DNA of 64,000 nucleotides from Octopus sinensis (taxonomy: Eukaryota), in NCBI RefSeq assembly GCF_006345805.1, contig NC_043002.1, positions 44,330,001-44,394,000 on the forward strand, read 5' to 3'. Shown one piece after another: positions 1 through 64,000 of the stretch. The stretch's first letter is position 1; the number at the start of each line of letters is the position of its first letter. The position numbers and the translations under genes are program-made. The notes below the pieces were generated by a model that saw only the letters and a program-made list of their open reading frames with translations, did no database searches and was not told the origin of the DNA.

Positions 1-142
1 CCTAAGGGCAGCAGCTACAACTCTCTCTTAGATCAGTGGCCACCACGGCAACTGGACTTAGAGAGGGTAGCAACAAGGGCGGTGCCCCAGCTGGCCTCAG
101 CCGGATGGCTGAAACAAGTAAAAGAGTAAAAGAGTAAAAGAG
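1..142 (+). mobile_element. 3' end of SINE (family A-type tail)
   Basis: Ends GGCGGTGCCCCAGC..TGAAACAAGTAAAAGAGTAAAAGAG, the same tail as the full copy at 26390-26794. Confidence 0.55.
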
Positions 143-147
143 TATAT

Positions 148-201
<54 letters not shown>

Positions 202-378
202 TATAATGTATATATATATATATATCTATATATATATTATATATATATGGTATATAATAATATATATATATAGTATATATATAGATATATATATGTATAT
301 ATATATATATATGAGTGTGTATATATATATATATTATATATATATATATATATATGTGTAATATATATATATATAGTG

Positions 379-414
<36 letters not shown>

Positions 415-490
415 ATATATTATGTTAATATATATAATATATTATATATATATATATATATATATGTATTATATATATATATATATAATA

Positions 491-535
<45 letters not shown>

Positions 536-558
536 AGAGAGAGAGAGAGAGAGAGAGA
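143..558. repeat. (TA)n then (GA)n microsatellite
   Basis: Direct reading. Confidence 0.97.
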
Positions 559-2927
559 TCGCCCTCCAGATGCCCCAAGCCATGTAGGCAAGTTTGAAGA
601 CTGCCTTATAAAAATAGAGGAAGTTGTAGTCACATTAGAACAACACATAAGTGTACTTCTTATGGGAGACTTCAATCTACCCAATGTCAGATGGCCCGAG
701 GGCCTTTCTCTCCCAGGAATGACACGATGTGAACGAGGACAGGCGAGGTCCCTCCTGAACCTCATCAACACCCTGTACATGGAACAAGTAATACTCCAAC
801 CAACCAGGGAAGGTAACACACTGGATCTCTGCTTCACAAATAATATGGATCTCATCCATAACGTGAAAGTGACACCGACACTACTCTCGGATCACAACAT
901 GGTAGAGCTGACCATGTACGGGCCAAAGGAAAGCATGGACATGCAGCCTACAAGAAACTCTCAGAATCTTTCCAGCTTGAACTTCCATAAGCAAACTGGA
1001 AACAAATTGAGAAAGAGATCCTCAAACAAAACTGGCCTGAATGCCTCTCCTCGCCAGACATCGAGGTGAAACTTCAACAATTCATGTCTGTAATGCAAGC
1101 CATATGCTACAAATGTGTCCCAGAGAGAAAGGCCACTGTACACAAGAACAAAATCCCCAGAGAGAGGAACATTTTAATGAGACGGCGTACAAAAATTTCA
1201 AATCACCTAAACAAACAAATTGAAAGCAGTGAAAAGTCCCGCCTGAAAATAAAACTGTTGGAAATTGAAAAATGTCTGCAACTTTCCCATGAAAAGGAAA
1301 GAGCAGACAAAGAAGCCTGGGCTATATACAACATAACATCTAACCCCAGAGCTTTCTACAGGTATGCCAAAGAAACGGCTACGGTACACTGTGGGAGAGG
1401 GCCACTCCTTGAAAAGGATGGCACACTCACAGAAGATCCAATGAGGGTAAGTGAAATACTTAATGAGCAATTCAAAAATGTTTTCACTCCACCCCTTGGG
1501 CATTTCCAAATCAGCAATCCAACTGACTTCTTTACCACTGCAGATATAAAATCAGAGGCAGCGATGATTGATTACATCAATATAAAGGAAGACGATGTAA
1601 TAAAGGTTATAGATGAAATGAAAACAAACTCAGCTACTGGCCCCGATGGATTCCCGGCAATCCTCCTAAAAGTATGTAAGAGAGTCCTAGCAAGACCACT
1701 GCAGTTCCTCTTTCAGAGCTTCCTTGCAACTGGCAAACTTCCAAGAAAACTGAAGGAAGGTAAAATATGCCCTATTCATAAAGGATGGTAGCAGAGCGGA
1801 GGCCAAGAACTACAGACCTATCTCTCTGACCTCACACATCAGCAAGGTCATGGAACGAATAGTCAGAGGAAACTGATCACCTTCCTTGAAGAAAAATGAC
1901 TTGCTACCTGACACCCAACATGGTTTCCGACTGGGAAGAAGCTGCTTAACTCAGCTCCTACAACACTATGACTGGGTGCTGAAACGACTGCTCAACCACT
2001 CAAATGTGGAAGTGATATACCTCGACTTTGCAAAGGCCTTTGATAAAGGTCGATCATGGAATGATATGTCACAAACTGCGTGATCTTAGCATAGTTGGAA
2101 AAATGGAGAATGAATGCTTCATGACTTTCTGAAGGATAGAAGTCAGGTGGTAGTTAGTAGCCAATGTGGCCATTCCATATCACGCAAACTAGTGAGTGGG
2201 TTCCAAGGGCACTGTTTTGGGACCACTACTGTTCATAATGGCCCTCTCAGACATGCCCTCAGCCCGCAGAGAGCCACGATCACACGTTATGCAGATGATA
2301 CAAAAGTTTCACAGGCAATACAGAACCCTGAAGACACTAAACACCTGCAATTGAGCTGGACAAAATATACAAGTGGGCTGAAAAGAATAGCATGCAGTTC
2401 AATGCTGAAAAGTTTCAAGCTTTATGATATCAGCGTGCAAAACTAAATGCAACACCCAATGAATACACGGACCAGGAGGAATTGCAATCCAGAGGCACAA
2501 TCAGTGCGTGACCTGGGTATTTACATGAGTGATGACGCAACCTTTCTGTACATGTTGCTAAATGGCAATGAAATATAGACGACTGGCACGGATGGATTCT
2601 TAGAACCTTTAGAACAAGAGAACAAGAAACCATGATGGTCCTCTGGAGACACTTGTCCTAAGCCACTTTGACTATTGCTCTCAGCTATGGTCACCATCCA
2701 GTGTCAAGTTGATCACAGAACTTGAGGCGATCCAACGTAGCTACACGAAGAAGATAGCCTCTGCGCAAACATAGAAGCTACTGGGAAAGACTCAAGAGAT
2801 TAAAACTCTATTCCTTGGAGCGTAGGCGAGAAAGATATGCCATAATATACATCTGGAAGATCCTGAAAGGACTTGTCCCAACTTTGGCATCGAGAGTTGC
2901 ACAAATGCCAGAACTGGGCGCCACTGC
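559..2927 (+). mobile_element. 5'-truncated, frameshifted CR1-group LINE ORF2 (AP-endonuclease C-terminus + reverse transcriptase)
   Basis: APE motifs MGDFNLP, TLDLCFTN and SDHNMV. RT motifs [40 protein letters not shown] and YADDTK, plus C-terminal ERRRERYAIIYIWKIL. Split over several frames. Confidence 0.9.
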
Positions 2928-3027
2928 NNNNNNNNNNNNNNNNNNNNNNNNNNNNNNNNNNNNNNNNNNNNNNNNNNNNNNNNNNNNNNNNNNNNNNNNN
3001 NNNNNNNNNNNNNNNNNNNNNNNNNNN
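2928..3027. other. Assembly gap (100 N)
   Basis: Run of N; the round size suggests a placeholder. Confidence 0.99.
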
Positions 3028-4594
3028 TTTCTCGCCTACGCTCCAGGGAATAGAGTTTTAATCTCTTGAGTCTCTCCCAGTAGCTCATATGCTGCACAGA
3101 GGCTATCTTGTTCGTGTAGCTTCGTTGGATCGCCTCAAGTTCTGTGATCAACTTGACACTCGATGGTGACCATAGCTGAGAGCAATAGTCAAAGTGGCTT
3201 AGGACAAGTGTCTTCCAGAGGACCATCATGGTTTCTTGTTCTCTTGTTCTAAAGGTTCTAAGAATCCATCCAGCCAGCCGTCTACATTTCATTGTCAGTT
3301 TAGCAACATGTACATGAAAGGTCGCGTCATCACTCATGTAAATACCCAGGTCACGTACTGATTGTGCCTCTGGGATTGCAATCCCTCCGGGTCCAGTGTA
3401 TTCATTGGGTATTGCATTCAGTTTTGCATGCTGATAGTATAAAGCTTGAAACTTTTCAGCATTGAATGCATGCTATCTTTTCAGCCCACTTGTATATTTC
3501 GTCCAGCTCACATTGCAGGTGCTTAGTGTCTTCAGGGTTCTGTATTGCCTGTGAAACTTTTGTATCATCTGCATAACTTGTGATCGTGGCTCTCCGCGTG
3601 GCTGAGGGCATGTCTGAGAGGGCCATTATGAACAGCAGTGGTCCCAAAACAGTGCCCTGTGGAACACCGCTCACTATTTGCGTGCTAATGGAAGTGGCCC
3701 CATTGGCTGCTACCACCTGACTTCTATTCTTCAGAAAGTCATGAAGCCATTCTCCTAGTTTTCCAACTATGCCAAGATCACGCAGTTTGTGACATATCAT
3801 TCCATGATCGACTTTATCGAAGGCCTTTGCGAAGTCGAGATATATGACTTCCACATTTGAGTGGTTGAGCAGTTGTTTCAGCACCCAGTCATAGTGTTGC
3901 AGGAGCTGAGTTAAGCAGCTTCTTCCTGGTCGGAAACCATGTTGGGTGTCAGGCAGCAAGTCATTTTCTAAAGGAAGGTGATTAGTTTCCTTCTGACTAT
4001 TCGTTCCATGACCTTGCTGATGTGTGAGGTCAGAGAGATAGGTCTGTAGTTCTTGGCCTCCGCTCTGCTACCTCCTTTATGAATAGGGCATATTTTACCT
4101 TCCTTCAGTTTTCTTGGAAGTTTGCCAGCTGCAAGGAAGCTCTGAAAGAGGAACTGCAGTGGTCTTGCTAGGACTCTCTTACATACTTTTAGGAGGATTG
4201 CCGGGAATCCATCGGGGCCAATAGCTGAGTCTGTTTTCATTTCATCTATAGCCTTTATTACATCGTCTTCCTTTATATCGATGTAATTTATCGTCGCCGC
4301 CTCTGATTCTATATCTGCAGTGGTAAAGAAGTCAGTTGGATTGCTGATTTGGAAATGCCCAAGGGGTGGAGTGAAAACACTCTTGAATTGTTCATTCAGT
4401 ATTTCACTTACCCTCATTGGTTTTCCTGTGAGTGTGCCATCCTTTTCAAGGAGTGGCCCTATCCTACAGTGCACCGTAGCTGTTTCTTTGGCATACCTGT
4501 AGAAAGCTCTGGGGTTAGTTTTTATGCTGTCTATAGCCCAGCCTTCTTTGTCTGCTCCTGCCTTCTCATGGGAGAGTTGCAGACAATTTTCAAT
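3028..4594 (-). mobile_element. Second copy of the same CR1-group LINE, inverted
   Basis: ORFs 3968-4762, 3456-3959 and 2792-3337 contain RT motifs (SGVPQGTVLGPLLF, YADDTK). About 17 mismatches in a 180 bp comparison with 1265-2831. Confidence 0.92.
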
Positions 4595-4682
4595 ATACAT
4601 ATATATATACATATATATATATACATATATATATATACATACATATATATATACATATATATATACATACATATATATATAC

Positions 4683-4717
<35 letters not shown>

Positions 4718-5253
4718 CATATATAAACATACATATATATATACATACATATTAATATACATATATATATATACATTATATATATCATATATATATACAT
4801 ATATATATCATATATATATACACCTATATATACAATAATATATATACATATATAGATACATATATATATATAGTAACATATATATATATACATATAAATA
4901 TTATATATATATATATATATATATATGTGTATATATATATATTACATACATATATATATATGTATATTTATATATACTGTATATATATGTATATAATATG
5001 TATATATATGTATATATATATGTATATAATGTATAATATATATGTATATATATGTATATATATGTATATATGTATATACATGTATATATATGTATATTAT
5101 ACATATAATACAATTGTTTGTTTGTATTCCACCTGCCTTCGTCTTTTGTGTTTATTTCCGTAAACTGCCTTCGTCTTTTGTCTATTTTCATAAAGCTTCC
5201 CGTTATAATATATATATATATATATATGTATAATATGTATATATATATATGTG

Positions 5254-5296
<43 letters not shown>

Positions 5297-5320
5297 TGTA
5301 TGTATGTATGTATATATAAC
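4595..5320. repeat. Compound (TA)n/(TACA)/(TATG) microsatellite
   Basis: Direct reading; a short non-repeat island lies at ~5111-5200. Confidence 0.95.
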
Positions 5321-5547
5321 AACATCATTAGTATTATTTGTGTTTGGAAAGAGAGAATGTTTGTTCGTGGCCCGTAAGTTTTCTTTAAAAGTTGTTTTAT
5401 CATTTGGTATTCGGATTTTTGTTGGACTCTTTACTAGATATACCAGCTCCCTTTGCTTACTGTGAAGCGGTTTGGCGAAAGGTCTATTAATTGAGGGCGA
5501 ATTATGTGACACAAAATTTGAAAGTTAATTTTTCAAAGCAAAAAAAT

Positions 5548-6420
5548 ATGACTTCTCAAATTGAGGGAAATGATGACTGTTGGAACAGCCATTATGACAT
5601 AACTTTGTCATCATATCTTGATCTGGTCGAGAGACGCATCGTACACAACAACAAGCAGCAGCAACAACAAGAGCAACAACAGTTGCAGAAGCGGCAGCAG
5701 CAGTAATGATCACGATAAATTTGAAAATGACACAAGTATGATCTCTACCACCACCACCCCAACACCATCACAAATATTAATACAACGGAAACACGGCCGC
5801 TCTTCTTTCCTAACAAAATGGGAACGGCTAAGCGCAGGTGAATCGAAGAATGGAAATAGTCGACAAGTCAGAAAAATGTTTGGTGACAGCAGAGCACACT
5901 TTATAAAGATTGGCAGAATCGTATTTCTAAACACACCCAAAAACGAATTAGTATATACAAATGTATTTCAACAAAAAAAAAAACAAAACAGAAGACTGGA
6001 TCGAGCCAAGGATCAGATCGAAAAATGCCAAGGGCCACTCTGTGGGATAAAAACTATTGCACATTTGGAGTTAGATACACAAATGAAGGACCAAAGAAAG
6101 TGCAACAACAACCTTCAGAAGGGAAGAATTGATTAACATAAAGGTACAAGAGGCACACCAGAATTGAACATCTCTTATCTGGTGACTGGCATAGAAAACA
6201 AGATAATTCTTCTCCAAGTGCACGAAATCTAAAAGAAAAATTGGTTGGGCACGGGAGCAACAGTACCAAAAACATCAACAGCAATCACCAGTACCATGCA
6301 CGGAAAAAGGAATAACAAGACCTGCACCATGGCAATCGCGAGATGCCTCGTCCACAACGAAGTTATCGTGCAAGTCACCAATGATCTCTAGGACGGTTAT
6401 CGCCGTCCCGACGAATGAAC
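5548..6420 (+). pseudogene. Candidate degenerate low-complexity (Q/S/N/T-rich) exon
   Basis: ATG at 5548, CAG/CAA/AGC runs and long overlapping open frames. Ends at a consensus donor AAC|GTAAGT (6421). Needs frameshifts or stop readthrough; no recognisable domain. Confidence 0.25.
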
Positions 6421-6959
6421 GTAAGTGATTGGCAAGCTAGTAGAGAAGTAGATAAATTATCAGTTACTGATTTTGAGAATTATATATCCAAATCCTCAAT
6501 CTTTCTATATAGTTGCGGTTATATGTTTGGGATCATAAATGAACAGAATTTGAGTTAGTAACACAAACAGAATTGACGCAATTTTTGCCATCTTCAGAGC
6601 GTTAAATTCTATGCTTATTCAAGATGTAATTGCTTTCAGATTATTTAATAACTCATTTCTGCCACAAACGTCCCTGGAAAATCTATTTCTCTCAATAAAG
6701 AGAACAATTTTGCTCATTTTGTCGTTGTTATACATTTTAAAAGTAATTATCTAAAATTTCATTTCAATAAAGTAATATTTATTCTGCCTATATTTGTGTG
6801 GACATATAAATTTCATTTTCTAAAGGTTAAGATATCAACTGATAATTTTATCAAATCCTAATAAAAACTCTCGAACTTAAAATGTCTTCGAAACTAATTT
6901 CATTTTCCCCCAAATTATATTATAATTCAATTATATTATTAATATCAAAAACTGAATTA

Positions 6960-7172
6960 AGGCAACCAACTGGCAGAAACTATAGGATACCGGCCAAAAT
7001 GTTTAGCGGCACTTCTTTATCTACGTTGCGTTCAAACTCCGGCGAGGTCATCTTCGCCTTTCATTGTTTCAGGTTCGATAAAATAATACCATTTGAATAC
7101 TGGGATCGATGTAATCGACCTAACCGTTTCCCGCAAAAATCGCTGGCCTTGTGCCAAAATTTGAAACCAATA
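6960..7172 (+). mobile_element. SINE family B, degenerate
   Basis: CTGGCAGAA..GTTCAAA..GATGTAATCGAC..GGCCTTGTGCC matches the copy at 51702-51934. Confidence 0.75.
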
Positions 7173-7754
7173 TTAAAAATTGACTTCTTTGGTGATTCCA
7201 GAAATAAAATTGTTTAGGTCGACTGAATTGTATTATTTATAACTACAATGTACTTTTTATTAACTTAATTCAGTAACTGGATGTCTGCGAAAATGTAAGG
7301 AATTAAGAGAGACTGTTGATGAAATATTTTCATTGAAAATTTATGGTCAATCAAAAGACCTAAGAAGAAAAAAAGTTCAAGCATAAAAATCAATTTAAAA
7401 TCTTTTTCCCCACAAAAGCTGATGGACACATGGGAAATCATGATGAATGTGAAACAAATTTCATTAAAAGATGTATAATGAAAGCTTGGACATGCAGCGA
7501 GTTGGATCCACATGAATGCACAACGGTTTTGCACAGCACCTGGCAACTGATTTAACAGTTTACGAATATATGACATACTAGAGATGAACAGGTTTATACG
7601 CAGTAAATTACTGTGAAATAAAGAGATTATGATATACCAGAAGTCTAGGTGTTCATAAAACATAAATATCACATTGTTTATATAAAACATAAATATCAAC
7701 ATAGATTTCACATATTTATACATATATTTATAACCCTCGATAAAGAATTATAAA

Positions 7755-8130
7755 GGCGCAGGAGTGGCTGTGTGGTAATTAGCTTGCTTACCACCAACAT
7801 GATTCCGGGTTTAGTGGCACCTTGAGCAAGTGTCTTCTACTATAGCCTCAGTCCGACCAAATCCTTGTAAGTGGATTTGTTAGACGGAAACTGAAAGAAG
7901 CCCGCTGTATATATGTATGTCTATGTGTGTGCATATGTTTGTGTCTCTGTGTTTTTTCCCCAACATCGCTTGACAACCGATGCTGGTGTATTAACGTCCC
8001 CGTCACTTAGCGGTTCGGTAAGAGAGACCGATAGAATAAGTACTAGGCTTACAAAGAATAAGTCCTGGGGTCGATTTGATACACTAAAGGCGGTGCTACT
8101 TGTTTCAAATGACCGAAACCAGTAAAAGGG
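7755..8130 (+). mobile_element. SINE family A
   Basis: GGCGCAGGAGTGGCTGTGTGG head, internal TA/TG tract, body matches 26390-26794. Confidence 0.88.
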
Positions 8131-9859
8131 TATATACACTTCCGGTTTTATTGTGAACATCTAATAAACAATAAATATGTGTACGTTTTATATATTCATA
8201 AACATTTCAAAATTTCTTTAAACTCACTGTTCTGTGGCGACCAGCATGTCAAAACCTAGACCCAACGTTTCATCTGCATGTTATAAGAGGCCACTAAATG
8301 AGATTGAGATAGAGTTTTTCACTCTGCTATTATAAAATCCCCATCAGCAACGACTACCCAAACAGACTCATGGGTTGGAAACTCATCCGCCATGTGTAGT
8401 AGGGAATCACCAACAAATTGTAGGTACAGCGACGCGCTCTTCCGGCGCTTGCCCCTACTACTACTACTACTACAATTTAAAACCACTAAATTGACTTCAT
8501 TGCTATTCAGACTAAATTTAAGGGAAAAATTAATTTGGTCGTTGAAAACAAATTAAATTCAAATAAATCGAAATTATGTAGATCAATTTAAAATAACGTA
8601 AATTGTGCAAATTAATATCGATTAATTTGAATAAAACAATATTAATTGATTTATTTAATTTAGATACATTTCTTTGTTTTAAAATCAAATGCTTAAATGT
8701 CATTTAATCAATTAATTCCAGTTAAATTTATTTAAAGTTACTGGTTTAAATTTGATTTAAAGAATTGGATTTTAAAGATTTAATTAAGTGCTTCAAAATC
8801 AGTTTAAAACCATACATTTAAAAGATGCTGACAGATTGAATTTCTATAGAAAACATGCATGAAGTAGAATAATAAGCGTAGAAGGCTACACAAGTAGAGT
8901 TATAGAATTTGAGAAAGTATGCTACTGTTAGTGATGAAGTGTTTTTGAGAGCCGAAAAGGAGGGATTTTAGCTGTAAGGAAAATATACGAAGTTTTCGTA
9001 GCTAGAAAGCAAAAGTACGAACAAAAAAATTTACACAGATTTGGCCAGACTGGTGAAAGACATTGAAATGGGAAGTAATTTCAATTGGGAGAGAAATGAA
9101 TTTTGAAGAAAGTGACATGGGATTTGATCGTAGGTGTGCAGAATCAAGCAATATGAACCAAGCATATTGATATGACACAACGGAAGAATATAGAATGTGT
9201 AATGAAAAACTAAACACAGCCATATATGCTGTCTTTGAACGTTAACCGATTGCAGAGAGGTGATTGTAAGAACTGGAGACATAAAAGTTGCTGAAATCGC
9301 ACATTGGCGAATTTGTATAAAATTTGGTTTCAAGAACCTGCAAAGTTGTTATCGCTGTAAGAAAACGAGAATGTGAAGGTACAATGGAATATAAAACTCA
9401 AACTAGAAGACAAATAGAATATTATCACTCATATACTGTACTCATCAAAAGTAAAAGACTGTGTTGCTTTGTCGATTTTGCTTGCAGTTTTAGTAGAAAA
9501 GAGTGTTAAACAAATTGGGAAAATATGAAAGAAAAAGTAGAACCTAAAATGCGAACTTCAAAGAACTGGAAATTGCTGTAAAATCGTCGTTTTTGCAGTT
9601 CTAAAGGGAACATTGAAAGGATTATTAAATATGTTGGGTTTCAAGGTGAAATTTGTGGCCCTACAGCAACCATGTTTGCTTTACAAAACAAGAATGTGTG
9701 AGTTGCCTAAATTTGGGTGGTGACGCTTGATGCCAAGCAATCCAGTACCGAGACAAAAACAACGAAAGGCTTCATGAACAAAAATATGTGACTCAGCAAG
9801 GGTAGCATAAGAACAAAAATCACTGAAAAAACATCATGCTCCCTAGGATCAGGCGTTGA

Positions 9860-10560
9860 ACACTAACATAAGGAAAAGGGATATATACTACACAAGTGCA
9901 ACGAACTTCTGTGGAATGTGTGGGAAGAGGGTCGAAAGTGTGACTCATATTCTTAGTGCTTGCGCAGAAAGAGTACAAGCGCAGACACGATAAGTTAGCG
10001 CAGACTGTTCACTGGTTTCTATGCCGGAAGTATAGATACGTGATAACGGGTGCATGGTACCAACATATACCGGAAAGGGTAATGGACGAAAAAGGGAAGA
10101 CAAAAGTCCTCTGGAATTTTTACTTCCATACAAACAAGGTGTTGGAGCACCGAAGGCCGGATATGGTAACCATTAGGAGGGGAAAACAAGAGTGCCTAAT
10201 AATCTAAATGGCAGAGCCAGGAGATGAACATGTTAACATGAAAGAAAGAGAAAATGTTGATAAATTTGGAAACCTTAGAATTCAGATCGCTAAGATGTGA
10301 CAGCTACGAGATTTAAACATAAAGTTTGTCCCTATTGGCATCGGAGCATGTGGTTCAATAACACCCAACATGAAGAAACCACTGGTAACTTAAGAAATAT
10401 CCTACAATCGAGTTGTATTGCAAAGATCGGCAACACTTGGTACTGCACGCATATTGCATAAAGTACTGCCTGTCTGAGGTTCTTGTTGTAACTTGACAGA
10501 CAGTGCAAACTCCTAGCACATGCAACATCTTCAATCAATCAACAACATCACGATATTGGA
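9860..10560 (+). mobile_element. R4/Dong-type non-LTR retrotransposon 3' part (CCHC + restriction-enzyme-like endonuclease), decayed
   Basis: CGKRVESVTHILSAC, KEYKRRHD, RPDMV, VPIGIGACG and LGTAHIL motifs. Confidence 0.85.
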
Positions 10561-10604
10561 TACTGTGCATTAAAACAAACAATTTTCGTTTTTTTTTAGA
10601 CATT

Positions 10605-10743
10605 CACTAGTACAACACCAAAAAAACTCCAAATATATGGCACACTAGGCATAACAACAACATGAACTTCCAACCTGTTGTCTCTTGAGGTCTCTGGGTG
10701 AGACTTGGAGCCAACTTATACAAATATAAAGCAAAAGTCAAAC

Positions 10744-10796
<53 letters not shown>

Positions 10797-10870
10797 TCCC
10801 CAAGTGCAGTCTTCTTGCGCCTACAGAGTATCTCAACAGGCATGATAGTTTACACCAGTATCCACTTAGG
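10605..10870 (+). mobile_element. R4/Dong-type 3' UTR with (TAA)n tail followed by another R4-type fragment
   Basis: (TAA)n at 10745-10795; downstream frame reads CSLLAPTEYLNRHD. Confidence 0.6.
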
Positions 10871-11841
10871 CATTCACGTGTTGGATTTCTTTCCTTTTTT
10901 TTCCGTAAAGACTGATTACTGTAGAAATATATTTTATTTTTAACTCCATTTCGAAGATGCTATCCGGCGCTAAAGGATAATATACAAAAAACTAAGCTAT
11001 TATAAAAAGGACGTTTATTAAATTTTACGATGGTTAATGTTTGCATTTATTCACTTCCGTTAACTGTCACTAATTCATAATGGATTTACATTTGAAGATT
11101 GAGTTAAATATCCAAAGGAACGCAAATCATGTTCTCTACAATTCGTAAAATACCTGCATAGCATATATTTAATTCTTTGCCAGAAATGCAATTTTGACAA
11201 CATCGTCGCTAGCTATTTAGCTTAGTGTAACGTGTTATCATTTCAAACATACCTTAGATGAAGAAATATCTTAACTTTGCTATAACACCCCTACTGTGAG
11301 AGAATTCAGTATACATGCATTGATTGATAAAGTTTTCTCACTATTATATACAAATTGATAGAGTTGATAAAGCAGGTGATATCACTATCACGTTTCCTTA
11401 TTTTCATTGAACTCGGTACAAAGATTGGTTTCCAAGAAACTTTTTTTTTATTGTAAAATTGGTTTTAGTGTAACGTAAGGTAACTGACTTACATCTAACC
11501 TCCACTAAATTAAGACATGTGTGCCATACGGGGAAAGGAACGAAATTAAATCTGTAAAATAACACAAAATCCATAACAAAATTTTCACATTCATTCGTCT
11601 TTGAAAAGAAGCTACATATCAACATCAAATGGACTGAGTTATAATGCAGAGGTATGTTTTAAAAATAATTCAGCTACAAATATCACAGAGAATACGTTGA
11701 GAAAAATTTGGGTGTTACATCTAGTGGATAGACAATAACGTAGAGACTTTCCTGGCAGCTCATACTGACAGGTAATTTGAGGCGATGAAATCTATGCAGA
11801 GATAAATATACACTATTATTATAGTCTATATATAAATATAT

Positions 11842-11846
<5 letters not shown>

Positions 11847-11931
<85 letters not shown>

Positions 11932-11951
11932 AGTATATATATATATATATA
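11847..11951. repeat. (TA)n/(GA)n microsatellite
   Basis: Direct reading. Confidence 0.95.
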
Positions 11952-12175
11952 ATTAGAAATAATGAATTTCTAAGTGTCTGAACGAGACTTGAGCGGTGGT
12001 GGAGCGATAAAGTGGTTGTATAAAGTCAACAAAACGTGACAGTCCCGTAGAGGGAATTACAACAACGCTATATAGCCCTAGGAAGCATCGACGCTTCCTG
12101 TCGGCTTTGACACATTTTCTGTGTCCTTAGATTCGCAAAGTGGAGGCAAGCGGCCCCACCAGCTAGGAACAGCAA

Positions 12176-12221
12176 CCTGAATACATGCATGATTCTGGGT
12201 ATTGCCCATCATCAGTTCAGG
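12176..12221 (-). ncRNA. Type I hammerhead ribozyme, A15.1>U variant
   Basis: Minus strand: CCUGAA CUGAUGA UGGG-CAAUA-CCCA GAAU CAUGCAUG UA UUCAGG. Confidence 0.8.
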
Positions 12222-12259
12222 GTAGCGTATCCGTTTCTCTTTATTATAGACACAATGGC

Positions 12260-12651
12260 CTGATTACATAGAGGGGACAAAACAAGACAAAACGGGAACA
12301 TAAAACAAATGATGTATGATTGATGGAGTGATTCATAATTGATGGTAATGAAGCTGTGAAACGAACAGAGAATTTTTTCATTAATTCTCAATACCATCGG
12401 GTCTCACTGTGAGGCGAAACCGCGATGGTCTTCTTTATCAATATCGTAAACTTTATCATTAATTGTTCACATTAGTCTTTGTATTTTCCTTTTCTATTTT
12501 ATCTTTTTTTCCAGCTTTACATTTTCCTTTTTTTTTTCACATATTAAATTTCACAGACAAACAACACAAGTTCAATTCTCAGTTCATTTGCAGTTCAATT
12601 CATGTTTTTTTTTTAAACAATTAGTTGCGTTACACTCATAATTATACTTAC
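12260..12651 (-). other. Putative GT-AG intron in element 3' UTR
   Basis: ACG|GTAAGT donor at 12651; polypyrimidine tract and ATCAG| acceptor at 12260. Confidence 0.55.
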
Positions 12652-12682
12652 CGTCTACGTTTTTGTTCCACATTTATTATTG

Positions 12683-14012
12683 TTACATTTCTCTTTCTTC
12701 TCGTTCTCTTTCTTTTCTTGTGTTTCTCTTCTCGAGACCACTGCTTCGATCGTCTCCGTTTGTGTAATCTGAATTTTTTCCCGACTGCAAATACCTCTCT
12801 TCCATCTGTTCTTTTTCTTTGAGCCTAAACCACTGCCACACTTCTTCGCTCTGCTGGTTCATCGTTCTCAACATATTGTCCATATATATTCTCTCAGTGT
12901 TACCGTCCTGGTTTGTTATATTCTCTGCCATTCCACTACTTTTTTTCCGTTTCTTCTAAAGTTGGTGACTTTTTCAAATGCGTCTCTTCCATCTGATCTC
13001 TATCTTTTAGCTCACATAACTTTAAATTTTCTCGCTCTATTTCATCTTCGTTTCGCAGTTTCATCTCTCTCTCTATCCCTTCCATAGTTGGCTCCTCGGG
13101 GTTACCGTTCTGAAAAGTTAAATTCTCTGCCGCTCCTTTACTCTTTTTAGCTTCTTCCAAAGTTTGTGACTTTTTACGTTTTCTCTTCCTTCTCTTCACC
13201 ATATTCGTTCTATTATTGTTCTCCATCTTCTCTTCATCGGCTGCTTTTTCTTCCACTGTTGTTTCCAACCTTTTCTCTACTTCTGTATTCGGGCATTTCC
13301 TTCGCATATGCCCCCTTATGCCACACAAGTAGCATTTTGGGAGTCTTCCCTGTAGCACAATCACCAACTTTTTACCGGTCGGTAATTCTACCGTTTCCGG
13401 TATTTCCAGATAGTATTCATCGGTTATAGCGCAAATTGCTTCAATTTCATAACCCCAAAAATTCAAACATTGTGATTTACTCACTGTTAGAACGTTTAAC
13501 TTTGTACTTCTTTTCTTCAAGTTCTCTCCGAAGATTCCCACTATTACCCATTCGGGCTCTATTATGGGTGGGATTCTTCCAACTCTAATTTTCCCCAACT
13601 TTTTTCCTGGTTTGTCGGGAATGAGAGTCCAACTATTTCCTTCTATCACTTGGTCATTCTTCTTTGCCGCCTCCACATTTTTAAATGTAATATTTATCGT
13701 GCCGTATTGGCTTCCTCTATTTATGAAAACCACTCTATCCATACAGCATGATACCATTGTTTCTATTTGAAATTCTGGTGCTATTTCAATCCTCCTGGAT
13801 TCGTTGGAGAATGTTCTGTATACTCTTGTTAAATCCCTTAACATTTTCTTTTTCTCCTCCGGCATTACAAGCTTCACATTCGTTGCTTCTATTTCTACTT
13901 TGCTCAAGTATCTCTTCATCTTTTCAGGGTCCCAATTCAACGACTTCAGTGTTAGCTTTCTTAATTTCTTTTTTTCCGGGTCTTCCGCTGTCGCTTCAGC
14001 GTAGCTCTTCAT
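12683..14012 (-). CDS. Tx1/L1 ORF1-like nucleic-acid-binding protein with CCHC zinc knuckle; 358 aa as assembled, 442 aa if one A is removed from the A7 run at ~12940
   Basis: ATG at 14012 (MKSYAEATA). Central RRM-like region, IPETVELPTGKKLVIVLQGRLPK, then CYLCGIRGHMRRKC (CX2CX4HX4C) and a charged tail. Stop at 12936; continuation frame 12931-12683. Confidence 0.8.
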
Positions 14013-14184
14013 TTCCAATTTCTTCTTTCACCGACAAACGTCGGCCTCACACGAACTTTCGAGCAGCTTCTCACAAACGGAGATGAACGAAGCAGTAGAC
14101 TCGAGAAGAGAAACACAAGAAAAGAAAGAGAACGAGAGAAAAAAGAAATGTGACAATAATAAATGTGGAAAAAAAACCTAGACG

Positions 14185-14595
14185 GTAAGTATAATTATGA
14201 GTGTAACGCAACTAATTGTTTAAAAAAAAATAATAATTGAACTGCAAATGAACTGAGAATTGAACTTGTGTTATTTGTCTGTAAAATTTCATATGAAAAA
14301 AAAAAAAGGAAGATGTAACGCTGGAAAAAAAAAAGATAAAATAGAAAAGGAAAATACAAATACTAATGTGAACAATTAATAAAGTTTACGATATTGATAA
14401 AGAAGACCATCGCGGTTTCGCCTCACAGTGAGACCCGATGGTATTTAGAATTAATGTGAAAAAAATCACTTTACGTCTCACAGCGGGAGTGAGTCGAACA
14501 GTTTCATTCTCATTAATTATTAATCACTCCATCAATCATACATCATTTGTTTTATGTTCCCGTTTTGTCTTGTTTTGTCCCCTCTATGTAATCAG
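14185..14595 (+). other. Putative GT-AG intron (second copy)
   Basis: ACG|GTAAGT at 14185; TTTTGTCTTGTTTTGTCCCCTCTATGTAATCAG| ending at 14595. Confidence 0.55.
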
Positions 14596-14633
14596 ACCAT
14601 TGTGTCTATAATAAAGAGAAAAGGACACGCTAC

Positions 14634-14679
14634 CCTGAACCGATGATGGGCAATACCCAGAAACATGCATGTATTCAGG
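14634..14679 (+). ncRNA. Type I hammerhead ribozyme, U4>C variant
   Basis: CCUGAA CCGAUGA UGGG-CAAUA-CCCA GAAA CAUGCAUG UA UUCAGG. Confidence 0.82.
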
Positions 14680-14844
14680 TTGCTGTTCCTAGCTGGTGGG
14701 GGTGCTTGCCTCCCCTTTGCTAATATAAAGACACAGAAAATGTGTCAAAGCCGACAGGAAGCGTCGATGCTTCCTAGGGCTATATAGTGTTGTTGTAATT
14801 CCCTCTACAGGACTGTCACGTTTTGTTGACTTTATACAACCACT

Positions 14845-14850
14845 ATATAT

Positions 14851-14894
<44 letters not shown>

Positions 14895-14898
14895 ATAT

Positions 14899-14943
<45 letters not shown>

Positions 14944-14960
14944 AAGAAAGAATATATATA
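14845..14960. repeat. (TA)n/(TAGA)n microsatellite
   Basis: Direct reading. Confidence 0.95.
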
Positions 14961-15282
14961 TAGACTAAATATTTAGTCTTTATATAAATATAGACTAAAT
15001 ATTAGACTAAATTTGTGAATTAAATCGTTTTGATATGGTCTGTCTGTGGCAAGTCAAACAGAAGTATTTTTTATGAGCATGACATGCACAGGGATTTATG
15101 GTGATTATAATGATGGGGAATATCAGTAAACATAGCTTTACCTGCACGTTTTGCTTCAAACATAATCTTCTTATTGGAGTAATTCATACATAAAAAAACT
15201 GTTCTAATGTTCTTTGATACAGAAGTACTATGTTATTTCTGTTCATAACAACCGTTTTAATATTCTTAAAGTTGTGTACTCG

Positions 15283-15365
<83 letters not shown>

Positions 15366-15713
15366 CTCAAGGCAGTTACAATACCAGTGATCGTAGGAGC
15401 ACTAGGAATGATCAAGAAGGGAACCGAAAATTATATGAGAATGATCCCTGGCTTACCATCCCCCAAGAAGTGCAAAAGATTGTCTTAACTGGTACATCAC
15501 ACGTATTGAGAAGAGCATTGTCGATGTGAGAACTATTACTACCCATGTATTTTAATTTAACTTTATTTCTTTCAAAAAAAAATTGAACGAACTAGTGAGT
15601 TTAGTTTAATGACCTATACTATAAGTTTCTTTGCCCTAGGAGTCGGGAAGACACTCGGCAAAAAATGGAAGCAAATTTGAAAGAAGAAAAACCCATAAAT
15701 AATGATAATAATG

Positions 15714-15760
<47 letters not shown>

Positions 15761-16238
15761 CATTGCTCTTTCTCTTTACTGTTTAATTCTCAGAAAAAGA
15801 GCAATTGCATCAAATACTGAATAGACAACACACCATAAAGTGATAAGTGCAGAATTTGTGGACAAAGTGGTGAAACGGTATGGCATATTACCCAACTGAC
15901 AACAAGATTTGCGATAAGGAAGAAAGAAAAGTCGATAGATATAACAGGTTAGCTTGGGACGTTAAGTAGTTGTGGTCGCTTTAAAAGGTGGTAGTAGTAC
16001 CAATAATTGTCGGAGCCCTGGGAACGGCGAAGAAAAATATAGAGAAGTACATGGAACAAATAGGGGATGCAATAAGGGTGGAACACTTGCAGAACATAGC
16101 ACTGCTTGGAACCACTCGAATACCCCAGATGGTGCTCGAAAAATAAGGGGTGTTACCTTAGTTCACTAGCAAGGAACAGCTGACACCCTAGTACATCTCC
16201 AGCGTTAGAAGCTGTGCAAAGACAATAGAATAATAATG

Positions 16239-16277
<39 letters not shown>

Positions 16278-16500
16278 TTCAATACAGTAACCATCAAAGC
16301 GTCGCAACAAATCACAGCACATACCCAAGGTACACAGAGCTGCGCTCGGTAGTGAAGTGAAAGCATGTTATAAAAATAAAACTACTGAATAATAATAATA
16401 ATGATAATAATAATAATAATAATGATGATAATAATAATAATAATAATAATAATATTAATAATAATAATAATAATAATGATACTAATAATAACAATAATAA
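15283..16500 (+). mobile_element. Stack of three different R4/Dong-type 3' ends separated by (TAA)n tracts
   Basis: 15366-15700 reads [15 protein letters not shown]. 15790-16230 reads [10 protein letters not shown]. 16280-16390 is a 3' UTR shared with 23307 and 29651. Each is followed by (TAA)n. Confidence 0.8.
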
Positions 16501-16501
16501 T

Positions 16502-17960
16502 TCTTTCTTTATTGACCACCAGGGCCGAACACAATGCATAGAGGAGGACACACAGACACGGGACAGTGAGTTTAAACGTGTAAACTGCCAACAAATACAA
16601 CAATTAATATATAATTCCCTATTGTGGGTGATTAACCAAGACGCGACCAAAACAACCTCACCCAATTTGGGCCCTTAGCACCAAGGCACCTCAGATAGGC
16701 ACCCCTCTCCTCCTCACTCCATCCGGCCTACATGCGCACACTTAGTGTAGGCCCACCCACATGGGCTATCCTTGCTACATTCACCCACTCTTCGACAAAC
16801 CTATTGGGTGATAGCACCACCCTCTGCAGTCTCACCTTCCTTCTCAAGTGGAACATGAAAAATCAATGAGGCCTTGGCCAAAGAGAAAGGTACCTGTTTT
16901 CAACCCTTTCAATCGTGTCCCCCGTACAACCTCTTCCGTCATAGCCACCAGACAGAGAAAAACTGCCTTTCTTTCTCAGCCAAAGGAAGGAGGCGGGGCA
17001 ATCTTCACAATAAAATCGGACGATAGCTGAACCCGTCCAACACGTAACAATAACTGTCCCACGATGCTCCACAAGTCAGCAATGAACGCGCTGGGAAAGA
17101 CGCGTTTAGCTTCTAATATCCGTGGCCCTGCTTATTGAGCCTACCTAGGTCGACCATACAGATTACAAATTTGTGGTCTGTATAGCTGACAAATTCAAAT
17201 TGTGAACAACTTATGCTATCCTTATCACTTTGCCTACAAAGTACCCTGTCTAGATAAGATCTGGATGACCAAATGCCATTGCCTATGTTCACATTGAAGC
17301 TTTCGGCAAATCCAGTCTGAACCTGTCAACTAATTGGAAACGACTGAGCAGGTTAGCGAGGCTTGCGCACCCCACTTTCTTGTCGGCTAGCTCTACCCAG
17401 TACCTATGTACATCCAAGATGGCTTTCCAGTCGCCCATTAATTCTAAGGAGCGAGACGTCCCAAAAAAGACCTCCAAACGGCTAAAGAAATTCGGATGTC
17501 CCACTCCGGTCGGTGCGTACACAGCGACCAGTCTAAAGGCACTGCCTCCGTTTATCATTCACGTCCGGGACCAATATCCTACCTTCCGGGTTCAGAAAGA
17601 CCGACCGTATCTCGAGATCCAGAACTTTCCTGAACAGCACCCCTACCTCTACCCCTATTCCCAGTCGACCAAGAGATGCAAAGATCTCATAATCGTCGAA
17701 AATGGGTGGTAAAGCGCAGGCGCGCGTGTCCGTGATCCTGGTCTCACTGGCAGTTATTACGCGTAAATTTTCGCCACCTGAGGTCATTAAGCAAGCAAGC
17801 TTGCTTCCATGACGACCCCCAGGCCGCGTACTTTTATACTGCCCACTCTAAGCAATACCATGTTGGACGATGGGAATTTGTGAAAATAGGAGCGAGTTAT
17901 TTACCAAGGCTATGTAGGGGAGTGGGGGTGCCTACTCTCTCCCTCTCGTTGGATGCTGGT
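16502..17960 (-). mobile_element. Tx1-clade LINE deletion derivative (ORF1 end, APE, C-terminus, 3' UTR; RT missing)
   Basis: MVLLRVGSIKVRGL start, then SETR, FRLVAVYAP, MGDWKAILD, DHKFV and GHGY*KLNAS, joined directly to ADLWSIVGQLL..KIAPPPS..FVEEWVNVA. Confidence 0.8.
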
Positions 17961-18145
17961 TTTCCCCCAGCAGTTTCTTGTAAAATCTGATACTGAGATC
18001 CTTTTGAAAGTTCCATACAAGCTAGGGACAAGGTCAACGTACAGATCACAAATCTGTAGTCTGTGTATCCGACGATTTAAAAATCCACACAGCCTATGCT
18101 GTTCTCATCTATTGGCTGAAGCTATTCTATTGATATGATCTAGAT

Positions 18146-18354
18146 CAGCATTTTTCAATATTTTTTTGTCGTGACCTTTCTTATTTATCTCTTGACCCAC
18201 TAAAGGGTCGGGGCCCACAGTTTGAAAAACGCTGGTTCATATTCTGCACTTTGCATCCACTTGCATTTTTTCTTTCCTTCCTTTTTGACTGTGACCCATT
18301 TTATTTATTTCGTGACCCACTGAAGAGTTGGGATCTACAGTTTGAAAAACGCTG
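18146..18354. mobile_element. hAT (Charlie-type) MITE
   Basis: TIRs CAGCATTTTTCAA / TTGAAAAACGCTG. Perfect 8 bp TSD ATCTAGAT (18138-18145, 18355-18362) fitting the NTCTAGAN preference. Confidence 0.85.
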
Positions 18355-18429
18355 ATCTAGATGACCTGTCACGGTTTGTCATTGCTATATTCAGAAAAGC
18401 CAGCTGTCTCTTTTCAAGTTGTGGAAAAG

Positions 18430-18715
18430 TGTAATATGAAATTCTGTGTTGGTTGCATTGACTCCGTCGGAGTGTAGAGAACTACTTGTCTGAAGGCACT
18501 TCCTTCGCTGTTGCTCATAGTCAGGACTACTAACTTAGCTTTTGGACCCAAGGCGTTGGTTTGTATCGTGAGATTCAAGTCCCCTTTCGAAACAACAGAG
18601 CCACTTCATATCTTACTTGATAAACTTGGAGATGTGGACACCTCATATTCACCGAAAATTGATGTGAAGCTTCGTGGCCCAGAATTCTTGTCTCTGTGAT
18701 GACCACCACATCTAT
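18430..18715 (-). mobile_element. Old Tx1 AP-endonuclease fragment
   Basis: DIDVVVITETRI..IFGEYEV..GSAFRQVVLYTPT parallels the APE at 17280-17790. Confidence 0.6.
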
Positions 18716-21700
18716 ATCTTAAAATTTTGCATAACCTGAGTTCAAACCGACGAAAACCAAGCTGGTTTTTATCTTTAAAATTCTGTTGAGCAAATGCCTC
18801 TATTTCGATGCTAACACTAAGTTAGAATACGCATTTCCACAGCCTTAGAAACCGTTGGTAATCTTGGGAAAGGTATATGTTTACCTGTGTTTACTGCTGC
18901 TGTTTTTACCATTACTGTCTTTGCCGCTCTAGCTGCTACCATCTGTTGCGTTTGGTCTCTTTCCTTCTGCAGTTATTCTGGTTATGTTTTTTAATGTTAT
19001 CGTTGCTGCTTTCACTGCAACTGTCGTTTGCCGTCATACGAGTGTTCTAATTTTAATTTCAATTTTTTTTCCTTATGAAAATGTATTGCCGCTTTCATAG
19101 GAATATTATGGTATTTGCTTACCATTACTGCTGTTTCGGTTCCTTTTGCTGCTGCTGCTGATGATGATCATGATGATGACGATGATTATGATGATGATGC
19201 TGCCGATTGCTTCTATTGCAGTAGTGCAATTATTTGGACTTTGAACTTTCAACTCTTGAAAATTTCATTTGTCTACCGATAACCGTTTATTTCTCAATAC
19301 ATGCTAGTGCAATGGAAAATACAACGGTTAGATTATCCTGTCAAAACAAGACAAAGAATGTGATGGACAAAACAAATGAAATTGTTTGTTGTCCCCTGCT
19401 ACTTTCCAGCCATCATACATTCCCATGCGTCATACAAGCGATTAATTTACCGATACTGAAAGCTATTACAAAGAGATATAATTTACATGAAACAATGAAT
19501 AACCGATACATATTTAACACATATTCAACTACATAGACAGTACAAAAATATACTGTATCAGAAAACTTTGATGATGTTAGAAATCTAACTTCTAAAGTGA
19601 TATCTTTACAATTTATTTGATGATGCAGTTACAAAAGAAAAAGTGGGTTATGTTATTAAAACCAGTAAGAATAACAGCATAAATTGCGATAGCAGTGATA
19701 TTGTCTCCTATGATTAGGGCAGGATTTATGTTTAGACCAATATGGACCATGGCCCGGGGGCTCCTGTACTTGGGGGACTTTTTAACTCGGAGAAACCTAA
19801 AGCTTGAAAATAAAAAGTAAAAATATTTAGAGCAGTCAATTTATATAGATATTTTTTACTTATTTAAATATTTTCAATCCAATAGTTTTATTTTAATTAT
19901 TGGACTGATTTCTTAATTACTGTATCCTCTGAATCTTCCGAAACTCCTTTTTAATTTTGGGGCTTGTTCACATTGTTCGGAGCCTCTAGTTTTAATGGCA
20001 CCTTCCTTATTATTTTAATGACTTGAACTAATTCATTTTGAAGTAGTGTATTTTTAAGAATATTTTGAGCACATGCTTTCTGATAAAATAATAGGATTGT
20101 CAAGAGAATGCATTATCCAATCAAATGAACACATCAACATATCAGAAATTATCACAGTGCTGGGAGACATCAAAGTTATGGAATATATATAAACAACGCG
20201 AGGAAAAAATTGATATATCAAATTATAATGTTGTTTGTATTTAGATTTGCAGCCTTATATTTATACAATGCACATACCTATTGTTTAAATATAAACACAA
20301 CTTACACACGAAAAATCGTAGGAGAACGAAAAACAATTGACCCAGGAGCCTTCTATAATAATAGCTATGTAAACAGTGTAAACATCACTTCTGGCCATAT
20401 TTCTTTAGGAACGACAATTATTCTAGTCTTTTTAACTCTTAGGATATGTGTTTTATTTTCCATTGCAGCTGGGAAAGCATAACCTACGATTCACCTGTTA
20501 AGAACTTGGTAAAACTGTTATCCTGATTAATTGCTGTTATGCGTGTAAGAGTACACCTCTTAAAGACTAACATAGATGAAGTGACGCTATCAGGAATGTG
20601 CAAAAAGAGATAAATCATCTTATGATTCCCTATTCTATTACACAATAAAACACATGTTTATAGTTATAACAATAGAAATGAATGAATAGGTGAACAATCT
20701 ATCGTTACACTAGTCAGAAGTTACCAACAAAGAATAGACAAATGGAAGAGAAAATTAAAATATAAAGATTTACATAACTCAGGTGACAGTATATAACTCT
20801 TCTATAAACATCAGTAAATTGTTTACGTTATGATGTACAATGTACAAAAGCGGCTGAAAACATGAGAATGCTTAAGACAAAAATATTCAGTGTAAATAAT
20901 GGATTAAACAGATATAGCATTGGAGAAAAAATCATCACTTTCAAAACCATGCATTTGAAAACACCCTGCATGTATTCCATAAGAATATTACACGGTAACG
21001 TCGAGCACAGCAGTGAGCTTCAATGTGGTCCTTCAATCTACCTGAAGTAACAGTCAAATTTTTCTGTACTGGCATAAATATGATTCTAGATACGCACCAG
21101 CAGAGAAAAGAAAACCAAAATTTGTGGTACCATCACAGAATATTTGTAGATCACACATTTATCTAAGCAGAAGTGATTTGAATCTAATCAACAATAGCAA
21201 TAAAAAGATAACATTAGCAACAGCAAAACGTAGTTGAGCAGTTATGAATGATAATTTTAGTTTATTTTAAGTGCATACGAATCCATAGCTTGTCAATATC
21301 TGACTGCCTGATAGAATTGAAAACAATACCAATTCTTTGTAAAATATCACATGCAATACTTCCAACTGTTAAACTGTGAATCAACTGATACTTTGTGCAA
21401 CAGAGTGATTATTCATCTAAATGGAAGCGTGGGTACAAGTGTAAAGATCATCTAGAGATTATACTGAGCAGTAAATATAAACATCAGAAAACGAGCCCAA
21501 ATATCCAAGCATGAATTATTTCATAACAACATCCGACAGGTTATTAAAGATATCAAACATAAAGTCTGTATTAATAATGTCATAAAAATTGCATGTATCA
21601 AAAGCACTGCAAAATAAAAGAGATTATAAGCACCTGTTCTAACCCCATTAGATGATATCTTTATGAGAGACACCATATCAACCATTTCTTTTTGCCTAGC

Positions 21701-21869
21701 TCTGATTCTATAGATAATCTGTGAACACAAATACTAATAGTTCTGTACGCTATATATTGATTATAAACTAGATTCTGTAAATGAGTTTTCCAAATATAAA
21801 GACGAGACAAAATACAATCACATAAACCGCGCAAACAGTGCAAGGAAGATTTTACCAATCAATTATTTT

Positions 21870-22560
21870 CAGGTTTTGGTTAGAACTTTTGATAAGTATA
21901 GTTCATTCGTACTGGTTTCTTCAATTTTCAGCCATTCAATCATGATTTGAACTTTTAGAACATGTAGTTCTGTTGGGTCAATTTCTGTATGACTTTCTTC
22001 ATCTGTTTGATTTTTATCTGCCTTAGTGTTTATGGTTGGCTCAGAGAGTATTTCACTTTGCTTATCAGTTACATTAATTTTTTGAATCCTTATTGTACTT
22101 TCATCAACCCTGGGCTGGTCTATAATTATTTCCTCTGTAGTATCTTCTTTAGCTGCAGTTTCGTTTCTTTTATCCCTTACTGATTGTATAATTTGGTCAA
22201 TCTCTAATTCAGTTCGTAATTTCTTTTCCATAATGTTTCTTCTGATGTTGGCGAGTTTGTTGCTGTCTATGTAGAGTCTTACTTCAAGGTGTTCCTGTCT
22301 CCAGTTGAAGTAGGTTTGTACAGTATTAGATTTATTTGTTGGGAAATATATGACATGGTAGAAGGCCTTAAGAACTTTATTATCTCCCCCTAGACCATTT
22401 TTCATTCTTTTTCTTTTGCTTATTTGATGACGAGCATGGATGGCCATCTGTCGGAATATTCCGGTTGTGGAGTACTTCCAGCTCCTGTGTTTCGGGAAGA
22501 TTTGAACCAGTAGCTGATGAATAGTTCACTCTGTCTGTGTTAGTTCGAAAAATAAGAAAG
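21870..22560 (-). mobile_element. R4/Dong-type 5' ORF region
   Basis: NYSSATGSN start region; KAFYHV..WRQEH..LANIRRNIMEKKLRTELEIDQI resembles the N-terminal helical region of these elements. Confidence 0.6.
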
Positions 22561-23014
22561 AGATTTTTGTTGTTGTTTTTGTTATTTGATTCATTTGTGA
22601 CATGTTTTCATATACGTGATAGTGTCCTGTAAATTTCACGTAGTTTTGTAAACACTGGGATGTATGTGTAGTCCTATGGGTATCAAAATGTATATATGAT
22701 TGAGTAGACATTGGAGTGTATGCGTAATTACTCAATTTATGTATTTACTGTTTTGGTCCATTTATATTTTATAATTTGTAATCTTTCCGTTGTTGCTTTC
22801 GCGTGTGTTTCGCACATGTTTCACTGAGACATCTTGCATAGGAGAAACTGTGCTTTGTATGACAGTAAAATTTCGTTTTTGTGTTTATTTTCGTTTAAAA
22901 GACCGATCCTTTCAAGTCTTCCACAGGTTCCTTTATGCCATTTCACCGATGTTATTAGATTAGACTTGTTTTTGAATGAGGATCCCGGTGTAGCACATCC
23001 ATGTTGTTATTCAG

Positions 23015-23045
23015 CGACTAATTATTATTATTATTATTATTATTA

Positions 23046-23078
<33 letters not shown>

Positions 23079-23247
23079 ATTTTTTTTTCTTCTTTCAAAT
23101 TTGCTTCCATTTCTTGCCGAGTGTCTTCCCGACTCCTAGGGCAAAGAAACTCATAGTATACATTGGTAGGCCATTAAACCAAATTCAATAGTTCGTTCAT
23201 TTTTTTTTTTAAAGTTAAATTAAAATACATGAGCAGCATGTTATTAA

Positions 23248-23311
<64 letters not shown>

Positions 23312-23945
23312 TAGTTTTATTTTTATAGCGTGCTTTCACTTCACTACCGAGCGCAGCTCTGTGTGCCTTGGGTATGTGCTGTGATTTGTTGTGATGCTCT
23401 GATGGTTATTGTATGGAAAGTGTTCTGCGTAGGATGTGTGCAGTGCCTAGTAGTGCAATTTTCTGTATGTTATATGTGTTTGTAAGTCCTGGTGCTTTTG
23501 TTATGTATTTGTCTGAATATTTTTTATCATGCCTAATGCACCTACTATGATAGGAATTGTTTCTGTTTTCAGATTCCACATTCTAGTTACCTCTATTTCC
23601 AGGTCTTTGTATTTTGAGAGTTTCTCCATTTCCTTTAGAGACACGTTGTCATCAGCCGGTATTGATACATCAATTAGAAAGCATTTTTTTTTCTTCATGA
23701 TCTCTGACAACTATATCTGGTCTGTTGGCCTTAATTTCTCTATCTGTGTGTATCGGCATATCCCAGAGTATGGCTGCCTTCTCGTTTTCTGTGACCTTTT
23801 CTGGTGTGTGCCTATACCATCTTTTTTCTGTTGTTATTCCATAATGTTGGCATAGCTTCCAATGTATGTAGGTTCCAACTCTGTCATGTCTGTGAATATA
23901 TTCCTTCTTAGCCATATAGCAATATATTCCTTCTTAGCCATATAT
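23015..23945 (-). mobile_element. Two R4/Dong-type 3' ends with (TTA)n tracts
   Basis: 23080-23240 matches 15540-15700. 23307-23945 encodes [38 protein letters not shown]. Confidence 0.9.
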
Positions 23946-23947
23946 TC

Positions 23948-23978
<31 letters not shown>

Positions 23979-23999
23979 TTATTATTATTATTATTATTA

Positions 24000-24031
<32 letters not shown>

Positions 24032-24539
24032 GAGTGAGAGAGCAGTTCATGCCATCAAAGTGACACTGGGGTAAAATATACGAAGCCCAATATACCCATC
24101 ATGACTACCCGTCTGATAAGGGTACACCAGGCACATGCATCACAACCATATGTGCGCGACATGGTGATCTCATATCAAGATAAACAGCACATGACCTTGC
24201 AGGTGGGGCCCAGTTAGAATTTTCTTCAGGTTGAGTAGCCCATCCCGCTCAAACGGTGCCTGAATAAGGGTTGTTTAAGGATGTTGAAAGAACCACCCAT
24301 GTTTCCAGAGGTGAACTATTCAAACCCCAAAGAATCCCTCTCAACACATGGCTATGATGCTCCCCCACTACTTCTGCTCGTGATCAGAGATGCACATATC
24401 ATCAGCTCATAAGAGACATGCTCAACTGGTTAAGGTCAAACAACTGACAAGCAAATCTGTGGTATTGAGCAGAATATTTGCTGTAGCCCATCTTTTATAC
24501 CAAGACAAAACAATGTACATGATAACACTTCCAATCAGT
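24032..24539 (-). repeat. Interspersed non-coding repeat with (TAA)n tail (family E)
   Basis: Homologous to the inverted copy at 30113-30586; both end at TAA repeats. Class unknown and strand inferred from the tail. Confidence 0.7.
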
Positions 24540-24545
24540 AACACT

Positions 24546-25707
24546 TCCAACCACTTTTATCGTATATACTTCAGTTCCTCCTGGGCTCGCAGTTTTATTA
24601 TTTATAATTTCCTTTATTACATTTCTAACTTCGATTATTTATAATTTCCTTGATCACATTTCTGACTTCGGCTTCCAAAATGTCTGCGGCTCGTACCTTT
24701 GAATTTACTGTTCAAGCAACTTCGTTTGATTAATATATGTCTCCATAAAATTCTTTTATTTTTTCAGATATTTGAACATCTCCTGTAAGTTGTTTTCTGT
24801 CTTTGTAATTTAAACTAATGATTGAGTTACATCCCATAATCACCTTTTCCTTAGTGTTTTTAAAGATTCTTCTTGTTTCAATTGCTTGCTTGATCATCTC
24901 CATATTTGTACCTACGACAATGGGTACAAATGAGAATTTATTGCCTGGATATCAGAGCTGTCGATTTCTTATCAGTTCTCCATAGAGGTTCTCTTTTTCT
25001 TCAGTTTTTTTTACGAGATATTCACATTCATCGGGCAGCTGATCTCTACAACAGTGCATAAGATTTATTTCCCTTCTCATGCAACGATATCCCAGTTATT
25101 GCGCTAAAACCTGGTTGCTGTTTTTAATGGAACTTTCCACATATAGCTATTGTTTTTAAAGAAGTGGATAATTTTTTTTCTTCTGGAGTGCTTTTAGTAT
25201 TGGTATCTGTACAATCCTTGCTGTGTATAACATTGCAGCCTGTTTTGGTAAAATGACATATTTGAAGGGAAGGCAATATTTAACGGTCATTTTTGGACAG
25301 CTACTGATGATACAGGTGATATCTTCCACACCGCAGTAAGACACAATTGGTATTTTCTGTCACAAGAAGGAATTATAGACGCAACCATATCTCTCTAGAT
25401 AACGACATAATTAATAACTTTACTTTACTTGGATACCAATGGTATAGCCTTCTAGGTCAGATGTAATACATTTATCACAAGTTAAGAAGAATTTTCTATT
25501 GCTGCTAATATTGTAGGTATTTTCTATTAATTTCTGCTAATATCCCCTTCAAGTCTCTATTTAGCTAAGTCAGTCCAGCCACTCTTGGTTATCTTGGAAG
25601 TAGTGTATGCTCATATTTCTTATTCAGTTTTCGCCTAATCTCCTGAAGCTATTTCTTTCACTGTCAAGTTTAAACGGGATTCACTCAATACCATCTGGAT
25701 TAATCTT
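24546..25707 (-). repeat. Inverted duplicate of 27046-28207
   Basis: 1162 bp; only about 5 substitutions seen by eye; spans two unrelated old TE fragments. Confidence 0.93.
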
Positions 25708-25740
25708 TGTGGTTCATGAAAAGTGGTTGATAACACTTCC

Positions 25741-25802
<62 letters not shown>

Positions 25803-26389
25803 CATCATCATCATCATCAACATCAAAAGCTTCTGCGTGATAATGTTGTTAGAACAGATTTAAGTCTCTTCAGAATATCTCCTACAATTCTTGCAGAATA
25901 CATTTTCAAAGCTGAAAAAAACCACTAAAAGTTGTCTTAGAAATAAAATAATTTGCGATAACATATATAAAACACTGTTTATGTATTTTAGATTAATTTT
26001 GCTTTTGTTACTGGCAGTTGAGTGTGAATATTTCAAGTTACTGTAAGAAAATAATGTATGCTTAAATTCGTTTAAAATATATATTATTGATATAACTGAT
26101 AATTGCTCCTAGGACAGTAGTGAATTTAAGCTTATCTTCAACAACATAATCTATGCACACAAAGATACAGAGATACGTATACACACACATACACGCTCTC
26201 CCTCTCTCTCTCTATCTATCTATCTCTCCCTATCTTTCTCTCTCTCTCTTCCTCTCTTTCCCGCATATACGAACACGTGTTGCTGAGTGTTTCCCTGCGT
26301 GTGTAACAACGATGATCGCAATATAAATATTTCAGAATCGACGAAAATATTGCATATGCTGGTGTTGGTAAGAAAGTTAGGGTTATATA

Positions 26390-26794
26390 GGCGCAGGAGT
26401 GGCTGTGTGGTAAGTAGCTTGCTAACCAACAACATGGTTCCGGGTTCAGTCCCACTGCGTGGCATCTTGGGCAAGTGTCTTCTGCTATAGCCCCGGGCCG
26501 ACCAATGCCTTGTGAGTGGATTTGGTAGACGGAAACTGAAAGAAGCCTGTCGTATATATATATATATATATGCGTGTGTTTGTGTGTCTGTGTTTGTCCC
26601 CTACCATTGCTTGACAACCGATGCTGGTGTGTTTACGTCCCCGTCACTTAGCGGTTCGGCAAAGAGACTGATGAATAAGTACTGGGCTTTACAAAAAATA
26701 AGTCCCGGGGTCGATTTGCTCGACTAAAGGCGGTGCTCCAGCATGGCCGCAGTCAAATGACTGAAACAAGTAAAAGAGAGTAAAAGAGTAAGGA
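26390..26794 (+). mobile_element. SINE family A, near full length
   Basis: Head GGCGCAGGAGTGGC, GTAAAAGA tail, TSD GTTATATA (26382-26389, 26795-26802). Confidence 0.92.
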
Positions 26795-27045
26795 GTTATA
26801 TAGGCATGATTCAGCAAACTTCGGAAATAATGGAATTCAGTACCGTCTGCATTCAATAAAATCTTTATTCCTCTATACTTCGTGGTGGCACTGCTAGTTC
26901 CAACATTTGGGTTCTGGACTGAAAAATAAAAACCGCAATGTCTACCAGAGGACTAAGAATACAGTTACAACGAATGCTATATCTCACATGAACAGTGACA
27001 CTGGCAGAGGTTATATGTTAAATGAAGGGTTAGCAGCAGAGGCAT

Positions 27046-27830
27046 AAGATTAATCCAGATGGTATTGAGTGAATCCCGTTTATACTTGACAGTGAAAGAA
27101 ATAGCTTCAGGAGATTAGGCGAAAACTGAATAAGAAATATGAGCATACACTACTTCCAAGATAACCAAGAGTGGCTGGACTGACTTAGCTAAATAGAGAC
27201 TTGAAGGGGATATTAGCAGAAATTAATAGAAAATACCTACAATATTAGCAGCAATAGAAAATTCTTCTTAACTTGTGATAAATGTATTACATCTGACCTA
27301 GAAGGCTATACCATTGGTATCCAAGTAATGTAAAGTTATTAATTATGTCGTTATCTAGAGAGATATGGTTGCGTCTATAATTCCTTCTTGTGACAGAAAA
27401 TACCAATTGTGTCTTACTGCGGTGTGGAAGATATCACCTGTATCATCAGTAGCTGTCCAAAAATGACCGTTACATATTGCCTTCCCTTCAAATATGTCAT
27501 TTTACCAAAACAGGCTGCAATGTTATGCACAGCAAGGATTGTACAGATACCAATACTAAAAGCACTCCAGAAGAAAAAAAATTATCCACTTCTTTAAAAA
27601 CAATAGCTATATGTGGAAAGTTCCATTAAAAACAGCAACCAGGTTTTAGCGCAATAACTGGGATATTGTTGCATGAGAAGGGAAATAAATCTTATGCACT
27701 GTTGTAGAGATCAGCTGCCCGATGAATGTGAATATCTCGTAAAAAAAACTGAAGAAAAAGAGAACCTCTATGGAGAACTGATAAGAAATCGACAGCTCTG
27801 ATATCCAGGCAATAAATTCTCATTTGTACC
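27046..27830 (+). mobile_element. Old REL-type (CRE/NeSL/R4-like) LINE C-terminal fragment
   Basis: CLTAVEDITCIISSCPKM, YMWKVP, VEISCP, YGELIRN and FVPIVVG remnants. Confidence 0.6.
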
Positions 27831-27849
27831 CATTGTCGTAGGTACAAAT

Positions 27850-29400
27850 ATGGAGATGATCAAGCAAGCAATTGAAACAAGAAGAATCTTTAAAAACACT
27901 AAGGAAAAGGTGATTATGGGATGTAACTCAATCATTAGTTTAAATTACAAAGACAGAAAACAACTTACAGGAGATGTTCAAATATCTGAAAAAATAAAAG
28001 AATTTTATGGAGACATATATTAATCAAACGAAGTTGCTTGAACAGTAAATTCAAAGGTACGAGCCGCAGACATTTTGGAAGCCGAAGTCAGAAATGTGAT
28101 CAAGGAAATTATAAATAATCGAAGTTAGAAATGTAATAAAGGAAATTATAAATAATAAAACTGCGAGCCCAGGAGGAACTGAAGTATATACGATAAAAGT
28201 GGTTGGAGCAAGCACAAGGAAAGAACTAGCTAAACTATATACAAAAATGCCTACATGAACATAAGACACTGGATATGTGGGAAAATTCCAAACAGATCCT
28301 CCTTTAATAAAAAAAAGTAATGCCAAGAAATTAAAGTGCGATAAACTATTAAGTTGACTATCGCACATCTACAAGATCTCAAAAATCTTATCAAAAAGAA
28401 TTACGAAACAGCTCAATGGGAACATGACAGCAGAAAAGGCAAATTTCAGGAAAATCTATTGCATAATAGATCACATACATGCTAGAAACCAGCTGAGGGA
28501 AAATACCAAACTTACAACATACCATTATACTTACCATTTGTTGATTTTGTGAAAGCTTTTGTTTCTGTGGAAATTGATGGTGTACAAAGAGCGCTAGAGA
28601 AAGGGAAAATCGAAAGTGACTACGTGAAATCATTAAAGAATGTGTACACCAGTTGCAGGACAACAGAAACTATACACAAAAAACGATTGATGTAAAAGTT
28701 GGTAAAGGAGTGAGACAAGGAGATACCATATCACCCAAATTATTCAAATCTGTATTAGAAAAAGTTTTTAAAAGATTATATTGTTCACGTAAAGACAAAC
28801 AGATGCATTCATTCTAAATCATGTCGGACTTACTGATGATATTAAAGAATCAACAGAATCAACTGAAATGCTCCGATAACTAAAAGAAGAAAGCAAAATA
28901 TGGAGAACAGGATTAATATTAGCAAAACGAAGATTATCTCCAAACATCTAATAACAGCTTGATGAAATAGTTTAACATGTGAACCAGTACACATAATGAA
29001 ATTGAATGGCGAATACAATTAGGATGGGCATCCTCTGGTAAATTGAATCACATCATGAACAGTAACTTGTGTATGTGTCTAAAAAGAAAGGTCTTCGGCC
29101 AGTGTGAACTGCCTACTATTACATATGCATCGCAAACATGGACTACCTACAAGATCATTGAAAATAAATTAAGATCAATTATGGTCATGGAAAGGAGATG
29201 GTGGAAAATTAACAAAATGGATAAGTGGACACACAACATGATAAGAGTGACAACAGGTTTACCTCTATCTGGAAAATAAACATCCCGGAGTGGTATTTCG
29301 CGGGGCAAGTGTTAAGATAAAGGGACAATAGATGCAATATCAAACTGACAGAATGGACACTACGTCCAAAAAGAAGAAGGAGAGGAGGAACATGAAGAAG
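27850..29400 (+). mobile_element. Decayed RTE-clade LINE reverse transcriptase
   Basis: ILEAEVRNVIKE, DFVKAFVSVE, GKGVRQGDTISPKLF and LKRKVFGQCELPTITYASQTW remnants. Confidence 0.75.
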
Positions 29401-29542
29401 CTAGAATATGGTTGAGGAAAATATCAGAATGTTGTTGCTGGAGAAAATATGTTGACTCCTTCGTCCAGCAGAGAACTGAACATGTGAACGGATTACGTAT
29501 CTATGTATTTATGTACATGTGTGCACTGTGCAGCACCATGAG

Positions 29543-29544
<2 letters not shown>

Positions 29545-29640
<96 letters not shown>

Positions 29641-30107
29641 ATTATTATTATTCAGTAGTTTTATTTTTATAGCGTGCTTTCACTTCACTACCGAGCGCAG
29701 CTCTGCGTGCCTTGGGTATGTGCTGTGATTTGTTGTGATGCTCTGATGGTTGTTGTATGGAAAGTGCTCTGCGTAGGATGTGTGCAGTGCCTAGTAGTGC
29801 AATTTTCTGTATGCTATATGTGTTTGTAAGTCCTGGTGTTTTTGTTATGTATTTGTCTGAATATTTTTTTATCATGCCTAATGCATCTACTATGATAGGA
29901 ATTGTTTCTGTTTTTAGATTCCACACTCTGGTTACCTCTATTTCCAGGTCTTTGTATTTTGAGAGTTTCTCCATTTCCTTTAGAGACACGTTGTCATCTG
30001 CCGGTATTGATACATCAATTAGAAAGTATTTTTTTACTTCATGATCTCTGACAACTATATCTGGTCTGTTGGCCTTAATTTCTCTATAGTTGTCAGAGAT
30101 CGTGAAG
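29545..30107 (-). mobile_element. (TTA)n plus R4/Dong-type 3' end
   Basis: Near-identical to 23307-23730; [32 protein letters not shown]. Confidence 0.9.
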
Positions 30108-30112
30108 AAAAA

Positions 30113-30586
30113 ATATGGGCTACAGCAAATATTCTGCTCGATATCACAGATTTGATCGTCATTTCTTTTACCTCAACCAGTCGAGCATGTATTTTCGTGG
30201 CTCACGGTATGTGCATCTCTGATCATGAGCAGAAGTATTTGGGGAGCATCATAGCCATGTGTTGAAAGGAATACTCTGGGGGTTTGAATAATTCACTTCT
30301 GTTAAAACAGGTGTTTTGTTCATCATCCTTAAACTAACCTTATTCAAGAACCTTTTCAGTAGGATGGGCTACTCACTCTGAAGAAAATTCTAACTGGGCC
30401 CCGATCTGCAAGGTCACGCACTGATTATCTTGATATAAGATCACCATGTCGCGCACATATGGTTGTGTTGCTTGTGCCTGGTGTACTCTTATCAGACGGG
30501 CAGTTATGATAGGTGTATTTGGCTTCGTTTATTTGTACCCCAGTGTCACTTTGATGGCACGCACTTCTCTGTCACTCAATAATAAT
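30113..30586 (+). repeat. Family E repeat, older copy
   Basis: Reverse complement of 24032-24490 with substitutions. Confidence 0.7.
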
Positions 30587-32380
30587 TTGGAGTGACTGAG
30601 AGGGCTCTAGCTAATTGTCATTCATGTTAAGAGGATTTGCGGTGCAATGAGGTTTTCTTGATATGAGTAGTATTCGTAATGTTTGTGCTCTTAAAAAAGA
30701 CAATTTGATACAAACCCACTGAAAGGATGCTCTCTGTGTTCATAAAAACAATGCGTTTAGTGTCTCAGTTAAGTGAGTATAACATCATCAGAAAATACTT
30801 TGTTGTAAATGCGCTTGCATTATCCTCCATGTACAATGGCCATCACAATATTTTGTAAATAGAATGTTAAAACAAATTTGCATAACATTTAATTCTAAGG
30901 AATATTATGTTTTTGTCACTCTTACTAGTCAATTTCAATAATTCGAATTCATACAACACAGTTGAAATTAATACTGTAATTATGCAATGATTTTTGCTGT
31001 CACTGTAATCTTTGTATTCATCCAAACAGCTGCTAAATTTCCTGAAGCTAATGTAGCCGAAGCAAACATTCTTCCTTTTCTAAGAGTTATTTTTACTGTT
31101 TTGTTTCTTTTTCGGCAATTATTTCCATTCCATATCTTCATGCAATTCTCTCGAAACATTTTGTTATATTTGTAAGTACTCCTAAATGAATATTATCAGT
31201 GAAACGGGGATCATTGTTTCACTACTTCAGACTTCAACAATTCCTTGAAAAGACCGAATTTTTCTGCCATTATGTATTCTAAAAACACACCGAAAGCATA
31301 GGAAAAGAAATCACCCTTTCTGATATCGTGTATTTTTTTATATATACTAGTTATATTGGTGATTTGTCACTCAAAAGCAAGATTTTGCAGTTTTGCGTCA
31401 CATAGGACCCAAACTATTTTAAACTTAATAAAATTGTATATGAAAATGTAAAATGATGTTGCAAGTATTTTCCTGCAAAATGCTAGCGTTATATATCTGC
31501 CTAACCATGTTACTGGTAACTAAAACATGCAGAAAAAGAAAATCTTTGCTCGACTGGTTAATTGAACAAATTCTACCGTTATTTACTCGCTTTAGGGTGT
31601 TTTTCTTTTCTTGCCAGACATAGTAATCGATCTACACCAACTCCAATATATAAAACTCTATTAAAAGTTTTACAAAGAACATCGGTGACATTTTCCTCTC
31701 CCTGTTTCAATGGCTCCGAATTTCTGTTATCTAAAGCAGGTGATTCCTAATTGCTTGTGCAACATCAATACAGCAGTATTCAGAACTTTTACTCTTCAAT
31801 CGATGGCCTGTGTTAACATTTCCCCAGAGTAAAAATGTTTCTATAAGAACTTTTCCCAAACAAGCTGTATATCTATGTGTTTTACCATCATCATCACAAG
31901 TGGTTGATGAGAATCGGAAGTGGTCGATTATTACTATCTGTAATTTTATTTTCATTTCTCAACCACCTTGGAGTTTGTGGCAACCTGTGAATTTGAAGTA
32001 TTTCCTCAGCCTCCCTGGAAAATGCGTGGTGATTCAATTCTGTTGTTTGACGAGAGTTAATAAGCAGGAATTTGAAAATGGATTAAAAAGAACTTATAGC
32101 AATGTAATATGTTTTTTACTCAAACAAATAACATTTATTTTATTTTATTACATTTCGAGCTTTTAAAACTCATATTTCTGATGAAAAGGGGAATTAGGTT
32201 GGCGTTAAAATGGTTTGAATTCATTATTGTCAGATCGAAAGTTAAGCGATCTTTTGACATTTAAATATTTTAAGACAAAAATAAAACAAAAAGTTACTGT
32301 GACAATTCAACTGTTTCTTATATTCAAATTTCTATCTCATATTTCATGTATTCTGTCAATACAAAACAAATTAGAAATAT

Positions 32381-32826
32381 AGGCCTAAGCGTGGCTATGT
32401 GATATGAAGCTTGCTTCTCGACTACGTGGTTCCGGGTTCAGTCTCACTGCGTGATACCTTAGGCAAGCGCCTTCTATTATAGTTTTGGGCTGACCAAAGA
32501 AATGTGAGCGGATTTCCTAGACGGAAACTGAACGGAGTCCTTCGTATATATATATGTGTGTGAGTGTGTGTGTGTGTGTGTGTGTGCATGCGTTTGTGTG
32601 TGTGTGTGTGTGTGTTTTTGTGTTTGTGTCTGTTTTTGTACATACCCCCAGCGCTTAACAACCGGTGTTCGTGCTTCTACCTGCAAATAACTTAGCTGTA
32701 CAGCAAAAGATACCGATAGAATAAGTACAAGGCTTAGCAATTAAAAATAAGTCGTTTACTTCGCCAAAAATTCGTCAAAGCGGTGCCCCAGCATGACCGC
32801 AGTTTAATGACTGACACAAATAAAGG
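32381..32826 (+). mobile_element. SINE family A, degenerate
   Basis: Colinear similarity with 26390-26794. Confidence 0.8.
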
Positions 32827-33109
32827 AGCAAAAGAATAATATAATATCTACAGCATAATGAAAATTTTACACCGAAATGTTTGACATGAAGAGATGCTGA
32901 AATGGACGTGAGTTCGACAAATATTACCTTTTTAATCACTATTTCCCATTCCATCATGAAAAAGAGCCTCTAAGCTTTATATATCATTAGAGAAGATACA
33001 TCTCCTTTGTTGTATTAAAAACTAGAGGTTTTTTTTGCCTTCTTCAGGCTTTTGTTGTAATTTCAAATTCGCAATGTTTCGTGCATTTTCTCAAAACAAA
33101 AACGGAAAC

Positions 33110-33216
33110 CACACACGCACGCACACATATATATGTATAACTGTGTAAGTGTGTGTTTATGTGAGTGTGCGTGTGTATTTGTGTGTATGTAATCATGCAT
33201 GTATCAATATATACAC

Positions 33217-33248
<32 letters not shown>

Positions 33249-33266
33249 ATGTATATATATATATGT

Positions 33267-33300
<34 letters not shown>

Positions 33301-34030
33301 AAGGATTTATATATATATATTTAAAGATAGATACCTCTACAAATATATATATTATATATATGTATGTATATGTGTCTATAAATATAGATAGATAGTTATG
33401 CACATACATAAATACATTCATATTTACATTTATATATATATACAAACATACATACAGGTACATATATATATAGATATAGATAGATACATACATACATACG
33501 TACATAAAAACACATTTATTTACACATACCTAGATCTATAAATGTAAATATATATGCACTCACAAACCTATATGCATACACACAAACTCACACATAAACA
33601 CTTATATGTATGTGTACATATGCATTTACATATGCACTTTTCTAATTTGTATGTGCATGCATAAGACTCTATTGTGATATGTATATGCTTTGTAAAATTA
33701 TAATGCTTTGCTTACAGAAATTCGCTTTCACATCCGAGTTGGTTATTTTTTCAGATTATAATCTTTTTTTTCTTCCAAGTTTGCTTATTGATATAATTTT
33801 ACATAGAACACAAAACGTACCAGTAGTCACAAAAAAACAGAATATCAGATTAATAGATGTGTATGTGCGTGTATGTACGTATTTATGTAGGTATATATTT
33901 ATATATATATCTGTGTGTGTACATGTGTATGTATATATGTGTCTGTGTGTGTACACGTGTGAGTGTGTGTGTGTGTGTGTGCATGTGTTTACATGCAAGC
34001 GTTGCTGTGTATACGTGTGTTATATGTGTA
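33110..34030. repeat. Compound TA/CA/TG microsatellite region
   Basis: Direct reading. Confidence 0.9.
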
Positions 34031-35037
34031 TACATTTATGTTAGAATTATGACCCTACAAGAGCGTAACTGTGACAATACATACCGTATTTCATGTCATC
34101 TGAAGTCAGGGATGAATATTTATTGGAAATCATTATGACAGACAAGTTTACTCTTAACCACACAAACATACCTAGTCACATGTTTAGGACTAAGTTTTAA
34201 GACAAGCCAACATTGGCCTATATTTATATGCATATAATGATTTCCAATATCTGCTTATCTCAGAGGAAATACGACATGTATTAAAATAGTAACGTCCATG
34301 TAAGGTCATATTTTTAAAATTAAATGATGTATACTTTACATATCCAATCTATGAAATCCTTGATTTATTAGTTCCTAGAGATTTATTCGAGAGTTATACA
34401 GTTTACATGTATGCGTACATGTATATATGCATATATGTCTGTGTGTGTATGTATATAAAGGGGGCCGTGCGTGTGTGTAATGAAACGTAATATGTGAGTA
34501 TCTGAACATATGATGAGAAATGTTTATATCTACTTGTGTATGTGTTTGTGTATGTATGTGTGTGTGTCTATTAATTTAAGAACATTCTTGAAAAACAGAG
34601 ATAAAGTGGCTGCAATAAAAGTAGTAGCTTCATTCATTCAGTTCTTAGTAACCGCGACATCATTCTGTCACAACTTCATTTACCCGTATAATCACCTTTG
34701 ATATCATCGTTACGTTGAATATCACACACACACACACACGCACACACACACACACAGCACACAACACACACACACACTCACACAATTATTCTTTCATTTT
34801 GCCATGTATTTCCGTCTAATACAAAATGAATTTCCATTTCAGAATGCAAAATACACAATACCTGAAATGAAGTAGAAATGTTGATTATATTAACTTAGTG
34901 ACTCTTACAAGTCTATTGACTTTTTTTTCTGTTATGAAATCATGAGGGAGCAAAAGATAATTCTTACATATAAATGTTTGTAAAAAATATATATTAGCGA
35001 AAGAGGCAGTATTAATATCGAGAGGTAATATTTATCC

Positions 35038-35405
35038 CCACTTAAACTTGGATATTCTTTTACAACAAACTATACTTCGGTAAATACTATGAGAGAAATT
35101 CTCATATGGGCCTTTCGTGCAAAATGCACGCTTATTTATATCGCTAATGGGCACTGTTTTCTATATATCGCTGGCAGGGAGATGAATTGTCACTATCTCT
35201 AGCGGCCGAGTGTCCATCATTGACGAGACCAAGGAAGGACAAAATTACGCGATCTGGTGGTCTCGGTGCTGGAGATGGCGGGGACTTATCTTCCCTCTAG
35301 CGATATAAACAAGAGTGTAATTTTCATCAAAAGCCAATAAGAGATTTTTTTTCATAGTATCTACCAAGTATAGTTTGTTCCAAAAGAAAATCCACGTTTA
35401 AGTGT
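35038..35405. mobile_element. MITE with ~65 bp imperfect TIRs
   Basis: CACTTAAACTTGGATATTCTTTTACAACAAACTATAC.. versus ..GTATAGTTTGTTCCAAAAGAAAATCCACGTTTAAGTG. A partial second copy follows at ~35480-35679. Confidence 0.75.
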
Positions 35406-36089
35406 GTATAAATCTTAGCTCTCGGTAACAATACTTCCTCTGCTGCTAATATATAATTTTTGATAAACTTACTGGCAAATTGTGACAGCAATGCCTGTTC
35501 TGGGACTGGTGAGGAGATAAATTGCTGCTATCTCTAGAGGTCGAGTGTCCATCATGGACGAGACCAAGGAAGGTTGAAATCATGTGTTCTAGTGGTCTCA
35601 GCGCTAGAGAAGACGGTGTTTCTCTCATGCTATCTACCACAGTATAGTTTCTTCTAGCAGAATATCCAGGTTTAAGTGGAGTTAAATAGATGTTAGTGGC
35701 AGGGCAGAATTTGCGAACCTCCACAAGATCCAATCCTTGTTGCAGTGTATTGACTTATGTGCCTCAATGATGCTGACGGCATGCCAGCGGAGTGCAACAC
35801 TCAAAATAGGTTGTCCCATACTGGACAGGTTAAGGAAAGAAGCTACACTAATATGGACCACTTCTTGCAAAAAGTATAATGGGTTCGCATATGGTCAATA
35901 TCCCTACCAAGAACAAGGCAAAGTTACAGAAATATTGATGATAATTCAACATAAACAAGACCTGGAAGAGGCAGGCTTTCTCTCAGAGGGTGGATTACTT
36001 TGAGAGTGGCTGTGAAGAATGCCGAAAGTCGATAGCAGCGGAGAAAAGTCGTCGATAGTCTATGCTTCATACGGAGCGAAGGACTTAAT

Positions 36090-36520
36090 TTCAAACTTTG
36101 ACAAAAGGTCAGCAATTTCAGGAGAGGCGATAAATCGTTTACATCGACTCCAGTATTCAACTGGTGCTTATTTTATCGACCTCTGTCTTCAATGTCACTC
36201 ATTTTATAAACTTCGGTGGAATTTGAATTGAGAACGTAAAGACGGGGGAAATTCCGCTAAGCCCGGCGTGCTGATTCTGACAGCTGCCGCCTTCGGTAAG
36301 TAGTAATGGGCTCAAATTTTGGCACAAGGCCAGCAATTTTTGAGGAGGGGTTAAGTCGATTACATCGACCCTAGTACTCAACTGTACTTTATTTTATCGA
36401 TTCCGAAAGGATCAAAGGCAAAGTCAACCTCGGTGACATTTGAACTCAGGACGTAAAGACAGACAAAGTGTCGCTAAGTATTTTGCCCAGCATGCAAACG
36501 ATTCTGCCAGCTCGTCGCCT
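36090..36520 (-). mobile_element. Two tandem SINE B copies
   Basis: 36090-36292 and 36306-36520; the second has the 13 bp TSD TCGGTAAGTAGTA (36293-36305, 36521-36533). Confidence 0.85.
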
Positions 36521-37089
36521 TCGGTAAGTAGTATTCAGAAGTGGATTTTGGTAGTTGTGTGAGTAACCTGAATGTTAACCACTTGTCTCGTCTTACATTG
36601 TAATATAGAAATGAAAGCAACCGAGAAAATGTGGTGCACGCATACTCCGGGAGAGATAAAGCAAGGTTGAAAATGATAGGAACGTGTAAGAGGGCAGGTT
36701 TTAGGCGTAAATCTTTATATCAAATGAAGATGGAATTTGATAATAGCAAGGTGTCAAGTGGGAGAGATGTTTAAAGAAAAAATGAAGATAAATAAATGAA
36801 GTCACATGATGAATAAATGACTACATAAATTGATACATAAATTGAAAGACAGAGGTGCAAAAATACACAACTTTATTGATAGATGGTACACAGATAGAGC
36901 AAGTAAATCATTTGAAGAAGAGTTCTGAAATTATTGATTTTCCTTATTAATTATCATCATTAATTATTATTGCAAAGATAAACCAGCTCATATATCAACA
37001 GATAAAAGACAGAATAAGTAAACAAATAGTGATGTGGTACTTATAAAGACTTCAAAATTTTTAGCGAGTTGTTAACGAAGTTGCCGTTT

Positions 37090-38790
37090 GTCGTTGATAG
37101 GATCGGTAAAACGAGATACTCAAGTAATACTTCATAGTAAGGATGGGTAAAGAAATCTAACACAGGTGGGGGCCTGATCAATTTAGCTCAATCGGAAGCT
37201 TTCGATAAGCTCCATTCCACTACTCGGCAGCTGTCCTCACATCAGCCGATATCGATTCTGTCAAGAGGGGTAGTGCCACTGCAGTGCATAGCGGTATCTG
37301 TTCAGTGTTTTGGATGAAAGGCCACATACCGGAACCATTCGGCATAGCACATTCTATCATGTCTCTTGTGAATGTACTAATTCCTGAGCCGCTACTGCAG
37401 AAGCAAAGAGACATGGAGAAGCAGGCCGCGCGAACTAGGTTGAGGAAGATCTTTATAAAACATATATGGACGACTGCATCTTCATGTTATGGCATTAAGC
37501 ACATCGACGTACTTTACACCATTCTGATGGAGTGAAAGGCGCTAGCAGGAATCCAAAACCATTAGCTAAATTGATGAGCATGAAACTTGGCATCTGGAGA
37601 GTAAGGTCCGAACAGTCCAACAACGTCAAAGAACGGTTAAGTTTGTCAGATGGTTTTGTCCTAGCCTCCAGATGGAGAAGAAGTGAAAGAAGGTGCCGGA
37701 TACAGTGGGCAGTCTCGTTCAGAAAAAGACCTATAGAAAGCTATCCCTGAAAAATTCGGCAAACGCAGCGAAGCCTAGATCTTCACCGTCTCTTACCGCC
37801 TGTCTGTTGTGCTTTTCCTCCATTCATAATTAACAGAACAAGATATGTCTATCTTCCATTCTTGTGAAAGGAACTTTTACCCCTGGCCAGACACACCATT
37901 TGTTGACCGCTGCATGGAAGACTGGGTATACAATGGTTGATGATGCACATGCATGCGCTGTGACTGCGGCATCTTCAGCGATTACTTGACTATGAACAAG
38001 TATGGTCTCCGCTAATCAGACGTATTTTTCGCCCAGTTTAGTTTCCTTCAAAGAGCAGCAGTTTTGACCAAGCAACAGCTGGGATATGGCGCTTGGCAAC
38101 TAGTATGTCATCAAGTGCTCTCAGTCCTCTGCCAGTCGGACAATGCGGTAGATGCAAGTTTCACATCATTTTGTTAAGGATTACTGGGTGTTTCTCGTAG
38201 TAGCACCAAAGGTTGATAAAAATCAACTAGATGGTATATACCGGAGGATTTTGTCTCGAGACTCAAGAATAATCTCCAGTAATCCTTGATCTGGAAATGT
38301 TACCGGAGTGGAAGGCATAGTAGTTGAAGATAAACAATACAAACTCGGCATTGCCGTTAGCAATACCTGTACTAGATGCTTTTAAGTAAATGAAGCCGTT
38401 CTGCACGCATTAATCGGTGCTCAGGTATCGTTGACATACTGAGTTATGTCAAACAGATATCGCACGCAGAGTAGTTCTGACGGATGTGAAAATCATCCTT
38501 GATTTCGTGGGATGGACAGGCAGTTGTTATCTATGTGGTAGCATTGGTGAAAGGAGTTGCATACTACAAGACACTTGAAAGTACCAGGGATAGACACATC
38601 CTCTGTAGCCATTCTGTTAGCGGCAGTTCCAAATTACAGTCGTAAAGGAATATGAAGATGCACAGAGAAAGGTTACATCCTAACAAGTTTGTTGAATGGT
38701 GGACAAGAGTGGCAGATGTTTCAGTGAATTGGTCTGCTCCAAGCATGCGCCTGTAGATTGAAGAAGGACAGCTGGATAAAGGCACTTTGA
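37090..38790 (+). mobile_element. Heavily decayed Tx1 ORF2 (RT and C-terminus)
   Basis: GGGLINLAQSEAFDK, KGHIPEPFGI, EPLLQK and TYMDD remnants; the C-terminus parallels 16700-17000. Confidence 0.65.
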
Positions 38791-38874
38791 CTTAGTGGCA
38801 CTCAAGTACTTCGACAAACTTCAAATTCGCCGACAAACTTCAAATTCGCTGGGCTTATGCTTCAATTAGAAATC

Positions 38875-38888
38875 ATTATTATTATTAA

Positions 38889-38952
<64 letters not shown>

Positions 38953-39420
38953 ATTATCATCATCATCATCATCATCATCATTATTATTATTATTATTAAT
39001 ATAATTATTGTTATTATTTATAACGCAGTGAGGTGGCAGAATCGTTAGGATGCCGGGCAAAATGCTTCGCGTGATTTTATGTCTTTACATTCTGAGTCCA
39101 AATTCCGCCGAGGTCCAATTTGCCTTTTGTCCATTCGGTGTTGATAAAATTGTGTACTGAGTCAATGTAATCGACCTTTCCCTCCCCACCAAATATCAGG
39201 CCTTGTGCCTACAGTAGAAAGGCTTATTATTATTTATGGTAACGTTTAAAGCAGAGGGCTGGCAGAATAGAATAGTTACCGAACCGAACAAAATGCGTAA
39301 CGGCATTTCTGGTTTTATGCATTGAGTTCAAATCGCTTCGAGTTCTTCTTTGGCTTTCATTATTTCGGTGTCGATAAAAGAATTACCAGTACAGGGGTCA
39401 CTGTAATCGACTAGCTCCGT
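38875..39420 (+). mobile_element. (TTA)/(TCA)n followed by two SINE B copies
   Basis: GGCAGAATCGTTAG..GTAATCGAC motifs at 39020-39225 and 39245-39420. Confidence 0.75.
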
Positions 39421-40412
39421 TCCACAAAGATCCATGTATTATACATATAGAAGAAATACATTATTATTATATTCAACGTCATTATCAGCCAATATAACGT
39501 CTGCATCCGTAGCTGCGTTATCATCATCAACATGCTTATCTTTTTCATCAGAATCATTGTATGTGAGTGACACTCATTGAAGCATTGAAGCATCGATATA
39601 TATATAAGTAAAGCATAAAATCTCAAAGAATTATTGTAAATTGGTGATAATTCGTATAAAATAGTGAAATTTAATATGCGAACAGATAAGTATATTCATG
39701 AATAAACAGGTATGAAATATAAATTGCTACGTTAATAAACGGAGAGAGTTTAGTTCTTTTTATAATTCCCACTATCATTCATCAAAAACAATTGATGTAT
39801 GTCTGTAGGCATTATTTTGATATATTATTTTGATATTAGATAAGGAAAATCTTTACGGTAAAGGAAATACAGAAACACAACTGATCGAGCTAAACTTAAA
39901 ACATCTTGAAAACAACATCATGAAAATGATTTTTAAAGTATTTTTGAAACCATAATTGTGAAAATATTTCACAAAATCAATAAAAGCCAAAACAATGGAA
40001 ACAATAATAGCTTCAAAGAATAAGAAACTGAGAAATAATCCTCAATGATAAAATAAAATAGAAAAGGATTTATGAGGTAGATTATTAAATTGATTGAGAA
40101 GTATAAATAAAACTTCATAATTGTCTGAGTATTAATTACTCGGTATCCAGCGTTTAATGTGGATAACAAAGTCTTTCTAAAGCTCAATATGTATAACTAG
40201 GGTTAGTATTTAACTCAAGTGTAGCGATGACATGATTATCATAGCAGATTAAGATAACGAAATCAGCTATACTTATAAGAAAAGGAAAAGTCGATTATTT
40301 CATTTACTTTGTTTTATTTTATTTTTTGTTTTGTTTTTTAAAAATCATAAATTGTTACAATATACATATATTATTATTATTATTATCATTATTATCATTA
40401 TTATCATTATTA

Positions 40413-40452
<40 letters not shown>

Positions 40453-40883
40453 TATTATTCCTTTTTGATACTGGACAATTCACTATTTTTCCAACATACT
40501 TCTGTATGTCCAGTATTATTTCTTCTACAGCGTTGTATAATGGCAGTAAAATTCAAAAATATAAATCGAAAAAGAAATAGAAAAAATTAGTCAATGGAAA
40601 TATATCGTGAGCATGCCTCCATTTTCGTGAAGATAGATTAACACATTGTTATGTCAGGATATAGAAGTATTCGTGTATCTCTTATGTCGTTAATGTTTTT
40701 CTTTAAAAGATGCATGGTCACCCTATTAGCTCTGCGGGATACCATCTTGTCTGTCAGTCCATTCGTAAAATTTAATTTTAGTTTATCTGGTACCCATCAC
40801 AGCCGCTTAATCAGGCATTGAAATATCCTATCACACAGGAAAAGAATTATTCACCTGCACCCATATTCGCACACACGCACACG

Positions 40884-40923
<40 letters not shown>

Positions 40924-41087
40924 CGCACACATGCACATATATACATGTGTGTGTGTGTGTGTATACATATAACTGAAGATACCTCTTGCTTTGTAGCATT
41001 CTGTAAAATCAATATTTTCCCACCCACGATATTTTTGCACACTTTTACACATACATTTTGTTCACACACACGCACACATATATAAAT

Positions 41088-41121
<34 letters not shown>

Positions 41122-41168
41122 ATATGCATATATATATATATATATATGCATATATATATATATATATA

Positions 41169-41216
<48 letters not shown>

Positions 41217-41220
41217 TATA

Positions 41221-41258
41221 TGTCCGATGAACGGCAACGGAAAACTCGGCGTAACAGG
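41221..41258 (+). ncRNA. Candidate minimal type I hammerhead ribozyme (degenerate)
   Basis: UGU CCGAUGA A CG-GCAA-CG GAAA(A) CUCGGCG UA ACAGG; the 5' part of stem I is cut off by (TA)n. Confidence 0.5.
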
Positions 41259-41421
41259 TTTTGCTGAATTTTATGTTGCTTTAAATAAAGTATGTATATA
41301 TATATATATATAACGAATGTGAGAATAAAATTCTTTTCGAAAAAAATAAATATTTTCTCGAAAAAAATTTTATCAATGCCCAGCATATTAAAAAATACCT
41401 TTAACGGTTAAATTTATAAAC

Positions 41422-41728
41422 AATTCATAAATGAGAGCAAAGGAAAACATTTCTAATACCAAATATGCCGAAAAATTGGACATATCGTCCATTAACCATA
41501 TAATTTTTCACAATACGCACGCTACTCGAAAAAAGGTCGACAGAAATTTCTAAAGAAATCCATTATTACCAGTCCGATATGGTAATAATGTAATTTTTTA
41601 GAAATTTCTGTCGACCTTTTTTCGAGTAGCGTGCGTATTGTGAAAAAATTGTATGGTTAATGGACAATATGTCCAATTTTTCGGCATATTTGGCATTAGA
41701 AATTTTCGTTTGCCCTCATTTATGAATT
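41422..41728. repeat. 307 bp near-perfect palindrome (150 bp arms, 8 nt loop)
   Basis: Arm 41422-41571, loop GTCCGATA, arm 41580-41728. Confidence 0.93.
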
Positions 41729-41748
41729 ATATATATATATATATATAT

Positions 41749-42796
<1,048 letters not shown>

Positions 42797-43522
42797 GTAT
42801 GTGTGTATGTATGTATCTCGGTGTACGGCAAACGATACTGAAAACTTTAAAATAGCGTTTTCGGTGACATAATGTAGTGGTATGATCATAGACGCATTCA
42901 AATTATTACAGATATCACATAGTTCAGGTAAGTAACAAAACAAACTTGCTATTATAAGTAATCATCAAATTTTAAGTACATTTTTGTGTTTATCTGTTTT
43001 TTAATATATATTTGGGTTTTTAGTAACGTTACTTTATTTGGTATTTTATGTTTTATGTCTGTTTGAGTCTATATGTTACTCAATATAGAGAGAATGCTAA
43101 AAATAAAATATAAGTATCAAACAATGGAAAGCGACGTAATCCACCAGTGCTATCAAATCCACTCACCTGATGGCGTGCCAGTAAACAGCTGCTGGATCAT
43201 ACTTCTGTGTATAAAATTTTTATTATAGCATAATATGGAAAAATCAGCAACTAATAACTTTTAGTAGTGCACATAAACAATTGTGGTAAATGGTGATTAA
43301 AGCCTGTTCATTCAATCTTCTTCTTGTAAATATTTATATAAATTCTGCAAACACTAACAGATTTACATATATATATGCAGTGAAAAGAATAATCCTGCTG
43401 CATGATGGCATAACATAGCTGATAACCGTATAGAAGCATTGAAATGTACGTTATTGGGTTACTATATATATATTTTTTTCTCTAGTTTCAGCTGAGAGCT
43501 GCGGCCATGCTGATGCACCGCC

Positions 43523-43575
<53 letters not shown>

Positions 43576-43599
43576 ATATATATTATATATATATATATA

Positions 43600-44602
43600 T
43601 ACAAAAATGGGACAAGAACGCAAAACATCCAGACAGTTAGGTGAAACAAAAGAGAGACAACAAAGTACCCAGACAGACGATACAAAAAAATCAAGGACAG
43701 ATCATTCGGAGTTTTCAATCCTCAGTCGAGTTCCAGATTATCATTGCAATTTCGGCTAGCTATACTTGAGATTGCTCCAATTTGGCCAGTCCCAAGGAAA
43801 AAATAAGCGAAGACCATTAGATTCCTTGGAAGCAGCGAATGTATACTAAAACAAGGACGAAAAAATAGAAATAACAGGACATTACAACAGGTTTCTTTCA
43901 ACTAAGGAGGAATTAAATTAAGCTGGCGTGTATGGAAGTAAAGCCTTACGGCAGGGACAAGAGTTTTAACAAGCACTAGAAGGAATATAGATGTTTCACA
44001 GATGGTAGTCGAACTAAGAAAGAAATGTCAAGCCTGGCCGAACACTGGGCAAGTGGGGAGAGAAGAGAGATAGAGGCAGAGGGATAGAAATATTGAGGAG
44101 GGGCGAGAAAAAAATGAAAGAGACACCGTGAAGTGAAAGAGAAAAGTGAGCATGAAGAGAAGGCCAGGAAATGAGAGAGGGCTGATAAAAAGAAGGAAGG
44201 AATACAAATAATAATAGAGTCGTACAAAATTTATATATATACTTACATATAAGAGACCCACCACGCCAGCTTAATTTAATTCGTCCTTAGTCGAAGGATA
44301 CCTGTTGTCATGTATTGTTATTTGTATTTGTGTAACATTTGTCTGTTTTTTCCGTCCTTTTTTCGTATACATTCGCTGCTTTCTTCCAAAGAATCTAATG
44401 CTCTTCGCTTATGGCCAGATTGGAGCAATCTCGAGTGTAACCAGCGGAAATTGCAGTATAACCAGCCGATAATCTGGAACTCGATAGAAAACTCCGAATG
44501 ATCCGTTCTTGTTTTCCTTGTATCCTCTGTCTGGATATTTTGTTGTCCTTTTTTTCTTTCATATTACTGTCTGGATGTTTACGTTCTTGTCCCATTTTTG
44601 TA
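43600..44602. mobile_element. Inverted pair of a non-coding repeat (arms ~43600-43930 and 44262-44602) embedded in (TA)n
   Basis: ACAAAAATGGGACAAGAACG..AATTAAATTAAGCTGGCGTG occurs in both orientations; both outer ends abut TA repeats. Confidence 0.8.
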
Positions 44603-44644
44603 TATTTTTATATATATAATATAGCGGCGTAGGTACACTTTGGT

Positions 44645-44715
<71 letters not shown>

Positions 44716-45375
44716 ATATGTGTGTGTGTGTGTGTGTACCGTTATGATATATTCTGTTAAGACCGTAGTAGAGTAGAGTATAAAGCTCGTTCACCATCAG
44801 ATTTCGCGCTGTGCTCTCCAATAGTAGTATTTTAGGTTCTTCGAGATTTGTGTTTGGGCATCTGTTGTGTGTGAATCGATAGCTGAAACAATTTGGAGTC
44901 AACAAGAATTATGGTTGGACATATATTTTCTATCACTACAGTTGTTTCTACACAATGTAGTTCTCTTGGCTTGCAGGTACTTCATTATGCAACAGTTTCC
45001 GTGCATTATGAGATCTAGTTGTGTTTCCTCGAAATATTTTCTCCGTAAGTTCAAATTTTCGGCTTCAAGAATATCTTCTCTGCCTGTAGTGACCTCAGTT
45101 TAGTAGTAGTCACTGAATTTATCAAGGTGTGTCTTTACTGAAAGATCGATGGAAAACTTCTTTGAATTTGTAGATGCAGTGGGAGGGTGATTCTGCTACA
45201 GTTAAAGTGGTTGCCGTCTTAAAGCAATTGGCATTTAATTTTTATGTACTGTTGATTTGTTCTTTATAGTTGACTTCAAACGCAATTGTCCTTAGCTGAC
45301 CTTTAAGAATCAGATTATTACTTCCATATACGTATTGACGCTCGGATACATACATACATGCACACACACATACAT

Positions 45376-46620
<1,245 letters not shown>

Positions 46621-46666
46621 CTATGGTAATTTATTGAGTCACACAATCTCCCACAACATATATACT

Positions 46667-46700
<34 letters not shown>

Positions 46701-47379
46701 CAAAATACATACACATATACATGCATATGCATGCATACTTATACACGCATATATACATAAATACTCATATACACATATTACATGCATACATATACACACG
46801 CATACATATACTACATACACACACACACTCATATATATACAGACACATTCGCGCGCGCGCATGTATATATACATATATATGCATACAAGTGTGTGAATCC
46901 GAGTGGAGAATATGCTGAATAAAATCATGATTAACTGATGTGACTGTGTGTTCTTGTCTTTTACACAGTCATGAACTTTTCAGCACCCCTTCGTACACAA
47001 CTGTATAGTACTTCCTTTATATATAAAAAAAATTGGTATGAAAGAGTGCATAATCACACTAGTGTATGTATCTTTGATTACCCAGACAGTGTTTAGTTGA
47101 TGTTTTCATGTAGATTCTAAATTTTTGTAATAGTAATTCGTGCAACTTCAGCATTAACTTTGTTCAGGTTTGTTGTGTATTTTTTAATAAAATATTCTAC
47201 TTTGGCTCTTCAAAACAGTTCATTTGCAGCCTATATTTTTTTAAATGGGAATATTTTGAATTATGTTTTTTTTTGCTACTCTTTTTCCAAAATGTTCATA
47301 TTTTCTGTTTATAATGGAGTGGTCATGAATTTGGTTGCTTATGCATTTACCCTCATTTAATGAAATATATATTTCTCTA

Positions 47380-48610
47380 ATCCAGTATTCTTCGCGTTGT
47401 AGGCACGTGATATCAGGTTTCTGGATTTGCGATTCATATCTCCACTGATTTTAAAACATTGTTGCTTTTAAATGTGATTATTATCCTTCTTCAATGCACA
47501 TTTTTGAACACTCTTTGTTGCTTCTTGTGCTACCTTGCTTTAGCTAAAAGTAATTTTGGTTTGGATTCCTGGCATCTGCTATAAATAATTTCTGATTCTG
47601 TCATAACTTTATTCATATTTCAGGACTGTCGATTTGGGAGATATCTTTTAGAAGTATTAAGATTGTTGCTATTTCTTGGGTTGTTGGTGACGAAAACGAG
47701 AATGTATATGAGTTAATTTTCATTTTTATATTTTTGTTCTCTAGTAGGTAAATTTTTCACTTTGTTAATAGCCGGGCCAATAAGTCTAGTAGGGTTTCTT
47801 TGCTCTTCTAGGAACGTATTTAAGTCTTGTAGTCATTTATCCCTAAATATTGTGACTATTACAATAATGCGAACTCGTTGTGCCATAATAAAGGGCATGT
47901 TTTTTTAAGGTGAAAGATGGAAGGAATGAAATTTCAAGTACTGGTGTGTGCCTGTAGGTTTATTGAAAAGCTATTTTATATTGTAATTCTCTTGTATTAC
48001 ATTGTGATTCTCAAGTATTACATTCAATCCTTCTAAAATAAAGTTGTTTGAGAATCTTTCCTTAATATGGTCTGTGTGTTTTGTCGACCACAAATTCACA
48101 GATTCAATTCATATGTCGTGTGGAATATTGGTGTAAAAACTATTTCAAATATTGATGTAAAATCTAGTATCAAATATAACAGAATTGTCTTCAGGTACGT
48201 AATTCAGAAAGACCGTATCATGTTGGACATAGCTTGGCACCATTTTGTATAAAAGATTTAGAATTACATCTATTAGGTATCCAAGGCGCTGCCCACTTGA
48301 TTGTGGTCCTGCAATGAATTGGACGTAGTTTGAAGTCAATAGGCTTTGGAATTTCAGCACATGCTGTATTTTTTCCTTTTATATTATCTTGATTTTCTGT
48401 TGCTTTATGGATTTTATTTAGTCCATAGAATATAACGCTCTTTACTTAGAAGTTCGTTTTGTAATCGACCTCATATTCTCTAAGGCTACTTCAATGTTTT
48501 GAGGCGAGTGCTTTTATTTTGTTCATAGTATTTTTATCTACCTTTTTAGTTAGCTTCATGTAGAAACGTTGGTTAAGTTCTTCCAAAATCATGTAATTGC
48601 GATTGCAATT
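47380..48610 (-). mobile_element. Penelope-like element RT/thumb remnant with internal deletion
   Basis: FYGLNKIHK, IAGPQSS..RL, PSYV..D..FLNY, FYTNIPHD, ERFSNNFILEGL and KPTGTHQYLKFHS remnants. Confidence 0.75.
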
Positions 48611-48795
48611 GTTTCCTCCATAATTACGATTGCTCCTCCATCATCAAATAATTTTTTTTAATTTCGAAGATTCTTTTTCTAAATTTTTAAAACTTATAGG
48701 TAGTGTTAAATATGTTAGATTTACATTTTCTGTGTATGTGTATATGTGTGCCTATTATATAAATATATATATGTATATATATGTGTATATATATA

Positions 48796-48854
<59 letters not shown>

Positions 48855-48945
48855 CATATATTTATACATATATTCATACATATATATATGTATGTATGTA
48901 TGCACGTGTGTATGTATGTATGTATGTATGTATGTATGTATGTAT

Positions 48946-50790
48946 GCAAAAGGCAATCTTCAACAAAATAAGGGAAAGGCTACAGCAGAGCGATAGCGAC
49001 ATTATTTGAAACCTTAAAAAGGTTGATCAGTGAAATTGAACAAAGAAACGAAAAATGTCAATGAAATTCTGAAATACATCAAAACGGAAAACATCACAGA
49101 AACAAATAATTTAATTAAGGCAGCAAGAATTGTTGTAGAAGAAAATGTGGGTGTTGATGTCAAGAAAAAGAAATATAATGGGAGTGACAAAAGAAAAGAT
49201 CCATGGTGGAAAAGAAGAATACAGGCGAGATTAGAAATGCTCTCGAAGGACATTTTTTTTCGTCAGGTCCAAAAGAAAAGGGGGAGCTTAAATGCGAATA
49301 AAAATATAGGGCGCTTAACAGGAAATATAATATTGAAAGAAAGGACCTGAAAGTGGCAATGGAGAAACTGAAACAACGCCTCGTTGCAAAGAAGACAAAA
49401 ATGGTAAGATACGACCAAAGAATGAAGGGTTGCCAGCAGAATAGGTTATTCAGAGTAGATCAGAAGAGATTCTACAAAGAAATAAATGCAGAGTGTACAG
49501 AGGAAAGTTGGTACCAGATAACATTGAAAGTCAAAGGTTTGGAGTGACATCTGGGGCAAAGACAAGGGGCACAAGAAGGATGCTGAATGGTTGCAAGAAT
49601 TGAAACAAACAGTATTCTGTCCAAAACAGGCAGAACTAGTGATCTCGGTTAAGGAAGTGAAGGAAATCAACAAAAAATGGGCAACGGGAAGGCTCTGGGA
49701 CTAGATGGAGTTCAAGGCTACTGGATGAAAAGATTTGGTGAATATCAACCACGTATAGCGGCACAATTCCTCACCTTGTTAAATACCGACCAAGCAGCAC
49801 CAGAGTGGTTGTCAATGGCTAGGAAAGTGGTGTGCTTGAAAAACATTGTAAATGGCAATGCGGTAGACAATTACAGGCCGATATCCTGCTTGCTACTTAT
49901 GTGGAAATTGACTGGAATATTTACAGAATCAATGTACGGACATCTGGATAAAATGGAGTCCTGCCACATGAGAAGAAGGGTTGCAAGTGTAAGGGCAGAG
50001 GTACCAAAGATCAACTCCTAGTAGACAGACATGTACTTAGAGACTTCAAGAGGAGGAAAAACTAATTTAGACCTATCATGGATCGATTATCGCAAGGCGT
50101 ACGATATGATCCTACATTCGTAGATTATGGAATGTATAAACTTGTTTGGCATTGCATCTAATATTGAGTGAATGCTTGGAAAAAGTATGGCGAAGTGGAG
50201 GTCAGAACTGACAGCATATGGAAAAAGTTTAGGGACAACAGCAATCGCCAGAAAATGGAGTCCTACCACATGAGCAGAAGGGCTGCAAGCGTAAGTGCAG
50301 AGGTACCAAAGACGAACTCCTAGAAAAGTCAGTACACGCCAGAAAAGTCACAAGAAATGAGAAAGCAACCCTATTCTGGCATATGCCAAAACACTTAGAG
50401 AAATTAAGGCCAATAGGACAGATATAGTTGTTAGAGATCACCAAGAACAAAATATGCTTTCTAATCGATGTATCAATACCAACACATGACAAAGCTTCTC
50501 TTAAAAAGCGGATAAACTTTCAAAATACAAAGATTTGGAAATAGAATGTGGAGTCTAGAAACAGAAACAATTACAATCGCAGTAGACGCATTAACTACAT
50601 AAGAAAATCACTACAACTAGCTAATATATACAACATATATAGATAGCAATTCTAGGCACCGCACACATCCTATGTAAAGCACTTTCAATATAGTAAAAAT
50701 AAGGACATCACAACAAACTACAACAGATACCCAAGGCACACAGAGCGGCGATTGGCAGTGCCGTGAAAGCACATGATAAAAATATGACTA

Positions 50791-50792
<2 letters not shown>
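48946..50792 (+). mobile_element. R4/Dong-type element, decayed, RT partly deleted
   Basis: PWWKRRIQ, GLDGVQGYWMK, NYRPISCL, WIDYRKAYD and RPIG.DI..LIDVSIP; shared 3' UTR then (TAA)n. Confidence 0.85.
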
Positions 50793-50872
<80 letters not shown>

Positions 50873-50900
50873 GTAATAATATTATTATTATTATTATTAA

Positions 50901-50958
<58 letters not shown>

Positions 50959-51499
50959 AAAATCAGGTAAAATCATTTGTTTACTTCTTTTGCATGTAGA
51001 ATAACAGTATGGCAATGTTTGTTAATTTGTTTTCTTTTTCGCATCAAATTTCAGATGATAGGTTATATTTCTACTTTGTTTTACTTATATCTCTAACGTT
51101 GAAAACTTGCTGGTGTTTTGGCGATGTACTCGCTGAATCCATCTCTCGCTACCTATAACGGAAATCTTGACAAAGATTGTGCTAAAGATGATAAAAATAG
51201 TGATAGTCATAGTAACGGTGAAGTTTGTAGTGATAGTGAGTATAAACTTAGAAGTGTTAGTAACATGTAATTGCAATAGTAGCCGTGATGAGGATGGTGA
51301 TAATAATTATTATAAGTAGAGTTATTATAATGCTGATAAAGAAAATGAAGATAGATGTGTTAGATCAAGCAGTGATGGTGGGAACTGAGGAGTAGGAGGT
51401 TTTGTAGTTTTATATTTTGTGCTTGCATTATTGTGTTGGTCTAGAGAGAGTGTCTTGCGAGCATCTGGTATTAATGAGTGTATCTTGTAATTTGGTTTA

Positions 51500-52830
51500 G
51501 AATAAATGCTGCAATGGCCGGGTCGTCAGGAACTAAAGCGCCAAACCCACAAAGAGTTCTCAGCGAAGGGTATGGTCCCGTTGAAGGGCAGATGAACTCA
51601 TGAGAGTTAACAGCTATTCATCAGAGTGTATATGAGGGTAGGTTTGGACTCACTGAGCCATGGTTGGCAATGCAACGTGTGATAGTGTTGTGATAAAAAT
51701 AAGGCGGCGAGCTGGCAGAAACGTTAGCACGCCGGGCGAAATGCGTAGCCGTATTTCGTCTGCCGTTACGTTCTGAGTTCAAATTCCGTCGAGGTCGACT
51801 TTGCCTTTCATCCTTTCGGGATCGATTAAATAAGTACCAGTTACGCACTGGGGTCGATGTAATCGACTTAATCCGTTTGTCTGTCCTTGTTTGTCCCCTG
51901 TGTGTTTAGCCCCTTGTGGGTAGTAAAGAAATAGGTGTTATGATAAAAATACTGGTGATTGCCTCCTTATAAATATTACCTCAAAATGAGTGACGTCAAA
52001 TTCAAGTAATAATCTTAACTGCGTAAACGGGACCAGAACTGCTAACAAGTAAGTTGTTGTGCACGACAAGCAAAGAGTGTCTGATAATGTACGGTAAGTC
52101 GTCATCAAACCATTGATCAGGACCAGAATCGAAGTCAAAAGTGCAAATGGAAAAACATGAAATGGGAAAAAATAGGTAAACATGATTGTGATTGTATGTT
52201 ACTGAGAAGTGAACCAATTAAAAGAGGTTTCATGAAATGAATGAAGGGAATATGAGATAAAAGGAAGGTTTTGAAGCTTCTTACCAACGATTTATAAACC
52301 AGGGAAGGGTAGTCGTATAAACGATTGGTTTACAAGATCGGAGTTTGAAGAAATTCACAGAAGAATAAGAAAATAAACAGGAAGAGAGTGGAACAACATT
52401 AGCAGAAAGTGGTAATGAAGGGATAAGAGATGAAGAAAATTAAGAGAAAAATCGCCATGTGCTTGAGAATGCCTAAGAAGTAAATAGTGAAGCTAATTTA
52501 GCTGGACAAGTAGCAGTAAGTGTTGCACAAGAGTGGATGATGAAGAAAAGGAGATTCTAGAAATGGTGCGCATGAAAATGCAAGGTACGACCAATGGAGT
52601 TTCATAAAATGTAAGGTATATGGACAGAAGAAAATTAAGGAGCCACATTCAAAATAAATGCCATTTTTGAGCTTGACTACAAAACCATTCATTAAAGAAA
52701 CAAACCAGCTACTGCTAATGTTTTAGCTGACATAAGAGGAAGACTGTTGAAGAAGAGGACGGGGAAGTAAAACAAGGAACTAAATAGGAGGAAGAGGATG
52801 CGAATGCAGCTGCTAAAAATACGGGTAAAA
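51500..52830 (+). mobile_element. Old R4/Dong-type 5' ORF remnant interrupted by a SINE
   Basis: KRGFMK, QRFINQGRVV..DWFTRSEFEEI and TETNQLL remnants. Confidence 0.5.
51702..51934 (+). mobile_element. SINE family B, full length
   Basis: 17 bp TSD GTGTT(G/A)TGATAAAAATA (51685-51701, 51935-51951); tRNA-like B box GAGTTCAAATTCC. Confidence 0.93.
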
Positions 52831-53109
52831 CTGGGGAAATTGAATAAGTTAATGATACAACTGAAAAATTAGGTAATAATCAAAAAATTGAATGGGCAAT
52901 ACAGGCTAGTAAAAAGGTCGCAATCAAATGACTGAAAAGTGAAGAAAAACAATAGTTTGGCAAAACCAAAGCAACTAAAAAGCTTCAGAATTCCCCAGCG
53001 TTATGAAAAATTAAGACTATTATGGAAATAAAAAATTAAATAAACTGAAGGTTTATTTACCATGTTTCAAGAGACAAGTCCATTTAATTGCTGTGTCATA
53101 ATTTGATAA

Positions 53110-55910
53110 CACTGGTCAACACGAAACAAAACACGTTTTTCTTTAGCTAATTTGATGGTGCTGATTCCGAAAATGACCTTATTTTTTCATGGTTAGCTAC
53201 CGTTTTTGCTGCACTGAAATTGTTCATTTTTGGAAAAAGATCAATTTACGATCTTGGTTGATCACAAAATTTAGTTAAAAAAATGTAATAGAAACCCATG
53301 AATTTTCAGGTAAGCCAAGCAATTTATGTCAGCCGCCTGAAATAAACTATTTTTATAAAAAAAAGTGTTTTCAGTCAAAACTTTTAAATAGAAGTACCAA
53401 ACTTTTCTAATTTATTGCCAAAATTAACTGACGAACTTTATCGGTAATACACTTTAGTAAACCTGAGAATTAAGGTGACATCAAAACAAAGGAAACCCTA
53501 AAATCTTCTGTTCGATATTCATAAATTTCTCCCATCACTTTTATCCCTTCAACACGAAAGGAAACCATGCACATTAAGAGCTTTTGTTTTCACAGTTGGA
53601 AAAAAAGAATCCAACTAAAGTCATCCCAATTGAATGCACCTATTCCATTCTACATGATGAACATCATGAAAATGGTTTCACCATAGCATCTGCCCTCCAC
53701 ACGGTATTACGAAGATACGGACTCTTTCCGTCTTTTGATATTGACACTTTTACGAGTCTTTCCGTAGGATATCAGGAAAAGATCAAATTACTTAAACGTG
53801 AACACGCAATGTGTAATGTAAATGCTCAACCAACTTATGTTCTTTTTTAATAATAGAGATAGATATCAAATGACACGACTTCAACGAGAGGATGCAAAAA
53901 TGATCCCGACTTATTTTGCTATACACACCGAAAGCCAACAGGAAACCGATATCTGACTTTTACAAGAAAGTCTATCGTGCTTACTTTCACGCCAATCTTG
54001 GTGATCAGGAAAAACCATGGGCTCCTCACATTGTTTTTGTAAGGCATGTTTGGAACACATGAGACAGTAGACTTCAGGTACCTTAAAATCGCTGAGATTC
54101 GCTATACCTATGATCTAGCGTGAGCCAAAGAACCACTCTGACGAATTTTACTTCTGTTCAGTCAGTGTTGAAGGACTGAACCAAAAGAAACGCAGATCTA
54201 TCGACTATCCCAGTCTTCATTCCGCTATTCGACCAGTGCCGCATTCAGATGATTTGCCAATCCCAGTTTTACACGCAAATTTGTTGAAACTTGTTGAAAG
54301 TGACGAGTCTGACATTGATGTAAATGAGAGACACAGCGAAAATGATCCTGACTATGTTCTCGAAACTGTGCCAGAGCTGTTTAACCAAAATCAGCTGTTT
54401 AACTAAATGCATGATTTGGTTCGAGACTTAAATGTAAGCAAAGCATCAGCAGAACTTTTGACGTCTAGGCTCAATGAAAAACACCTGTTAGCAAAAGGCA
54501 CAAAGGTAACATTCTATCGAAATAGGGATGCCGAATTTGTACCATTCCTTAATGAGAACACGAATCTTGTTCATTGCAATGACATTGAGAGCGTTCTTCT
54601 TCGACTAGGCGTCCACAAACACGATCCTGATGAAAGGAGATCGTTCATTGATTGTTCAAAACGTAGTTTGAAATGTGTTTTGCTCCATAATACCAATATG
54701 TATGCGCCAATACCTATAGGACATTTAACAACACTGAAAGAAAAATACGATGCCATCAAACGGGTTATGGAACAGATTGACTACATTCGATTTGAAAATT
54801 GTAAATTTCCTGTTTGGCCAACAAAGTGGCTACACGAAATTCCCATGTTTTTTGTGTATGTGGGACAGTAGAGAAAAAAAGGAGCACTGGAAAAGGAAAG
54901 AGTGGCCACCCCGAGAGTTGAAGGTCAGTGAAAAGAACGTTATTAGTGCAGCGCTAGTTCCGAAAGAAATATCATGTCCCCTCCTTTGCATATCAAATTC
55001 GAATTAATGAAACAGTATGTAAAATCACTCGACAAAGAAAGTAAATGTTTTGAGTATATATGTAACTCGTTTCCAGGACTTAGCACCGAAAAACTCAATG
55101 CAGGAATTTTTGATGGTCCTGATATCAGAAAACTCATTAAGGATGATTAATTTGTTAATTCAATGAATGACTTGGAATTACGTGCTTGGACATCGTTTGT
55201 TGACGCGGCGAAAAACTTCTTAGGCAATCGCCGGGCCGAAAACTACAAGGAGTTAGTGGAAAAGCTGTTGAAAATTGTACAGGACATAGACACTTATATG
55301 AGTATGAAAGTTCATTTTACATAGCCATCTAGATGAATTTCCAGATATTTGCGGCAATGTGAATGATGAGCAAGGAGAAGGATTCCATCAGGATATGAAA
55401 ACAATGGATAAGCGCTACCAGGGACGGTGGGACAGAGGAATGATGGCTGACTACTGCTGGAGTATCAAAAGGGGCTTAAATAACATAGAACATGACTGAC
55501 AATCAAGAAAGAAAACATTTTTACCATAGTTCTTATGTTCACGAAGATTTAATTTCTGCTGTTAGTTTATCTAATGATTTGATGAAAATGTTTGATGGTC
55601 TTTGTATATTCAATCGTGTTATTTTTAAAGACTTAGGGTCTGATTGTTATTGCAAAAATAGTATTTCTCAATAGACAGACCAATATTTGTTGGTTTAAAT
55701 ACGAATTGAGCAGTTTCTACGATTTTACTTTGAGAAATATTGCCATCGATCAATATCAAGTATACAGAAAACAAATAAAAAAAGGGTTTTTTCCAAAAAA
55801 GAGGCATTTCTGTACAGCAAAAGCGGTAGCTAACCAAGAAAAAGTAAGATTATTTTCAGATTCAGCACCCTCAAATTAGCTAAAAAAAAAAGATGTTTGG
55901 TATCTCGACA
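53110..55910 (+). mobile_element. Chapaev3-like (CMC) DNA transposon with decayed transposase at ~53870-55530
   Basis: Starts TAA|CACTG; ~100 bp TIRs (53110-53213, 55813-55910). Motifs GCKNDPD.FCY, LGDQEKPWAPH, REPKNH..YFC, RSLKCVLLHN, GQQSGYTKFPCFLCMWDSR, GIFDGPDIRKL, KVH.LHSHLD.FP and DEQGERFHQD. Confidence 0.8.
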
Positions 55911-57184
55911 TCATTTCAAATATTTTTTTTTTATTGGTAATTGATCATATGTAGAATATTTCAGGGTAGGATAATTGTTGCCATAACATCATCTCACAAT
56001 GACATAATTATTGAAATGAGGATATATTTTTAAAATTTGAAGACATGTGTTACACATATTACTTCTTTTTGCATATACCCCATTCATTGTTTCCTTCATT
56101 AATAATCCCATATTTACAGAAATTTAGTGATTTCTTAAAACTATAGTTCGTAGATATCTAAGTAGATAAGCCACGAAACAACTTGTAGATCTGAAGAAAC
56201 GTAGATTTCAACAGTTAAATCAAACAGTGTTAAGTAGACGTCATTAAAGGTAAAATTGACGGTTATAAGCAATTTAAAATAATAGGCAGTTTACAACTAT
56301 TACTTTGAATTCAGTCATTAACTAAGTTTCTCCCGGGGAAAAAAATACATGTAACAAGCAAATCTTCTACCCAATGAAACTTGTTTTCTTATCCAATTCA
56401 AAATAAACCATATTGAACATCTATACGATTCGTTTCGATAATCAGTTAAGAAATTAACTTATCTATACCAAAGACACTTACTTCTGTAATATGCTCAAGA
56501 TTCCATTATATACACATAACGGTTGAGTTTAGATTGATGTTGTTAAGATACTGGCATAAAAGATTGGTAATCATAGCGTCATTAAAGCGAATGTAATAAA
56601 ATACGTGAGTCATACATATGAATTCACACACAGGTGTGAGAATACATTTGCGTTGCGATATTCTGTGGTGTTATTTGTAAATAGTAGTAAACAAATTAAT
56701 GTTATAGACCGAAAAATCAAATATTTGCATTAACGCCCCTATGAAAGTGCTTTTGTACCAGTGCCTCTTCTAGTACGGGATACCACTTAGTAAATAAAGA
56801 ATGGGAATAGTATCATAAGGTACCGAAAATAAAGTGAAGGTAGGGGGTTATACGTACATCTTTACAGTTTGTTTAGACTTTGAGTCCTAAATTAACATAA
56901 AAAGCGTGAATGTCATATGGTTTATCTTTTATGTTATACTTGTTTCAGTCATTTGATTGAAATAGACTCTGAGATCTTAAAATAAGTAGTTTCTTATGAG
57001 AGTAACTGTCATACACATACAATTAGACATCACTGACTACTCAAACTTTGTGACGAAATAACATTATTTACCCAGTATTCAAGCAGTGACTGCATATTTT
57101 AATATAAATTTCTTTATCCAGTAATTTCATATATTTTAACACCGTAGGTAAAATGTGAAGGAGATTTATCTACCTTTTATTATA

Positions 57185-58560
57185 CATTATCTCACGGAAG
57201 TATGTACACCTCAAAAAACTTTCAGTAAAATTGCCATTATATGATAATATGAAAGGAAGTCAAACGAAATTTATATTGAGTAAATATATTATACATGCAA
57301 ACATAATACAAATTTGGAACACGAAATAATAAACATTTTCAAAGATATGAACCAAACATTAATTTTAAAATGGTACGAAATATGTATACCCTAAAGCATT
57401 ATTTGCTATATTCAATATTTGATATGACCACACTTGCTTTCAATGACTTCATTAAATCTTATGGGCATAGAGTCGACTAAATTTCCGCATATAACCGTTG
57501 AATGATGTCTTTTAACTGTATTGCATTGCGGGGTTTTTCCTCCTCAACCTTCCTTTTCAAAACGCCCCACATATATTCTATTGGGTTTAAATCAGATGAC
57601 ATGGAAGGCCAAGTCAATACCTTTTTTTTTATCTGATAAAAACTTAGTCATCATGAATCCCCAAAGCATAATACGTCCGCTGCCGTGTTTGACGGTAGGC
57701 ACGGTGCATACGTCGCTTTTAACTTCACCTGGTTGTCGCCATACTCGTTTAAGCAATCTGACCAAACCAAATTGATTTTAGTCTCGTCAGAAAAAAATAA
57801 TTCTGCTCCCAAACCCCTTCCTCTTACAGAGGTTTCGGCAAAAGAAAAACGACTTGATTTATGCCTCCATTGAGGAGACTTTCTACGAGGAATGTGTCTA
57901 TGAAGACCACACTGGTTCGAACTTCGGCGAACTGTTTGGGCAGATACATTCTTTTCACTAACCGAATACACTTCTTGGACCAGAGATGAAACGGTACGAT
58001 GCCTGTCGTCCATCATGCAACGTTGGATGCAGCAAATATCACGTGCAGTTAAATTAGGATGACCTGGACGATGTTTATTACTTAGCCGTCCAATTTACAC
58101 TAATATGTATTCGTTTGCTAATGAGCTTGTATTCTAAACCATTCTTGTACAAATTTAAAAAATCTTTTTTCAAATCTTCACACATTTTGTTTCCTTTTGG
58201 TGGCATTTTAATCACACTGAAGATTTTCCTGCAGATGCAATAACAATGACCGGTGCAAAAATGCCAGGGGATATAATTTATTACAATTGAAATTATCAGC
58301 AAGATCTGAATTTAGTAAAAAGAAAAGTGGATAGAAAATTGAATATAGAAAATTTCCTTCAGAGTATACATATTTTTGTTACGTCTGAAAATTAATATTT
58401 CGTTCATATCTTTGAAAATGTTTATTGTGTTGTGTTCCAAATTTGTATAATGCTTGCATGTATAATACATTTCATTCAGCATTAATTTCCTTTCATATTC
58501 TCAGAGAAATGGCAATTTTACTGAATTTGTTAGGGGTGTACATATTTCTGTGAGATACTG
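57185..58560 (-). mobile_element. Tc1-family element with internal deletion
   Basis: TA TSDs, ~220 bp TIRs (CA(T/G)TATCTCAC..GTACACC), transposase remnants SAQTVRR, FSDETKINL and WPSMSSDLNPIEYMW. Confidence 0.9.
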
Positions 58561-59700
58561 TATATATATATGTGTGTATGTATGTATATATATATGTATA
58601 AACTCTTTATGAAAAGATATTAATCTATGTGAAATGAAGGCAGTTCTCTTCCACTTTTTATATGTTTTCCACATATTTCTAACTCATAATTTTACCATTT
58701 GGTGTATATTGAACCTCCAGTATTTGTGCTACTTTTATATCTTCATATCTTTACTATTTGCCTCACGTGGTACACAAAATGCTTGCAAAACCTACCTCCA
58801 CCTCATAGGATATAATTACTAACGAGGACATCCTTAAGGAATTAAGAAATTAACACAAATTTAGTCACTCTAACCAACAAAATCGATGGACTATACCACC
58901 AGACCCACGAAGACTTAGAACACTTTCAAAGAAAGCAATCTACAGAGAAGATCAGTCAAAACCTAAGTGAACTATGCACTACATTAAACCAATTCTTTAC
59001 CAGCATTTTCACAAACAATGCCATAAAAGATACACTACAAAAATCACCCACCCCAAATGAAAACACACCAATTTTAGCATACCTAACCGCATTAGATACA
59101 CTTGGTCCAAAGACCTCAACACCAGAAAACTCACATTCTGGGACATGGTAAAAAATGATAATAAGGCACAATACATGAAAAATCGATCAACACCGTTAAT
59201 CGTGCCACAAAAACTCCAAACCAAACCCATTCCAGATGAACTAGAACAACAACGAACCCTCTGAGAGAAACTAACACTAGAAAAAATGCGAACAGATACT
59301 GAATTACTTAAACTTGTTTTGACTTGGTTTTGAAATCTAACTTGATTTTCGAGATGTTTTCTCTTGAAACAGTAAACAATGAGAAGTTTTAGTGACTGGA
59401 GTTCCAGTTATCCATGCTTCAAAATCTTTTCTTTTTGGAAATGAAATAGTTCACTCATTTTAACGTACTTATATATAAATTATCTGCAGAGATAGAAAGA
59501 CATAAGCCTGTATCATGATGTACACAACATCCAAAATGTATATAAACCCTTATGTATAGACAGTTTCGAATTTGTCATGTTACAAATGAACAGTATTGTT
59601 TCCATCATTTCGTCCAGATTTTGTAAATACATGTATACCTACGTACACACACACAACACATATACACACACGCATATATATAATATAGACCTTTGTGTGT

Positions 59701-59751
<51 letters not shown>

Positions 59752-61243
59752 GATGTGTGTATACATTACTCATAGTCAATTTGAAATATATATCTTGTTT
59801 TGTTATCCTTAGATATAACATGTTTTAGTATATCAAATCCTCGTATTTCCAAATCGCAATAATGTTGTCGTAAGCGGGTGCAGTGTACAATGATTATGTA
59901 ATCTAATATTTTATTGTATTTTAAAACACATGCAATAAAAATTTTAAAAAAACAACACGCAACTGATACTTTTACCATATATGTATATTTGTCGACATTC
60001 AAAGAGGGAAAACGAATTTTGGTACAGAGAACACAAAACTGTAGGAAGCTTAAGAGAGAGAAAAATTCAAATATTTGCATTTGTTGCAAACTAGAGTACT
60101 TTTGGAATATATCTGTAGCTATGATCCCAGGCATAGCTTCCTCACAAAACAATAACATTTCAATACTGAGCCTGTCAATTCTTTTGCAATTTTTAAGGTA
60201 TACCATGGTAACTGGAAAGAAGTATACTATTCTGCTTTTACAACTTATAGTTAACTTAATAGTCATATCGATTAGTACACACCAGAAAAAGACTAGATAA
60301 ATCGTATAAGAGTAAAAACGTTTATTCATGGCAGCTTTAGCTTAAAAGTTTCATTTCTCGTTAAGACGATGTTCGTAGCAGATACAAACTTTTTCCTCCT
60401 ATTCAATATACATGCGAACACGACAATTATACATTAGTGTATAATATATTCAAAGAAGTCTTTTAAGGCAAAGGAAAGAGAAAAATATTGTTTATATGGG
60501 TAAATCTTGTTCGCATTGGTAATGTATATTTGCAATATATAAATGTCCATAGCCTCAAAATTTGTTTTGAATTTACTTCCTTTCTTCTTCTTTACATTCA
60601 GGCAGTGATAACATCTGAAAAACTGTTGTAACCATTCTGTAAATATCTTTATTTAGTGGTGCAGGTTAAAAGGTAATAAATGATTTATACATTCAAATAC
60701 GAGAGGTAATATTACGTCCCATACATCTAAGATTCTAAATGTAAAAGGTTACGTGAAATAAGCACGTAACACTTTTGGCACTTAGTAGTGTGAGTGAAAA
60801 GGTAATAGATAAAGTATATATAGTATACACAAGAGGTAGTTTTTGCATCTCATATGTCTAAAATTCTATGCACAAACCACTTTTGGCAGTCCTTATTTGC
60901 ATGTGAAGTAACATTTACAACATTACATAGTCCTTACAATAATGTATCCTGGTGATAGTATTCATTAATACTTATGGAAGACTTATTTAAACTGCAACTT
61001 AGGTAAAAATATATTATACTAGGATGTGGCATAATATCTATTTTCGCTTTATTTCGTGTATGCAGATGTAAAACAGTAAATTGGTTCACAAAATAGATAT
61101 TTTTAAGTTCTATTTCAATCAGTGAGAAACTAATGTACAAGGCTGAGTTGTGAAACCTTCATTATTAACTAAAATATTGCCTAGGATGTCCATAACCCAA
61201 TGAGCAAAATTCCAAAAGAAATACAAAATAAAACGAGAATGTA

Positions 61244-61283
<40 letters not shown>

Positions 61284-61945
61284 AGGTGAGCTGGCAGAAT
61301 CGTTAGCATGCCGGGCGTAGCGGTATTTCGCCTGCCGCTACGTTCTGAGTTCAAATTCCACCGAGATCGACTTTGCCTATCATCCTTTCGGGGTCGATTA
61401 AATAAGTACCAGTTACGCACTGGGGTCGATATAATCGACTTAATCGGTTTGTCTGTCCTTCTTTGTCCTCTCTGTGTTTAGCTCCTTGTGGGTAGTAAAG
61501 GAATAGGACGGACAAACAGATTAAGTGGATTATATCGACCTCAGTGCGTAACTGGTACTTATTTAATCAACCCCGAAAGGATAAAAGGCAAAGTCGACCT
61601 CGGTGGAAGTTTGACTCAGAACATAAAGACAGACGAAATTCCGCTAAACATTTCGCCCGGCGTTCTAACGATTCTGCCAGCTCGTCGCCTTAGAAAGGAT
61701 GATTATTATTATTATTATTATTGATATATGCGAGATGGCAGAATCGTTAGCATGCTGAACGAAATGCTTAGCGATATTTTCGCCATCGCTACGTTTTTGA
61801 GTTCAAATTCCACCGACTATAACTTTGCTTTTCATCCTTTTGGGGTCAATAAATTAAGTAACAGTAAAACACTGGGGTCAATGTAATCGACTAGTCCTCC
61901 GCCCAAAAAAAATTTCAGGCCTTGCGCCTTTAGTAGAAATGATTA
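61284..61945. mobile_element. Three SINE B copies (+ 61284-61507, - 61508-61691, + 61730-61945)
   Basis: Similarity to 51702-51934. Confidence 0.9.
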
Positions 61946-61954
61946 TTATTACTA

Positions 61955-62077
<123 letters not shown>

Positions 62078-62580
62078 TTCAAATATAACTTATCTGTTTG
62101 ATGAAATGTAAAGGTCTATTCTATTCTAATCGCACATATATTTGGTTTTTATTTAACTCTGTCTTATAATCGGTGTATTCTATTTTATTTTATTTTATTT
62201 ATTTCATATTTTGATTCCTTATTAATTTATCCTTGTATACTTTATTTTATTATATGAGAAAAAGATGTTTATCATTATATCTCAGTTTATCATACAAATA
62301 AGCAAATCAGAAAATCAAAAACGGGGTTCTTTTGAAATGTCACCTAAGGGGATGCATCTGCAGCTATGATGCGTTACAGTTAATTGCACAGCATTTCATC
62401 TGTAAAGTATGGTTGCATGGTGAGTCGGAATGATCCTAATGGTTCTAATTAAAGACTCGCGTGAATTCTATTTTCTGTCACAAATATATTTTATATATCA
62501 GAGATAGATATATTGATGCACGTACATATACATATACTTATATAGATTTGCATATAAATCACAGACACACACATTATATA

Positions 62581-62870
62581 TCACGGGATCACGTGACCGA
62601 CCAGGCTATCAGATGTTGCTACACATCTCTGGTCACAATGCGCCTCGCATTGTTTTAGCCTTCAAATGACGCCACCCCGCCGGCCAAGCGAGCAGGCCTA
62701 CAGAAGAAAGAGTGAGAGAACATTGTGGCGAAATAGTACAGCAGGGATCGCCACCACCCACTGCCGGAGTCTCGTGGAGCTTTAGGTGTTTTCGCTCAAA
62801 AAACACTCATAACGCCCGGTCTGAGAATCGAAACCGCGATCCTACGACCGCAAGTCCACTGCCCTAACCA
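62581..62870 (-). mobile_element. tRNA-derived SINE family C
   Basis: A box TGGTTAGGGCAGTGG and B box GGTTTCGATTC on the minus strand; CACGTGAT-type tail. Confidence 0.8.
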
Positions 62871-63281
62871 TGTATATATATATATATATATATATATACG
62901 AAAGAATGTTTGAAAATGCAATTTAAAAGATGTTTATTTACTTAACCGGTTTCACTCTTTGGAAAAAGATTGTCAAAAGTAACATATGGAAGTTTGGTTG
63001 CGTTAATTATTGGTTGTTGCAAATTGCCACATTACATGTATATATACAGTCTTTGGTAACAGGGACATGTTAAGGACATACAAAAGTACAACAGTATGAT
63101 GAGAATATTTGAAAAAATGGGCAGAAAAGATTAAAACAAATATATTATACCTCTCAGGGTAATTTCCAGGAGGAATTATCAAAAAAAGTTCAGTACAGAA
63201 TATTATGAATTCAAAAAAATTTACATTAAGATTTACATTAATGTAGTGGCGAGGTTGTTTACTGACCTGTCCGTTTTAGCA

Positions 63282-63336
<55 letters not shown>

Positions 63337-63789
63337 ATATATTTACCACACAGAGGGAACAAACAAGGACAAAGGGATTGAGTCGATTACATCGACCCCA
63401 GTGCGTAACTGGTACTTAATGTATTGGCCCCTATACATATATATATAATTACATACGTGTTAATACTAAAAACGTCACGACTGTGTTCCGTAAAACATTT
63501 CTCTGTGTTGGTAAAATGTCTAGATTGATATACTCCCAAACGGGTTATTTTGCCTCAAAATTCATCCAATACATTTCTGGTCCTCGGAACTCCAAATACT
63601 GAAAAAGCGTTGTGAAATATTTCACACGCTAGTATTTCGCACACTCACTGATGCACCAGAAAATATGCTCACGGTACACCAGCAAATATACAGTAAGGGG
63701 GAAATGAAGTAGAAAGAGCGAAAGCACGTCAATTTAATCTGGTTGGATTAAAAAAAGACAGTAACAATATACACATATTTTTCTATCAT

Positions 63790-64000
63790 ATACTCTTTAC
63801 TCTTTTATTCTTTTACTTGTTTCAGTCATTTGACTGCGCCATGCTGGAGCACCGGCTTTGGTCGAGCAAATCGATCCTGAGACTTATTCTTTGTAAGCCC
63901 AGTACTTATTCTATCGGTCTCTTTTGCCGAACCGCTAAGTGACGGGGACGTAAACATACCAGCACCGGTTGTCAAACAATGCTAGATGGACAAACACAGA
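63790..64000 (-). mobile_element. SINE family A 3' half
   Basis: Reverse complement of 26590-26790. Confidence 0.88.

What the first reader, a model, noticed from the sequence alone, without database searches (positions are those of the whole stretch)
12011..14844. Gag-only retroelement with hammerhead- and intron-bearing inverted arms: a candidate LINE-ORF1 / Penelope-retrozyme chimera
Seen: a Tx1/L1-ORF1-like CCHC protein runs into a 3' region with a GT-AG intron and a type I HHR. A second, 5'-truncated copy of that 3' region is joined head-to-head at 14071/14072. There is no RT, endonuclease, integrase or tyrosine recombinase. Known: minimal type I HHRs, retained introns and inverted pLTR arrangements are features of Penelope-like elements and retrozymes, whereas this ORF type normally precedes APE-RT ORF2 in Tx1 LINEs, as at 16502-17960. 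Inference: this is a non-autonomous element mobilised in trans by PLE RT that captured or supplies an RNA-chaperone/nucleocapsid protein. I do not recognise this combination as a described family.
Basis: partly seen in the sequence, partly recalled or inferred. Interest (0 to 1): 0.9.

Follow-up and report, generated by a model that had tools for sequence, protein, structure and literature searches.

The report
Octopus gag-only LINE/Penelope chimeric retroelement
This is one decayed copy of an octopus mobile-element family that carries only the RNA-binding first gene of a LINE, ends in a hammerhead-ribozyme module, and shows the insertion scars typical of Penelope-like elements, so it probably borrows another element's reverse transcriptase.

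Summary
Window 11950-14843 (Octopus) is one insertion in a (TA)n microsatellite. It consists of a 5'-truncated sense unit on the minus strand and a second, more truncated copy of its 3' 772 nt joined head-to-head at 14071/14072.

The ORF is a type I LINE ORF1 protein (two RRMs plus a CCHC knuckle). Distant relatives sit directly upstream of L1-like APE-RT ORF2s in Octopus and Argonauta. No RT or endonuclease is present.

The same architecture recurs at five independent loci in three subfamilies (43-46% amino-acid identity) that diverged under purifying selection: ORF1, TAG stop, GTAAGT...CAG segment, LINE/SINE-type 3' box, type I hammerhead, terminal module.

The hammerhead is canonical in a paralog, with compensatory changes in helices I and II. 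Rfam misses it, and both window copies carry a core substitution.

The insertion marks are those described for Penelope-like elements: inverted partner, partial tandems, two discrete 3' ends about 60 nt apart with the tail at one end only, and (TA)n targets.

Best reading: a non-autonomous half-LINE/PLE chimera mobilised in trans by a PLE RT-endonuclease. The partner was not identified, and splicing and cleavage are untested. I class it as a new variant of known kinds.

The parts
11950..12011 (-). 62-nt 'tail': an optional 3' extension of the sense copy beyond ...ATACAACCAC, abutting (TA)n.
   Evidence: The same sequence follows CAACYAC at the tandem junctions of L001 and L006 and ends other copies (L003, L004, L006). 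The inverted arm lacks it. The tail signature is described for PLEs in PMC11167929 and PMC8557442.
12012..12764 (-). 3' region of the sense unit (the 'left arm'), duplicated in inverted orientation at 14072-14843.
12012..12175 (-). Terminal module downstream of the hammerhead, ending ...GTTGACTTTATACAACCAC. It contains the hairpins GACACAGAAAATGTGTC and GGAAGCGTCGATGCTTCC.
   Evidence: Conserved in L001, L006 (three places) and, more diverged, L004.
12176..12221 (-). Type I hammerhead ribozyme motif with predicted cleavage after 12182. The core position A15.1 is U (GAAU).
   Evidence: The L002 ortholog has the same GAAU in both arms.
12234..12296 (-). LINE/SINE-type 3' box (...TGTTTTGTCCCCTCTATGT..GCCATTGTGTCTATAATAAAGAGAAA) including AATAAA. 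It is internal here, about 70 nt upstream of the ribozyme cleavage site.
   Evidence: Similar to the 3' ends of the L1-like LINEs in L005, L004, L007 and L008 and of an abundant SINE-like repeat. Alignment z = 7-10, 0/500 shuffles; nhmmer E = 6e-4 to 0.07.
12354..12651 (-). GT...AG-bounded 298-nt segment (candidate retained intron), starting 6 nt after the ancestral TAG stop.
   Evidence: Donor and acceptor consensus are conserved in the window, L001, L003, L004 and L006, while the interior diverges. Splicing was not tested.
12393..12430 (-). Very stable hairpin inside the GT-AG segment, carrying CGGTTTCGCC.
   Evidence: -22.9 kcal/mol, z = -6.3. A hairpin with a different partner strand is present in L003 and L006. 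The motif resembles the last codons of the LINE ORF2 in L005.
12652..12935 (-). Out-of-frame remainder of the ancestral ORF C-terminus (K/E-rich, internally duplicated ~190-nt module; 82-aa ORF at 12683-12931).
   Evidence: Matches the in-frame C-terminus of P0002.
12936..14012 (-). ORF1-type protein gene, 358 aa from the ATG.
13353..13829 (-). Two RRM-like domains (aa 62-132 and 137-220).
   Evidence: AlphaFold2 model with mean pLDDT 84.6. The top Foldseek PDB hits are all tandem-RRM proteins.
13287..13337 (-). CCHC zinc knuckle (CYLCGIRGHMRRKC).
   Evidence: Pfam PF00098, 21 bits against a cut-off of 20.8. Profile hits to retroviral nucleocapsid knuckles.
14013..14071 (-). 5'-truncated remnant of the 5' UTR. 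Full copies extend at least 220 nt further.
   Evidence: Comparison with L001, L004, L003 and L006.
14072..14843 (+). Inverted, 5'-truncated second copy of the unit's 3' region. It has the short 3' end (no tail) abutting (TA)n.
14185..14483 (+). GT...AG-bounded segment of the inverted copy (299 nt). It has 18 nt just past its acceptor (14484-14501) that the left arm lacks.
14634..14679 (+). Type I hammerhead motif of the inverted copy. Core U4 is C (CCGAUGA).

Best explanation
Window 11950-14843 is one old, decayed insertion of a non-autonomous retrotransposon family of octopods. The family is a chimera of two retroelement classes.

Its body is an ORF2-deleted L1/Tx1-type LINE: a 5' UTR, a type I ORF1 (two RRMs plus a CCHC knuckle and a coiled-coil tail), the last few codons' worth of ORF2, and the LINE's conserved 3' box with AATAAA. 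Fused downstream are a canonical metazoan type I hammerhead ribozyme and a terminal module of about 165 nt, with an optional tail of about 60 nt.

Shown:
- the anatomy;
- its recurrence at five independent loci in three subfamilies, none with an RT;
- purifying selection on the ORF;
- structural covariation in the ribozyme;
- insertion scars of the Penelope-like type.

Inferred mechanism: the element is transcribed and its ORF1 protein coats or chaperones its own RNA. A Penelope-like element's RT/GIY-YIG protein, supplied in trans, nicks both strands of a (TA)n tract. It primes reverse transcription at either of two internal start sites near the RNA 3' end, which would give the short and long 3' ends. 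Priming from both nicks would give a sense copy plus an inverted 5'-truncated copy joined head-to-head.

The hammerhead would trim multimeric or read-through transcripts. This particular copy is dead: the ORF is frameshifted near 12936, both ribozymes are mutated, and the 5' UTR is truncated.
For: Host and age: the ORF's close hits are Octopus proteins. L002 (O. vulgaris) is the orthologous locus at 96% identity and carries the same insertion.

LINE ORF1 identity:
- 192 relatives were found, and all ten whose names were looked up and that carry a name are octopod.
- Relatives lie directly upstream of Exo_endo_phos + RVT_1 + zf-RVT ORF2s in L005, L007 and L008.
- The L007 ORF2 aligns end to end with human L1 ORF2p (E = 4e-42).
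- The AlphaFold2 model (mean pLDDT 84.6) shows two RRM folds, and its top PDB matches are all tandem-RRM proteins.
- A type I ORF1 is defined as an RRM immediately upstream of a CCHC knuckle (PMC4120745).

Recurrence:
- The same order (ORF, TAG, GTAAGT...CAG|CGGG, 3' box, hammerhead, terminal module) is seen in L001 and L004 (85-90% nt identity) and in L003 and L006 (43-46% aa identity).
- Between subfamilies pN = 0.27-0.33 against pS = 0.74-0.79.

Ribozyme:
- L001 7202-7243 meets a strict descriptor that matched only one other site in about 213 kb, both strands.
- Three to four compensatory pairs occur in helix I and one in helix II between subfamilies.
- The 6 bp / 4 bp / short palindromic helix III form is the canonical metazoan type I form (PMC4209133).

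LINE 3' box.

PLE-type scars:
- Inverted 5'-truncated partners with variable truncation points occur in the window, L001 and L006 (twice).
- Partial tandem junctions occur at L001 5217-5316 and L006 5634-5785.
- Two discrete 3'-end classes lie about 60 nt apart. Three paired insertions (window, L006 main, L006 small) have one short end and one long end.
- Nearly all ends sit in (TA)n or (CT)n(TA)n tracts; one L006 end abuts (TG)n-like sequence.
- The literature describes an optional tail at one end, inverted 5'-truncated copies, pLTRs and microsatellite targets for PLEs (PMC8557442). [quoted passage not shown]
- The two autonomous LINE copies checked have no inverted terminal arms.
- O. vulgaris has about 30 recently active Penelope families and 13 L1-Tx1 families (PMC13282606).
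Against: - No PLE RT or GIY-YIG sequence could be obtained. Sharing of the terminal module or tail with an autonomous octopus PLE is therefore untested, and none was found in about 300 kb of fetched octopod DNA.
- Only five to six insertions were examined, and the genome-wide copy number is unknown.
- The tail is about 60 nt, against the 30-40 nt reported for PLEs.
- Rfam does not recognise the ribozyme, and its thermodynamic z-scores are unremarkable.
- Both window ribozymes, and those of L003, L004 and L006, have core or stem defects.
- The retained LINE ORF1 and LINE 3' box could mean that the LINE ORF2p is the real partner.
- The only gene model that splices here (P0002) uses a different donor and a distant acceptor, so it gives no support for the 298-nt intron.
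Confidence: 0.6

Rival explanations
1. It is a half-LINE, analogous to mammalian HAL1. An ORF2-deleted L1/Tx1 derivative encodes only ORF1p and is mobilised in trans by the ORF2p of its parent LINE lineage. The hammerhead and terminal module would be an incidental 3' transduction or a processing accessory.
For: - ORF1 homology to LINE ORF1s that sit upstream of L1-like ORF2s.
- A retained remnant of the ORF2 end and the LINE/SINE 3' box.
- HAL1 is a precedent for ORF1-only LINE derivatives that arose repeatedly (PMC5753468).
- L1-Tx1 families are active in O. vulgaris.
Against: - The LINE 3' box is internal, and none of the 14 distinct 3' ends examined lies at it.
- The ends fall in two discrete classes with a one-sided tail, and both arms duplicate the 3' end. 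Neither plain L1-type 5' truncation nor twin priming produces this.
- The one LINE whose flanks were read (L005) sits in (TTA)n, the elements in (TA)n.
- The LINE copies in L005 and L007 lack inverted arms.
Confidence: 0.2
2. The copies are deletion derivatives of a so far unseen autonomous two-ORF element: either a PLE with an upstream gag-like ORF, as in Chlamys-2_cBra, or a LINE that itself carries the hammerhead module. The gag-only state would then not be the replicating form.
For: - A PLE family with a canonical 3' hammerhead and an upstream zf-CCHC ORF exists in Chara (PMC8557442).
- Only a handful of copies were sampled.
Against: - Three subfamilies at 43-46% amino-acid identity all lack ORF2.
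- They share the same stop-codon/GTAAGT junction and the same downstream order, and the ORF stayed under purifying selection. This implies long propagation in the ORF1-only form.
- What remains of the ORF2 end and 3' UTR is LINE-like, not PLE-like.
Confidence: 0.1
3. It is a chance nesting of a LINE ORF1 fragment between two PLE pLTR fragments, or a host gene that happens to be flanked by repeats.
For: TE-dense surroundings and microsatellites on both sides.
Against: - The ORF, 3' region and hammerhead are contiguous at five independent chromosomal loci and in three diverged subfamilies.
- The inverted arm's truncation point falls inside the ancestral coding region, as expected for simple 5' truncation of one unit.
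- The orthologous ORF is frameshifted in O. vulgaris, so it is not a conserved host gene.
Confidence: 0.02

Closest known systems
Penelope-like elements (EN+ PLEs: Penelope/Poseidon, Neptune, Nematis, Hydra, Naiad) and their non-autonomous derivatives
   Same: - A hammerhead motif near the 3' end.
- Partial tandem (pLTR) junctions.
- An inverted 5'-truncated copy joined head-to-head.
- An optional tail at one end only.
- Microsatellite, especially (TA)n, targets.
- A candidate retained intron.
   Different: - There is no telomerase-like RT and no GIY-YIG endonuclease.
- The only ORF is a LINE-type ORF1.
- The tail is about 60 nt rather than 30-40.
- The hammerhead is the canonical 6 bp / 4 bp form rather than the PLE min-HHR.
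- A LINE 3' box is embedded upstream of the ribozyme.
Metazoan non-LTR retrozymes (Cervera and de la Pena 2020, PMC7229834; Li et al. 2026 preprint, 10.64898/2026.07.22.740005)
   Same: - Non-autonomous.
- A canonical type I hammerhead with a short palindromic helix III.
- Proposed dependence on PLE machinery.
   Different: Retrozymes are non-coding repeats of 170-400 nt in tandem arrays, expressed as small circular RNAs. This unit is about 2.2-2.4 kb and protein-coding. It occurs as single insertions with at most partial tandems. Circular RNA is untested.
HAL1 (half-L1) of mammals
   Same: A non-autonomous LINE derivative that keeps ORF1 and has lost ORF2. This type has arisen repeatedly.
   Different: HAL1 keeps an L1 3' end and L1-type insertions. 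This family ends in a hammerhead/terminal module and shows PLE-type scars.
L1/Tx1-type LINEs of octopods (L005, L007, L008) with type I ORF1p
   Same: - A homologous ORF1 (RRM-RRM-CCHC).
- A homologous 3' box with AATAAA.
- Microsatellite association.
   Different: - No APE-RT ORF2.
- The 3' box is not terminal.
- The target is (TA)n rather than (TAA)n.
- Inverted and tandem partner copies are present.
Chlamys-2_cBra (a PLE of Chara braunii with an upstream zf-CCHC ORF; PMC8557442)
   Same: It combines a gag-like CCHC ORF with a canonical 3' hammerhead in a PLE-type element.
   Different: That element is autonomous (it carries RT and EN) and comes from a green alga. No LINE ancestry of its ORF is reported.

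Membership tests
Penelope-like element (autonomous) | Telomerase-like reverse transcriptase ORF | tested here: not met
   The only Pfam hit in the element is zf-CCHC, and no other ORF of 60 aa or more carries a domain.
Penelope-like element (autonomous) | GIY-YIG endonuclease | tested here: not met
   No GIY-YIG motif in six-frame translations of the window or the loci.
Penelope-like element (insertion architecture; applies also to non-autonomous dependants) | pLTR / partial tandem junctions and an inverted 5'-truncated upstream copy | tested here: met
   Window 14072-14843 is inverted. L001 has an inverted piece at 5044-5216 and a direct piece at 5217-5316. L006 has an inverted piece at 5331-5600 and a direct piece at 5634-5785. 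L006 2880-3145 is a further case.
Penelope-like element (insertion architecture) | Optional 'tail' extension from two RT start sites, present at one end of an insertion | tested here: met
   Short and long 3'-end classes lie 55-62 nt apart. Three paired insertions have one of each. The definition comes from PMC11167929 and PMC8557442. The length here is longer than the published 30-40 bp.
Penelope-like element (insertion architecture) | The terminal sequence is shared with an autonomous PLE of the same genome | not testable with these tools
   No octopus PLE sequence or whole-genome search was available.
Hammerhead ribozyme, type I | Catalytic core CUGANGA ... GAAA ... UH, with helices I and II | tested here: inconclusive
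   Fully met in paralog L001 7202-7243. In the window each copy has one core substitution (GAAU; CCGAUGA). Rfam gives no hit.
Hammerhead ribozyme, type I | Helices maintained by compensatory changes | tested here: met
   Helix I changes U-A to C-G, G-C to A-U and A-U to G-C, and in L006 also C-G to U-A. Helix II changes G-C to A-U. The comparison is window-type against L001/L006-type.
Hammerhead ribozyme, type I | Self-cleavage | not testable with these tools
   Needs in vitro transcription or RNA end mapping.
Metazoan non-LTR retrozyme | Short (170-400 nt) non-coding units in tandem arrays, each with a hammerhead | tested here: not met
   The unit is about 2.2-2.4 kb with a 358-440-aa ORF. 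There is no multi-copy tandem array at any locus.
LINE, L1/Tx1 group | APE + RT ORF2 | tested here: not met
   Absent from all five loci. It is present next to distant ORF1 relatives in L005, L007 and L008.
LINE type I ORF1p | At least one RRM immediately upstream of a CCHC knuckle | tested here: met
   Pfam zf-CCHC. Two RRM folds in a high-confidence model, with tandem-RRM PDB matches. The definition is in PMC4120745.
Half-LINE (HAL1-like) | ORF1-only derivative of a LINE that uses the parent LINE's 3' end | tested here: inconclusive
   ORF1-only status and LINE descent are met. The LINE 3' box is present but internal, and no copy ends at it.
Spliceosomal intron (retained) | GT...AG boundaries with consensus, conserved across copies, and removed in RNA | tested here: inconclusive
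   The boundaries are conserved in three subfamilies while the interior diverges. No RNA evidence is available, and the P0002 gene model uses another donor.

The most novel reading that the evidence does not exclude
The family is a protein-coding counterpart of retrozymes. A roughly 2.3-kb RNA is excised by its hammerhead from tandem or read-through transcripts, and possibly circularised. It encodes its own LINE-derived RNA chaperone and is reverse-transcribed by a Penelope-like RT-endonuclease. This would be a stable, selected hybrid parasite that combines modules of two retroelement classes. It would show that a LINE ORF1 protein can serve a PLE-type replication cycle.
Probability: 0.2. Interest if true: 0.8.

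Novelty: new variant of a known kind. Interest (0 to 1): 0.62.

Why it matters
Non-autonomous retroelements normally parasitise the class they descend from: SINEs and HAL1 use LINEs, and retrozymes are thought to use PLEs. This family descends from a LINE. It keeps a selected LINE ORF1 and the LINE's 3' box, yet it carries a hammerhead and leaves PLE-type insertion scars.

If that holds, it is a natural case of module exchange between LINEs and PLEs. It would also be a tractable substrate for three open questions:
- what a PLE RT-endonuclease recognises at a template's 3' end;
- whether an ORF1 chaperone helps a PLE-type cycle;
- what genomic hammerheads do.

It also warns that automated repeat annotation of cephalopod genomes may file such copies as L1, Penelope or unknown, or as host genes. 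Several copies are currently annotated as 'uncharacterized protein'.

Tried and rejected
- Rfam at gathering threshold, and at E<=10 on the region, found no ribozyme. The motif was found by eye and with a descriptor of my own.
- The hairpin at 12393-12430 (antisense ...CUGUGAGGCGAAAC...) looked hammerhead-like. It lacks A6 and helices I and II, so I rejected it as a ribozyme. It is a stable conserved hairpin.
- A single-sequence AlphaFold2 run was useless (mean pLDDT 41). The model built from a 76-sequence alignment was good.
- A profile search against PDB sequences found only the CCHC knuckle.
- The word-indexed homology search found very few relatives. The exhaustive HMMER search was needed.
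- tblastn of the ORF against the window found no ORF1 homolog at 16502-17960.
- MAFFT misaligned the hammerheads in loop III, so I counted pairs by script instead of with the count of structure pairs.
- A regex search for GIY-YIG, and Pfam scans of the large window ORFs, found no PLE. The RT at 3456-4762 has LINE-type, jockey-like motifs by my reading of its sequence.
- dN/dS between close copies (0.64-1.07) is uninformative, because the copies decay neutrally after insertion.
- L010 is an ORF1-like gene without an ORF2 or arms and could not be placed.
Full report
**What is there**

The window is octopod DNA. The ORF's close protein hits are Octopus vulgaris gene models. L002, from O. vulgaris chromosome OX597819.1, is the orthologous locus: about 96% identical over 15 kb and carrying the same insertion.

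Window 12007-12764 and 14072-14848 are inverted repeats, 91% identical with gaps counted and 95% per aligned column. There is no other copy in the 64 kb.

Between the arms, on the minus strand, lies an ORF of 358 aa from the ATG at 14012. Its only Pfam domain is a CCHC knuckle. No RT, endonuclease, integrase or recombinase is present.

Read in the sense of the ORF, the insertion has four parts:
- an inverted copy of the last 772 nt of the unit (14843->14072);
- a head-to-head junction at 14071/14072 with up to 6 nt of microhomology;
- a sense unit that starts 59 nt upstream of the ATG and runs through the ORF into the same 3' region (12764->12012);
- a further 62 nt (12011->11950) that the inverted copy lacks.

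(TA)n-rich microsatellite follows on both sides.

**The ORF**

An exhaustive HMMER search found 192 relatives. Every one of the ten looked up that carries a name is from octopods: O. vulgaris, O. sinensis, O. bimaculoides or Argonauta hians.

Relatives at 26-32% identity sit directly upstream of an ORF2 with Exo_endo_phos, RVT_1 and zf-RVT domains. This is seen in L005 (O. sinensis), L007 (Argonauta) and L008 (O. vulgaris, where whole ORF1+ORF2 units form a tandem array). The L007 ORF2 aligns end to end with human LINE-1 ORF2p at E = 4e-42.

An AlphaFold2 model built on 76 family members has mean pLDDT 84.6. It shows two beta-alpha-beta-beta-alpha-beta domains (aa 62-132 and 137-220), the knuckle, and long C-terminal helices. 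Its best PDB matches are all tandem-RRM proteins, at probabilities of 0.9-0.99 but modest E-values.

An RRM immediately upstream of a CCHC knuckle is the published definition of a type I LINE ORF1 protein (PMC4120745).

Window 16731-17640 is an internally deleted APE plus RT C-terminal remnant with no detectable ORF1.

In the window the ORF is cut short by a frameshift near 12936. The 82-aa ORF at 12683-12931 is its out-of-frame continuation and matches the in-frame C-terminus of P0002. The inverted arm's truncation point therefore lies inside ancestral coding sequence, as expected for 5' truncation of a single unit.

**The 3' region**

Downstream of the ancestral TAG stop, in order:

1. **A GT...AG-bounded segment** of 298-299 nt. 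The donor ACG|GTAAGT lies within 15 nt of the stop. The acceptor is TCTCRCAG|CGGG.
2. **A very stable hairpin** inside that segment, carrying CGGTTTCGCC (-22.9 kcal/mol, z = -6.3). It resembles the last codons of the LINE ORF2 in L005.
3. **A 63-nt box**...TGTTTTGTCCCCTCTATGT..GCCATTGTGTCTATAATAAAGAGAAA. It resembles the extreme 3' ends of the L1-like LINEs in L005, L004, L007 and L008 and of an abundant SINE-like repeat. Alignment z-scores are 7-10 with 0/500 shuffles as good; nhmmer support is weak, at E = 6e-4 to 0.07.
4. **A type I hammerhead.**
5. **A terminal module** of about 165 nt ending ...ATACAACCAC.

The element is therefore an ORF2-deleted LINE with an extra hammerhead/terminal module fused behind the LINE's own 3' end.

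**The hammerhead**

Rfam finds nothing, even at E<=10. The arms nevertheless read CCUGAA-CUGAUGA-UGGG-CAAUA-CCCA-GAAN-CAUGCAUG-UA|UUCAGG.

A strict descriptor required the core, helix I of at least 4 bp, helix II of at least 3 bp, and UH. It matched the paralog L001 7202-7243 perfectly and only one other site in about 213 kb, both strands.

Between the window-type and L001/L006-type sequences, helix I shows three to four compensatory double changes and helix II one. Loop III stays palindromic (CAUGCAUG versus CUAG).

Helix I of 6 bp, helix II of 4 bp and a 1-2 bp helix III capped by a short palindromic loop is the canonical metazoan type I form. That form is thought to act as a dimer (PMC4209133).

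In the window both copies are defective: GAAU on the left, as in both arms of the O. vulgaris ortholog, and CCGAUGA on the right. L003, L004 and L006 are also degraded. Cleavage is untested.

**Recurrence**

The same unit occurs at these independent loci:
- L001 (chromosome OX597823.1) and L004 (OX597820.1), at 85-90% nucleotide identity;
- L003 (OX597833.1), at 43% amino-acid identity in the ORF;
- L006 (OX597815.1), at 46% amino-acid identity.

L006 also holds a second, heavily truncated insertion at 2880-3145.

None of these has an ORF2. All keep the TAG-GTAAGT junction and the same downstream order.

Between subfamilies, non-synonymous differences are 0.27-0.33 per site while synonymous sites are saturated at 0.74-0.79. 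The ORF1-only form therefore diversified under purifying selection. Individual copies decay: the O. vulgaris ortholog is frameshifted.

**Insertion signature**

Inverted partner copies are truncated at different points. About 772 nt are retained in the window, about 170 in L001, about 270 in L006 and about 95 in the small L006 insertion.

In L001 and L006 a direct partial copy of the 3' terminus precedes the 5' UTR. This forms a pseudo-LTR.

The 3' ends fall in two discrete classes:
- a short end, ...ATACAACYAC;
- a long end with 55-62 further nt, ending ...TTAGAAAT(N8-14).

In three paired insertions (window, L006 main, L006 small) one end is short and the other long. At tandem junctions the long form continues straight into the 5' UTR. 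Nearly all ends abut (TA)n or (CT)n(TA)n; one L006 end abuts (TG)n-like sequence.

The literature describes exactly this set for Penelope-like elements:
- pLTRs, an inverted 5'-truncated copy, a tail often present at only one end, and microsatellite, notably (TA)n, targets (PMC8557442);
- a PLE protein that nicks and extends both DNA strands (PMC11167929).

The two autonomous LINE copies I checked have no inverted arms, and L005 sits in (TTA)n.

**Interpretation**

The anatomy, the recurrence, the selection and the scars are shown. Mobilisation by a PLE RT-endonuclease in trans is inferred from the scars.

I could not fetch any octopus PLE to test whether it shares the terminus. None lies in the fetched DNA. 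O. vulgaris is reported to have about 30 recently active Penelope families.

The main rival is a HAL1-like half-LINE driven by the L1/Tx1 ORF2p (HAL1: PMC5753468). The retained ORF1 and 3' box favour it. The position of that box and the nature of the ends count against it: no copy ends at the box.

A hidden autonomous master is a second rival: either a PLE with a gag-like ORF, as in Chlamys-2_cBra, or a LINE that itself carries the hammerhead. The deep, selected divergence of ORF1-only subfamilies makes it unlikely, but only a genome-wide search can exclude it.

**Novelty**

The components and both parent kinds are known. Full-text searches found no description of a LINE ORF1-only element with a hammerhead and PLE-type insertions. 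Retrozymes are described as non-coding and short.

I rate it a new variant of known kinds, of clear interest to transposon and ribozyme specialists. The claim rests on a small sample, and the partner enzyme is unidentified.

Noticed in passing
L008 2043-15025 (O. vulgaris OX597840.1): Full-length L1-like LINE units (ORF1 + APE-RT ORF2) are arranged head-to-tail at least three times, with a period of about 5.28 kb. The cause may be insertion into their own copies or into a repeated target.
   Followed up: partly
window 16731-17640 (-), with (TAA)n arrays at 15283-15370 and 16382-16603: An internally deleted L1-like LINE remnant: the APE domain is joined directly to the last ~120 aa of ORF2. It sits among (TAA)n tracts. 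The related LINE in L005 is likewise flanked by (TTA)n, which suggests microsatellite-specific insertion.
   Followed up: partly
window 51778-51933, 7031-7166, 36086-36444, 61350-61888; many sites in L004: An abundant SINE-like repeat of about 230 nt. Its 3' tail (..TTGTTTGTCCCCTCTGTGTTTAGCCCCTTGTGGGCAATAAAGAAA) matches the 3' end of the L1-like LINEs and the internal box of the element. This looks like a LINE-SINE shared-tail partnership. Rfam calls no tRNA or SINE family there.
   Followed up: partly
window 12393-12430 and 14406-14443; L001 ~6973-7010; L003 ~7340-7375; L006 ~7405-7430 and ~7560-7590: A hairpin around the motif CGGTTTCGC(C) is kept in all subfamilies, but with different partner strands. 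It is duplicated in L006. Its role is unknown; it could be a promoter element, a protein-binding site, or a relic of the ORF2 end.
   Followed up: partly
window 5906-6259 (+): A second, weak ORF1-like fragment (27% identity to the L005 ORF1 over 149 aa), unrelated to the finding.
   Followed up: no
window 2792-4762 (-) and 662-1791 (+): Fragments of other LINEs. One has an RVT_1 domain with jockey/CR1-type motifs and is interrupted by a 100-N assembly gap near 2900-3000. The other has an Exo_endo_phos_2 fragment.
   Followed up: partly
L010 7001-7846 (O. sinensis CM016886.1): An ORF1-family gene model (P0018) with a degenerate knuckle (PKFHLCLEPGHIKKNC). It has no ORF2, hammerhead or arms nearby. 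It is either a truncated LINE or a possibly domesticated copy.
   Followed up: no
L004 7529-8285: In this copy the partner is joined tail-to-tail, not head-to-head, across a short (TA)n/GCAATAATAAA stretch. Both copies share the same internal deletion (from mid-intron to the 3' box), so both came from one template.
   Followed up: partly
L006 ~5590-5640: The full-length sense copy starts within about 6 nt of the predicted hammerhead cleavage site, at an ACTAGT palindrome. This hints that ribozyme cleavage may define the RNA 5' end.
   Followed up: no
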